DNA of 56,249 nt. It comes from Bacteroidales bacterium (lineage in GTDB: Bacteria; Bacteroidota; Bacteroidia; Bacteroidales; UBA4181). Position 1 is the stretch's first letter. Every line of letters starts with the position of its first letter. Shown here piece by piece: positions 1 to 56,249 of this stretch. The stretch lies in assembly GCA_031551455.1 (NCBI GenBank), contig JAVBNP010000007.1:1-56249 (forward strand), given 5' to 3'. The notes beneath the pieces were generated by a model, which worked only from the letters and a program-made list of their open reading frames with translations, was not told the DNA's origin and ran no database searches. The translations under genes were made by a program, and so were the position numbers.

Positions 1-1
1 C

Positions 2-823
2 GAAAAAGTGATCGTGTACCTCAACGGTCAGTTGGTGACGGACAATGTGACGCTCGAAAATTATTGGGATCGTAAGTTACCCATTTTCGAGAAAGACGCC
101 ATCGAGTTGCAGGCGCACGGCGAACGGGTGGAATATCGCGACATCTACGTCCGCGAGATTCCCCGCCCCGAACCTTACCGGGTGTCGGATGCCGAGAAAG
201 CCGAAGGTTTCGTGCCGATGTTCAACGGCATCGATATGTCGGGTTGGGTTGGAAATCTGAAAGATTACATTGCGCGCGACGGCATGATCGTGTGTGATCC
301 CGCACAAGGCGGTCGCGGAAATCTGTATACCGATAAAGAATATTCGGACTTTACGATGCGTTTCGATTTTCTGCTGACGCCCGCCGCCAACAACGGTTTG
401 GGCATTCGCACTCCGCTTGAAGGAGATGCGGCATACGTAGGCATGGAATTGCAAATACTCGATAATGAGGCCGATGTATATAAGGATCTCAAGGCATATC
501 AGTATCACGGATCGGTATACGGAGTGATTCCCGCCAAACGCGGTTATCTGAAACCGGTGGGTGAATGGAACACGCAGGAAGTAATTGCCAAAGGCAACCG
601 TATCAAAATAACACTCAACGGAACGGTGATTTTGGACGGCGACATTGCCGAAGCCAGCAAAAACTTTACGCAACCTGTCGATGGACAAAAACATCCCGGA
701 TTGTCCAACAAAAGCGGACATATCGGATTCCTCGGTCATGGTTCGGAAGTGTCATTTAGAAATCTTAGGATAAAAGATATGTCGAAACCCGAACCGGCAA
801 AGTCGACAAAAAAGAAAAAATAA
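2..823 (+). CDS. DUF1080 (3-keto-disaccharide hydrolase) family protein, 5'-truncated by the window edge
   Basis: Frame is open from base 2. End of one DUF1080 domain (IELQAHGERVEYRDIYVRE) then a full one (MFNGIDMSGW, NNGLGIR, MELQILDN, GEWN, GHIGFLGHG, FRNLRIK). Confidence 0.85.
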   Translation, partial: EKVIVYLNGQLVTDNVTLENYWDRKLPIFEKDAIELQAHGERVEYRDIYVREIPRPEPYRVSDAEKAEGFVPMFNGIDMSGWVGNLKDYIARDGMIVCDPAQGGRGNLYTDKEYSDFTMRFDFLLTPAANNGLGIRTPLEGDAAYVGMELQILDNEADVYKDLKAYQYHGSVYGVIPAKRGYLKPVGEWNTQEVIAKGNRIKITLNGTVILDGDIAEASKNFTQPVDGQKHPGLSNKSGHIGFLGHGSEVSFRNLRIKDMSKPEPAKSTKKKK

Positions 824-843
824 TTAATCATTCGAGAATTTAA

Positions 844-880
844 ACGGCGCGTGCCAACGATAAAACACGCGCCGTATTTT
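844..880 (+). terminator. Intrinsic terminator-like hairpin
   Basis: ACGGCGCGTG (844-853) / CACGCGCCGT (866-875) followed by ATTTT, just after the stop at 823. Confidence 0.6.
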
Positions 881-930
881 ACGGGAATCCATCAAAACGG
901 ATATTACAGTATTACGTAAAAATTACCCTT

Positions 931-2958
931 ATGGCACTCAAAAATTTTTTTATCGGTATTCTCTCTACGGTATTATTTTCACCACTTTTTTGGTCTTGTT
1001 CCGAAAGCTCGAAGCAAATCGAATTTTACGTTTCCGTTGACGGAAGCAATCATAATCCAGGTACCCGAAGCGCGCCGGTTGCAAGTTTCGAAAAAGCGAA
1101 AGAAATCGTCCGAGCGAAATTGAAGGAAAAACCGAATAAGCCGATTGTGGTTTATTTCGGCGGCGGAGTTTATCAAACGGAGAAATCCGTCGTATTCACT
1201 TCCGAAGATTCGGGCACCGAAACGGCACCCGTTACCTACACGGCAGCCAAAGGAGAAAAAGCCGTTTTTACGGGCAGCAAGCGTCTTCAAGGTTGGAATA
1301 TATTGAAAGACGAACCGGCCTTGGCGCAATTGACTTCTTCCGTACGCGGAAAAGTTTACGTGACCAATCTCGGGGATGCCGGCATCACAAATTTGGGTGA
1401 CCCCATCGCCGAAGGAATCAGACCCGAGTTGTTTTGCAACGGTTCGTTGCAAACCTTGGCCCGTTGGCCCAATGAAGGATTCATTGTCGGGGGAAAAGCC
1501 AAAGGCAAAACCGTATTGCCTCCGACATACATCAAAGAAAGAAGAGGAACACGCGAGGGTATTTTCGATTATAAGGACAAACGTTTAAATCGTTGGACAA
1601 AAGAAAAAGAAGTTTGTTTCGGCGGTTATTGGTTTTGGGATTGGAGCGAAGAGTATCAGAAAGCGGATAAAATAGATACGATCACCCGAACCATGTACAT
1701 TCGCGAACCGTATCACAACTACGGATACAGGGACAGTTTGAAATTTTTCGGATTGAATCTGTTCTGTGAAATCGATCAGCCGAGCGAATGGTATCTCGAT
1801 CGAGACACCAAATTACTGTATTGGTATCCCCCGGAAGGAATAAATCCCGAGACGGCCGAAGTCCGTTTCACTGTTTTCAACGAATCGTACATGATCGAAA
1901 TGAAAGATTGTTCGTATGTTACGCTGCGGGGATTGGAATTTGAAGAAGGACGCGGAAACGCCATTCTGATCATGGGCGGAAAAGGTTGTCGTATTAAAGA
2001 GTGTCGCGTGGAACGTTTCGGCCGCGACGGTATCCATATTTACGACGGTTCCGACCATGGTGTTTCGGGATGTTTGTTGCGTACATTGGGTTACGGTGGT
2101 TTTAAAATTTCGGGCGGCGACAGAAAGACGCTCACTCCCGGCAATCATTTCGTGGAACATACCATCGTGGAACAATTTTCGTTATTTAAACGAACCTATG
2201 AACCGGCGGTACATTTAGCGGGATGCGGCAATCGTCTTTCCAATAATCGTTTCCGTTATTCGTCTTCTTCGGCAATGCGGTTGGAAGGTAACGATTTTCT
2301 GATCGAATATAACGAGATCGATCACGTGGTTAACGAATCGGATGATCAAGGCGGATTGGATATATTTTACAATCCTTCGTACAGGGGAATTGTCGTACAA
2401 TACAATCATTGGGCCGACATATACGGCGGTACCCGGCATGGAGCCGCAGGAGTTAGGTTGGATGACATGATTTCCGGAATGTACATATACGGAAATATCT
2501 TCGAACGTTGCGGTTCGCACGATTTCGGTGCGATACAGATACACGGCGGCAAAGAAAACAAGATCGACAACAATCTGTTTTACAAATGTCCGTCAGCCGT
2601 CAGTTTTGAAGGTTACGGTAAAAAATGGTTCGAAGCGATGGATCGACCGGAGGTGCAAAAGAAACTTTACGAAGAAGTGGACATTGATTCTCCGACATAT
2701 TTGGAAAAATACCCGGATTTGAAGAATATCCGTACCAATATCGACATTAATTCGGCTGCCGATAATTTGGTTGTCGGATGCGAAAAAACATTCACGAGGA
2801 TGGTCGATTTGCAAATTCTTTCGAACAATACTTCCATTCCCGATAACGGAAAAGATCTTCTCTATTTCTGCGCTCCGGAGGTGCTGGAAAAGTACGGTTT
2901 GAAACCCATACCTTATCAAAAGATCGGACCGAAACTGAACCCGTGGCTCAACAAATGA
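931..2958 (+). CDS. Right-handed beta-helix lipoprotein, GH141-like putative glycoside hydrolase
   Basis: Lipoprotein signal (LFWSC), FYVSVDGS..NPGT..AP start, LARWPN, DQGGLDI and GVRLDD beta-helix motifs. Confidence 0.65.
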   Translation: MALKNFFIGILSTVLFSPLFWSCSESSKQIEFYVSVDGSNHNPGTRSAPVASFEKAKEIVRAKLKEKPNKPIVVYFGGGVYQTEKSVVFTSEDSGTETAPVTYTAAKGEKAVFTGSKRLQGWNILKDEPALAQLTSSVRGKVYVTNLGDAGITNLGDPIAEGIRPELFCNGSLQTLARWPNEGFIVGGKAKGKTVLPPTYIKERRGTREGIFDYKDKRLNRWTKEKEVCFGGYWFWDWSEEYQKADKIDTITRTMYIREPYHNYGYRDSLKFFGLNLFCEIDQPSEWYLDRDTKLLYWYPPEGINPETAEVRFTVFNESYMIEMKDCSYVTLRGLEFEEGRGNAILIMGGKGCRIKECRVERFGRDGIHIYDGSDHGVSGCLLRTLGYGGFKISGGDRKTLTPGNHFVEHTIVEQFSLFKRTYEPAVHLAGCGNRLSNNRFRYSSSSAMRLEGNDFLIEYNEIDHVVNESDDQGGLDIFYNPSYRGIVVQYNHWADIYGGTRHGAAGVRLDDMISGMYIYGNIFERCGSHDFGAIQIHGGKENKIDNNLFYKCPSAVSFEGYGKKWFEAMDRPEVQKKLYEEVDIDSPTYLEKYPDLKNIRTNIDINSAADNLVVGCEKTFTRMVDLQILSNNTSIPDNGKDLLYFCAPEVLEKYGLKPIPYQKIGPKLNPWLNK

Positions 2959-2975
2959 GGTTTCACAAAATGCAT

Positions 2976-3008
2976 AAAAAACGCACGGAATTGATTCCGT
3001 GCGTTTTT
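2976..3008. terminator. Bidirectional intrinsic terminator
   Basis: AAAAAACGCACGGAAT-TG-ATTCCGTGCGTTTTT between convergent genes. Confidence 0.85.
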
Positions 3009-3135
3009 GTTTATTCGGGACACTTAAAAGGTAACTCCTCTCCCGGCCCGGCGGCAATAAAAACCGAATGGTTTTTATGCGTTTGTATTCGATAAAATCC
3101 GACGGGTCTTGAAGATCTGCCGGATTATTGCATCA

Positions 3136-4539
3136 TTAATACCGATAATGTTCAGGTTTATACGGACCGTCGGCAGATACTCCGATGTATGCCGCTTGCT
3201 CGTCGGTTAATTTTGTCAATTTAACGCCGAGTTGTTCCAAATGCAACCGCGCCACTTCTTCGTCCAACTTTTTCGACAGACGATATACATCTATTTCGTA
3301 TTTGTTGTTCCATAAATCGAGCTGCGCTAATGTTTGGTTGCTGAACGAATTGCTCATCACAAACGACGGGTGTCCCGTGGCACAACCGAGATTAACCAAC
3401 CGCCCTTCGGCAAGCAGGAAAATCGCATGTCCGTCGGGGAACACATATTTATCCACCTGCGGTTTGATGTTGATTTTCTTGATGCCCGGATATTGTTCCA
3501 ACTTATCTACTTGTATTTCGTTATCAAAATGCCCGATGTTGCAAACAATTGCCTGATCTTTCATGGCGGCTATATGATCAATGGTGATCACATCCTTGTT
3601 GCCGGTGGTCGTAACAAAGATATTACCTTCCTTCACGGCTTCTTCCATGGTGGCTACTTCAAAACCTTCCATGGCGGCTTGCAGTGCGCAAATGGGATCG
3701 ATTTCGGTAACGATGGTACGCGCACCATATGCTCTCATTGACTTTGCACAACCTTTTCCGACGTCGCCGTAACCCAATACCACAACAACTTTTCCGGCAA
3801 TCATCACGTCGGTGGCACGTTTGATACCGTCGGCCAATGATTCGCGACATCCGTACAAATTATCGAATTTCGATTTGGTTACCGAATCGTTCACGTTAAT
3901 GGCCGGGAAAAGAAGCTCTCCCCGTTCTTTCATTTGGTACAAACGATGCACACCGGTAGTTGTTTCTTCCGACACACCCCGCATTTCCTTTACCATGCGA
4001 TGCCATTTACCCGAATCCGCTGCTAACGTCTTTTTCAAAAGATCAAGAATGACGCCTTCTTCCTTGTTGGAAGGTTTACGATCGATCGTTTTCGGATCGT
4101 TTTCGGCCTTGTAGCCCCAATGAATCAACAAAGTAGCATCTCCGCCGTCATCCACGATCAAGTTGGGCCCCAAACCTCCGTCGAAAGTGAGTGCCTGTTC
4201 GGTGCACCACCAATATTCTTCCAAGGTTTCGCCTTTCCAAGCAAATACCGGAATGCCCACGGCGGCAATGGCTGCGGCGGCATGGTCCTGCGTGGAAAAA
4301 ATGTTGCAACTCGCCCAACGTACTTCGGCGCCCAATGCCGACAATGTTTCAATCAACACGGCGGTTTGGATGGTCATGTGTAACGAACCGGTAATACGGG
4401 CTCCCTTCAACGGTTTTTGCGATGCATACTTTCTGCGAATAGCCATCAAACCGGGCATTTCCTTTTCGGCAATTTCAATTTCCTTTCGTCCGAAATCGGC
4501 CAACCCGATATCAGCTACTTTATACTGTTGTTTGTTCAT
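3136..4539 (-). CDS. ahcY: Adenosylhomocysteinase
   Basis: [58 protein letters not shown]-terminal KPEHYRY. Confidence 0.98.
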
Positions 4540-4549
4540 GATATTATGT

Positions 4550-5488
4550 TTACGATAAAATTTTCAAGATCGTTTCTTTATCTCGATTCAGTTGTTCGGC
4601 CAGCCGACTCATATTTTCAAAATCGATATCATTTCTTATACGATGCGTTAACGCAAAAGTTACCTCCCGACCATATATTTGCTCATCGAAATCGAAAATA
4701 TTTACTTCAACATGTCGGGTCGCATTTTGTTCCTTCAACACGGGCCGTTTGCCGATATACATCATGCCGAGACGGTCGAATGTCCCGAAGCGGGCATTTT
4801 CGACATTAACTTTTACACGATATACACCTTCCTTCGGAACAAGTTTATACGACGGTGTTTCGATGTTTGCCGTCGGAAAACCGATGGTTCGTCCCAATCG
4901 ATTACCGGGAATAACCTTACCGGAAATAACATATTCATACCCCAACGTGTCGTTGGCAGATTGCAGATCTCCATTTACAAGCAGCTTTCGGATAAGCGAA
5001 GAACTGATTTTTTGATCGAGCATTTTCAAATCGACAACTTCCGTTTTCAAATTTCCGTCGGAAATAAACTCCGGCAAATGTTCCGCATCACCGCTTCGGT
5101 TTTTTCCAAATCGATGATCCCGCCCCACCACCAATCGGTGTGCATTCAATTTTCCGATAACGACGTCGCGAATAAAATCGGAAGCCGACATTTGCGACAA
5201 CGTTCGGTCGAACGGAAATATCACGATATCGTCCACTCCAGTTTGCGTCAGAAGGGCTATTTTTTCTTCGAGCGAATTAAGCAGTAACGGAGCATCGCCC
5301 GGCAGATCAAGCACCTGCCTCGGATGTGGCCAAAAAGTAACCGCAACCGACCTGCCGCCGTATTCGCGCGCCATATCGATCACACGTTGAAGCAACATTC
5401 GATGTCCGCAATGCACGCCGTCAAAACTGCCTACGGTGACTATCGATCGTTCGATGTTCGGATGATCCGTATTTCGATATATCGCCAA
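4550..5488 (-). CDS. ribF: Bifunctional riboflavin kinase / FAD synthetase
   Basis: [36 protein letters not shown] start; ends 10 bp before ahcY. Confidence 0.95.
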
Positions 5489-5520
5489 AATATATTTTCA
5501 AGAAGTTTTTGAATTGCCGG

Positions 5521-5528
5521 CAAAGTTA
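5521..5528 (-). promoter_or_regulatory. Bacteroidota sigma-A -7 element for ribF-ahcY
   Basis: Minus-strand TAACTTTG matches TAnnTTTG about 33 bp upstream of ribF. -33 element unclear. Confidence 0.55.
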
Positions 5529-5583
5529 ATCTTTTTTGACAAGCCGAAACTAACGAACAACTCATCATAAAGGATAAAATCCG

Positions 5584-5591
5584 TACCTTTG
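5584..5591 (+). promoter_or_regulatory. Bacteroidota sigma-A -7 element for the S8 protease
   Basis: TACCTTTG matches TAnnTTTG, 21 bp before ATG 5613. -33 element unclear. Confidence 0.55.
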
Positions 5592-5612
5592 CCCGTCAAC
5601 ATCGAAACCATC

Positions 5613-7091
5613 ATGATTTTCGGCAAAACAAAAAAGCGGTTACGTGCGGGTATATTTATCGGCTTGCTTCTGATGCAAACACCTTTGTTGTCGGCGCAAA
5701 TACATGTGGCTCCCGACAGATATCGCATTGAGTTTACCGACAAGAAACACAATGACTTTTCGATTGATTCGCCTCGTTATTTTCTTTCGGAACGGGCATT
5801 ACAACGTCGCGAAAAACAAGGCATCCGGATAACGACGGCCGATTTACCGGTAAGCAGGTATTACACGGACAGTTTGGCGAAAATAAATATCGAAGTGTTA
5901 CATACGTCCCGATGGTTTAATTCGGCAATCGTACGCTGCTCGACCGAAAGCATTGAAAAACTCAAGAAAATCAACTTTATCAAACATACTTCGACGATTC
6001 GGAGCGATTACACCGACGAAAACATTGTTGATACAACCCGGTATCCGAAAATATCGTTTCCGTATCTTCATCAAAAAGAAGACGAATACAACGATGACGT
6101 TTTGTATGCCGCCTCCTCGGAATATTACGGACAAGCAGCCGACCAAATCGGAATGATGAATGGACAATGTTTGCACGAACGCGGATTTCGCGGGAAAGGT
6201 ATGTTGATTGCGGTAATCGACGGCGGATTTTATAATGCGGAGAAGCTTTCGGGATTCAACAAATTGCGGCGGGAAGGACGACTTCGGCCAATCAAAAATT
6301 TCACCGTTGACGGCGATAGTATATCCGAATTTAACAACCACGGCACCAACGTACTGTCGATCATTGCCGCCGATCTTCCGGGACAAATGGTCGGTTCGGC
6401 TCCCGATGCCGATTACGTGTTGATTCGATCGGAAGAATTCGCCGGCGAATATCTTGTCGAAGAAGATAATTGGATTGCCGCCGCGGAATATGCCGACAGC
6501 ACGGGAGCCGATATCATTACATCGTCGTTGGGTTATTCCGTTTTCGACGACGAGTCGCAAAATCATGTTTACGGGGACTTGGACGGACAAACTCTTCGCA
6601 TGTCGCGGGCTGCCGCAATGGCCGCCGCACGGGGAATGATTGTTTGCGTGAGCGCGGGAAACGACGGCGATACTTTTTGGAAATATATTTCCGTGCCCGC
6701 CGATGCGGACAGCATCGTAACAGTCGGCGCGGTGGACAGAACGGGCCTATATGCTCCGTTCAGTTCGGTGGGGCTTACCGCCGACGGACGTATTAAACCC
6801 GATTTGACGGCAACCGGTAAAGGAACAGCTTATCAAAATTCCCGGGGAAATATCGTCAGAGGAAACGGAACATCTTATGCCACGCCTTTGCTGGCGGGAT
6901 TAATGGCCTGTCTGTGGCAAGCATTTCCCGATAAAGGAAACATGGAAATCATTGAAATGGTGAAACAATCGGCTAACCGATATCACGAGCCGGATGTTTT
7001 TTACGGTTACGGTATCCCCGATTTCTCAAAATTGATGGAACCAACCGATATATTACCCGAAATTGCCGACAAAATTCAACGTATTCGGTAA
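5613..7091 (+). CDS. Secreted S8 (subtilisin-like) serine peptidase
   Basis: Signal peptide, triad motifs VIDGGF, HGTNVLS, GTSYATP, oxyanion SAGNDG. ATG 5613 preferred to TTG 5589, which lies inside the promoter element. Confidence 0.92.
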   Translation: MIFGKTKKRLRAGIFIGLLLMQTPLLSAQIHVAPDRYRIEFTDKKHNDFSIDSPRYFLSERALQRREKQGIRITTADLPVSRYYTDSLAKINIEVLHTSRWFNSAIVRCSTESIEKLKKINFIKHTSTIRSDYTDENIVDTTRYPKISFPYLHQKEDEYNDDVLYAASSEYYGQAADQIGMMNGQCLHERGFRGKGMLIAVIDGGFYNAEKLSGFNKLRREGRLRPIKNFTVDGDSISEFNNHGTNVLSIIAADLPGQMVGSAPDADYVLIRSEEFAGEYLVEEDNWIAAAEYADSTGADIITSSLGYSVFDDESQNHVYGDLDGQTLRMSRAAAMAAARGMIVCVSAGNDGDTFWKYISVPADADSIVTVGAVDRTGLYAPFSSVGLTADGRIKPDLTATGKGTAYQNSRGNIVRGNGTSYATPLLAGLMACLWQAFPDKGNMEIIEMVKQSANRYHEPDVFYGYGIPDFSKLMEPTDILPEIADKIQRIR

Positions 7092-7127
7092 AATCCGTCA
7101 TGCGGGTTTTACCGGATACATCGATTC

Positions 7128-7547
7128 TTATTTTTTCCCTTCGACGTATTTTTTGAAGTTTTTCAAAACAGCTTGCCAACCTTCTTGTTGCATTTCAACG
7201 GGATATTCGTTTTCCGCTTCAAAAGTTTCAACCACTTTTGTTTGACGCTCATTTCGAAAAAACATAACGTAAACTTTTCGTTCGTCGTCAAGGATATAAT
7301 CGAGTTTTTCTCCGGATATCACATCCCGGTAAGTTCCACCGAAATCAAATCCCGAACTGCCGTTTTTGGCTTCCATCCGATAAACAAATCGTCCGCCCGC
7401 ACGAAGGTCATTTTCCGCTCGGGTTGTGTGCCAATCATCCGAAGCGGCATTCCATTTCACGATATCGGCAGGCGTTGTCCAACATTTCCACACCGTCTCC
7501 AAAGATGCACGGATGGTTACTTCCACGGTAATCTTTGTTTTTATCAT
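7128..7547 (-). CDS. SRPBCC/AHSA1 (START-like) domain protein
   Basis: VWKCWTTP, WNAASDDW, DLRAGG.F.YRMEAK, MQQEGWQAVL.NFK. Confidence 0.88.
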   Translation of the reverse strand: MIKTKITVEVTIRASLETVWKCWTTPADIVKWNAASDDWHTTRAENDLRAGGRFVYRMEAKNGSSGFDFGGTYRDVISGEKLDYILDDERKVYVMFFRNERQTKVVETFEAENEYPVEMQQEGWQAVLKNFKKYVEGKK

Positions 7548-7636
7548 ATCTTGTCATATTTTGATTGATATGGTAATTTATTTTTTCGTTTCCGCAAAAC
7601 CATATACGATTATCGATGTTATTTACTCGAAAGTGA

Positions 7637-7661
7637 AACAATCTTGTGTATCTGTTTGTTC
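7637..7661 (-). promoter_or_regulatory. ECF-type promoter candidate GAAC-N17-TGTT
   Basis: Minus strand GAACAAACAGATACACAAGATTGTT; same architecture at 37985-38009. Confidence 0.45.
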
Positions 7662-7869
7662 AAGGCAAAATAAGGCTCATGTGCCGGTATATCCGCACAA
7701 AATAGGCAATTTTAAATATCCTGAACAATAATTTCTATATTTATCCCTTTTTTGAAACCAAGTGATTATACGATAATCGATATATTATCAGCATTTTACT
7801 TGCAAACAAACCGGGTTAATGTAACGTTATGAATCGTATTGCCAAAAGAAACAAAGGCATTTTCGGGAT

Positions 7870-10800
7870 ATGAACAAGGTCGGGAAAATAAAACGATCGA
7901 AAATGACGAGACGAAAAATCACGTTGTGCTTTGTTATTATTGTTCAATTTTTAACGGTTTGGGGACAAGATAACATCGGCCTTTACAATTTCTCTTACTA
8001 CGGCAGCAAAGAAGGATTACCGCAAGAAGATATTTTATCGATATATCAAGATCGAAAGGGGTATGTATGGTTTGGAACGCAATCGGGAGCGGCGCGTTAC
8101 AACGGCCGAAACACCAAATTATACTCCACAGCTAACGGATTGGCGCATAATTCCGTATTCGATATCGCGCAAGATGCCGCCGGAATCGTTTATTTTGCCA
8201 CACCCAACGGAATATCCGTTCTCGAAAACGATTCGTTGCGTACCGTTTTTCAAGGGAACATGTTCAACTTTATTTTTGTCGACAAGAATAATCGCAAATG
8301 GTTTTACGGCGAAAAAGAGTGTGCATTACTGACGGCCGACGGAAAGCAGGTTGATATTGATGAGAAGTTGAAAAGGAATTTTCAACGTATTTATTCGGTT
8401 GCTCAACATCCCGATTCTTCTTCGATATATCTTGCCACCGACAAAGGATTGTTCTATTTGACCGAAAATTACGATTGCATCGAAATCCTTTCCTCGTCCG
8501 AAATCTATTCCCTGTATGTAGATAACGAATCATTTCTCTGGATAGCCGGAGAAAATCAATTGCATCGGGTACCGCTTTCCCGGGTTCGGCCGAATATGAA
8601 ATTATACCATGAGGATCTCTATCCGTTCGTCAAACAGAGAATAAAGAAAATCACGCAAGCGGCGGATTGCAGCATTTGGGGCATTACCGGCGGATTTGCT
8701 TTTCAAATAGATTCATTCGATCGGTCTCCCGAAATCTATAATCGGGCAAACGGGTTAGCGGGTTACACGCTGTACAGCTTATTGTGCGATTATGAGAACA
8801 ATACATGGATCGGTCTTTCCGGCGGACTTCAAAAATTGGGCGACAAAAGTGTTCGCAAGCTTGCCTCCGATGAGTTAAACGGATACATTACCGCTTTGCA
8901 CGAAGACAAAAAAGGACGAATTTGGTTTGCGGTAGACAACATTGTTTGTTACATATTCAATAATGAGATTATCAAATTTTCCGAACGGCTGTTTCCCGTG
9001 TCATCCGAATATAAGTCGATTTCAACGACAAAATTTTCCGACGGGAATATATTGATCGTTCACCCGCTCGGCTTAGGTGTAATCGACGTCAATACGTTAT
9101 CGGTGATTTACACCCGTCATTTCGAAAAACCGATTGAATACGTCGAATGCGCTTATGTTTCTTCGAAAAATGAAATTTTTATTTCCGATTCGTACAACGG
9201 TCTTTTGTATTACCTGTCCGATTACACCTCACCCTCGAAGAAATTCGATTCGGATGTTTCCTCGGGTGTTTATATGTTTGCCGAATATCAAGGACGAGTT
9301 ATGGCAGCAAACCATGCGGGACTGTGCGCATTCAACGGCACTTCCTTCGAACAGGAACTTACGTTGGATCATTCCGCTTGGAGTCTTTTTGCCTCGGGCG
9401 ACAGCCTGTGGCTGGGAACGGAAAACGGATTGGGACTGTATCGATCGGGGATGCTTCATTATCTTACCGAAGGCGCCGTAAATTCAATTTGTCACGGACG
9501 AGATGCTGATCATCTGTGGGTCGGCAGGAATGACGGAACTTATTACATCAACCTGAATACCGGCCGACAAGAAATAAAAATTACCAATAAAACGGGATTG
9601 CCTCATAACGAAATCAGCGTCGGAGCTTTGATACAAGACAAAAACGAACTGTTGTGGATGGGGACCTATCACGGAATGGCCGTGTTCGATTATAAAAAGC
9701 TACCGCATTTTTTTACCGCACCGCGCAACGATTTAGTTATCAAACAAAACGGTGTCGAAGTCGGCAAACTCGATCCGAACGCTCTTCCGGCATTCAATCA
9801 TTCCGTGCAATTCGATATGACGGCTTTATCGTTCGTTTACGAATCGGACAACATTTACGAATATTCTTTAAAAGGCAGTTCCAAAGACAGCTTATCCGTT
9901 ATGGGTAAAGAATCAACGGTAAGATACGTTAATCTGCCTCCGGGCGAATACACATTCACGTTTCGCAGTAAAGGAGCATCCGATATTTGGAGCAATTATA
10001 CCTATGTTCGATTTACCGTTTCCAAACCGTTTTGGATGCAATGGTGGTTTTACGCGGTTTGTTTTTTGGCGGCTTGCGGACTGCTCTACCTGCTCATTCG
10101 AGGATACATCGGCATATTGCAGCAAAGAAATAAAACGTTGGAAGCAACCGTAGCCGAACGTACCGCTCAGATACAAAGCAAAAGCGATGAAATTGGTCAA
10201 CAAAATCTGTTATTGAAAGAAGCGCGGGAAGAAATGGAAGCTCAAAACGAAGAGTTGACGGCTCAAAACAATGAACTTTTCGAAACATATTCGACCCTGC
10301 AAACCGTAAATGAGGAATTGCAATCCTACAAAAGGAATTTGGAAAAAATGGTGGCACAAAAAACCGCCGAGTTGCTCAAAGCCAAAGATAAGGCCGAAGA
10401 GTCGGACAGGCTCAAATCGGCTTTTTTGGCAAACATGTCGCACGAAATACGAACGCCCATGAACGGAATTATGGGCTTTTTGAATATCATCGAGCAAAAA
10501 AACCTTCCTCCCGAAAAATTAAAAGAATATTTTAAAATTATCAACAGCAACAGCCAACGTTTACTGAAACTGATCGATGATATTTTGGACATATCGAAAT
10601 TGGAAGTCGGACAACTTAAGATCGTAAAAGCCCCTTGCCGCCTTAACGATCTGATGCAGGAGTTGTATGTATTTTACAACGAGACCGTTTTACGAAATCC
10701 CCAAAAGAAACTCACATTGATTCTCGACGATTCGGACAATATTTCCGATTTTACCGTATACGTTGATCCCAGTCGAATCAAACAGATATTGTCCAATATG

Positions 10801-11109
10801 ATTGACAATGCCATTAAATTCACGGAGTTTGGCTATATTAAATACGGGTATCGTTTGGACGGAAACCGCATTCTCTTTTATGTGGAGGATACCGGCGTGG
10901 GAATGGATGAAGATCGATTGAACATCGTTTTCGAACGTTTCCGGCAAGCCGATGAATCCATTTCGCAAAGATACGGCGGAACGGGTCTGGGATTGGCCAT
11001 CTCAAAAAATTTGGTCGATTTGATGGGCGGCGAAATGTGGGCAAAATCACAACCGGGCGAAGGCACCACATTCTTTTTTACCATTCCTTACGAAAAGGTT
11101 TCGGAATAA
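7870..11109 (+). CDS. Membrane sensor histidine kinase with periplasmic beta-propeller and Y_Y_Y domain; no receiver or AraC domain
   Basis: Reg_prop repeats (QDRKGYVWFGT, GLAHNSV), YVNLPPGEYTF, PFWMQWWF TM helix, coiled coil, FLANMSHEIRTPMNG, NAIKFT, DTGVG, GGTGLGL; ends right after HATPase. Start may be 7903. Confidence 0.92.
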   Translation: MNKVGKIKRSKMTRRKITLCFVIIVQFLTVWGQDNIGLYNFSYYGSKEGLPQEDILSIYQDRKGYVWFGTQSGAARYNGRNTKLYSTANGLAHNSVFDIAQDAAGIVYFATPNGISVLENDSLRTVFQGNMFNFIFVDKNNRKWFYGEKECALLTADGKQVDIDEKLKRNFQRIYSVAQHPDSSSIYLATDKGLFYLTENYDCIEILSSSEIYSLYVDNESFLWIAGENQLHRVPLSRVRPNMKLYHEDLYPFVKQRIKKITQAADCSIWGITGGFAFQIDSFDRSPEIYNRANGLAGYTLYSLLCDYENNTWIGLSGGLQKLGDKSVRKLASDELNGYITALHEDKKGRIWFAVDNIVCYIFNNEIIKFSERLFPVSSEYKSISTTKFSDGNILIVHPLGLGVIDVNTLSVIYTRHFEKPIEYVECAYVSSKNEIFISDSYNGLLYYLSDYTSPSKKFDSDVSSGVYMFAEYQGRVMAANHAGLCAFNGTSFEQELTLDHSAWSLFASGDSLWLGTENGLGLYRSGMLHYLTEGAVNSICHGRDADHLWVGRNDGTYYINLNTGRQEIKITNKTGLPHNEISVGALIQDKNELLWMGTYHGMAVFDYKKLPHFFTAPRNDLVIKQNGVEVGKLDPNALPAFNHSVQFDMTALSFVYESDNIYEYSLKGSSKDSLSVMGKESTVRYVNLPPGEYTFTFRSKGASDIWSNYTYVRFTVSKPFWMQWWFYAVCFLAACGLLYLLIRGYIGILQQRNKTLEATVAERTAQIQSKSDEIGQQNLLLKEAREEMEAQNEELTAQNNELFETYSTLQTVNEELQSYKRNLEKMVAQKTAELLKAKDKAEESDRLKSAFLANMSHEIRTPMNGIMGFLNIIEQKNLPPEKLKEYFKIINSNSQRLLKLIDDILDISKLEVGQLKIVKAPCRLNDLMQELYVFYNETVLRNPQKKLTLILDDSDNISDFTVYVDPSRIKQILSNMIDNAIKFTEFGYIKYGYRLDGNRILFYVEDTGVGMDEDRLNIVFERFRQADESISQRYGGTGLGLAISKNLVDLMGGEMWAKSQPGEGTTFFFTIPYEKVSE

Positions 11110-11161
11110 CTTATCGCAATAAGATATTCCCGTCACATTAACAGTATTCTGTCGGAATGTG

Positions 11162-11283
11162 AAGTCCCGAAGGGACGGTATATTATTATCGATTATGCCG
11201 TCCCTCCGGGACTCGGGTTATAGTTTCTTGTTCATTCCCGGGATGATAATCCCGGGTTATGCTATACCGTCCCTTCGGGACTT
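11162..11283. repeat. REP-like palindromic cluster (AGTCCCGAAGGGACGG family)
   Basis: Perfect 21-bp inverted repeat 11162-11182 / 11263-11283, third unit 11197-11213, internal palindrome CCCGGGATGATAATCCCGGG 11237-11256. Confidence 0.8.
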
Positions 11284-11332
11284 TTGAAAACGATACTGAC
11301 ATCTCGCCATTGACGCGAAACTCCGTCGAAAA

Positions 11333-13666
11333 CTAATATTTCACTTTTAGGATTAATTCGTCTTTCACCTTTATCGTTCCGCTTTTCAAATATCGCTTGT
11401 CTTTCGGAATATTCACGGTGATCGGGATATCGGTTTGCAAACGATAAGTGATGGTTCCGCCTTCTTTTTTCCATTTTATTCCGATTGCTTTATCGGTGCC
11501 GGTAATCGGAATTTTCCCTTCGGCTTCGTTCAAATTACCCGTCTCCAAACGAAGATCAAACACATTTCGACCGATATCGAAACGATTTTTCAACCCCAGT
11601 ACGTAACGTGAGAGTTGCCATGTGGGACATCCCGACCATTGATGACAATGCGTCCAACGCGTATCAAACACTTCCACCCAAGTCGTTCTTCCACCTTCGA
11701 GCGCCCAACCCCAACATTTGCGATATTGGTCGAGTACAAAATCGATTTCACCTTTTTCGATCAGCATCGCCAACGCGAAATGTGAAAAATAAGGCGTGAT
11801 CAGTTGCGGATCGGCCGCACCGGGATCACTCAGACGCGGAGCCTTGTCGTTGTTCGGAAAACAGTTGAGAATATGTTTTTTGGCATATTCGACGGCTTCT
11901 TTTTCGGCAGCGGGGTCGAAAACACCGTTCATCAAGCCCAATACGGTTCGCTGATAACCGATGGTTTTAAAATCATATTGTCCGTTGATTCGACAACCGG
12001 CAAACCATGCGTTAACAATTCGGGCAATTTCCCGTTCGCGCTGTCGATATTGTGCCGCTTCGGCGGTTTTTCCGATCGTTTCGCACCATTTAACCATATC
12101 GCGTAATGCCGCCAAATAATGCAGATTCAATGCAATATCCACGGGACCTTTGTTACGCACGTATCCCCAATCGATGAACGCCCATCCGGCTTTGTCGGTC
12201 AATCCGTCGGCAGTACTGCACGAAAGCATGTAATCGAGGTTTTTACGGGCGCCTTCGAACAGTTTTTCCAACATTGTTTTATCACCCGTAATGCGCCAAT
12301 AGTTCATGCATCCGCCAATCCATTGCAGGGCGAAACTCGACAATTCGGCTTCGTTGCCGGGACATAAGCCCGCCACCATACCGCCGGGTGATGCGCATTG
12401 AGCACTTTGCATTAATCCGCGACCGATCAACGAAACATCTGAGAATGCGGAAGATCCGATTTCGACGCCCACCACTGCCACGTCGCCCAACCATTGACCT
12501 CGTTCGCGCGTCGGATTATCCGTAAGCGCATCCTCGGCACACGCTTTGTACGTATCGATGCCCACTTGCCAAATGCGATTCAGCAATTCGTCGTTCGTAC
12601 GGAAACTTCCGACGGCATCACCGTAATAGCAACGTTCGATAAATGTTTCGTCGATTATCTTTATTTGCTCGGGCGGCGCAATAACATGCATTTCAACGAA
12701 GCGACCTCCTTTGGGCGTCAGCGGAAAAAACTCCTGTACGCCGCCGCGTGCAACGAAATGATCCATATTGTACGAATCGCTCAGCGATAAGGTAATCCAC
12801 GGAGTAACCCGATTGTTGTTCAAACTTTCGCTGTAAGCGAATTCAACGACCGCTCCGGCAGGAAGATCAAGCGTAAATTTGGGACGCATCAAACGTACAC
12901 GCCCCAAATCGTAACGAATCCATGTACCTTGGGGCGGATTATCTTTCGCTCGAAGGTCGCGTAAAAAGAAACGTGCCGAGATGTTGTCGTGTTCGTATCC
13001 GAACTGTTCGGTCAGTTTACCTTTTTCGATAATGTTCGGCTTGACGGAAAAGTGTTGTACGTTGGCCGTCGATAAAGGTTTTACGTTGCCGATTTTCGGA
13101 GCAAACGATTCGGGCGTTTCCCATTCGCGATCGTCGAAATCGGGTTGTTGCCAATTTTGCGGTGCTTGACGCGTATCGAGCCATTCCACCCATCCGAATT
13201 GGTTGCTGATACGGCGAAATTGCGAAAGGTAGCCGGTAAGTCGAGTCACCTTTTGATTCATCGGGATCGATTTTCCGTCAGCCGTTGCTTCGCACCACAG
13301 AAACGGGGAAATGACTTTGAGCATGCGAGTCTCCACTCCTTCCTGATGCACTTGCACGGCAATCGTATTCTTTCCTTTCGGAAGTTTGATTTTATGTGTT
13401 TGATATTCGGGATAATCGACATGATACCGCGAAGGACCTTCGGCCGTGTATTCACCGTTAACCCACAACACGAACCAAGACGAGGCCAGCAGATTCAACT
13501 CAACATCGGTTTCCCGATCGAGTACAACAGTTCCCCTAAAAGCAACATGATAATCTTTTTCGGCGGAGTCGTAATTTTTGATCCAAACAGCGTCATTGAT
13601 GTTTACGGCCGTTGCGTTTACGGCAAAAAACAGAAACAAAAAAATGAGAAGGTTTTGAATTTTCAT
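11333..13666 (-). CDS. GH78-like alpha-L-rhamnosidase family protein
   Basis: Signal peptide, TDNPTRERGQWLGD (DCPxRERxxWxGD type), FIDW, TTWVE, THCHQWSGCP. Confidence 0.8.
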   Translation of the reverse strand: MKIQNLLIFLFLFFAVNATAVNINDAVWIKNYDSAEKDYHVAFRGTVVLDRETDVELNLLASSWFVLWVNGEYTAEGPSRYHVDYPEYQTHKIKLPKGKNTIAVQVHQEGVETRMLKVISPFLWCEATADGKSIPMNQKVTRLTGYLSQFRRISNQFGWVEWLDTRQAPQNWQQPDFDDREWETPESFAPKIGNVKPLSTANVQHFSVKPNIIEKGKLTEQFGYEHDNISARFFLRDLRAKDNPPQGTWIRYDLGRVRLMRPKFTLDLPAGAVVEFAYSESLNNNRVTPWITLSLSDSYNMDHFVARGGVQEFFPLTPKGGRFVEMHVIAPPEQIKIIDETFIERCYYGDAVGSFRTNDELLNRIWQVGIDTYKACAEDALTDNPTRERGQWLGDVAVVGVEIGSSAFSDVSLIGRGLMQSAQCASPGGMVAGLCPGNEAELSSFALQWIGGCMNYWRITGDKTMLEKLFEGARKNLDYMLSCSTADGLTDKAGWAFIDWGYVRNKGPVDIALNLHYLAALRDMVKWCETIGKTAEAAQYRQREREIARIVNAWFAGCRINGQYDFKTIGYQRTVLGLMNGVFDPAAEKEAVEYAKKHILNCFPNNDKAPRLSDPGAADPQLITPYFSHFALAMLIEKGEIDFVLDQYRKCWGWALEGGRTTWVEVFDTRWTHCHQWSGCPTWQLSRYVLGLKNRFDIGRNVFDLRLETGNLNEAEGKIPITGTDKAIGIKWKKEGGTITYRLQTDIPITVNIPKDKRYLKSGTIKVKDELILKVKY

Positions 13667-13766
13667 TGTCGAAAAATTGATCAGTTGGATATCAAATACT
13701 ATCTATTTTGACGGCTCTGCCGAAGTTTTATCGGGAACATTTCCCGTATGTGTCAATTTGTTATTT

Positions 13767-13812
13767 CGTGTGCGCGCACGGAACAAAATATGTAACTTCG
13801 TGTGCGCACACG
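13767..13812. promoter_or_regulatory. Two operator-like 14-bp palindromes
   Basis: CGTGTGCGCGCACG at 13767-13780 and perfect CGTGTGCGCACACG at 13799-13812, both preceded by TT, 32 bp apart. Confidence 0.5.
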
Positions 13813-13957
13813 TTTTAAAAATCGAAAGTATGAGCGAATTTCATTACCGAATTTTATGCAACAAACTTAGAACCGGTCAAAAGTCCCGTTTCATTTCGTT
13901 ATTGCGAGTGCTCACCCTGCTTCTTAGGACAAAAAAACTTGATGACGTAATGACAAT

Positions 13958-14030
13958 GACCTATTAGGTTTTAAAAACCTGATAGGTCTTGTGCCGGACA
14001 AATCTTATCAGGTCTTTGAGACCTAATAGA
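13958..14030. repeat. Two copies of the ~31-bp ACCTnnnAGGTTTTnAAAACCTnnnAGGT REP-like palindrome
   Basis: GACCTATTAGGTTTTAAAAACCTGATAGGTC (13958-13988) and degenerate TCTTATCAGGTCTTTGAGACCTAATAGA (14003-14030). Confidence 0.8.
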
Positions 14031-14124
14031 ATACGGTTATTTCCGTCTTTCAAACAATCTGAAACGTTGATTGGTTACTTCGATTTTTCACCGATTCAAC
14101 GGCAAATCTACATAAAAAATACCA

Positions 14125-16395
14125 TTACCGTTCGGCCACTACGAAAAGCGAAGAAACCGACGACATCGATAACGGCATGGCGGTTACGGCGTCGCCGTCG
14201 GAAAGTTTTTCACGCTTCACGCCCGGCACTTTTGTAACGATGCCCGTATGCGGATCCCAAATTTCGATATTCTTAAGGTTTCCGCGCAACGTAATCGTCG
14301 TCGAAAGCGGATCGCCGCCGGTATTCACAAAATAATAGATATCTTTTCCTTCTTTTTGCTTATGGGTGTAATTGATACATCCCGTTTTCGGCGTCGCGGT
14401 GGTTTTCGAGTCGAAGGAAACATCGGCAACAAGATTCATGGCGGTTAAAGCCGATTCCACGGTATTCTTATTTGCAATCGTCAGAAAAACAAATTCTCCG
14501 CCTTTGCCATTCTTCACGGTGACATCCTTCGCGGGATATTCGCCGAAAATTTCCTCGATGATTTGTTTTACCTCATTGTCGCGACCAAATTCACCGGCAC
14601 GTGTCGGCAACAAAACGGTGGCAATAATTTTACCGCCGTTATCGTAATATTCTTTGATCTTTTTCAATGCGGAAGCCGAAATAACATCTCCGCCGGGCAT
14701 GATCAACACTTTGTAATTTTGTATGTTGACTTTGTTGTTCAACACCAAATCGGCGCCGTTTGCCGTAACTTTTCCGTTAACGAGATCGTCGGGATGGACG
14801 TACGTAAAGTCGCGTCGAATTTCATCGGTAAGCAATCCGCTAAGCTCGTAATGATTAACCCCGGCAGGCAGCCAATGGGCAACGGGCAACCCCGATTGTC
14901 CGTCTCTTCCGATCCACGTTTCGCCTTGAATCGCGGTGATGGGCCATAACAAACCCACATCGACCACGCGTTTTCCGTTTTGCAGCATCACGCACGAACG
15001 AGAGGTAAATTTACTGTAATTGGGAACAGCTTTACCCCAATACGGATTATCAAACGAAATGAGCGGCGGGATGCGGATATTTTTCGGATCGGTATCGTAC
15101 CACAGTCCGTGCGGAACAAGAAAGTTAATACCCCGTACCATCGATTCCATGGCTACTCGGTAAAGATCGAGCGAATCCATGTCCTCGGCAAAAGCGCCGT
15201 TGAGTTCGGCTCCCACAAGCCCTTTGTCGCCGATATCGGCAGCCGACGAAATTTGTTTGTAACCGTTTCGTCCGCGACCATACCAAAAGATAACGTCAAG
15301 CAGGGGAATTTGCGCATGACGATAAAGTTTCAACACGTCGCCGCTTGTGACAACGGTATTGGGACTGTAGTTTTCGGGCGGATGTCCCATGCTTTTCATG
15401 TTACGTTTTGCCGACCATTCCGAAACTTGTTTTACGTAACCTTCGGCCATCAATTCCGAACGGGCGTCGAGAAAAGCCACGCGTGCGGCATGCGTTTCGG
15501 GTCCGATATCGTAAAAGAGCGCGGGATAATACAACGCGGGATTTTTCCCCGTTTTTTCGCGAAAAATAGTCGAAATTTCCTTATTCCATGTTTGATCCAT
15601 GAACACGAATCCCACATCGTCGAAAAAGGTCTTGGTGATAACGTTCCCGAAATAAGCGCCGAATCGTTTGTCGTATTCGCCGTAGGTCATTTCCATCAAT
15701 TTCGAAACGGCGGCGGGCTCCATGTAATCAACCAAATGTCCGTGAGGCGGCCCCACATTATATTCGATCAAAAACGCCATGACTTTCCATTCTCCCGCGG
15801 GGGCATTCCAACTTAACTTGTTTTTATCCAAAAACGATTGCAGATCGACCACTTCAAACGTTGCGGTGTTCATGGCCGAAACGGCCAACCATGATTGGGT
15901 ATTTTTCAATACATAATCTTTTTTTACCGTTTTGCCGCCTTGTGTCGTAAACTCATCTTTGATGAGGTATTTTCGGGTATATTGCGGATATTCTTTCAGC
16001 AATCGACCGCCTGCGGAACCGGACGGAAAATCGCCATCGTCGTACAATATGATTTGCGTTCCGAGTTCTTTCGAAACCTCCAACATATAATTGTACAGGT
16101 CGAAATATTCTTTACTCAAATAAGCGGGCGACATGCCGGGGCATATATGTTGATCGAACCAATGCGGCAGAGGCGTTACGGGCAGAGGCGTCATTCCGCC
16201 GTAGCCGGAATAATCGCGGGCTTCGGTAATTTGTTTTTTGATACCTTCTTTGGTTAAATGTCCGTTCAAATGCCACAACGGCATCGGGCGATATTCCACG
16301 GGCGGATTCGCAAAATCGTCGCGCAAGGCGGTATTTTCGCTCGAGCAGGCAAAAATGCCGAACATCATTAATGCAAATGCAATCGGTTTTGTCAT
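14125..16395 (-). CDS. GH106-like glycoside hydrolase lipoprotein
   Basis: Lipobox FAC, FANPP.EYRP..LWHLNG, ILYDDGDFPSGSAGG, GINFLVPH, DIYYFVN, IWDP.TG. Confidence 0.75.
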   Translation of the reverse strand: MTKPIAFALMMFGIFACSSENTALRDDFANPPVEYRPMPLWHLNGHLTKEGIKKQITEARDYSGYGGMTPLPVTPLPHWFDQHICPGMSPAYLSKEYFDLYNYMLEVSKELGTQIILYDDGDFPSGSAGGRLLKEYPQYTRKYLIKDEFTTQGGKTVKKDYVLKNTQSWLAVSAMNTATFEVVDLQSFLDKNKLSWNAPAGEWKVMAFLIEYNVGPPHGHLVDYMEPAAVSKLMEMTYGEYDKRFGAYFGNVITKTFFDDVGFVFMDQTWNKEISTIFREKTGKNPALYYPALFYDIGPETHAARVAFLDARSELMAEGYVKQVSEWSAKRNMKSMGHPPENYSPNTVVTSGDVLKLYRHAQIPLLDVIFWYGRGRNGYKQISSAADIGDKGLVGAELNGAFAEDMDSLDLYRVAMESMVRGINFLVPHGLWYDTDPKNIRIPPLISFDNPYWGKAVPNYSKFTSRSCVMLQNGKRVVDVGLLWPITAIQGETWIGRDGQSGLPVAHWLPAGVNHYELSGLLTDEIRRDFTYVHPDDLVNGKVTANGADLVLNNKVNIQNYKVLIMPGGDVISASALKKIKEYYDNGGKIIATVLLPTRAGEFGRDNEVKQIIEEIFGEYPAKDVTVKNGKGGEFVFLTIANKNTVESALTAMNLVADVSFDSKTTATPKTGCINYTHKQKEGKDIYYFVNTGGDPLSTTITLRGNLKNIEIWDPHTGIVTKVPGVKREKLSDGDAVTAMPLSMSSVSSLFVVAER

Positions 16396-16456
16396 GGAAA
16401 CGAATAATTGATGATTGATAATTGAGAGTTTGTTTAAAAATGAATGAAAAATAATG

Positions 16457-16588
16457 TTTGGCTAAAGCCGATATGATTTTGCTCATTTATCGTCAATTTT
16501 AGTTGACGGCAACGATCCGGTTTGTATTTATTGCCGTTGACTTTAGTCAACGATTGAAGACAGGCAAACCGAGCGGGCTTCAGCAAAA
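16457..16588. repeat. REP-like palindromic cluster (GGCTAAAGCC family)
   Basis: TTTGGCTAAAGCC ... CGTCAATTTTAGTTGACGGCAA ... TTGCCGTTGACTTTAGTCAACG ... GGCTTCAGCAAAA, a nested inverted arrangement. Confidence 0.7.
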
Positions 16589-16644
16589 CTAATTCTTGAT
16601 TTGAATTTAATCAGACTTTGAATATTAAGAAATTGTTTACAAAT

Positions 16645-16841
16645 TTAATCTGTCTCTCCGGGACGCCAATTTTAAAGGATGTTTTTTCTATCCCGAGGCG
16701 TTGCCGTCGGGCTGAAATAAGCCGGACTTTCAGTCTGATACATAAAAGGGTAGCCTGAAAGGCTAATTTAATTTAGCCCGACGGCAACGCCTCGGGATGT
16801 TGAATGAACATGGTAACCGGCGCGCCGGAGGCGCAACCTAA
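16645..16841. mobile_element. Non-autonomous REPIN/MITE-like palindromic element, copy 1
   Basis: TCCCGAGGCGTTGCCGTCGGGCT (16691-16713) inverted at 16775-16797, GCCTGAAAGGC-type hairpin units, colinear with 44614-44815. Confidence 0.75.
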
Positions 16842-16886
16842 ACCAAGCAAACAAATTTTAAACAGTCTATAAACATGGACATTATG

Positions 16887-18236
16887 TTAAAATTCGGCGA
16901 CGACGTTTTTCCCTTCCATCCATGCAAGCATATTCAACACAAGGTAATTCCAATTCTGAAACCCTTTGTTGAGAACGGGTTCGCCGTTTTCGGGAATATA
17001 ATATTCATGAAGAGCGCCCGTTTTTTCGAAATCGCGACCGAACAAAACGATCGTCTTGGCGGCCAACTCTTTTGCTTCGTCATTAAAACCATATTTTACG
17101 AGTCCGCGCCAAGTCATATAATTGGATATACCCCAAATCGGTCCCAGCCATGACGAAGGGTTTCCGCTGGCTTTTACGTTGTACATTTTTTCCATCTTCG
17201 AAAGTGTTCTGATGCCGTACGGGGCATTGAACGTTTTTTCGTTTTTCAGATGTTCGTCGACCATTCGTTTTGCTTGTTCGGGTGTGGCAATATCGGCCCA
17301 CATGGCCATGAATCCCGACCAAACGCCGATACGTTGTATGATGCAATCCCAATGACGTTGAGCGCCGATGTGGTATGCCCAACGGTCGGAAATGAGCGGT
17401 TTCAAATTCAGATCGACACTGTAAAAAAAGCCGTCGCGTTCATCCCAACAATGTTCTTGAATCGCTTCTTTCAGTTCCCGCGCATATTTGTCGTAATCCG
17501 CTTTTATTTCGCCCAAATTCAACTTTTCGGCCAAATAGCTCATGGCTGTCAGTTCCTTGTATATCATGCAATTGAGATATATCGACGCTGAACTCCGATC
17601 GGGACGGTAAAACGTACACGGATCGTTATCTACGCCGATCATTACGTCGTTTTGCCAGAAATAAAGCCCGGTAAGTTTATGAAAATATCGGGTTCGATAG
17701 CCGGAAATAAAATATTGAAGATTGGCGAATCTTTCGCGCAACCATTCAACGTCGCCTCCGGTTTGATCGACCAAGAAAGCGGCATGTTGTGCCAAACAGG
17801 GCTTATGCATGTTTTCTTCGAAGATGTTTTCGGGCTTCATGGTTTTGATGTCCGAGTTGCGCAGGATCACGATAGGCATCCAACCTTCGATTCCGCAATA
17901 CGACAGAAAATTGAGGATACAACCTTGTTCGTACTTTACGGCTTCGTCTTTCTCTTTTTTATTGTTTCGGTCGGATAATACTTGGCGTAAAGCAACATCG
18001 CTCAGCCACGAATCCCAGTCCCACAACACATCGTTGTAAGCATCACTGCCCGCAGCGAGAAAAGGATACGCCAAAGCGTTTCCCGCTTCGCGGTACATTT
18101 TTTTGAAATCTTTGTGAATGTTTGTTCTAACAATATCGGAATATTTTCGGTAATCGGGTAATTGTTGCGCCGATACCGTTGCGGCCGCGAAGAATATTAA
18201 AATCGATATTCGTATGATGTTTTTAAGGTTTTTCAT
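16887..18236 (-). CDS. (alpha/alpha)6-barrel glycoside hydrolase, GH63/trehalase (MGH1-like) family
   Basis: Signal peptide, LWDWDSW, GVDNDP, WDERDGFFY, PYGIRTLS, WLGPIW..SNY, LHEYY.PE.G. Confidence 0.75.
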   Translation of the reverse strand: MKNLKNIIRISILIFFAAATVSAQQLPDYRKYSDIVRTNIHKDFKKMYREAGNALAYPFLAAGSDAYNDVLWDWDSWLSDVALRQVLSDRNNKKEKDEAVKYEQGCILNFLSYCGIEGWMPIVILRNSDIKTMKPENIFEENMHKPCLAQHAAFLVDQTGGDVEWLRERFANLQYFISGYRTRYFHKLTGLYFWQNDVMIGVDNDPCTFYRPDRSSASIYLNCMIYKELTAMSYLAEKLNLGEIKADYDKYARELKEAIQEHCWDERDGFFYSVDLNLKPLISDRWAYHIGAQRHWDCIIQRIGVWSGFMAMWADIATPEQAKRMVDEHLKNEKTFNAPYGIRTLSKMEKMYNVKASGNPSSWLGPIWGISNYMTWRGLVKYGFNDEAKELAAKTIVLFGRDFEKTGALHEYYIPENGEPVLNKGFQNWNYLVLNMLAWMEGKNVVAEF

Positions 18237-18316
18237 GTGCTTATAATTTAATTTTTACGATTACTTTTACCACTGTCATGGTATATCTCTCGTCGGGGCA
18301 ACGCTCCCTTTGACGT

Positions 18317-18442
18317 GGGTGTTCAAAAGTCGAAAATGAACGTCATTGCAAGGAGGAACGACGAAGTAATCTTTTAATAACCAAAGGGATTGATTCGCTA
18401 TCGCTCGCAATGACGCAATATAATTAACCTTATTGAACAACC
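18317..18442. repeat. GTCATTGC...GCAATGAC palindromic element with outer inverted flanks
   Basis: CGTCATTGCAAGGAGGAACGACGAAGTAATC ... GATTGATTCGCTATCGCTCGCAATGACG (18341-18415), enclosed by GGTGTTCAA / TTGAACAACC. Confidence 0.7.
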
Positions 18443-18452
18443 GGGTCGGAAT

Positions 18453-20366
18453 TTATTTGATATTCACTTCTTCAATATTTTCGTTATTGACGGAACGAAT
18501 GTTGACGCATCCGTGATGCGTTTCGATGGTTGCCGCTTTTCCCCAATTGTATTTGTTTCCTTCAATCAACACGTCTTTGCATCCCGAAAAAATAAAGGCG
18601 GGGCCGTTCTCGTCGGCCGAAGGATACCGAGCGCTTTTGTTGATGGTGTTATTCTTGAAAACGAAATTTTCGATGGATTTCGCTTGGATGAGGATTCGAC
18701 TGAAAGCATTGATGGTATTGTTTTCCATCACGATGTTTCGATGATAATGCCAAGAGGTATCGGGTACTTCTCCCACTTCGGGTACGAAAACCAAAACGGG
18801 AGCATTACCCACGCACAAGCCTTGGTCTTCGAATAAGTTTTCACGGATCGTCATATCGGTTACCGGCCCCGATTCGAACCAGTAATTGGCATCGCCGGCG
18901 GCTTGAATACCGGCATAGGTACATTTTACGAATTTGTTTTTTTCGACCAAGACTTTTCCCGCGGTGGAAATCAAAATACCGCGCGCTCTGTTTTGTCTTA
19001 CTTCGCAATTCCGCATAATAACATCGGGTTGAAGGAACGTATTTTCCGCAACCGACCCATCAATCGGAAGGTCATCGATTTTTTCGGTAAATGTTACTTC
19101 AAAATAAAAATCGTTCACGTTTTTGATCGATGAAACGATTCGTTTGGCATGAGGTTTCAGCGTATTTTTATTCGCAAAGACGATTTCCTCGCCCGCTCGG
19201 GCAAACGTGAAGCCTTGTTGTTGGGAATGCCCTCTGGTCATGCCAAGCGTATACGGATCGGTCATTTCTCGAACTTCGGCATATATACCGTGTACGTTGG
19301 TACCGTCATCGAGCATGTTCTCGAAAATACAGTCGTCCAAAACGATCAATCCCGAACAGGATACGAAATGCGAGGCATCGGCGGTAGATGTAACCAGTCG
19401 CTCGGAATTCGGCGGCAACAGGACGTTATATTTGCGCAAGGTCACATCCTTTGATTGTTCGGCAACGAATGCCATTCCCGACGCATGGTGTACGGTTACG
19501 TTTTCGACCAACACGTTTTCGCTGTCGAAAACATGAATGGCGGGCGATAATCGATTTTTGGACAGAATGCCGTTGCAAACGAGCACCCAACCCGATTTCG
19601 GTAATTCTTCGCAAGCATCGGTTAGGCGAACCGTTCGATTTCCCAGATCGCGGGCTACGGCGGGCTTATTGAGTTTAAAATTCCATGCATTGACGCGGGT
19701 CGTATTTTCGTCGCAATATGCGGGAGCCTTTGTTTGGGGATCGTACCAGATGTTCCAGTTGATGTTTTGTTCCCAAATGACATCCTTCTGCATGAGAGGC
19801 GCCATAAAAAACCACCCGATAGTCTTTTCCGTTTTTTTATTGGAGAAAATAAGGTTGTTGCCTTGAATCTCGTACGAGCATTCGTCGAGAATTTTCATGT
19901 CGAATGCATTTAATTCGGGATGCACTGCCGTAACTTGCGCTTGAAGATAAAACGGTTTTTCCCAATCGACCGAAAAGTTTTTCAATGTGATGTTTTTCGA
20001 ACCGGAAACATCGAACGGTACCATGTGATCATGACATATAAATTTACTTCCCGAACCGTCGATTTCAAAATTTTCGAAGTCTTTCAACAGAAATACCATC
20101 CGTTTTTTACCATCATCATTATTGGTGATATTACGATATTCCTCGTATGCTTTTTCGGGATAAATATCGTAAACGCCTTTCGGTATGACAAGTTTTACGG
20201 CCTTTTGCGTTTTGCACGCTTCAATCGCTTTCATTAAAGCAGGCGTATTGTCAATGCCTTCCCGCAAACCGAAGTCAACGGCATTGATCGTTTTTTCGGT
20301 CTTACATGATGACATTACGGCAAAAATGACGATTGTCGCTCCGATAATTTTGTTTTTGAGGTTCAT
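18453..20366 (-). CDS. GH110-like beta-helix alpha-galactosidase lipoprotein
   Basis: Lipobox MSSC, ADASHF, FENMLDDGTNVHG, NRARGILIST, DANYWFESGPV. Confidence 0.85.
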   Translation of the reverse strand: MNLKNKIIGATIVIFAVMSSCKTEKTINAVDFGLREGIDNTPALMKAIEACKTQKAVKLVIPKGVYDIYPEKAYEEYRNITNNDDGKKRMVFLLKDFENFEIDGSGSKFICHDHMVPFDVSGSKNITLKNFSVDWEKPFYLQAQVTAVHPELNAFDMKILDECSYEIQGNNLIFSNKKTEKTIGWFFMAPLMQKDVIWEQNINWNIWYDPQTKAPAYCDENTTRVNAWNFKLNKPAVARDLGNRTVRLTDACEELPKSGWVLVCNGILSKNRLSPAIHVFDSENVLVENVTVHHASGMAFVAEQSKDVTLRKYNVLLPPNSERLVTSTADASHFVSCSGLIVLDDCIFENMLDDGTNVHGIYAEVREMTDPYTLGMTRGHSQQQGFTFARAGEEIVFANKNTLKPHAKRIVSSIKNVNDFYFEVTFTEKIDDLPIDGSVAENTFLQPDVIMRNCEVRQNRARGILISTAGKVLVEKNKFVKCTYAGIQAAGDANYWFESGPVTDMTIRENLFEDQGLCVGNAPVLVFVPEVGEVPDTSWHYHRNIVMENNTINAFSRILIQAKSIENFVFKNNTINKSARYPSADENGPAFIFSGCKDVLIEGNKYNWGKAATIETHHGCVNIRSVNNENIEEVNIK

Positions 20367-20392
20367 GGAATTTTTAAATGATACATTAGTTA

Positions 20393-20425
20393 AAACCTAT
20401 CAGGTTTTTGAAACCTAATAGGTTT
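20393..20425. repeat. REP-like palindrome (ACCT..AGGT family)
   Basis: AAACCTATCAGGTTTTTGAAACCTAATAGGTTT. Confidence 0.85.
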
Positions 20426-20497
20426 GTTATGATGCTGCCTTCGAATGAAACGTCCCACGTAACATTCGATTATCGCATAATTTGATCCGGAATATAT

Positions 20498-21862
20498 TTA
20501 AAGAGCCAGCAACTTTACGATTTCGTTGGCGGTATGCGCCATCGATCCCGTTATTTTTTCGTCCACCTGCGTTCCCGTTTCGTACGGACGGTGCGACCAG
20601 CTGCCGACACGCATTTGCAAGCCTTCTTCGTAAATTCCGCTCGCTTTCAGAAATTGAACGATGGCTATCAACGTATTTTCATACAACTCGTTCGGTTTTC
20701 CCGATGATACGGTTCTTCGAACAAGTGTTGTACCGTTAAAGAAAATTTCTTGATTATCCTGCAAGCTTGCTTCAACAATGTTGATTCCCATTTGAACGCC
20801 TTTGGTTTTAAGGGCCTCTTTGTGTCTTTTCAGCACTTCGGTAATGTAAGGGATGTCATATGTCCAATCGACGTCCATATAAACGGTTTTAGGTTTGAAT
20901 CCCGCCGAAGTCAATACATCGATCAAATCATCCAAATACCCGATAGAATTGTACTGCGGGCAATTTTGCACGATGGCGTAAAAATTATTGGCAACGTTGA
21001 AATATGACGGGTTATTGGCGTAAATGGCATCAAATCCGTTTTGATCGCGCCATTCCCATCCGGCAACCACATTCCAATGTATGCCCACCGCCGGCATTTC
21101 ATCGCCCCATTTTTCCTTTGCCACGTTCAGAAAATCGACATAATCTTGTCGGAGTGTTGCGAGTAAGGTATTATAATCGCCCATCGACACGGCGCAACCG
21201 TTATTTTTTTTCGCCGCGGCTTTACGTTCTTCCCAAGTGCCTTTGGTGGCTGCGAGCTTATTCGCGTCGAACTCGGGAAGCAAATTGGGTTGTCGTTCGT
21301 CGAACAGGATTTCGTCGGGAACAATCGGTACCCGATCTTTGGTTACAAACCAGCCTTTACCGTCGGGGTTGACTCGATCGACGGGATTGGTAATTCCGAA
21401 AACAGAGGAAAATATGTTGACTCCGTTCACCGCTTTACCGTTGAGTTCGGCTCCGCCGAGCGAGGTTCCCGGAATACATTGCGTAAACCCGGGCATCTCC
21501 ACCGACAAGGGAATACCTTCTTCTTTCAATATCGGAAGCACTCCGCTTGTACTTGACATATATCCGATTTCGGCGGCATATACCGAAAATGATCCGCCGG
21601 TTCTTTTCAAATTTTCAATCAATTGGGACCATAAATTTCTGTCGCCGAAACTTTCGTCGACATGTCCGTTAACAATGGTTCCTCCCGGTTTGTACCACAC
21701 ATTGCCTCCGCATTGATTGGAAACAAACGAGAAAGAAGCAACTTTTTCGGTATCGTCATCATCATCCGGCGGAGGGGTTGATTCGTTTTTGCAATTGGTA
21801 CAAAAGAATATACCCGCACAAATAAAGGCGAAAAATGACAACGACATCATATTTTTTTTCAT
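20498..21862 (-). CDS. Uncharacterized PUL lipoprotein, possible TIM-barrel hydrolase
   Basis: 454-aa ORF co-oriented in the PUL, Cys-type signal, PPPDDDDD linker, alternating strand/helix pattern. Confidence 0.7.
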   Translation of the reverse strand: MKKNMMSLSFFAFICAGIFFCTNCKNESTPPPDDDDDTEKVASFSFVSNQCGGNVWYKPGGTIVNGHVDESFGDRNLWSQLIENLKRTGGSFSVYAAEIGYMSSTSGVLPILKEEGIPLSVEMPGFTQCIPGTSLGGAELNGKAVNGVNIFSSVFGITNPVDRVNPDGKGWFVTKDRVPIVPDEILFDERQPNLLPEFDANKLAATKGTWEERKAAAKKNNGCAVSMGDYNTLLATLRQDYVDFLNVAKEKWGDEMPAVGIHWNVVAGWEWRDQNGFDAIYANNPSYFNVANNFYAIVQNCPQYNSIGYLDDLIDVLTSAGFKPKTVYMDVDWTYDIPYITEVLKRHKEALKTKGVQMGINIVEASLQDNQEIFFNGTTLVRRTVSSGKPNELYENTLIAIVQFLKASGIYEEGLQMRVGSWSHRPYETGTQVDEKITGSMAHTANEIVKLLAL

Positions 21863-21920
21863 ACATCAAATTTTTAGGTTACATAAACCTCGCAGTTTTT
21901 TACTTTTCCTTGTTTTAGTT

Positions 21921-21956
21921 AAACCCGACGGAGATATTGATGTCTCCGTCGGGTTT
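21921..21956 (-). terminator. Strong intra-PUL hairpin (partial terminator or mRNA stabilizer)
   Basis: AAACCCGACGGAGATAT-TG-ATGTCTCCGTCGGGTTT with only a short U run. Confidence 0.6.
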
Positions 21957-22002
21957 GTTAATCTGCCTTTTTAATTATTCGTTACCGAATTATTTTTATG
22001 AA

Positions 22003-23268
22003 TTAATTATAGGGCGTTGTTCTCACGGTTAAACCGGCTGTCAACAGAAAAACATTGTTTTGTGCGTCGTATGCCAACCCTTCAAATCTGATTTTATCAT
22101 CCGGATTACTTGGTGTGGCTTTGCTCCAAATGAACACGAGTTCTTCTTGCGTATTTACTCTTTCGGGATTTATTACTTTTAAAATAACAAAATCGGTTCC
22201 CGGATCGATACCGTCATCGGATATGAAAGCAGCACACTCATCGGCAGAAGCCAAATCGGCTGCGGTCAAATCGGTTTTGTGATCGCATACGTACAATTGG
22301 AATTGAACCTGGGGATAATACGCTCTCGCAAAATAATTTTGATTACCATGATCGGCAGGAATACCTTGTCCTTCGAAATTGAAATTTGCTTTATACCCCT
22401 CTCCGATTTTAAACATACAAGTCATATCGCCGTTACCTTGTACATAATAGTTTTTTCCCGGATCAGCTTCTTTATCGACCCGTTGTACCACAAAGGGTAT
22501 CATTCCGCTGCTCGGAAGCGGAGTAGCGGAAATAACGGGAACCTGTTGATCCACGGACTTCGTCGATTCGCTTGCCAAGTAAAGACTGATGGCTTGGGTG
22601 TTATCGGCATCAAAACCTTGTTCCAACTTGGCCGGAGCTGTGGCCCAACCTTCGGCAGCTTTATCGCCCGTTAAATGGTCACGTCTCAGCATGTACGCCA
22701 CACCGCCTTCGAGTTCGAACGATTTTACTTTATTGTTCGTATTACCTCCCGTATACACGTTGTAACCGACCAAGTATCCGTCGTTATCCGTAGCGCCTTC
22801 GGGAACTTTAAAGGTATAAATACCCTTGCCGAGACCTGCGGGAGAACTGAGCGAAGAAGTGCTGCCGAGACCCGCAATTTTGATTTTCGTGCCGGCTCCT
22901 CCGGTTCCCGGTTGAAAAGTGACCAACACTTTGCCTTTTTGTTCGATGGTGATTTTACCGCCTTCGGGTAAAACTTTACCGGCAGCAAATTCATCGCCAT
23001 TAAATTGCGTACCGTTCAATTTTGCTTGATATTTGCCTTCGGTCAACGTAATTTCGATAGCGGTCACATCCACTGCCGGAAAGTTGGCTGTCGGCAAACT
23101 GATCGTTTTATTGGCAAATTGGGTACTGATGGCGTCCTTGTCGGGATCAACCACCGGTTCCGGTTCCGGTTCCGGTTCCGGATCGTCATCTTTACTGCAA
23201 CTTTGCAAGCAACACGCCATCGAAAACGTGATGGCAACAAACAGAAATAACCATTTCTTTGTTTTCAT
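22003..23268 (-). CDS. Uncharacterized surface lipoprotein, candidate glycan-binding protein
   Basis: Lipobox LQSC followed by SKDDD export-type signal and PEPEPEPEP linker; directly downstream of susD; beta-rich. Confidence 0.7.
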   Translation of the reverse strand: MKTKKWLFLFVAITFSMACCLQSCSKDDDPEPEPEPEPVVDPDKDAISTQFANKTISLPTANFPAVDVTAIEITLTEGKYQAKLNGTQFNGDEFAAGKVLPEGGKITIEQKGKVLVTFQPGTGGAGTKIKIAGLGSTSSLSSPAGLGKGIYTFKVPEGATDNDGYLVGYNVYTGGNTNNKVKSFELEGGVAYMLRRDHLTGDKAAEGWATAPAKLEQGFDADNTQAISLYLASESTKSVDQQVPVISATPLPSSGMIPFVVQRVDKEADPGKNYYVQGNGDMTCMFKIGEGYKANFNFEGQGIPADHGNQNYFARAYYPQVQFQLYVCDHKTDLTAADLASADECAAFISDDGIDPGTDFVILKVINPERVNTQEELVFIWSKATPSNPDDKIRFEGLAYDAQNNVFLLTAGLTVRTTPYN

Positions 23269-23352
23269 TTTTTAAGATTTTAATTGGTTAAATAATTATT
23301 GATTGATTGTATTAATGCAATTGATATGATGCCGTCGCATCGTAAAATCGGA

Positions 23353-25182
23353 TTACCATCCGGGGTTTTGCCAATTCGCGCCGGTATACTTTTCCATTTT
23401 TCGTACTTCGGCAGGCGAAAGAGGAAGCTTTAAAAATTTGGCGTCGTTGCTCTTCCGAGTGTCCACAGCAAACCGTGCATTGGTGTAATCAAACGTATCG
23501 TCGTCGTTTTTCGTCACGTTCATCCCGGTAATGTTCTTGTCCGTTTTCTCGAGAATCATCCAACGGCGCACGTCGTAAAAGCGATGTTGTTCGAACGCAA
23601 GTTCCACACGTCGTTCGTTGCGATATCTCGTACGGAACTCCGTTTGCGAAGGAGTTCCCGATGCATTGAACCGCGGCATGACGGCACGATCTCTGACGGC
23701 ATTTACCGCCGCAAGAGCAGTCGTCACGGAACCGTCAACTCCGGGCACGTTAACATTCGGTCCGTATGCTTCGTTGGCGGCTTCGGCGAAATTCAAGTAG
23801 AGTTCCGCCAAACGGAATATCTTCATGTATCCGTCCGCTTGGTTATTGATATCGGATCGGTTATTATTGAATTTCCGCAGATAATATCCGGTACGCGTAT
23901 ATTTAATATCCGTCGAGGAAATTTGACAATTTCCGCCTTGATAGATTTGCAACGCCGAGCTCGGATCGGTAAGGTTAAAGAACGCTCCGTTGTAATAAAG
24001 GGAGGCGGCCATTCGGGGATCGCGTCCCGTATACGGATCCATCGGGTCGTACGAGCTTGCCGCGTTGACTCGCGGATTAACGCCGTCGTAAATCACGCAT
24101 CCGTCCGCATCCAATACAAACGGTAGGGTTCCGTCGGCCATTTCGTAAGCGTCCGCCATCTCTTGCGTGGGACATGCACCGGCTCTGATGGAACTCGAGT
24201 TTGTCGGTAATGCGGCATCTCTCCACACGGCCAACTGATTTTTGCATTCCAAAATGGTTTCTTTATCGATGGTTCTCGTCAGATCCAACTTACTGAAAAA
24301 ATACGACTGGTAAGCGCTTCCGGAACTTGCAAGCGCTTCGCCCGACGGTGCATCGGTGTACAATTTATAATCGTTGGCTAAACATTCGTTAAGCGCTTTT
24401 CCGGTAATTCGTGCCGCTTTTTGCCACATCGCTTGTTCGTCACCGCCGGTATTCCACAGTTTGCTTGCGGCATAAAGCGCAGCTTGCGATTCCACGGCAT
24501 AAGCCACGGCCCGCGTCATTCGTCCGCGATCTCCCGGCTGCCCGAGCCCGATATTCCACATTAAACCGTAATTGATTGCTCTTTCGCAATCGATCACAAC
24601 GGAATCCACGCATGCCGAAAAAGAATTTCGTTCGTAACGGGAATAATCGGAAATATCGTCTCCCGCTTCCCGTATAATCGGCGCCGGTCCGTAACGTTTC
24701 ACGATTTGCCAGAAATAAAATGCACGAAGCATGTACACCTGAGCTTTCCAATCGCGTATTTCGCCGCTGTATTTCGTAATATCGTTAAGCGGAGAAGTTT
24801 TGATTTCTTTCAGAAATATGTTGCAGGTTCTGATACCCCGATAATATAAATCCCAATAATCGGCCATCGGGAAGGAACTTGCCGAGACATTGCCCAAATA
24901 CCAGTTTTGCACGTTTCCGCTCACGCTGTTGCGCACATCTTCCGCTTCGTCGCAAAATGATGCAAGAAGGGTTCCGTCGTACGACATCGAATAATCTTTA
25001 ATACTGTCGCCTTCGGGCATGTACGAATAGCATTTGTTGACATAACCTCTGGCAAGGTCAAAGTCGGCGAAAATTTCGGGTAAGGTTAAACGCCCGTCGC
25101 TCGGCATATCCAATACATCGTTACAGGATATGACCGTTATTGCGATTGCCGCCGTTATGGTTATTTTCTTGATTATGTTCAT
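23353..25182 (-). CDS. susD: RagB/SusD family lipoprotein (second pair)
   Basis: Lipobox ISC, LRAFYFWQIVKRYG, RDPRM, TGYYLRKF, FRLAELYLNFAEA, ERRVELAFEQHRFYDVRRW, QNPGW. Confidence 0.95.
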   Translation of the reverse strand: MNIIKKITITAAIAITVISCNDVLDMPSDGRLTLPEIFADFDLARGYVNKCYSYMPEGDSIKDYSMSYDGTLLASFCDEAEDVRNSVSGNVQNWYLGNVSASSFPMADYWDLYYRGIRTCNIFLKEIKTSPLNDITKYSGEIRDWKAQVYMLRAFYFWQIVKRYGPAPIIREAGDDISDYSRYERNSFSACVDSVVIDCERAINYGLMWNIGLGQPGDRGRMTRAVAYAVESQAALYAASKLWNTGGDEQAMWQKAARITGKALNECLANDYKLYTDAPSGEALASSGSAYQSYFFSKLDLTRTIDKETILECKNQLAVWRDAALPTNSSSIRAGACPTQEMADAYEMADGTLPFVLDADGCVIYDGVNPRVNAASSYDPMDPYTGRDPRMAASLYYNGAFFNLTDPSSALQIYQGGNCQISSTDIKYTRTGYYLRKFNNNRSDINNQADGYMKIFRLAELYLNFAEAANEAYGPNVNVPGVDGSVTTALAAVNAVRDRAVMPRFNASGTPSQTEFRTRYRNERRVELAFEQHRFYDVRRWMILEKTDKNITGMNVTKNDDDTFDYTNARFAVDTRKSNDAKFLKLPLSPAEVRKMEKYTGANWQNPGW

Positions 25183-25193
25183 TTTTCGGGAAT

Positions 25194-28193
25194 TTAAAAG
25201 GTAAACTTGACGCCCAGATTAAGCACTCTGTAATTTTGAAACCGATCGAGACTCGCTATTTCGGGGTCAATGCAATCCGTTTTCAGAAAATCCCACGTAA
25301 CCAGATTTTGCGCGCTGAAAACCAACCGAATTTGTTCGGCTTTAATCCATCTCAAAACGGAAGCGGGAAGCGAATAAGCCAGTTCCAAATTTTTGATGCG
25401 CACGTATGATGCATTCATGGTGAAAAAATCGTTGGGCTGTCTGCTGACCGATTTTTGTTGCGACAAAGCCGGGAATGTTATCTCTTCACCCGCCGCGGCT
25501 CTTTCGGGAGTCCACGCTTGCGTGTGAATGTCGGAATAAACGCCTCCGTAGGGACTCTCGTCGATACCGACAACATCATGGTATTGTCGCGAAGAATATC
25601 CCGTTCCCTGCACCAAACAACTCAATTCGATTTGTTTGTAGCGGGCTCCGAAACTCACGCCGTAGTTAATTCTCGGAATGACGGAATATCTCGTCGGCGC
25701 CATATCTTTCTCGTCGATGATATCTTTACCATCAGGCGTTTTGTCGCCGTTCAAGTTTTGGTACTTGAAATCGCCCAAACGCGGAGTTCCGAAAGCGTAG
25801 GATACTTTATCGAGTTCGGCTTGCGAAGTAAAATATCCGCTGCCGTTACCGTAGTCGACCAAATAACCGAATTGCTGCCCGTCGGAATACCCTTCTTTCC
25901 GGTGTTGATATGCATAACCCGTTCCCATAGGCGTTTCATCGCAATACGTCACGGTATTTTTCGCATACAAAAAGTTGGCATTGACGAAAAACGAAAAATC
26001 GTTGTTCAAATTCTTAAAATATCCGACGGTTGCGTCGATACCGTTATTTTCCATTTTTCCTTCGTTAACGGGCGGATAAATACTTGCCGTTAATCCGGTA
26101 AATGAAGGTACCGCGCCGATGGTATTGATCAGCATGTTATCGGTACGGTTAATGAAATAATCGACTGTCAACGAGATACTTCCGGCAATAACAAGATCGA
26201 TGCCGTAATTCATGTTTAACGTTTTCTCGGGTTCCAGATTCGGATTTCCTTTGTAGTATTCCGTTATCATGTAACTCAAGTTCTCGATGTACCGATTGCC
26301 CTCGTTGATAAGTTTATCGGTATACCGAAATCTGGCTCCACCCAATTGATCGTTGGAGGTTTGCCCGACGGACGCGCGCAACTTCAGCTCGGTAAGCCAA
26401 TTCGTATCGGAAAGAAACCCTTCCCGCGAAAGCACCCATGCCGCTGAAACGGCCGGAGTAAACGTAAATCTCTTCGAACGGGCAAACTGATCCGAACCCG
26501 AATAACCGACATCGCCTTTCAGAAAATACTTGTTGTCGTACCCCCACGTTGCCGTGACTCCGGAACTGATTCTGTTGTACGGAAATACATAATCACCATC
26601 GATTCTGTCCGATACGCTGTTTTCGTAATACACATATCCCATGCCCGAAACCGAATGCTTACCGAAATCGCGGTTGTAATCCAATTGCGCCCCGGTGCTC
26701 AATCGATAAGAAAAAAGCGACGATTTGCCGTATTGAAGCGGAGTGTTGGTCCATGTTCCGGCGCCGATTTGATTAAATTCCAAAACAGAGGGGTTGTTAC
26801 TCCTCACCCAACGTTCGTAATCCTGGCTCGCAATCTGATTTCCCGACGAGTTGGTTTGGTATGCGAACCGTCCTCCGAGTCGAAGTCCTTCCGTCAGAAA
26901 ATCCATTTTCAAATCCAACCCGGTTTGCGCCATTACTTCCGTTCCCGTGTATCGTCCGAATCCCGATCGGTTAAGCATGCCATATGCGGGATTATCCACG
27001 TAAGAAGTGGTCAAAACTTCTCCGCCGATTATTTTCGACGGATTCGACGGATCGGGATACATCGGAGTGTACGGACCGTACATGGTCGGAGGCAAATAAA
27101 ACAATCCCGCATAAACGGCATCATTGGCTTGCCTCCCGGTGCTTTCCTTGGTTACGTTACCGTTCAAACGGATAAATCCGTCGAGAACATTGTTGAGTTT
27201 GAAATCCAAGTTGGTACGATAATTAAAACGGTAATTATCGCCCGCTTTGGAATCATACGTTACCTGTCCGGCTTTGAACGTGCTCTGATCGGTAATGAAT
27301 TGCCCCCCCTGATGCATGAAATTCACGTTCGAGTACATTTTGATTTTCTCGTTTCCGGCCGTTGCTCCGATTCCCGCCCGTTCCATCCATGCATACGATT
27401 TGAACATCATATCGTAATAATTATTATCGGGATACAAATCTCTGTTCGAGCCCGAAGCATAACCGTCCATTTCCGTTTGCGAAAACGGTTGCGTTCCGAC
27501 CGAACCGTCATTTTTCCATGCTTGATTTCGAAGCGTGGCATATTCGTATGCGCCCACGGTATAAGGTTTTCGCGTCATTTGTTGGAACGATTGATCGTAC
27601 GTAACGGTAACCTTCAGATTTTGAATCTTTCCCCGCTTGGTGGTAATCACGATGGCGCCGTTGGCTCCTTGAATACCGTACAAAGCAGTCAGCGATGCAT
27701 CCTTGAGCACCGTAACGGATTCGATTTCTTCGGGCGTGATGTAATCGATACTTTCGATCGAACAGATCACTCCGTCGAGAATGTACAGCGGCGTTTGCCC
27801 ATTGATGGTCGAAATGCCGCGAACGTAAGAGGCTACGGTTCCGCGCGAAAGTTCGCCGTTCGTTTCCGTGGTGATTAATCCCGCCAACCGTCCCGTAAAA
27901 GTTTGCGACAGGTTAGCAACGGGGGATTTCGCCAGTTCTTCGCCGCTCACGGTTACAACGGCTCCCGTCACAGCTTGCAACGGTTGCGAGTAATATCCGA
28001 GATTGATCCGCCGTTCCGTCGAATCGGCTTGTTCTTCCTGCGGATTGATCGGCTCTTCCTTTTCCGGAGATTGTGCTTGCAACGATAACGACATCCATCC
28101 GAAAAGAGACAGGCATAAACCGATCCCGCGCAAAGCCGTTATTGTTTTGGGTTTTATATTGAATCTCATTTCTATTCTCATTTTATGATGCAT
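25194..28193 (-). CDS. susC: SusC/RagA TonB-dependent transporter without N-terminal extension domains
   Basis: Plug motif EIESVTVLKDAS..ALYG..GANGAIVITTKRG, GDFKYQNLNGD, YVRIKNLELAY, terminal LGVKFTF. Real start may be the second or third Met. Confidence 0.95.
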   Translation of the reverse strand: MHHKMRIEMRFNIKPKTITALRGIGLCLSLFGWMSLSLQAQSPEKEEPINPQEEQADSTERRINLGYYSQPLQAVTGAVVTVSGEELAKSPVANLSQTFTGRLAGLITTETNGELSRGTVASYVRGISTINGQTPLYILDGVICSIESIDYITPEEIESVTVLKDASLTALYGIQGANGAIVITTKRGKIQNLKVTVTYDQSFQQMTRKPYTVGAYEYATLRNQAWKNDGSVGTQPFSQTEMDGYASGSNRDLYPDNNYYDMMFKSYAWMERAGIGATAGNEKIKMYSNVNFMHQGGQFITDQSTFKAGQVTYDSKAGDNYRFNYRTNLDFKLNNVLDGFIRLNGNVTKESTGRQANDAVYAGLFYLPPTMYGPYTPMYPDPSNPSKIIGGEVLTTSYVDNPAYGMLNRSGFGRYTGTEVMAQTGLDLKMDFLTEGLRLGGRFAYQTNSSGNQIASQDYERWVRSNNPSVLEFNQIGAGTWTNTPLQYGKSSLFSYRLSTGAQLDYNRDFGKHSVSGMGYVYYENSVSDRIDGDYVFPYNRISSGVTATWGYDNKYFLKGDVGYSGSDQFARSKRFTFTPAVSAAWVLSREGFLSDTNWLTELKLRASVGQTSNDQLGGARFRYTDKLINEGNRYIENLSYMITEYYKGNPNLEPEKTLNMNYGIDLVIAGSISLTVDYFINRTDNMLINTIGAVPSFTGLTASIYPPVNEGKMENNGIDATVGYFKNLNNDFSFFVNANFLYAKNTVTYCDETPMGTGYAYQHRKEGYSDGQQFGYLVDYGNGSGYFTSQAELDKVSYAFGTPRLGDFKYQNLNGDKTPDGKDIIDEKDMAPTRYSVIPRINYGVSFGARYKQIELSCLVQGTGYSSRQYHDVVGIDESPYGGVYSDIHTQAWTPERAAAGEEITFPALSQQKSVSRQPNDFFTMNASYVRIKNLELAYSLPASVLRWIKAEQIRLVFSAQNLVTWDFLKTDCIDPEIASLDRFQNYRVLNLGVKFTF

Positions 28194-28197
28194 ACTT

Positions 28198-30162
28198 TTA
28201 CCAACCGGGATTTTGCCATGAGTTGCCGGTTATTTCTTCCAATCGCGTGGCTTCATCCCGCGGAATGGGTTGCAACAAATATTTGTTGGTATAGCATTCG
28301 CGCGGCGCTTCGCGAACAAGTCGGCGAGTATACGTATGTGATGTATGATTTTTGGCGGGCGAAACATCGACGATTTCCATCGCGGAAAGCCATTTATCGG
28401 TTGCGCGAAGATCCTTATCGCTTCCTTTTTCGGTCCATCGACGTGTGTCGAAATAACGAGTTTCTTCGAATCCCAGTTCGATGCGACGTTCTTGGCGAAC
28501 ATATTGTCGCATTTCCGTTTGATCGTTCGGGTTCGAAGGTGCAATAGCGGGCATGGCCGATCGGCTTCGTATCTCGTTAAGCAAGGGTACGGCTTCGTTT
28601 GGGTGACCCGATTCGACAGCCAACTCCGCAACGTCGAGAATTATTTCGCTCAGTCGGAATAACTTCCAACCCGGTGCGTAATAGGTTAAATCTTGTTCTC
28701 CTTCCGTGGGATGCAGAAATTTCTGAGAATAATATCCCGTACGGGTATACGCACGATATGCATCGCTGTTGCCCGGACGGATACCCGTCAGTTGATCGTC
28801 CTTATCCGTCCAAATAGTCATCCATGTATTGTTCTTGACGATAAATCGTTTGGAACCGTTGTAATATACGGTGGCATAAAAACGGGGATCTCTGTTTTTG
28901 TAGGGATTCGTTTCGTCGTACAACGGTCGCGTATTAGCCATACCATTGTAATTGTATGTCAACGCGGCGGGATTGTAATTCGGAAAAAGATGCGTTGGTT
29001 CGCCGGTATCGTTATACGGTTGTTCCGACTTTAAAACGGTGTGCGCAATCGTTCCGTCGGTTACTTCGAAAGCATCCACATACTCTTGAGTGGGACATGC
29101 GCCGCATTTGTATTTGCCCAAAAACGAATTGACTAACCACTGGCGGTCTTGTTTCACCTGATGCTGCCAAATCGTTTCTTTGTCGCGCGGATTGGGCGAG
29201 TAATCGACTTCGTTGCAGAAGTATTCCTTGAATGCACCCGCGGCATTGATCAACGCTTGTTTGTTGGGGCCGTCAAGCACATCTTGATACGGATCGGTAT
29301 AAACAGCTCCCGGCGTAACGGTATTACCCGCATTGTATAATTCGTAACCGTTGCTTCTCAAATTTTGCAACGATTGTTTGTTGATTTGATACGCTTCTTC
29401 CTTCGTGTACGTACCGTCGTCATAACGGGGGCTGACGGCGTAAAGCACGGCCTTTGATTTAATCGCTTCGGCTACGGCTTTCGTTATGCGCATTTTTTCG
29501 GCTTCGGTGGTGATTCTCCACGGCAACGCATTTGCCGCCAATGCCGCATCACAATCCGCCGCGATAAATTTGACGATTTCTCCGTAAGATGCTTGTTTCA
29601 ACATCGAAAAATCCTGATTGACTTCGTAAGGATCTTTATCGACGGGAAACGATGCTCCGTACCACTTGAGAAGTTCCATGTAATAATATGCTCTCAATAC
29701 ATGCGCTTCCGCTTTCCAACGTTCTCTGTCGGAAGCGCTGTTTACCGTCGCGTTGTCGATACGGCTCAAAAAATAAGAACAATCCCGTATGGCTGTCCAA
29801 TAATACTTCCAATAAGTTCCGAGACGCTTGTTGGTCGAAGGCATGTCTTCGTACAACGGATTTCCGCCGGCCGATACGTTGCCGTTGTAATATTGCACCA
29901 CGCGAAGGCCCGCGCAATCATCCGCATCCCATGCATCATCGGACAACGTGGTGGGAACGGAGGTGGAAAAATAATACCAATTTCCTTTAGCGGGAACGTA
30001 ACTGTAACATGTGTTCAGATAAGCGGCCACTTTGTCGTTGTCGGCAAATATCTGGTCGTACGTCAATATTCCGTCCGGCGACATATCCAACACGTCGGTG
30101 CATGCCGAAAAGACAACGACGGAACCGAAAATGATTATAATAAAGAAAAGTATTCGTTTCAT
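28198..30162 (-). CDS. susD: RagB/SusD family lipoprotein (first pair)
   Basis: Lipobox FSAC, EAHVLRAYYY, RDPRFYA, FRLSEIIL..AE, ERRIELGFEETRYFDTRRW, QNPGW. Confidence 0.95.
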   Translation of the reverse strand: MKRILFFIIIIFGSVVVFSACTDVLDMSPDGILTYDQIFADNDKVAAYLNTCYSYVPAKGNWYYFSTSVPTTLSDDAWDADDCAGLRVVQYYNGNVSAGGNPLYEDMPSTNKRLGTYWKYYWTAIRDCSYFLSRIDNATVNSASDRERWKAEAHVLRAYYYMELLKWYGASFPVDKDPYEVNQDFSMLKQASYGEIVKFIAADCDAALAANALPWRITTEAEKMRITKAVAEAIKSKAVLYAVSPRYDDGTYTKEEAYQINKQSLQNLRSNGYELYNAGNTVTPGAVYTDPYQDVLDGPNKQALINAAGAFKEYFCNEVDYSPNPRDKETIWQHQVKQDRQWLVNSFLGKYKCGACPTQEYVDAFEVTDGTIAHTVLKSEQPYNDTGEPTHLFPNYNPAALTYNYNGMANTRPLYDETNPYKNRDPRFYATVYYNGSKRFIVKNNTWMTIWTDKDDQLTGIRPGNSDAYRAYTRTGYYSQKFLHPTEGEQDLTYYAPGWKLFRLSEIILDVAELAVESGHPNEAVPLLNEIRSRSAMPAIAPSNPNDQTEMRQYVRQERRIELGFEETRYFDTRRWTEKGSDKDLRATDKWLSAMEIVDVSPAKNHTSHTYTRRLVREAPRECYTNKYLLQPIPRDEATRLEEITGNSWQNPGW

Positions 30163-30174
30163 GATTTTATTGTC

Positions 30175-33100
30175 TTAAAAAGTGGCACTTATTCCGAAAT
30201 TGTACATTTTGGTCATCGGATATACAATCCCGCTCAAATTCGCCGTCGGCGAAAACGATTCGGGATCCAACGTATTCATTTTCAACTTATCCCAAGTGAT
30301 CAAGTTCTGACCGCTGACATAAATGCGAATATTGCTCATTTTCAAATACCTGATCCATTTTTCGGGGAAGGTGAATCCGATCTCCGCATTTTTCAATCGG
30401 AGAAAGGATCGATCCATCACGAAAAAGCTGTTTGCCGTGTGATTGGGTCCGGAAGTCAAATGCAATGCGGGATATGTAATTTCGGCACCGCTCTCGTAAC
30501 GTTCCTTCGTCCATGCGGTTCGGTGGTAGTCGAAATAATTACCGCTGTACAACGTCTCGTAAACGCCTTCGTTGGAATAACACATGCTCGTTCCGCCCAA
30601 TCCTTGAAAAAGAACCGAAAAATCGAACCACTTGTACGTAGCACCCAAGGAAAGGCCGTACGATATTTCGGGGATCATTGTTTTTCCCAACGGAACTTGA
30701 TCTTTTTCATTGACAACTCCGTCTCCATTTTGATCGACGTATTTGAAATCGCCCAATCCGTATTTGCCGAATCCGTAAGTGATTTGATTGCCGTTTTTAT
30801 CGACGTATTTGTCGATTTCTTCCTGCGTATTGAGATAACCGTTGCCGTTGCCGTAATCGATTTCGTACCCGAAAATCGTTCCCAACGGATAACCCGTTTG
30901 ACGATACCTATACACATTATCTTCAGCAAGTTGCGGTTCATCCATAAAAATTACTTTATTTTTGGCGTAGCCGAGATTACCTTTCACGAAAACAAGAAGA
31001 TCCGAATTAATTCGTTTGTTGTAACCGATTTCGATTTCAAACCCGTGATTATCTACTTTTCCCATGTTGTATCGGGGAATATTCTTCAATTCGACCCCCT
31101 GCAATTCCGGAATCTTGTTCCGACCAATCAATATCCTCTCCCTTTTTTCGAGAAAATAATCAAAACTCAAATCGAGGCTGTTGAATAATTGAATGTCGAT
31201 CCCGTAATTTTGCTTGGTTGCCGCTTCCCATCCCACATCCATGTTTCCGAGCATCCCTTCGTTTATGTAATGTCCGTTGGACAAACTACCCAAAAAGAAT
31301 TCTCCATAACTTCCATTAGTATTTCTGTCTTGGTAATACATCTTATCCAAATACAAAAAACGATCATCACCCATTTTATCGTTTCCGACTTTACCGTACG
31401 ATCCTCTTATTTTAAGCCCGGACACATACGGCAACAACGGTTTGAAGAACGCTTCATTGCTTACGCGCCATCCCAAGGAAACCGCGGGAAAGAATCCGAA
31501 ACGTTTGGTCGGTGTAAACTGTTCCGAACCATTGTATCCCATATTAAATTCGCCCAAGTACCGATCATCGTACGAATAGGTAACGCGGCCCACCAAACCC
31601 AATACATTATAAGGTAATTCGATAGGATTTGCCGACTCCCAATTATCACGCTGTGCCAACAACAATCCTCCCACCCTGTGTTTCTCGGCAAAAGTGCGCG
31701 AATAATTCAATGAGGCTTGAAGATTTATGTTATAGCGATAACCGGCAATTTTCGATATCCCCATCGTTCCTTTGCTCATATTGGTCGAAAATACGGGTTG
31801 GCTTTCGTCACCGACGGTGAGAATTCGCGCAATGTACTGTTGTGCACCGATATGCGCATTCATCACGGTTGAAGAATAGCTGTCGAACGACACCATTCCT
31901 TTGAGTGAAAGGCCTTTGGTTAGAAACGACATATCCCACTCCATCCCGTACGATCCGTTGAAATTCATTCGCGTATCGTTGCGATATCCCGATCTGTTGA
32001 CAATTTCGTATCCCGATCGCAAAAGATTATCAAATTTAATAACTTCGCCGGCCGGAGTGGTGGTACCTTTCATCGCAATGGTGGTAGGTCCCATTTCAAA
32101 CGGGCGTGAATATTGCAGTGAACGGAAGACATCCGACATCATTTCGTTTGCACTGTTAGTTGGATCATCTCCGTAATTTTTTGTACTCGGCATGGCCACT
32201 TTCTCTATGTAGCTGCCCATGTTCAGAAACGCCTTTAAACTGCGAGCTAACTTATAGTCGACGTTTGCCCTGAATCCGTAACGATCCATCCGAACTTGAG
32301 GATCATACTCCAAATCCTTCTCTATTTTGAATTGTCCTCCCTGGTGGATATATGAAACATTGACGAAATACTGCATCCGTTCGGTACCTCCGCTCATATT
32401 AACGCTTGCTCTGGTTTGCGGCGCAAAACGACGCATCATCTCGCCGTAATAAAAATGACTCGGATACATGTATTGTTCGAGCGCGGTTTTATTCGATTTG
32501 GTATATTTTGCGATTTCTTCGTCCGAATAAATGATCGGAAGGTTATCATTTAGTGAAGCTTCATTTTTGAGCCGCATGTAATCCCACGAATCCAACCGTT
32601 GAGGTTCTCTGGTAAAGGATTGAAGCGATGTTTCCAAGTTGACCGACAATTGCATCTTGCCGACCTCGCCTCGTTTGGTGGTGATCAGAATCGCTCCGTT
32701 GGCGCCCCGAACACCAAAAACGGCCGTGGCCGAAGCGTCCTTGAGAACCGATATTGATTCGATTTCGTTGGGATCCAGGACTCCCATATTGTCCCGAGGC
32801 ACCCCGTCAATCAAAATTAAGGGGTCCGAAGAGTTGGTTGTAGCCGCTCCGCGGAGATACATTCTCGCATTATCGTTGCCCGGTTGCCCCGAACTTTGAA
32901 CGGAGGAAAGCCCGGAAATGCGTCCCGCAAGGGCATTATTTAAATTGGCGGCGGAACTTTTTTTCAGATCTTTGGTTTGAATGGACGATATGGCTCCCGT
33001 TACCGATTCTTTTTTCTGTGCTCCGTAAGCCACGATCACCACTTCGTCCAATTTTTGCTCCGCGGGCTCCAATAATATGTTGAACGACGATTTTCCTTCA

Positions 33101-33624
33101 ACACTCACATATTCGGTTTTATAACCGATGTACGATATTTTCAATCGACCGTTCTCGGGAACTTCGAGTGAAAAGACCCCGTTGATGTCCGATACCGTCC
33201 CGGTGGTTGTTCCGTCGATGAGTACGTTGGCGCCGATGGCCGGCAGCCCTTCGTTATCCGTAATGACGCCCGAAACTTTTTTCTTCTTTGCGGGAGCCGG
33301 TTTATCGCTGCCGGGCTTTTTTGAAATGTATACTTGATTTCCGTCGATGACGAATTTGCTCGAACTGTCCTTGAATAATATTTCCAGAACTTTCGACAAT
33401 GGTTGATCCTTCAAGTCGATGGTTACCTTTCGGTTAAGATCGACATCTTGGTCGGAATAAAAGAAATATACCTTACTTTTTTCTTCGATAACGGTTAAAA
33501 TTTCCTTAACCGTTTTGTTTTCTTCTCGTATGGTTAAACCGGGAGTTTGTGCATATCCCGTATTTGCAAGCGCCTGTATGAAAACAACCATTAACAGGCA
33601 CGTTATGCGTGACATTTGGGTCAT
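30175..33624 (-). CDS. susC: SusC/RagA TonB-dependent transducer with STN signalling domain
   Basis: STN-like N-terminus (EILTVIEEKS.VYFFY), carboxypeptidase-like domain (GANVLIDGTTTGTVSDINGVF), plug LKDASATAVFGVRGANG, terminal FGISATF. Confidence 0.95.
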   Translation of the reverse strand: MTQMSRITCLLMVVFIQALANTGYAQTPGLTIREENKTVKEILTVIEEKSKVYFFYSDQDVDLNRKVTIDLKDQPLSKVLEILFKDSSSKFVIDGNQVYISKKPGSDKPAPAKKKKVSGVITDNEGLPAIGANVLIDGTTTGTVSDINGVFSLEVPENGRLKISYIGYKTEYVSVEGKSSFNILLEPAEQKLDEVVIVAYGAQKKESVTGAISSIQTKDLKKSSAANLNNALAGRISGLSSVQSSGQPGNDNARMYLRGAATTNSSDPLILIDGVPRDNMGVLDPNEIESISVLKDASATAVFGVRGANGAILITTKRGEVGKMQLSVNLETSLQSFTREPQRLDSWDYMRLKNEASLNDNLPIIYSDEEIAKYTKSNKTALEQYMYPSHFYYGEMMRRFAPQTRASVNMSGGTERMQYFVNVSYIHQGGQFKIEKDLEYDPQVRMDRYGFRANVDYKLARSLKAFLNMGSYIEKVAMPSTKNYGDDPTNSANEMMSDVFRSLQYSRPFEMGPTTIAMKGTTTPAGEVIKFDNLLRSGYEIVNRSGYRNDTRMNFNGSYGMEWDMSFLTKGLSLKGMVSFDSYSSTVMNAHIGAQQYIARILTVGDESQPVFSTNMSKGTMGISKIAGYRYNINLQASLNYSRTFAEKHRVGGLLLAQRDNWESANPIELPYNVLGLVGRVTYSYDDRYLGEFNMGYNGSEQFTPTKRFGFFPAVSLGWRVSNEAFFKPLLPYVSGLKIRGSYGKVGNDKMGDDRFLYLDKMYYQDRNTNGSYGEFFLGSLSNGHYINEGMLGNMDVGWEAATKQNYGIDIQLFNSLDLSFDYFLEKRERILIGRNKIPELQGVELKNIPRYNMGKVDNHGFEIEIGYNKRINSDLLVFVKGNLGYAKNKVIFMDEPQLAEDNVYRYRQTGYPLGTIFGYEIDYGNGNGYLNTQEEIDKYVDKNGNQITYGFGKYGLGDFKYVDQNGDGVVNEKDQVPLGKTMIPEISYGLSLGATYKWFDFSVLFQGLGGTSMCYSNEGVYETLYSGNYFDYHRTAWTKERYESGAEITYPALHLTSGPNHTANSFFVMDRSFLRLKNAEIGFTFPEKWIRYLKMSNIRIYVSGQNLITWDKLKMNTLDPESFSPTANLSGIVYPMTKMYNFGISATF

Positions 33625-33752
33625 AGGCTGAGTGTGTGTTTGGTTTACCTACTATGTTATCTTCAATAATTTGTATTTGCGAATTCGATGCGATTTATTC
33701 TATGCTTATGTTGACATGATTGATGGTTTTATGGTATTTACTATATTGATTA

Positions 33753-34943
33753 CTACTCAAAATTGATCAAGTATTCATTGTTTTCCACGACGCAGTTCAT
33801 GGCGGCAACTTCAGACAAGCCTTTCAGTAATTGTCCGAAATCGTCTTTCAGAACCAACTTTCCCGAACAGGTCATACCCGACGGAGAGGACGCTAATTTG
33901 ATGGTTACGTTGTAATAGCGTGACAATCGACGCAAGACATTTTCAACGGATTCATTCCTAAAGACATAAACTCCGGAATGCCATGAAACGTAGCTTTCCA
34001 CATCCACATTTTTTACCGTACCGACCTGATCCGTGTAAGTATACATCTGATTGGGTCGTAACAATGTTGCAGTACCAACTTCAGGTTGAACATTTACGGT
34101 ACCGTTTACCAATACCACTTGGGCTTGTTTTTCCTCTTTATAGGCGGATAAATTAAACGCCGTTCCGAGCACTCGTACCTCTATGGTGTTGGTCTTTACG
34201 ATGAACGGACGATTTGCGTCGTGAAACACTTCGGCATAAATTTCCCCTTCCGCAAAAATTTCGCGTTTATCTTCGGCAAAAATCGAGGGATATGTAACCG
34301 TTGATCCCGAATTCACCCAAAGCGAGGTGCCGTCAGGCATTTTCAAGAAAGCTCTTTTGCCGTACGGAACACGCAGTTGATATTTCTGCGGAACATTTTC
34401 GGTTTCGAGAGCAACCGCTTCCCGATTGACTTTCATTTTCCCGCTTTTATCGTATTCAATATCCGCTTCGGAACCGTCGACATCTACCACAACATCATCC
34501 GCAACCAATTGTATTTGACCTGTTGACGGAACAGGATTGATGACATTTTCGTAAATAATCTCCGATGATGATCCGATTTGAGGACTATCGCTTGTTTTCA
34601 ACACCGTGAACAACGAAATTCCCGATATTGCCGCGATAAAACATGCCGCCGCCGCATAACGAAAAATACGAAGCCTCCTTCTTTTTAATTCGTTTCTTCG
34701 GTTGGTTTCGATAATCCGTCTCCATACCATGCGAATTCGTTTATCGGAAACATCCGGTTTGCTTTCGCGCAACTCATTAAGGATGGTACAAGCAGCATTA
34801 AATTCCGTTTCGTTTATCTTTTTCCGACGAAGAAGCGATTTCCAAAATTTCTCGCTTTCCGCGGTGGGATAAAGTATTGTTTCGACGAAATAATCGTCGA
34901 TCAAGTAATCTTCGGCTTTATAAGATTCGTACTTTACGGACAT
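33753..34943 (-). CDS. FecR-family anti-sigma factor
   Basis: TM helix (YAAAACFIAAI), VPYGKR...DGTSLWVNSGS, GEIYAEV, VLGTAFN, SWHSG. Start moved from 35045 to ATG 34943 (MSVKYESYKAED). Confidence 0.92.
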   Translation of the reverse strand: MSVKYESYKAEDYLIDDYFVETILYPTAESEKFWKSLLRRKKINETEFNAACTILNELRESKPDVSDKRIRMVWRRIIETNRRNELKRRRLRIFRYAAAACFIAAISGISLFTVLKTSDSPQIGSSSEIIYENVINPVPSTGQIQLVADDVVVDVDGSEADIEYDKSGKMKVNREAVALETENVPQKYQLRVPYGKRAFLKMPDGTSLWVNSGSTVTYPSIFAEDKREIFAEGEIYAEVFHDANRPFIVKTNTIEVRVLGTAFNLSAYKEEKQAQVVLVNGTVNVQPEVGTATLLRPNQMYTYTDQVGTVKNVDVESYVSWHSGVYVFRNESVENVLRRLSRYYNVTIKLASSPSGMTCSGKLVLKDDFGQLLKGLSEVAAMNCVVENNEYLINFE

Positions 34944-34960
34944 ATTCCAACCGGTTTTGA

Positions 34961-34992
34961 TATATAGTATCGGAATTGATTTTTTGGTACTC
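34961..34992 (-). promoter_or_regulatory. Candidate promoter for the PUL ECF sigma factor
   Basis: Minus strand GAGTAC-N17-TACTATATA just upstream of the fecR start; position fits, sigma assignment is inference. Confidence 0.4.
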
Positions 34993-35166
34993 ACTTTTTT
35001 GTTCTTTTTTTGTTCTTTTTTTGATTTTTTTCGTAAAAAATTCATAACACAATTGTTCTAAAACAATTGAGCATAAAAAAATCCGTATGAATACATAAAT
35101 ATCATACGGATTTCGAAAACAATAATAGAATACGTCCGACGCCGAATTTGAAAGAATCGACAATCG

Positions 35167-35202
35167 AATCAGCCGATTTTACGGTGTAAAAATCGGTTGA
35201 TT
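35167..35202 (-). terminator. Hairpin at the sigma factor stop
   Basis: AATCAGCCGATTTT ... AAAATCGGTTGATT. Confidence 0.45.
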
Positions 35203-35812
35203 AATGTTGTTTTTTGCGTAAAAATATTTTGGCAAGGAAGAGCAGTATCATCATTTGCAATGCTCTCAATTTCTTGATTGCCCTGTGAATAAGATTTTTC
35301 ACGGACTGGTAGTTGATACCCATCAACGAAGCAATGTCCTCCACGGAAAGTCCGTCGACAAAACGGTAATACAAAACTTCGCGCTGCCGGATATTAAGTT
35401 CCGACATGAGACGTTTGACCCGCAATTCTTTTTCGTCGATGTTTTCTTTTTCCATCCACGTTTCCATATTGCTTCTTTCCTTTTGCCCATGCGAATCCGA
35501 ATCCGTCATTTCCGTATATACCGCTTCTTTTTTCAACAGAAAGAACAACCGATTTCTGAAAGCACCCATGATGTACAACTTCAGATTACGAATCTCGGCC
35601 AATTTTTCCCTGCGAATATAAATGTCCGTAAATACGTCGTGCACGGCATCTTCAATCAACGCCGGTTTTGCGCGCAACGAGAGTCCGAAAGCATATAAAT
35701 CCCTTGCATATAATTCGTATATTTTGGCAAAAGCGCCATCGTCGCCTTCCAAAAAATCATGAAGCAGGCGATGATTGTCCGAGTGGTCAAATATGTTTTT
35801 TTTATGCTTCAT
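35201..35812 (-). CDS. ECF sigma-70 factor
   Basis: GD..AF..IY, EDAVHDVF, RQREVLYYRF.DGLS.EDIA.LMGINYQSVKNLIHRA; hydrophobic C-tail; adjacent to fecR-susC. Confidence 0.95.
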   Translation of the reverse strand: MKHKKNIFDHSDNHRLLHDFLEGDDGAFAKIYELYARDLYAFGLSLRAKPALIEDAVHDVFTDIYIRREKLAEIRNLKLYIMGAFRNRLFFLLKKEAVYTEMTDSDSHGQKERSNMETWMEKENIDEKELRVKRLMSELNIRQREVLYYRFVDGLSVEDIASLMGINYQSVKNLIHRAIKKLRALQMMILLFLAKIFLRKKQH

Positions 35813-36177
35813 GACAACATTTACGAAATCGACTGCCGGTTATATTCGAGAATTACGCTAAATTGATGCTCATTGTCGTCCGATATTCAAATATTCGGTT
35901 CTCGAATGAAACACCTTTATTTTGATAAGGTTTTACTTCTCAATAAAAAGATCGTTTATTTTTTATGACCGGATTTTATTTCAAACATTTTTCCCGGAAA
36001 CAAAAATCGATCCGAACCGATAACGCGGGATAATCGAATTAATTGCCGTTATGATATTTTTCCGGTAATACACGGACAAAACGGGCTATCTTCCGCTTGA
36101 TCACTATTTTATTCGAAAACAAAACCAAAAAAATGTCGGCTGATTAATCCCATGAAAATACGATTTCGAATTTGTCC

Positions 36178-36810
36178 TTATCGAATAAAATTCATGAATA
36201 CTTTTCCCGTTGGTTGAGGCGGTTGAATATCAATGCCGGCTTGTTTTGTTTTCAGCAACCATGCCATGTTCGCTCCCAATACCCGCATGATCTGCAAGCC
36301 CTCCGAGTCCTGCTCGGCTTCCCCTTCCTGCATGCCGTGTATAATGTTCCAATAATTGGATGAAACCACCACCATTTCGGAAATGGTTAAATAATGGTTT
36401 AAGCTGTCCAACGTTATCGAACCACCCGAACGACGAAGTGCAACAACCGCGGCGCCGACTTTATGACGCATTTGATTGCCGTTTGCACCGGAAACATAAA
36501 ATACCCTGTCGAGAAAACATTTCATGGTACCGGCAATACCCGAATAATAAACGGGAGAACCGAGAATAATTCCGTCTGCTTCTGTCACGGCGGGAAGATA
36601 GTGATTCAAATCGTCATTACGTACGGCACATTTACCGTCTTGATTTTTGAAACATTGTCGGCAAGCAATGCAACCACGAATATTCTTATTCCCGATATGC
36701 AAAATCTCGAAGTCGATTCCTTCGTCGATTAATATCTCTCCGATTGTTTTTAAAGCAAACCAAGTATTTCCTTTTTGTCGAGGGCTTCCGTTAATGGCAA
36801 TAACTTTCAT
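36178..36810 (-). CDS. Iron-sulfur flavoprotein / NADPH-dependent FMN reductase family
   Basis: INGSPR.KGNT, CX2CX2CX7C motif, GSPVYY, KVGAAV...RRSG. Confidence 0.9.
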   Translation of the reverse strand: MKVIAINGSPRQKGNTWFALKTIGEILIDEGIDFEILHIGNKNIRGCIACRQCFKNQDGKCAVRNDDLNHYLPAVTEADGIILGSPVYYSGIAGTMKCFLDRVFYVSGANGNQMRHKVGAAVVALRRSGGSITLDSLNHYLTISEMVVVSSNYWNIIHGMQEGEAEQDSEGLQIMRVLGANMAWLLKTKQAGIDIQPPQPTGKVFMNFIR

Positions 36811-37298
36811 GGGTGACGATGATTTATTTTCGATAATTTATTCGCAATAATTTTCAACCAATAAGCGTCCGTGTCGTCGAAATCGTTCAAACGATTACTG
36901 TCCACATCTAAAACGCCCGTTACCGACTCGTTTGATATTATCGGAACGACAATCTCCGACTTTGATTCACTGCTGCAGGCAATATGTCCCGGAAAAAGCG
37001 ACACATCAGGAACCACAACAACTTTTCGTTCCTTCCATGCGGTTCCGCAAACTCCTTTTCCGTATGCGATGCGAGTACATGCCACCGGCCCTTGAAACGG
37101 ACCCAAAACCAACATTTCATCTTTTACGGAATAAAATCCCACCCAAAAAAAATCAAATGTTTGTTTCAATGCTGCCGCCGTATTAGCCAAATTGGCAATT
37201 GGATCGGGTTCACCGTCGATCAATGCATCCATTTGCAAAATCAGATTCCGATATTTTTCTTCTTTCGAACCGAGGCTCAATACATTGAGATTTTCCAT
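36807..37298 (-). CDS. msrC: GAF-domain free methionine-(R)-sulfoxide reductase
   Basis: NLAN, WVGFY, LGPFQGPVACTRI, GVCGTA, FPGHIAC, SEIVVP, VLDVDS. Start at ATG 37298; 4-bp overlap with next gene. Confidence 0.88.
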   Translation of the reverse strand: MENLNVLSLGSKEEKYRNLILQMDALIDGEPDPIANLANTAAALKQTFDFFWVGFYSVKDEMLVLGPFQGPVACTRIAYGKGVCGTAWKERKVVVVPDVSLFPGHIACSSESKSEIVVPIISNESVTGVLDVDSNRLNDFDDTDAYWLKIIANKLSKINHRHP

Positions 37299-37598
37299 TG
37301 ATCTAAAACACAAATGTTACCATCCCCTACTAGTGACTTATATTCAACATATTAACAATAAAATTATTGTAAAATATATCAAATGTATCAAGGTATTATT
37401 ATGTCGCAAGTTTTATTTTTTGACAAATTTATAAACACTTTCCGTTTATTGATATCTATTTTGTAAAAATAAGAAACACAAAATATGGCTAAGTAAGCTT
37501 ATTTAACCAAATATTATCATTCGTTAATTTTTAAACAATCCGGTATCACCATACATGCCAATGATGTATCCGGGTCCGTTTAAATCTTACATTCTCTC

Positions 37599-37964
37599 CT
37601 ATCCTTTTCCCACAACCCTTTTCAAATAATCCCGCAAAACCAATGCATGATTCTCCGTCACATTTTTCGAAGCATACAACAAGGTAACCGTTTGCTTATC
37701 TTTTATTTTATCGATAAAATCCTTTACTGCCGACGACTCGGCCAACTCTTCCGTATATTTTTTCTCGAATTCCTTCCAACGACTCTCTCCGGCTTGATGA
37801 TACCATTGTCTGAGCGGCGTTGAAGGCGCTATATTTTTAGCCCAAAGGTCGTAATGGAACATCTCCTTTTTCATGCCTCTCGGCCAAAGCTTATCCGCCA
37901 AAACTCGAAACCCGTCCGATCGTTCCTCCGCATCGTAAACGCGCTTCACCTTTATTTGCGTCAT
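37599..37964 (-). CDS. DUF488 / YeaO family protein
   Basis: IKVKRVY, DGFRVL.DKLWPRG, IAPST.LRQWY, VTLLYA, NHALVL. Confidence 0.9.
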   Translation of the reverse strand: MTQIKVKRVYDAEERSDGFRVLADKLWPRGMKKEMFHYDLWAKNIAPSTPLRQWYHQAGESRWKEFEKKYTEELAESSAVKDFIDKIKDKQTVTLLYASKNVTENHALVLRDYLKRVVGKG

Positions 37965-37984
37965 ACCTTATCGTTTTTATACAC

Positions 37985-38009
37985 GACAAATATCAGCAGT
38001 TTTTTGTTC
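37985..38009 (-). promoter_or_regulatory. ECF-type promoter candidate GAAC-N17-TGTC
   Basis: Minus strand GAACAAAAAACTGCTGATATTTGTC, 20 bp upstream of the DUF488 start. Confidence 0.45.
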
Positions 38010-38393
38010 GACCGTTTCGGGGCAAAGACATTTTCGGAACATAATCGATTTTATGCCCAATAAGTGGCTTTACCTATTTTTATTCCTCATAATCAATTAT
38101 TTAAAATCAAAACAATTGATTCTAAAAACATTAATCACAATTACTTAATAATCAGAAGCTATTTAATTTTCCATTCATTTTTTAATATCATTTACAATCT
38201 TAAACTTAAAATATCATATTTCATATCGAAAAATAACATATTGTAATTAAAATACAATTTTTGCTTTAAAATAAAAACATATATTCATTTTTATATTATT
38301 TTTTGATATTAAAATTGTCATTTTAGTAAAATATTATTTTTATTTGCAGTGTCATTTAATATCAAATCGTAACATAAAAATCATATTTTGGTT

Positions 38394-39221
38394 ATGAAAT
38401 TCACAAAAATGCATGGTTTAGGAAACGATTACATATATATCAATTGTTTTGAAGAGCAAATCGATAATCCGGAAGAAGTGGCCGTTCGTGTCAGCGACCG
38501 TCACAAAGGGATAGGCTCCGACGGTTTGGTACTGATCATGCCGTCAGACGATTGCGATTTTCGTATGCGTATGTTCAACGCCGACGGGTCGGAAGCACAA
38601 ATGTGCGGCAATGCGGCGCGTTGTGTCGGAAAGTATTTGTACGACAACGGATTGATCGCCGACACGACGCTCACCTTGGAAACCCTTTCGGGAACAAAAC
38701 GGCTTTGGCTTTTTCCCGAAAACGGACAAGTGAAAAAAGTGCGCGTCGATATGGGCGAACCCGTGCTGAAAGCATCGGAAATTCCCACGAAGCTTCCCGT
38801 TAATGCGGTGATCGATTGTCCGGTTTACTTTCCGTCGGGAGCAAAGAAAATCACCTGCGTGTCGATAGGTAACCCGCACACCGTTGTTTTTGTCGACGAT
38901 GTCGAACAAATTTCCACGGCGAAAGTCGGTGCGGAAATAGAAAATAGCCCGATATTTCCCGAGCGCACTAATGTCGAATTTGTCGAATGCTTGGCTCCCG
39001 ACCGACTGAAAATGCGTGTTTGGGAGCGCGGCACGGGAGAAACGCAAGCCTGCGGCACGGGTGCCTGCGCCGCTCTTGTAGCGGCCGTGCTCAACGGAAA
39101 GGCAAAACGCAAAGCAACCGTGAGTTTGCCCGGCGGCGAGCTTGAAATAGAATGGCGCGAAACCGATAACCGTGTTTACATGACCGGCGAAGCGGAAACC
39201 GTTTTCACGGGAGAAATATAA
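38394..39221 (+). CDS. dapF: Diaminopimelate epimerase
   Basis: [46 protein letters not shown]. Confidence 0.97.
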
Positions 39222-39223
39222 TT

Positions 39224-39313
39224 GACCTGATAGGTTTTAAAAACCTGTTAGGTCTTACCTGAAAATGAACATCAATTTTTAAGACCTATCGGGTTTTGAA
39301 AACCCAATAGGTC
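39224..39313. repeat. Two REP-like palindromes (ACCT..AGGT family)
   Basis: GACCTGATAGGTTTTAAAAACCTGTTAGGTC (39224-39254) and GACCTATCGGGTTTTGAAAACCCAATAGGTC (39283-39313). Confidence 0.85.
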
Positions 39314-39328
39314 ACAGAATAATAAAAA

Positions 39329-40555
39329 ATGGCTTTAATCAACGAAAATTTTCTCAAGTTACCCGGCAATTATCTGTTTGCGGAGATTGCCCGAAAGGTA
39401 GACGCATATAAAGCGGAGCATCCCGCACACGATATCATCAGTTTGGGGATCGGCGACGTGACGCAACCGTTGGCACCTGCCGTCATCAAGGCATTGCAGG
39501 ATGCCGTGTTCGAAATGGCTTCGGAAAAAACCATGCGGGGGTATGCACCCGACCGCGGCTATTCGTTCCTGCGGGAAGCGATCATCGAAAACGATTTCGA
39601 AGTGCGCGGCGTATACATCGATCCCGACGAAGTGTTCGTGAGCGACGGTGCCAAAAGCGACACGGGAAATATCGGCAATATTCTGAGCGTGGACAATGTG
39701 GTGGCGGTTACCGATCCCGTGTACCCCGTGTACGTGGATACCAACGTGATGGCGGGACGCGCGGGCAATTTGTCGGACGGCCGTTGGAACAACATCGAAT
39801 ATTTGCCGTGTACGGCCGAAAACGGTTTTGTTCCCGAACTTCCGCAACGACGGCCCGATGTGATATATCTCTGTTATCCGAACAACCCGACGGGCACGAC
39901 GTTGACCCGCACGGAACTGAAACGTTGGGTGGATTATGCGCTCGAAAACGATGTGTTGTTGCTGTTCGACGCGGCATACGAGGCGTTTATCACCGAAAAA
40001 GATGTTCCGCACAGTATTTACGAAATTGAAGGCGCCGAACGGACGGCTATCGAGTTCCGCAGTTTCTCGAAAACTGCCGGATTCACGGGGTTGCGTTGCG
40101 GCTACACGGTAGTGCCCAAGGAACTGACTGCATCGACATTGTCGGGCAAACGGATATCGCTTAACGATTTGTGGCACCGCCGTCAATCGACCAAGTTCAA
40201 CGGCACGGCCTACATTGTGCAACGAGCGGCCGAAGCGGTATATTCTCCCGAAGGCAAGCGACAGATTCGCGAAACCGTCGATTATTACATGGAAAACGCA
40301 CGAATCATCAAAACGAGTTTGGAAAAAGCGGGAATGCAAACGTACGGTGGCGTAAACGCTCCCTACATTTGGCTGAAAACGCCCGACGGAATGTCGTCGT
40401 GGGAATATTTCGACCGCTTGTTGCACAATTCGGGAGTCGTGGTCACACCCGGCGCCGGTTTCGGAAAAAGCGGCGAAGGATACGTGCGACTGACGGCTTT
40501 CGGTAAACGGGCAAACACGTCGGAGGCGGTGGAAAGGATAAAGAATGTAAGGTAA
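39329..40555 (+). CDS. dapL: LL-diaminopimelate aminotransferase
   Basis: [46 protein letters not shown] lysine motif [11 protein letters not shown]. Confidence 0.97.
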
Positions 40556-40592
40556 AAAGTAAGAGGTAATATCTTACACATAATCAATAAAA

Positions 40593-40661
40593 ATGAAAAA
40601 GTTAAAATTGGATTATCGATTGTATCCGCGGATTAAAAACCCCTTCGGGGGATGCGCTTAA
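40593..40661 (+). CDS. Candidate 22-aa small protein or leader peptide MKKLKLDYRLYPRIKNPFGGCA
   Basis: ATG preceded by TAATCAATAAAA, like the real starts here (dapL: AATAATAAAAA ATG); AAA-AAG second and third codons; below the ORF-track length cutoff. Confidence 0.55.
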   Translation: MKKLKLDYRLYPRIKNPFGGCA

Positions 40662-40906
40662 CCCGTGGGAAGTGACCCGAAAAGATGTCGGATAATTTCC
40701 CTTGACGGTGTCGGATCAAAAAAGAGGGTTCGCCAAGACCGCGACGAAACTTGTCCCGCACCGCTTTGAAAAGAGATCGTAACGCCTGCAAAAGTAAAAA
40801 CGGCAGGCATAGGTAAAATCACGACAAAGACGATCCGTCGGTTTCAAAAACCTTGCGGATCGATCAAAAAGGGTAAAACAATTTTTATTCAAATTTTAAT
40901 TTCATC

Positions 40907-41641
40907 ATGAACAGAACAATTTCATTTATTATAGCGGCATTGTTGGCGGCGCCCGCAACGGGCAAAACGCAATGCGATTTTTCGGCGGGAGCCGATTTTG
41001 TAAGTTCTTACGTATGGCGCGGTGTGTATACCGCCGGCACGAGTATTCAACCCTCGATGGGATTGAATGCGGGCGGATTCGGCATCGGCGCATGGGGCAG
41101 TGTGGATATCGCAGGTTCCGGATACAAGGAAGTCGACCTTTCGGCAAGTTACACCGTCGGCGGGTTCCGTTTCGGACTGACCGATTATTGGTGGGACGGC
41201 GAAGATGCGCACGATTATTTCGATTTCAAGAAGGACGAATCGTCTCATTTATTGGAAGTAAATCTCGGTTACGATTTCGATTTCGGGTTGGCGTTGTCGT
41301 GGAACACGATGGTAGCCGGCGCAGGCGATAAGTACGCGGACGGCAACGATGTCCAACGAGCCTTTTCCACTTATGCGGAAGCCGGTTATTCATATTCCGT
41401 AAAAGATGTAAACCTCTTGTTTTCTGTCGGCGCAAGCCCGTGGCGAAGCAACGTGTTGTATACCGCTTACGAGAAAGACGGGCAGATGTACGGCACCGAC
41501 GGTTTTGCGATAACGAACATTTCACTGACCGCTTCGAAAGCGATTGCCTTCTCCGACAGGTTTTCGTTACCGATCTACGGGCGATTGGCCTTCAACCCCA
41601 CCACGGAAGATGTTTTTTTCGTGTTCGGTTTCACTGTTTAA
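40907..41641 (+). CDS. Outer-membrane beta-barrel protein (TorF/Gcw_chp-like putative porin)
   Basis: Signal peptide, ADFVSSYVWRG start, aromatic alternating strands, C-terminal FVFGFTV; 20 bp upstream of glnK. Confidence 0.7.
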   Translation: MNRTISFIIAALLAAPATGKTQCDFSAGADFVSSYVWRGVYTAGTSIQPSMGLNAGGFGIGAWGSVDIAGSGYKEVDLSASYTVGGFRFGLTDYWWDGEDAHDYFDFKKDESSHLLEVNLGYDFDFGLALSWNTMVAGAGDKYADGNDVQRAFSTYAEAGYSYSVKDVNLLFSVGASPWRSNVLYTAYEKDGQMYGTDGFAITNISLTASKAIAFSDRFSLPIYGRLAFNPTTEDVFFVFGFTV

Positions 41642-41661
41642 CCTTCAAAACATAAATCGAA

Positions 41662-42042
41662 ATGAAAAAGATAGAAGCAATCATACGCAAATCGAAATTT
41701 GAAAATGTCAAAGAAGCCCTGTTGGCAGCCGACATCGAATGGTTCTCGTACTACGACGTGCGGGGCGTGGGTAAAATGCAGCAAGGACGCGTATATCGCG
41801 GGATAGCCTACGACACGGGCATCATCGAACGAGTTCTTTTGAGCATTGTGGTGAGAGACATCAACACGGAAAAAACGGTGAAGGCAATACAAGAATGTGC
41901 CTACACGGGTGAAATAGGAGACGGACGCATATTTATCTATCCCGTCACCGACGCCATCCGTATCCGTACGGGCGATCGCGGCGACATTTCATTGTATGAC
42001 GCAAAGCATGAACCTCAAAAATCGTCCGGCCATGAAGCGTAA
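41662..42042 (+). CDS. glnK: P-II nitrogen regulatory protein
   Basis: MKKIEAIIR, T-loop YRG..Y, TGEIGDGRIF, IRIRTG; overlaps the amtB start. Confidence 0.93.
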   Translation: MKKIEAIIRKSKFENVKEALLAADIEWFSYYDVRGVGKMQQGRVYRGIAYDTGIIERVLLSIVVRDINTEKTVKAIQECAYTGEIGDGRIFIYPVTDAIRIRTGDRGDISLYDAKHEPQKSSGHEA

Positions 42043-43441
42043 ATTCATTATAAAAACGTGTGTTTTATTGATGTTATCGATCGCGGCGACGACAATCCGG
42101 GCGCAGGAATCGGCGGGACAAGCGATTGCCTCGGTAGAAACAGTTGTGCCGGAAGCCGTACTTGAAGTTGCCGAACCCGCCAAAGATGCTGCCGTACTCG
42201 ACAGCGGCAATACCGCTTGGATGATCGTAGCCACCATTCTTGTGATGCTGATGACTGTCCCCGGCTTGGCCTTGTTCTACGGCGGACTGGTTCGCCAGCG
42301 CAACCTGTTGAGCATTATCATGCAATGTTTCGTGTTGGCGGGTATTGTCACCATCATTTGGTTCGCCTTCGGTTACAGTTGGGTATTCGGTACCGGCTTC
42401 GCAGACAAGGATAATCTTTTGGGATTCTTTATCGGCGGGTTCGACAAAGTGTTTTTGAAAGGCATCGGCCTCAACACACTGATGGCCAGCCCCGGTATTC
42501 CCGAAATCATCTTCGCGCTGTTTCAATGCATGTTTGCTATCATCACACCCGCATTGATTATCGGGGCTTTCGCCGAAAGAGTGAAATTCTCGGGATACCT
42601 GCTCTTTGTCGTCCTTTGGTCGATAGTGGTGTACAACCCTTTGGCGCATTGGGTTTGGGGCGGCGGATGGCTGCAAAAGATCGGCGCCATCGATTTTGCG
42701 GGAGGCACCGTGGTACACATCAACGCAGGTGTTACGGCGCTCGTAATGGCCCTGCTGGTGGGGCGACGCAAAGACTATACGCCGAACCGCCCGACAACTC
42801 CGCACAATGTCACGTTTGTATTCCTCGGCGCCATCTTTCTTTGGCTGGGCTGGTTCGGATTCAACGCCGGAAGCGGTCTTGCGGCCGACGGACTTGCCGC
42901 CAACGCATTTTTGGTGACACACTTTGCCACGGCCGTAGCTGTTGTCACATGGATGGCCATTGATTGGATACGCGACAAAAAACCGACCGTCGTGGGTGCA
43001 TGTACCGGAGCGGTTGCCGGATTGGTAGCCATTACTCCCGCCGCGGGAACGGTCGACCTCACGGGAGCATTCTTCATCGGAGCCGTATCGTCGGCCGTAT
43101 GTTTCTTCATGGTGGCCGTGGTGAAAGCAAAATTGAAATACGACGATTCGCTGGATGCGTTCGGCGTGCACGGTGTGGGAGGAATCGTTGGTTCGTTGCT
43201 CACGGGCGTATTCGCCACACGGGTTATTACGGGCGAAGGCGGCGTGCAAGGAGCATTGTCGGGCGATTGGCATCAGTTGTGGATACAAACGGTCGCCACC
43301 CTTGCCACTATCGCATACAGCGCCGTACTTACCGTCATTCTTTTTCACATTGCCGACAAAACCGTAGGCATACGGGTGCTGCCGCGCGTGGAAGAAGAAG
43401 GCTTGGATATTTACGAGCACGGTGAAACCGCGTACAATTAA
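42032..43441 (+). CDS. amtB: Ammonium transporter
   Basis: Signal peptide, GNTAW, PGLALFYGG, FQCMFA, DFAGGTVVH, WFGFNAGS, DDSLDAFGVHG (twin His), GLD..EHGE.AY. Confidence 0.97.
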   Translation: MKRKFIIKTCVLLMLSIAATTIRAQESAGQAIASVETVVPEAVLEVAEPAKDAAVLDSGNTAWMIVATILVMLMTVPGLALFYGGLVRQRNLLSIIMQCFVLAGIVTIIWFAFGYSWVFGTGFADKDNLLGFFIGGFDKVFLKGIGLNTLMASPGIPEIIFALFQCMFAIITPALIIGAFAERVKFSGYLLFVVLWSIVVYNPLAHWVWGGGWLQKIGAIDFAGGTVVHINAGVTALVMALLVGRRKDYTPNRPTTPHNVTFVFLGAIFLWLGWFGFNAGSGLAADGLAANAFLVTHFATAVAVVTWMAIDWIRDKKPTVVGACTGAVAGLVAITPAAGTVDLTGAFFIGAVSSAVCFFMVAVVKAKLKYDDSLDAFGVHGVGGIVGSLLTGVFATRVITGEGGVQGALSGDWHQLWIQTVATLATIAYSAVLTVILFHIADKTVGIRVLPRVEEEGLDIYEHGETAYN

Positions 43442-43444
43442 GTC

Positions 43445-43532
43445 ATTGATAATTGATGATTTTCGATTTTTGATTGAAAATCATCAATTATTATCCAAAA
43501 TAATCATCAAACCAAAAATCAAAAAACGAAAA
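43445..43532. repeat. Inverted arrays of ~7-bp tandem repeats
   Basis: ATTGATAATTGATGATTTTCGATTTTTGATT then AAAATCATCAATTAT...AATCATCAA..AAAAATC; related arrays at 16403-16425, 44959-44985 and 54637-54667. Confidence 0.6.
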
Positions 43533-43536
43533 TAAG

Positions 43537-44568
43537 ATGTTAATAATACCAAAGGACTATCATCCGACATTGGATGTTCGTCACACAGAAGAAGCCGTGA
43601 AGTTGATCAAAGACACCTTCCAAAAAGAACTTGCCGATGCATTATCGTTGCGTCGGGTTACCGCACCGCTTTTTGTCCTTTCGGGCACGGGTATCAACGA
43701 CAACCTGAACGGTGTGGAACGTCCCGTTTCTTTTGAGATTTCTTCTATCGGCCAACATGTCGAGATCGTACAATCGCTTGCCAAGTGGAAACGCATGAAG
43801 TTAGGCGCCTACAAAATCGCACCGGGCGAGGGTATTTATACGGATATGAACGCTATCCGCCCCGACGAAGAGGAATTGGATAACCTGCATTCGGTGTATG
43901 TGGATCAATGGGATTGGGAACGCACCATCACCGCGGCCGATCGCAATCTCGATTTTCTGAAAAGCATTGTCCGTAAGATTTACGGAGCGTTACGCACGGT
44001 CGAAAAAGAGGTTTGCAAGACATATCCGAATATCAAACCGTGGCTTTCGCCCGACATCACGTTCGTGCATTCGGAAGACCTCCAAGCCCGTTATCCCGAC
44101 TTGTCGCCGAAAGAGCGCGAAACAAAAGCCGCCGAAGAATACGGTTCGATATTTCTGATCGGCATCGGCGGTACACTGCCCGACGGCAAGATACACGACG
44201 GCCGTTCACCCGACTACGATGATTGGAGCACCGAAACGGGCGCCAGGCGCAAGGGCCTCAACGGCGACATCGTTCTTTGGAATCCCCTGTTAAAATGCGC
44301 TTTCGAGGTTTCCTCGATGGGTATTCGCGTCGACAAATCGGCATTGTTGAAACAGTTGAAAATACGGGGCTGCGAAGATCGTCTCGAATTGCTTTTCCAC
44401 AAAAGCTTGACGGAAGACAAAATACCGCTTTCGATCGGCGGCGGCATCGGACAGTCGCGCCTGTGCATGTATCTGCTGCATTGCGCCCACATCGGCGAAG
44501 TGCAGTCGAGCATTTGGCCCGAAAAAATGGTGGAGGAGTGTGCAGCAAGCAATATTTGGTTGAAATAG
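43537..44568 (+). CDS. asnA: Aspartate--ammonia ligase
   Basis: NDNLNGVERPV, VQSLAKWKR, HSVYVDQWDWE, HDGRSPDYDDW, SSMGIRV, IGGGIGQSR. Confidence 0.97.
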   Translation: MLIIPKDYHPTLDVRHTEEAVKLIKDTFQKELADALSLRRVTAPLFVLSGTGINDNLNGVERPVSFEISSIGQHVEIVQSLAKWKRMKLGAYKIAPGEGIYTDMNAIRPDEEELDNLHSVYVDQWDWERTITAADRNLDFLKSIVRKIYGALRTVEKEVCKTYPNIKPWLSPDITFVHSEDLQARYPDLSPKERETKAAEEYGSIFLIGIGGTLPDGKIHDGRSPDYDDWSTETGARRKGLNGDIVLWNPLLKCAFEVSSMGIRVDKSALLKQLKIRGCEDRLELLFHKSLTEDKIPLSIGGGIGQSRLCMYLLHCAHIGEVQSSIWPEKMVEECAASNIWLK

Positions 44569-44571
44569 AGG

Positions 44572-44843
44572 TCCCCGGGGAGCAGGGCCGGTAAGTTCTA
44601 ATTTTATTAGTCTTTAAGCTGTCCTTTCAGGACGCCGGGTTTGAGAGGTGTGTTTTTTATCCCGAGGCGTTGCCGTCGGGCGGAAATAAGCCGTGCCTCC
44701 GGCCTGATCGCCCAAAGGACATTTGCCTGAAAGGCTGATTTAATTCAGCCCGACGGCAGCGCCTCGGGAAATCGGATGAACGAGATATAATCATCGCGCT
44801 GAAAGCGCAGCTTAATCAGAACTTACCGGCCCTGCCCCGGGGA
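44572..44843. mobile_element. REPIN/MITE-like palindromic element, copy 2, with extra outer terminal inverted repeats
   Basis: Outer IR TCCCCGGGG(AG)CAGGGCCGGTAAGTTCT / AGAACTTACCGGCCCTGCCCCGGGGA, middle IR TTAAGCTG..CTTTCAG, inner IR TCCCGAGGCG.TGCCGTCGGGC; core matches 16645-16841. Confidence 0.8.
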
Positions 44844-44857
44844 GGGAGAGCGTTTTC

Positions 44858-44956
44858 GACCTATCGGGTTTTGAAAACCCGATAGGTCTTGCATGAAGAA
44901 GCATTCAATATCAAAATAAAAATAAAACCTACCGGGTTTTTAAAACCCGGCAGGTT
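44858..44956. repeat. Two REP-like palindromes (ACCT..AGGT family)
   Basis: GACCTATCGGGTTTTGAAAACCCGATAGGTC (44858-44888) and AACCTACCGGGTTTTTAAAACCCGGCAGGTT (44926-44956). Confidence 0.85.
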
Positions 44957-44990
44957 ACAAAATCAAAAATCAAAAATCGAAAATTATAAG

Positions 44991-47180
44991 ATGTCAAGTT
45001 TAAGATTCAAAGCAGTACAAGAGGCTTTCAACCGGAAAGCCGTCACCGTGCCCGTTCCCGACAAGAAAACATCCGATTATTTCGGCATATATGTCTTCGA
45101 TCGCAACCAAATGCGGAAATATCTTTCGAAAGAAACGCTCCGCGTCGTGTTGGATGCCATCGACGAAGGCGTGCCGTTGGAACGGAATATCGCCAACCAT
45201 GTGGCCGCGGGTATGCGCATGTGGGCCATGGAAATGGGGGCCACGCATTACACGCACTGGTTTCATCCGCTTACCGACGGAACGGCCGAAAAACACGATG
45301 CTTTTATCGAGCCGAACGGTAACGGAGGCGTTATCGAAGAATTTACGGGTAAATTGCTTGCACAGCAGGAACCCGATGCATCGAGCTTTCCGAGCGGCGG
45401 CATCCGCAACACTTTCGAGGCGCGCGGTTACACCGCTTGGGACCCGTCGTCGCCCGCTTTTATCGTCGACGACACGCTTTGCATTCCCACCATTTTCATT
45501 TCGTACACGGGCGAGTCGCTCGACTACAAGATGCCGCTGCTGAAATCGTTGCAAGCCGTGGACAAAGCCGCCACCGCTGTATGCAAACTGTTCGACCGCA
45601 ACGTTCGTAAAGTTTACTCGTACCTCGGTTGGGAACAGGAATATTTTTTGGTGGACGAAGCCCTTTATGCCGCTCGCCCCGATTTGGTGCTTACCGAGCG
45701 TACGCTGATGGGACACGAAAGCGCCAAGAACCAACAATTGGAAGACCATTATTTCGGCGCCATTCCCATGCGCGTATCGGCTTTCATGCGCGACCTCGAA
45801 TATGAGTGTTACAAATTGAGCATTCCCGTGAAAACGCGCCACAACGAGGTGGCTCCCAATCAGTTTGAAGTCGCCCCGATTTACGAGGAAACCAATCTTG
45901 CCGTCGATCACAACTTGTTGTTAATGTCGACGATGAAACGCGTGGCCGAACGTCACCGGTTTCGCATACTGTTGCACGAAAAGCCGTTCAAGGGCATCAA
46001 CGGTTCGGGCAAGCACAACAATTGGTCGCTGGGCACCGATACGGGTATCAATCTGCTCGGCCCGGGCAAAAATGCGCAAGAAAATCTGCAATTCATCACC
46101 TTTTTGGTGATCGCATTGATGGCGGTATACAAAAATAACGCTTTGCTGAAAGCAAGCATCGCTTCGGCGGGCAACGCACACCGTCTCGGAGCCAATGAAG
46201 CGCCGCCCGCCATCATTTCGGTGTTCCTCGGAAGTCAGATTTCGGCCGTGCTCGACGATTTGGAACAAAGCGAAGGCACATCGCCCATTCGGGTGACCGA
46301 AAAAACGGGTACGCGCTTGCCGTTGAGCCATATTCCCGAAATATTGGTGGACAACACCGACCGCAACCGCACGTCGCCGTTCGCCTTCACGGGCAACCGT
46401 TTCGAATTTCGCGCCGTAGGTTCGTCAGCCAACTGCGCTTCGGCCATGATTGCGCTCAACACCGCCGCCGCTTACCAATTACGGCAATTCAAAGCCGAGG
46501 TGGATGCGCTGACGGCATCGGGAAAAAAGAAGGATGAGGCCATTTTCACCGTTATTCGCAAATATATCGCCGAGTCGAAGCCGATTCGCTTTGATGGCAA
46601 CGGTTATTCCGACGAGTGGAAGGAAGAAGCTGCCGGCCGCGGCTTGGATTGCGAAACTTGCGTTCCCGTAATTTACGATGCGTACCTCAGCGAACAATCC
46701 GTCAAGATGTTCACTTCCATGGGTGTTTTCGGCGAAACGGAGCTGCACGCCCGCAACGAAGTGAAATGGGACGTGTACACGAAAAAGGTGCAGATAGAAG
46801 CCCGCGTGTTGGGTGATTTGGCGATGAACCACATCATCCCCGTAGCAACGCGCTATCAAGGTTTGTTACTCGACAACGTGTCGAAAATCAAAATGCTTTA
46901 TAACGATGAACGCGCCAATACCATTTCGGCACAGGATTTTGCGCTTATCGAGGAGATTTCCGAACGGATGAACACGATTAAGGAAAAGGTCGACCAAATG
47001 GTGGAAGCCCGCAAGGTGGCCAACAAAATCGAAAGCGAACGCGAAAAAGCGGTAACCTATTGCCACACAGTCGTTCCGTTCTTCGACGAGATTCGTTATC
47101 ACATTGACAAACTCGAATTGATTGTGGATAACGAAATGTGGACGCTTCCGAAATACAGGGAATTGCTGTTTTTGGGATAA
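44991..47180 (+). CDS. glnA: Glutamine synthetase type III
   Basis: THWFHPLT..TAEKHD, EPDASSFP.GG.R.TFEARGYTAWD, HNEVAPNQFE, HEKPF.GINGSGKHNNW, DRNRTSPFAF. Start moved to ATG 44991. Confidence 0.97.
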   Translation: MSSLRFKAVQEAFNRKAVTVPVPDKKTSDYFGIYVFDRNQMRKYLSKETLRVVLDAIDEGVPLERNIANHVAAGMRMWAMEMGATHYTHWFHPLTDGTAEKHDAFIEPNGNGGVIEEFTGKLLAQQEPDASSFPSGGIRNTFEARGYTAWDPSSPAFIVDDTLCIPTIFISYTGESLDYKMPLLKSLQAVDKAATAVCKLFDRNVRKVYSYLGWEQEYFLVDEALYAARPDLVLTERTLMGHESAKNQQLEDHYFGAIPMRVSAFMRDLEYECYKLSIPVKTRHNEVAPNQFEVAPIYEETNLAVDHNLLLMSTMKRVAERHRFRILLHEKPFKGINGSGKHNNWSLGTDTGINLLGPGKNAQENLQFITFLVIALMAVYKNNALLKASIASAGNAHRLGANEAPPAIISVFLGSQISAVLDDLEQSEGTSPIRVTEKTGTRLPLSHIPEILVDNTDRNRTSPFAFTGNRFEFRAVGSSANCASAMIALNTAAAYQLRQFKAEVDALTASGKKKDEAIFTVIRKYIAESKPIRFDGNGYSDEWKEEAAGRGLDCETCVPVIYDAYLSEQSVKMFTSMGVFGETELHARNEVKWDVYTKKVQIEARVLGDLAMNHIIPVATRYQGLLLDNVSKIKMLYNDERANTISAQDFALIEEISERMNTIKEKVDQMVEARKVANKIESEREKAVTYCHTVVPFFDEIRYHIDKLELIVDNEMWTLPKYRELLFLG

Positions 47181-47193
47181 AATTTCCGATAAA

Positions 47194-47226
47194 AAACCTA
47201 ACAGGTTTTGAAAACCTGTTAGGTTT
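47194..47226. repeat. REP-like palindrome (ACCT..AGGT family)
   Basis: Perfect AAACCTAACAGGTTTT-G-AAAACCTGTTAGGTTT. Confidence 0.9.
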
Positions 47227-47265
47227 CACACTAATCTTATTTTTAACTGTTTAAAATCGGAATCT

Positions 47266-49107
47266 ATGTCTTATTATACGGGATTTTTCCAAAAAAAATC
47301 GATACGCGATTATCTTGTCCTGCCCGAATCCTCGCCCCGTCAGTATTTCGAATCGATTGTCACCGATTCCGAATGTTTATCGTATACGGGAAACGGATTT
47401 TCGTTGTTTTTTGACGGTTATCTGTACAATCGGAATGATTTGGCGCAAAAGTATCGCATAACGGCCGATACCACCGCCGATCTGTTGGGTCGATTGTATC
47501 AAAACGTCGGAGAATCATCTTTTTATGAATACGATGGCCAATTTACCGTTATGGTTTACGATCGGGACAAAACGCTTATATACAGAGATTTTTTCGGTGC
47601 GGGCACGCCGGTGTATTTCACCAACGATTGTTTCGGTTCTTCATTGAAAGCGCTGACCGAAATAAAGGGTTTTCAATGCGCACCGAATATCGAAGCGTTT
47701 GCTTGTTTTCTGCATTTGGGATATATCCCGACTCCCGACACCGCTTTGAACGGAGTTCGAAAGCTGGCTGGCGGACAATTGTTGACGTATTCCGCGGGAC
47801 AAATAAAAATTGACGATACGTTAACGCGAGAAGATTTTGTCGCATCACACGGAACGAGTTCGCTCTCGTTTGATGAAGCAATGTATGAATACGACAGGTT
47901 GCATCGGCAATCGATCGGCAAACGAATTGAAAATGCGCGATCTGTAGGCGTTCTGTTGAGCGGCGGCTACGATTCGAGCGGTAACATTATCCGACTGTGT
48001 GAGTCGTACGCCGGACCCGTCAGTACGTTTTCCATAGGTTTCAAAAACAGCAAATGGAACGAACTGCCTTTGACGAAATCGTTGTCTCAACGTTACAACA
48101 CGCGGCATCACGAGTATGAAATCGACGGTTCCGAAATCAACGACCTTCCCGCTTTGATCGGCGGATTGGGCGAACTTTTCCAAGAAAGCGGAACAATGCT
48201 CAATTACTTGGTGATGCGGATGGTGCAACAAAATCCAGTGGATGTGGTACTGGGAGGCGATGGAAACGACGAGATTTTCGGCGAAGGGGCACACGAAATG
48301 GCATATTATTACACTTTCGGCCGATGCAAAGCAGCCGGGTTACTGAAGTTCATGGACACCGTGTGCGGCATGCCGATGTTCGACAACCATTCGACGTTGT
48401 TCCGCCTCAAATTTCATGTCAATTCGATTGCTGAAGTATTACAAAGCAAAAGTTTCGGCTTCGAAAAAAGAGATATCAAAAAAATGATTCAAACACCGTT
48501 ACGAGATTACGGATTGTCGTATTGCCAAAATTTTCCGACCGAGTTCAATTCTTTCGAAAAATTATACTTGAGCAAAAACTTCATGATCGAAATAGAACAG
48601 ACGTTGCGTCACGTCATCACGTTCAAAGCATCGGCGATGGCACGGCTTTTCGGACAGCATCTGACTTTTCCGTACATCAGTCTCGAAATGCGACGGTTTT
48701 TACAAACCTTGCCGTATACGTACAAGTCGAAAGGCACGGTTAAAGAATGGCGTCAAGGAAAAGGAATATCCAAATACTTGCACAAAATGGCCTTAAAAGA
48801 CAAAGTGCCGGCGGGAACAGCCACGCAAGGCGGCTTTACGCCTATCCCACTCTTCTTTGCCGATGCCGAAACGCGGAAAAAGATAAAACAAATCATTTTG
48901 CGGTCGGACATCATGTCGTCCGTATTGAATAAAAATTCCGTTTCCGATTTTCCGGATCGTTATGACAACTTTTCATCCAAATCGGGCCGATGGTATTGGC
49001 AACAACACATCGAAGCTTTCAAATATTTTAACCTTTTGGTTGCGGCTCTGTGGTGGGAACAAATCTTCAACAAACATGAAGGCACGACATTGGAAGACTT
49101 CGCATAG
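47266..49107 (+). CDS. Asparagine synthase-like ATP pyrophosphatase/amide ligase lacking the N-terminal catalytic Cys
   Basis: FDGYLYN, DGQF, RDFFG..PVY (degenerate Ntn domain), PP-loop LLSGGYDSS, TFSIGF, VLGGDGNDEIFG; begins MSYYTG rather than MCG. Confidence 0.85.
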   Translation: MSYYTGFFQKKSIRDYLVLPESSPRQYFESIVTDSECLSYTGNGFSLFFDGYLYNRNDLAQKYRITADTTADLLGRLYQNVGESSFYEYDGQFTVMVYDRDKTLIYRDFFGAGTPVYFTNDCFGSSLKALTEIKGFQCAPNIEAFACFLHLGYIPTPDTALNGVRKLAGGQLLTYSAGQIKIDDTLTREDFVASHGTSSLSFDEAMYEYDRLHRQSIGKRIENARSVGVLLSGGYDSSGNIIRLCESYAGPVSTFSIGFKNSKWNELPLTKSLSQRYNTRHHEYEIDGSEINDLPALIGGLGELFQESGTMLNYLVMRMVQQNPVDVVLGGDGNDEIFGEGAHEMAYYYTFGRCKAAGLLKFMDTVCGMPMFDNHSTLFRLKFHVNSIAEVLQSKSFGFEKRDIKKMIQTPLRDYGLSYCQNFPTEFNSFEKLYLSKNFMIEIEQTLRHVITFKASAMARLFGQHLTFPYISLEMRRFLQTLPYTYKSKGTVKEWRQGKGISKYLHKMALKDKVPAGTATQGGFTPIPLFFADAETRKKIKQIILRSDIMSSVLNKNSVSDFPDRYDNFSSKSGRWYWQQHIEAFKYFNLLVAALWWEQIFNKHEGTTLEDFA

Positions 49108-49141
49108 CGAACAATAATATATTTATCACATATCAATCATA

Positions 49142-52100
49142 ATGAACAATCTTTACCGGCCCGAATATGAACACGATGCTTGCGGCGTAGGCTTGCTGGC
49201 CAACATCAACGGCGACCGTTCGCACGACATCGTCGAAAAGGGATTGCAAATATTGGAAAACATGTTGCATCGCGGCGCCGAAAATGCCGACAACAAAACG
49301 GGTGACGGCGCGGGCATCATGGTGCAAATACCGCACGAATTTATCCTGTTGCAAGGCATTCCTCTTCCCGAAAGGGGAAAATACGGCACGGGCTTGGTTT
49401 TTCTACCCAAAGACGCCGATCAAGCAAAACTTTGCATGGACGTGTTGCGCGACACGCTCGAAAAAGACGGCCTCAAATTGTCGGCCGTGCGCGACGTGCC
49501 TGTCTGCAGCGACATCCTCGGCGAAATATCGCGGACGAACGAACCCGACATCAAACAGATTTTCGTTACGGGCGACGGCCTTTCTTCTGACGAGTTGGAA
49601 CGTAAACTTTATGTGGCGCGGCGCAAAACGGAAAAAAAGATATTGAAATCGACGTTGAGCGACAAACGCGGATTCTACATCGTAAGCCTCTCCGCACAAC
49701 GGATGGTTTATAAAGGAATGCTCACCTCCACGCAGTTGCGCCGCTATTTTCCCGATCTTTCCGATCCATATTTCACGAGCGGTTTGGCGTTGGTGCATTC
49801 GCGGTTCAGCACCAACACGTTCCCTTCGTGGGATTTGGCGCAGCCGTTCCGTTTGCTCGGTCACAACGGCGAAATCAACACTATTCGCGGAAACCGTTTT
49901 TGGATGGAAGCGCGCGAAAGCATCCTCCGCACGGAAGCGTTAGGCAACACGGACGACATTTTTCCCGTCGTGCAGGCGGGCATGAGCGACAGCGCCTCGT
50001 TGGATAACGTGCTGGAATTTTTCGTCATGTCGGGTATGAGCCTGCCGCACGCATTGTCCATGCTTATTCCCGAAAGTTGGAACGACAAAAATCCCATTTC
50101 GGAAGACCTGAAAGCGTTCTACGAATACCACAGTATCCTGATGGAGCCGTGGGACGGCCCCGCCGCGCTGCTTTTCACCGACGGACGTTACGCGGGCGGC
50201 ATGCTCGATCGCAACGGCTTGCGTCCCGCGCGTTACCTCATCACCCACGGCGGCATGATGGTGGCAGCCTCCGAAGCGGGCGTACTGCCTTTCGATGCCT
50301 CGGAAATCAAAGAACGCGGACGGTTGCAACCCGGCAAGATGCTGATGGTCGATACCGTGGAAGGAAAAGTGTATTACGACGCCGAATTGAAGGAACAATT
50401 GGCAACGGCGTATCCTTACCGCGATTGGCTGTCGAAAAACCGCATCGTTCTGTCGGACATCAAGTCGGGGCACACCGTAAAACAAAGCGTGGAGCGGTAT
50501 CCCGAACTGCTGAAAGCCTTCGGGTACACGCTGGAAGACGTCGAACGCATCATCGTCCCGATGGCGCGCGACGGCAAGGAACCGGTGGGTTCGATGGGTA
50601 ACGACACACCGGCGGCGGTATTGAGCGACAAACCGCAACGCCTGTTTAATTATTTCCGTCAAACGTTCGCACAAGTGACCAATCCGCCCATCGATCCCAT
50701 CCGCGAAGAATTGGTGATGTCGCTTTCGCTTTACATCGGCAGCCAACAGACCAACCTTTTGGAACCTTCGCCCGACCTGTGCAAAATGGTGAAATTCACA
50801 AGCCCCGTCATCAACAACCGCGATTTGGACATCCTGCGTCGGTTGGGCTACAAGGGTTTCCGCACGTTGACGATTCCCGTGCTGTTCGATGCCGCATACG
50901 GCGCCAAAGGCATGGAACGAGCATTGGCGGACATCTGCCGTCAAGCGGAAAAGGCTGTGGACGACGGCTACGATTACATCATTCTGAGCGACCGCGGCAT
51001 TAACGAAAAACAAGCCGCCATTCCTTCGCTGTTGGCGATTTCGGCCGTGCACCGACATCTGATCGAGAAGCGCAAACGAATGCAGATCGCCGTGATGGTC
51101 GAAAGCGCCGAACCGCGCGAAGTGATGCACTTTGCCCTGCTGTTCGGTTTCGGAGCGAGCGGCGTGAACCCTTACATGGCTTTTGCCGTGCTCGACGACG
51201 CGGTGAAACATCACGAAATGCAATTGGATTACGCCACGGCGGAAAAAAATTACATCAAATCCCTCAACAAAGGTCTTCTCAAGATCATATCCAAAATGGG
51301 AATCTCGACGCTGCGCAGCTATCGCGGCTCGGGAATTTTCGAAACGCTGGGTATCGGCAGCGAAACGCTCGACCGTTATTTCCGCGGCATGACATCGCGC
51401 ATCGGCGGCATCGGCATCGAAGATATTGCGGCCGACACGCTCGCGCAACATTTCGAAGGGTTCAACGGCACATCGACGGCGCAATCCGCCGAAGCTTCCG
51501 CAACAAACACGGTTTCGGAAACATCACAATCCGAAATGCTCGACAATGCAGGCGTATATGCTTATCGTATCAACGGAGAATACCATGCATGGAATCCCGA
51601 AACGATTTCGACCCTGCAAGCGGCCGTACGTTCAGGCGATTACGATAAATTCAAAGAATATACCGCTATGGCGGATAACAAGCCGAGTCCCGTTTTTCTG
51701 CGCGATTTTCTCGATTTTCGTCGCCAACCGATCGATATTTCCGAAGTGGAGCCTGTGGAAGCGATCACTCGGCGATTCGTTACGGGAGCCATGTCGTTCG
51801 GTTCCATCAGCAAAGAGGCACACGAAGCGATGGCCGTGGCGATGAATATCCTCCACGGACGAAGCAACACGGGCGAAGGCGGCGAAGATCCGCGCCGTTT
51901 CCGCACGGGAGACGACGGACTCAGTCGCCGCAGCGCCATCAAGCAAATTGCGTCGGGGCGATTCGGCGCAACGGCCGAATATTTGGTGAATGCCGACGAA
52001 TTACAGATAAAGATCGCGCAGGGTGCAAAACCGGGCGAAGGCGGACAACTTCCCGGCTTCAAAGTCGACAAGATCATCGCGTCCACACGTCATTCGCTGC

Positions 52101-53677
52101 CCGGCATCACGCTCATCTCGCCGCCGCCGCACCACGACATTTATTCCATCGAAGACCTCGCGCAATTGATTTTCGACCTCAAAAACATCAATCCGCAAGC
52201 ATGCGTCAGCGTCAAGCTCGTATCCGAAGGCGGCGTGGGGACCGTTGCGGCGGGCGTGGCCAAAGCCAAAGCCGACTTGATCGTCATCAGCGGAGCCGAG
52301 GGCGGTACGGGCGCAAGTCCCGTCAGCTCCGTCCGTCATGCGGGAATGCCGTGGGAATTGGGATTGGCCGAGACACAACAAACGCTGGTGATGAACAATC
52401 TGCGCGGACAAGTGCGTCTGCAAACCGACGGACAACTTAAAACGGGCAAGGACATTATCATTGCGGCGGCGCTTGGCGCGGAAGAATACGGTTTTGCCAC
52501 GGGAGCGTTGATTTCGTTGGGTTGCGTGATGATGCGCAAATGTCATCTCAACACCTGCCCCGTGGGCATCGCCACCCAAGACGAGCGTCTGCGCGGACGT
52601 TTCAGAGGGAAACACGAATATGTGTTGAACTTCATGACGTTTCTTGCGCGCGAAGTCCGCGAGCACCTTGCGGCGATGGGTTTCCGAAGCATCGATGAAA
52701 TCGTGGGACGCACCGATCTGTTAGACGTCCGTCGTTTCGACAACCGTCCGAAACTGCAAAAATTAGACTTCGGCAAATTGCTTTGGTTTCCGCAAAACAC
52801 CGCCGATCTCCGATGCGTCAAGCAACAAGATCACAAGATCGATGCGGTACTCGACCGAGAATTGATCCGCAAGGCGCAACCCGCTTTGGAAAAGGCGATT
52901 TCCGCAGAAATAAACATGGCGATCGCCAACACCGACCGTTCGGCGGGCGCGATGCTCTCGGGTGAAGTGGCAAAGCGTTACGGCGACGTCGGTCTCCCCG
53001 ACGGAACCGTAAACGTGAATTTCAAAGGCTCGGCGGGACAAAGCTTCGGCGCATTCCTCGCGGCGGGCATTACGTTTCGCCTCGAAGGCGAAGCAAACGA
53101 TTATCTCGGCAAAGGATTATCGGGCGGACGTATCGTGGTGGTTCCGCCCGAAGGCGCCGCATTCGTTCCCGAACGGAACATCATAGCGGGCAATACGTTG
53201 CTCTACGGCGCCACCAAAGGCGAAGCATACCTGAACGGGCGCGTCGGCGAGCGGTTTTGCGTGCGCAACAGCGGTGCCGTTGCGGTAGTCGAAGGCACGG
53301 GCGACCACTGTTGCGAATACATGACGGGCGGGCGAACGGTGGTGCTCGGCCCTGTGGGCAAAAACTTCGCAGCGGGCATGAGCGGCGGCATCGCATACGT
53401 GCTCGACCCCGACGGAACGTTCGATTATTTTTGTAATCCCGAAATGGTCGATCTGTCGCTCGTCGAGGACAAATCGGACATACGGGAACTGTCCCGCTTG
53501 ATTGCGGCACATGCGCATCACACGAAAAGCCCGTTGGCGCTCCGCATTCTCGACGATTGGGATACGTACCTCCCGCATTTCCTGAAAGTGATGCCGATAG
53601 AATACAAAAAAGTGCTTCATGACGAAGCCGTGGAAGCCATCAAAGAAAAAATGGCGCGCGTGGAGTATGATCATTAA
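49142..53677 (+). CDS. gltB: Glutamate synthase large subunit
   Basis: EHDACGVG, HSRFSTNT, HNGEINT, EPWDGPA, QIASGRFG, AQGAKPGEGGQLPG, CVMMRKCHLNTCPVG, GXGXG C-domain. Confidence 0.98.
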   Translation: MNNLYRPEYEHDACGVGLLANINGDRSHDIVEKGLQILENMLHRGAENADNKTGDGAGIMVQIPHEFILLQGIPLPERGKYGTGLVFLPKDADQAKLCMDVLRDTLEKDGLKLSAVRDVPVCSDILGEISRTNEPDIKQIFVTGDGLSSDELERKLYVARRKTEKKILKSTLSDKRGFYIVSLSAQRMVYKGMLTSTQLRRYFPDLSDPYFTSGLALVHSRFSTNTFPSWDLAQPFRLLGHNGEINTIRGNRFWMEARESILRTEALGNTDDIFPVVQAGMSDSASLDNVLEFFVMSGMSLPHALSMLIPESWNDKNPISEDLKAFYEYHSILMEPWDGPAALLFTDGRYAGGMLDRNGLRPARYLITHGGMMVAASEAGVLPFDASEIKERGRLQPGKMLMVDTVEGKVYYDAELKEQLATAYPYRDWLSKNRIVLSDIKSGHTVKQSVERYPELLKAFGYTLEDVERIIVPMARDGKEPVGSMGNDTPAAVLSDKPQRLFNYFRQTFAQVTNPPIDPIREELVMSLSLYIGSQQTNLLEPSPDLCKMVKFTSPVINNRDLDILRRLGYKGFRTLTIPVLFDAAYGAKGMERALADICRQAEKAVDDGYDYIILSDRGINEKQAAIPSLLAISAVHRHLIEKRKRMQIAVMVESAEPREVMHFALLFGFGASGVNPYMAFAVLDDAVKHHEMQLDYATAEKNYIKSLNKGLLKIISKMGISTLRSYRGSGIFETLGIGSETLDRYFRGMTSRIGGIGIEDIAADTLAQHFEGFNGTSTAQSAEASATNTVSETSQSEMLDNAGVYAYRINGEYHAWNPETISTLQAAVRSGDYDKFKEYTAMADNKPSPVFLRDFLDFRRQPIDISEVEPVEAITRRFVTGAMSFGSISKEAHEAMAVAMNILHGRSNTGEGGEDPRRFRTGDDGLSRRSAIKQIASGRFGATAEYLVNADELQIKIAQGAKPGEGGQLPGFKVDKIIASTRHSLPGITLISPPPHHDIYSIEDLAQLIFDLKNINPQACVSVKLVSEGGVGTVAAGVAKAKADLIVISGAEGGTGASPVSSVRHAGMPWELGLAETQQTLVMNNLRGQVRLQTDGQLKTGKDIIIAAALGAEEYGFATGALISLGCVMMRKCHLNTCPVGIATQDERLRGRFRGKHEYVLNFMTFLAREVREHLAAMGFRSIDEIVGRTDLLDVRRFDNRPKLQKLDFGKLLWFPQNTADLRCVKQQDHKIDAVLDRELIRKAQPALEKAISAEINMAIANTDRSAGAMLSGEVAKRYGDVGLPDGTVNVNFKGSAGQSFGAFLAAGITFRLEGEANDYLGKGLSGGRIVVVPPEGAAFVPERNIIAGNTLLYGATKGEAYLNGRVGERFCVRNSGAVAVVEGTGDHCCEYMTGGRTVVLGPVGKNFAAGMSGGIAYVLDPDGTFDYFCNPEMVDLSLVEDKSDIRELSRLIAAHAHHTKSPLALRILDDWDTYLPHFLKVMPIEYKKVLHDEAVEAIKEKMARVEYDH

Positions 53678-53693
53678 AGTTTAAAGTTCCATA

Positions 53694-53733
53694 TTCTCTG
53701 TGGTTCTCAGTGTCTTCTCAGTGATTCTCAGTG
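53694..53733. repeat. Four ~10-bp tandem units TTCTC(A/T)GTG
   Basis: TTCTCTGTGG TTCTCAGTGTC TTCTCAGTGA TTCTCAGTG. Confidence 0.8.
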
Positions 53734-53759
53734 TAACCCTCAATCAAAAATCATCATTC

Positions 53760-54506
53760 ATGGATTTGCAAAATAAATTCGAACAACAAGGCAACCGATT
53801 ATTCCGAAATCGCGGTTGGTTGCCGATTCTCATATTGGTTCCCGGAGCATTGATTTTTTGGCGGGAACAAGTGCACGGGACATTCATCTCCGAAAATCAC
53901 ACTTATCTCATGCTTTACGAAATGATTTGCCTTTTCGTCGGCCTTGCGGGGCTCTTTGTCAGAGCATACACCGTCGGGCATGCGCATCCCGGAACTTCGG
54001 GCAGAAACACCGACAAACAATCGGCCGATACGATCAACACGACAGGCATCTACTCCGTTGTACGCCATCCCCTTTATCTGGGAAATTTCCTGATGTGGCT
54101 CGGCGTGGCTTTGTTGACCGAAAACGTATGGTTCATCGTCACATTCTGCCTGTTATTCTGTATCTATTACGAACGCATCATGTTTGCCGAAGAACAATTT
54201 CTGAAAAAGAAATTCAAAGACGTTTTTCTGCGTTGGGCTGATCAAACGCCTGCATTTTTCCCTCGTTTCGGACAATTCGTCAAACCCGATCGTCCTTTTG
54301 ACTTAATGAAAGCCATGAAAGCCGAAAAAAACGGTTTATTAGCGCTTTTCACGGTATTTTTCGCTTTCGATTTTTCGGGAGCCGCGATTCGGGGCGATCA
54401 CCACCGTAATTACGTCTTGATGATCGGATTCATCGTATCGGCCGTTTTCTATTTAATCATGAAATATTTAAAACATAAAACGAACCGCAAGAGAGTAAGA
54501 TCGTAA
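53760..54506 (+). CDS. ICMT/PEMT-family membrane methyltransferase resembling lipid A phosphate methyltransferase LmtA
   Basis: FEQQGN.LFR.R, TSGRNT..Q.AD.IN.TGIYS.VRHPLY.GNFLM, YYERI.FAEE.FL..KF, WAD.TPAF.PRF match my recollection of Leptospira LmtA. Start at ATG 53760. Confidence 0.8.
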   Translation: MDLQNKFEQQGNRLFRNRGWLPILILVPGALIFWREQVHGTFISENHTYLMLYEMICLFVGLAGLFVRAYTVGHAHPGTSGRNTDKQSADTINTTGIYSVVRHPLYLGNFLMWLGVALLTENVWFIVTFCLLFCIYYERIMFAEEQFLKKKFKDVFLRWADQTPAFFPRFGQFVKPDRPFDLMKAMKAEKNGLLALFTVFFAFDFSGAAIRGDHHRNYVLMIGFIVSAVFYLIMKYLKHKTNRKRVRS

Positions 54507-54667
54507 GACATGTAAGATCGTAAGACATGTAAGATGGTAAGACCGTAAGAAAAAATTCAGTGTTCTTAGTGTCTCGGTGGTTCACAAAGAAAAAATCCGT
54601 GAAAATCCGTTCCATCTGTGTCATCCGCGTTCCGGCAATCAAAAATCAAAAATCATCAATCAAAAAT
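54495..54667. repeat. Mosaic of short tandem repeats
   Basis: Seven GTAAGA(N2-3) units at 54495-54550, then CAGTG/TAGTG/CGGTG units, four ATCCGT-like units (54595-54630) and AAAAATC heptamers. Confidence 0.85.
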
Positions 54668-54672
54668 ATTAA

Positions 54673-56088
54673 ATGGGTAATCCGAAAGCATTTTTAACCG
54701 TTCCCCGCAAAGAAGCAGGTTACAGGCCCGTTATCGACCGCATTGCCGATTTCGGCGAGGTGGAGCAAACCCTGCACAGCGACGACCGCATGTTGCAAGC
54801 CTCGCGCTGCATGGACTGCGGCATACCGTTCTGTCATTGGTCGTGTCCGCTCGGCAACCGCATGCCCGAATGGCAGGATTCGCTGTCAAAAGGCAGATGG
54901 ACGGAAGCTTACGAACGATTGGCGCGCACCAATAACTTTCCCGAGTTTACGGGACGCGTGTGTCCCGCCCCGTGCGAAAAGAGTTGCGTTTTGGCGCTCT
55001 ACGACGAAGCCGTTACCATCCGCGAAAACGAAGCGGCCGTTGCCGAATACGCTTTCCGCGAGGGACACGTCAAACCGCAAATTCCGCGAAAACGCACGGG
55101 AAAACGCGCAGCAGTGGTCGGTTCGGGTCCTGCGGGATTGGCTGCCGCCGATATGCTCAACCGACGGGGACATCACGTGACAGTGTTCGAAAAGGACGAA
55201 GCCGTCGGCGGGTTGTTGCGCCTCGGCATTCCCGATTTCAAACTCAACAAAGAAGTGATCGACCGACGCTTGGACATACTCCGCGCTGAAGGTATTGTCT
55301 TTAAAACGGGCGTCAATGCAGGCACGGACATCACGCACGAACAATTGCTCAACGAATTTGATGCCGTATGTTTGGCCGTCGGGGCGGGAAAACCGCGCGA
55401 TCTACCCGTGGAAGGCCGCGATTTGAAAGGAATTCATTTTGCATTGGAATTACTGCAACAGCAAAACCGAATTGTTGCCGGCGCATCCGTTCCCGCCAAC
55501 GAACGCATATCGGCCAAAGGCAAGCACGTGTTGGTTATCGGCGGCGGCGACACGGGTTCTGATTGCGTGGGAACGTCGGTACGGCATCGCGCCGAACGAA
55601 TCACGCAAATAGAAATTCTTCCGAAACCGCCCGAACATCATAATTCCGCCACACCGTGGCCCGCCTATCCGAACATCCTGAAAACGTCGAGTTCGCACCT
55701 CGAAGGCTGTACGCGCCGTTGGGGACTCGTCACCAAACGTTTCATCGGTGAAAACGGACGAGTAACGGGTGCGGAAGTCGCCGAAGCAGAGTGGGTCAAA
55801 AGCTCCGACGGCCGCATGATGATCCGGGAAACGGGTAAAACGGAAATCATCAAAGCCGATTTGGTACTGCTCTCGATGGGATTCGTCCATCCCGTGCACG
55901 AAGGTCTGTTAGATGATCTGGGCGTGCAATACGACACCCGCGGCAATGTAGCGTGTGTTGCGCCGAACAGAACGTCGGTCGGTAAAGTTTTTGCAGCGGG
56001 AGATGCCGCGCTGGGAGCCTCATTGGTGGTACGCGCCATCCTTTCGGGACGCCTCGCCGCCGAAGCGATGGAAAAGGCGTTGGGGTAA
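54673..56088 (+). CDS. gltD: Glutamate synthase small subunit
   Basis: QASRCMDCGIPFCH..CP, NNFPEFTGRVCPAPCE..C, GSGPAGL, GIPDFKL, IGGGDTGSDC, FAAGD..GASLVV.AI..GR. Confidence 0.98.
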   Translation: MGNPKAFLTVPRKEAGYRPVIDRIADFGEVEQTLHSDDRMLQASRCMDCGIPFCHWSCPLGNRMPEWQDSLSKGRWTEAYERLARTNNFPEFTGRVCPAPCEKSCVLALYDEAVTIRENEAAVAEYAFREGHVKPQIPRKRTGKRAAVVGSGPAGLAAADMLNRRGHHVTVFEKDEAVGGLLRLGIPDFKLNKEVIDRRLDILRAEGIVFKTGVNAGTDITHEQLLNEFDAVCLAVGAGKPRDLPVEGRDLKGIHFALELLQQQNRIVAGASVPANERISAKGKHVLVIGGGDTGSDCVGTSVRHRAERITQIEILPKPPEHHNSATPWPAYPNILKTSSSHLEGCTRRWGLVTKRFIGENGRVTGAEVAEAEWVKSSDGRMMIRETGKTEIIKADLVLLSMGFVHPVHEGLLDDLGVQYDTRGNVACVAPNRTSVGKVFAAGDAALGASLVVRAILSGRLAAEAMEKALG

Positions 56089-56136
56089 TGATTGCCTATT
56101 ATTCATTATATTTAGTAATCAAGCGATACATCCGCA

Positions 56137-56173
56137 ATAAAAACGACAGATCTTATAGACCTGTCGTTTTTAT
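56137..56173 (+). terminator. Terminator after gltD, probably bidirectional
   Basis: ATAAAAACGACAGATCT-TAT-AGACCTGTCGTTTTTAT. Confidence 0.8.
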
Positions 56174-56249
56174 CTAATCGAAATCATTTGGCGGGCTCCC
56201 AAAAACAACGTTTGGGTGAAACGATACTGCCGGCGGTTTTAAGTTTATT

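Follow-up and report, generated by a model that had tools for sequence, protein, structure and literature searches.

The window, our name for the whole stretch of 56,249 nucleotides analysed here, belongs to the genome of an uncultured member of the Bacteroidales (G000). Downstream of a dapL-like gene it contains a structured leader with a short upstream ORF (uORF), followed by genes for a putative outer-membrane protein, a P-II protein, an ammonium transporter, and an aspartate-ammonia ligase. The features of this locus are as follows:

40593..40661, plus strand: the uORF, 22 codons (MKKLKLDYRLYPRIKNPFGGCA), with its ATG at 40593 and its TAA at 40659-40661
40640..40651, plus strand: hairpin P1, CCCC-UUCG-GGGG, inside the uORF, where it is read as the codons N-P-F-G-G
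40667..40701, plus strand: P2 with an inner hairpin, P2a, whose loop carries a conserved A-AGAC motif
40708..40761, plus strand: P3-P3b-P4, an irregular long hairpin; the internal loop on its 5' side is A-rich (AAAAAAG), and the apical loop (CAAGACC) is conserved
40764..40906, plus strand: the remainder of the leader, 3' of the core, which is variable, has species-specific insertions, and ends where the porin-like gene begins
40907..41641, plus strand: porin-like putative outer-membrane protein of 244 residues, with no Pfam family; the first gene past the leader
41662..42042, plus strand: glnK (P-II; PF00543, E 2.9e-22)
41996..43441, plus strand: amtB, ammonium transporter (PF00909, E 7.5e-123, domain from residue 74)
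43537..44568, plus strand: asnA, aspartate-ammonia ligase (PF03590, E 1.4e-102)

The dapL-like ORF encodes a class I/II aminotransferase (PF00155) and follows a gene for diaminopimelate epimerase. It ends at 40555, which leaves 37 nt to the ATG of the uORF and 351 nt to the porin-like gene. The 22-residue ORF that a preliminary description of this DNA had reported at this distance from dapL is thus present as stated. The strong start context also ascribed to it is A-rich and indeed strong in this genome but is not kept in relatives. The 244-residue ORF has a weak match to a beta-barrel model (NF049866, E 0.025, below the cut-off) and is putatively porin-like. The coordinates of amtB are those of the ORF as listed, and its real start may be further 3'; asnA lies directly 3' of amtB in the window. 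A second porin-like paralogue, 56–58% identical (G000 C57:693-1391, L055; G001 C212, L054), is not preceded by such a leader. Genus g4 (L077) has the gene order dapF-dapL-porin-like-asnA, without glnK-amtB and with a gap of approximately 40 nt between dapL and the porin-like gene.

The uORF makes up only the first third, at the 5' end, of a block conserved over about 170 nt (40593 to approximately 40763); the larger remainder is a structured noncoding RNA with covariation. This block is present in nine of the 15 genomes of one uncultured Bacteroidales genus, is single-copy in each, and always lies directly 5' of a porin-like gene followed by glnK and amtB. A BLAST comparison of the dapL-porin gap with 41 related genomes gave matches in five genomes of the same genus. 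Conservation in the alignment of the six closest sequences begins at the ATG and extends for approximately 170–190 nt, far beyond the stop codon; neither the sequence 5' of the ATG nor that 3' of P3 aligns among relatives. The leaders of G006, G012, and G008, which are more diverged members of the genus, were found by searching for the porin-like protein and taking the upstream DNA. The order dapF-dapL-leader-porin-glnK-amtB occurs in the closest group and in G013; in G006, G012, and G008 different genes lie upstream of the leader, the one in G012 being divergent. With three kinds of upstream context and a porin-like gene downstream in all nine species, the block travels with the downstream operon. 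In G011, glnK-amtB lies behind a plain AT-rich promoter region and has neither the porin-like gene nor the block, and no AmtB was found with the query used in G002–G005, whose assemblies are 77–90% complete.

Synonymous sites in the flanking dapL and porin genes are near saturation (pS 0.55–0.84), yet the leader core is 74–82% identical to that of the window in three species and 48–58% identical in five more. Judged from this contrast in sequence divergence, the block is under purifying selection. In G014 (L038) the spacer of approximately 130 nt between dapL and the uORF consists of repeats that contain AAAGTT (TATAAAGTTTATAAAGT) and occur in none of the other species.

Several observations bear on whether the uORF is coding. 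An ATG-started ORF runs through P1 in frame 0 in all nine leaders, compared with one of nine in frame +1 and none in frame +2; counted as four lineages, this amounts to 4/4 for the ORF frame vs 1/8 for the other frames (Fisher p ~0.01). The uORFs are 15, 17, or 20–22 codons long, and all of them read P1 as Pro...Gly-Gly, with the stop zero to two codons after. For seven pairs drawn from the six species with a gap-free uORF alignment (Nei-Gojobori, 60-nt uORF), pN/pS in frame 0 is 0.06–0.45 (Fisher p 0.0017–0.09), whereas control frames 1 and 2 of the same pairs give 0.5–1.7 with none significant; these pairs share branches, and the species are related and non-independent. The G000-G013 comparison, with a pS of 0.60 and a pN of 0.16, resembles those of the flanking dapL and porin genes, and the coding-like changes sit 5' of P1, outside every supported helix. 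The G006-G012 pair has two synonymous and six nonsynonymous changes in the uORF (pS 0.23, pN 0.14), which is no clear coding signal, and its uORF nucleotides are more conserved than synonymous sites of the porin gene (pS 0.59). We consider it likely that the uORF is translated and selected for translation.

The encoded peptide is not uniformly conserved. Its N-terminal two thirds are unrelated between deep lineages, and residues upstream of the C-terminal motif are conserved only within the six closest species. The sole motif common to all lineages is N-P-x-G-G at the C-terminus, found in eight of the nine species and replaced by T-P-C-G-G in G006. This motif is the invariant CCCC-loop-GGGG hairpin read as codons, so the constraints on peptide and RNA are inseparable there. 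Two peptide features had been singled out in the preliminary description: the PFGG end coincides with the invariant hairpin of the RNA, and the DYRLYPR core is conserved in none but the six closest species. With zero to two residues after the Gly-Gly, the peptides differ from double-glycine (GG-type) precursor peptides, and neither Pfam (E up to 0.01) nor NCBIfam (E up to 10) yielded a match. Single Asn codons precede P1 in eight of the nine species and single Gln codons in four (an internal Gln occurs in four of the five closest species); a repeated codon run is absent from all nine peptides. The preliminary description had noted that there is no Gln/Glu run and had on that ground set aside a classical codon-sensing attenuator. 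The suggestion of a leader or arrest peptide holds for the leader, with an ORF kept in syntenic loci and coding-like substitutions in six species, and arrest is a further step that we infer. Loss of the ORF at the protein level had been named as evidence that would count against it; instead, the ORF is kept in frame in 9/9.

The structure of the leader RNA was drawn by hand on a nine-sequence alignment of the core (window positions 40634–40763). The four C-G pairs of P1 are invariant in all nine species, its loop alone varies (UUCG, UACG, CUCG, or UGU), and it has zero synonymous changes, against a flanking pS of 0.55–0.84. Because P1 never varies, covariation is silent on this hairpin, whose 15-mer is single-copy in this genome. 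Helix 2 comprises 12 pairs, seven of which have changed on both sides, with 75% of cells paired, and P2 is present in both the MFE and the centroid fold of the window sequence. Helix 3 (six pairs, 91% paired) includes one position with three pair types (G-C, U-A, and A-U), and helix 4 (eight pairs, 92% paired) has six pairs changed on both sides. On the MAFFT alignment 83.4% of cells are paired vs 28–55% for slid partners, and 14 of 30 pairs have changed on both sides vs 3–10. Realignment with a covariance model gives 86.1% of 266 cells vs 28–54%, and again 14 of 30 pairs vs 2–10, an advantage over the slid controls that is inflated since the structure was drawn from the same nine related sequences. 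The covariation score after this realignment was reached by none of 500 shuffles. By its MFE, the window sequence folds no more stably than shuffles do (z = 0.14).

The distance from the uORF stop to the start of P2 is 5 nt in the window and, by our own count, 5–14 nt in relatives. By eye, the hairpin loops are 8–10 nt long and approximately 60 nt apart, and both carry the A-AGAC motif. An alternative pairing of the 5' strand of P1 (CCCCUU) with AAGGGG of the internal loop, also noted by eye, is possible in most species and has no covariation. Long-range pairs between the ORF and P2, predicted by RNAalifold from the first six sequences, had an unfavourable covariation term, disappeared with nine sequences, and were rejected. 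Rfam 15 gave no plus-strand match to window positions 40300–41200 at E up to 10 and none within five other leaders at E up to 1.

These data raise the possibility that the leader functions as RNA only, as a riboswitch-like or protein-bound element in which the ORF is a by-product, untranslated or without consequence, and N-P-x-G-G is simply P1 read as codons. Across deep lineages the noncoding part has kept its sequence better than the ORF has, P1 is invariant at the nucleotide level down to its synonymous positions, and the G006-G012 pair lacks a coding signature, all of which fit such an element. The same is true of a sister genus, g2, where three species conserve a C-run/G-run hairpin before the porin gene but not the reading frame of the ORF across it, and the A-AGAC motifs of the two hairpin loops, as seen by eye, could be paired protein-binding sites. 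An RNA-only element does not account for ORF maintenance that is frame-specific (9/9 vs 1/18), for a synonymous excess that is equally frame-specific in six species and lies outside every supported helix, or for conservation that begins at the ATG, and no Rfam family matched at the thresholds given above. We therefore regard it as rather unlikely.

A second question is which strand is transcribed into this fold. G-U cells outnumber A-C cells by 21 to 12 overall and by 15 to 4 in P3 and P3b-P4, an excess that favours the plus strand. Overall pairing is 86.1% on the plus strand vs 82.7% on the minus strand, with a structure that was drawn on the plus strand; P2 pairs equally well on either. Alternatively, the fold could be transcribed from the minus strand as a cis-antisense regulator of the leader, with P3b-P4 and the complement of the A-run forming an intrinsic terminator. 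A consensus scan does place minus-strand terminator-like sites exactly at P4 (40748-40729, then a T-run) and at P1 (40653-40639), which, together with the strand-neutral pairing of P2, counts in favour of an antisense RNA. An exact minus-strand -7-type box at 40786-40793 (CAAAAGTA on the plus strand, TACTTTTG on the minus strand) points back into the leader; of the nine species, only this one has such a box 3' of the core, a ratio of 1/9 that speaks against antisense transcription as a conserved trait. So do the G-U excess and the pairing percentages, the coding signal on the plus strand, and the fact that P3 encloses the supposed U-tract, an arrangement needless for a terminator. Taken together, we judge an antisense RNA to be highly improbable. 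From two metatranscriptome contig sets one 41-nt piece could be placed inside dapL and none on the leader, which says nothing either way on leader expression.

Between the conserved core and the porin-like gene the leader is variable. The distance from core to porin start ranges from 57 to 263 nt among species, the automated ATG being too early for G009 (78 nt). In G001 (L035) and G010 (L036), species-specific insertions of 100–200 nt lie 3' of the core and 5' of the porin ATG; they include recurrent GGAATCTTG/GAATTTG units as well as a small hairpin, GCGC-AAA-GCGC, and show that core-to-gene spacing is unconstrained. A terminator-like hairpin with a U-run occurs between core and porin gene in G012 (U7) and G006 (U5) only. 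The remaining seven of nine leaders have neither a canonical terminator nor a recognisable terminator-antiterminator pair, and a consensus scan of the plus strand found no terminator-like site in positions 40556–40906 of the window. G006 and G012 also have an exact match (TATCTTTG) to the consensus of the Bacteroidota -7 box 37–38 nt 5' of the uORF ATG. At the sequence level, these two species show a full transcription-attenuator layout of -7 box, uORF, fold, hairpin with U5–U7, and porin gene. Rho is encoded in the window's own genome (PF07497, E 2.9e-34), so a Rho-dependent read-out is possible. In G012 (L043) a second exact TATCTTTG box occurs at +182 from the uORF ATG, within the terminator-like hairpin, in its 5' arm and loop, and its surroundings resemble the promoter 5' of the uORF (ACAATGTCA-TATCTTTG); a second promoter and a duplicated segment are both conceivable explanations.

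The variable, insertion-bearing distance to the porin start and the second -7-like box of G012, with which the operon might have a promoter of its own, are also compatible with an independent small gene. Its transcript would be a dual-function small RNA or the mRNA of a small protein, and the peptide or RNA would act in trans on targets such as GlnK, AmtB, or glutamine synthetase (GS). Precedent for such activity exists in archaea and cyanobacteria, where small proteins are known to bind GS or PII. Three points count against this reading: seven of the nine species have no terminator after P3, the peptide is not conserved across lineages, which would be unusual for a partner of highly conserved proteins, and the element never occurs away from the porin operon, being absent where glnK-amtB lacks the porin-like gene. 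We find an independent small gene unlikely. The present data lend no support to a trans-acting regulator of GSIII, PII, or AmtB, the other option raised in the preliminary description.

Our preferred reading, which we hold to be somewhat more probable than its negation, is that the block serves the porin-like/glnK/amtB operon as a cis-acting regulatory leader: translating the uORF would remodel the structured RNA, through an inferred signal and read-out. Such a leader would probably constitute an undescribed on/off control of nitrogen uptake. The first part of the device would be the short translated uORF, whose last codons (N-P-x-G-G) form the very stable hairpin P1, and the second would be the folded RNA of P2 and P3-P4, beginning 5–14 nt past the uORF stop. 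A ribosome covers approximately a dozen nucleotides 3' of its A site. A ribosome arriving or pausing at the uORF end would melt P1 and cover the 5' strand of P2, making the downstream fold dependent on translation of the uORF. That fold would in turn decide whether transcription proceeds into the operon, with termination that may be intrinsic where a hairpin and U-run are present (G006 and G012) and Rho-dependent elsewhere.

A nitrogen-related signal could act on the complex of ribosome and nascent chain, as in TnaC and SpeFL, or directly on the RNA fold. Charged Asn- or Gln-tRNA is a conceivable input, since most species carry single codons for Gln and Asn immediately 5' of P1 and asnA closes the cluster; on the other hand, Asn is replaced by Thr in G006, and one codon makes a weak sensor. 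In its most specific form the cis-acting leader would be a composite nitrogen sensor: the ribosome would pause at N-P-x-G-G in response to a metabolite or to scarce Asn/Gln-tRNA, P1 and P2 would open, P3-P4 would refold, and termination, whether Rho-dependent or intrinsic, would be switched ahead of the genes for the outer-membrane channel, GlnK, and AmtB. We put this complete scheme forward as a long shot.

The logic of this model is close to that of known arrest peptides. TnaC of the tna operon and SpeFL of speF-potE are metabolite-sensing arrest peptides of Enterobacteria (PMC8450073, PMC8429421, bioRxiv 10.1101/604074). As in these systems, a short uORF occupies the 5' end of the operon leader described here, conserved residues gather at the C-terminus beside the stop, Rho is encoded in the genome, and the operon serves the uptake or metabolism of a small nitrogen compound. 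It differs from them in having no sequence similarity, in a shorter peptide whose N-terminal part is not conserved, and in a covarying RNA fold of approximately 100 nt after the uORF, which those systems are not known to have. Stalling, effector, and rut site are hypothetical in the present case.

The trp and his leaders and the Bacteroid-trp motif of Bacteroidota are classical leader-peptide transcription attenuators. Like them, this leader has an ORF (predicted to be translated) that overlaps an RNA hairpin, and two of nine leaders have a terminator-like hairpin and U-run before the first gene. Unlike them, it has no regulatory codon run, with single Gln and Asn codons only before P1, no recognisable terminator/antiterminator pair in seven of nine leaders, and a large conserved structured domain beyond the needs of an attenuator. 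A conserved RNA motif that proved to contain a uORF has been described for Corynebacterium ilvB-II (PMC10272879). To that extent the present element is similar, being likewise a conserved RNA motif that holds a uORF.

Glutamine riboswitches include the glnA RNA (RF01739) and the Downstream-peptide RNA (RF01704). With these and with the targets of ANTAR proteins our leader shares a structured, covariation-supported RNA ahead of nitrogen-assimilation genes. In contrast to the glutamine riboswitches and other nitrogen-linked leader RNAs, it has no Rfam match, and its loops of 8–10 nt, approximately 60 nt apart, are by eye not the tandem hexaloops of ANTAR targets. No match to the ANTAR protein family (PF03861) was found in G000; control genomes were equally without a match, so this result is uninformative. 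Having no codon run, no similarity to arrest peptides, and no match in Rfam, Pfam, or NCBIfam, and having in addition an RNA domain that covaries, the leader would belong to none of the leader-peptide or arrest-peptide systems compared here, and its logic appears to resemble theirs.

To our knowledge, neither the sensing of nitrogen status nor the control of ammonium uptake is well understood in Bacteroidota, and we know of no Ntr- or GlnR-type master system defined for this phylum. A literature search found no paper on a uORF, riboswitch, or other leader ahead of amtB in Bacteroidota, and one on small proteins and ribosome profiling in Bacteroides returned general resources only. A conserved, translated mini-ORF joined to a covarying fold would offer a concrete candidate cis-element for nitrogen control in Bacteroidota. 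Translation in this phylum is, as far as is known, initiated without a Shine-Dalgarno lead, and the leader shows how uORF control might work without Shine-Dalgarno pairing. If the composite sensor is real, it would be a translation-coupled nitrogen switch in a phylum that lacks a defined Ntr/GlnR master system.

The reach of the element is limited. An RNA model of the core (R1), searched against 21 genomes of the family, matched a single place in each of its nine training genomes and no further site. Across 151 genomes of the order, it gave four weak matches besides G000 (E 1.5e-4 to 4.8e-3), none of them beside porin, glnK, or amtB, and these were dismissed as false. A degenerate peptide pattern matched only G000 among 401 genomes of the order; in a species-level genome collection it returned nine stretches, four true (already-known relatives) and five due to chance, and in a metagenome contig collection ten stretches, none true. 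The element is confined to one genus: it occurs in nine species of one uncultured gut Bacteroidales genus and, by the RNA model, in none of 150 other genomes of the order, and is thus lineage-specific rather than general. The conservation that the preliminary description had proposed to look for across Bacteroidales exists within this genus, with a synonymous excess in six species.

Two kinds of leader outside the genus were seen before porin-like genes. In three species of sister genus g2 (G015 L046, G018 L075, and G019 L076), a different short leader, conserved among them, lies approximately 150 nt 5' of a porin-like gene and comprises a promoter-like TACATTTG, a perfect palindrome (TGTTCCGGAACA), a G-run, and a hairpin GCCCCC-GUCUCUGAU-GGGGG about 40 nt before the porin ATG. 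The ORF across this hairpin has 17 codons and ends in GGK-stop in G015 and contains an in-frame TGA in G019, so it is not conserved. This leader may be analogous or remotely related to the uORF-plus-RNA leader. In G026 (L045), from another family, a short ATG-started ORF with a basic N-terminus and, by eye, a hairpin (AGAAACCGGUUUCU) is found approximately 55 nt before a porin-like gene and runs into the start of that gene, which hints that a uORF and hairpin before a porin operon may recur in Bacteroidales.
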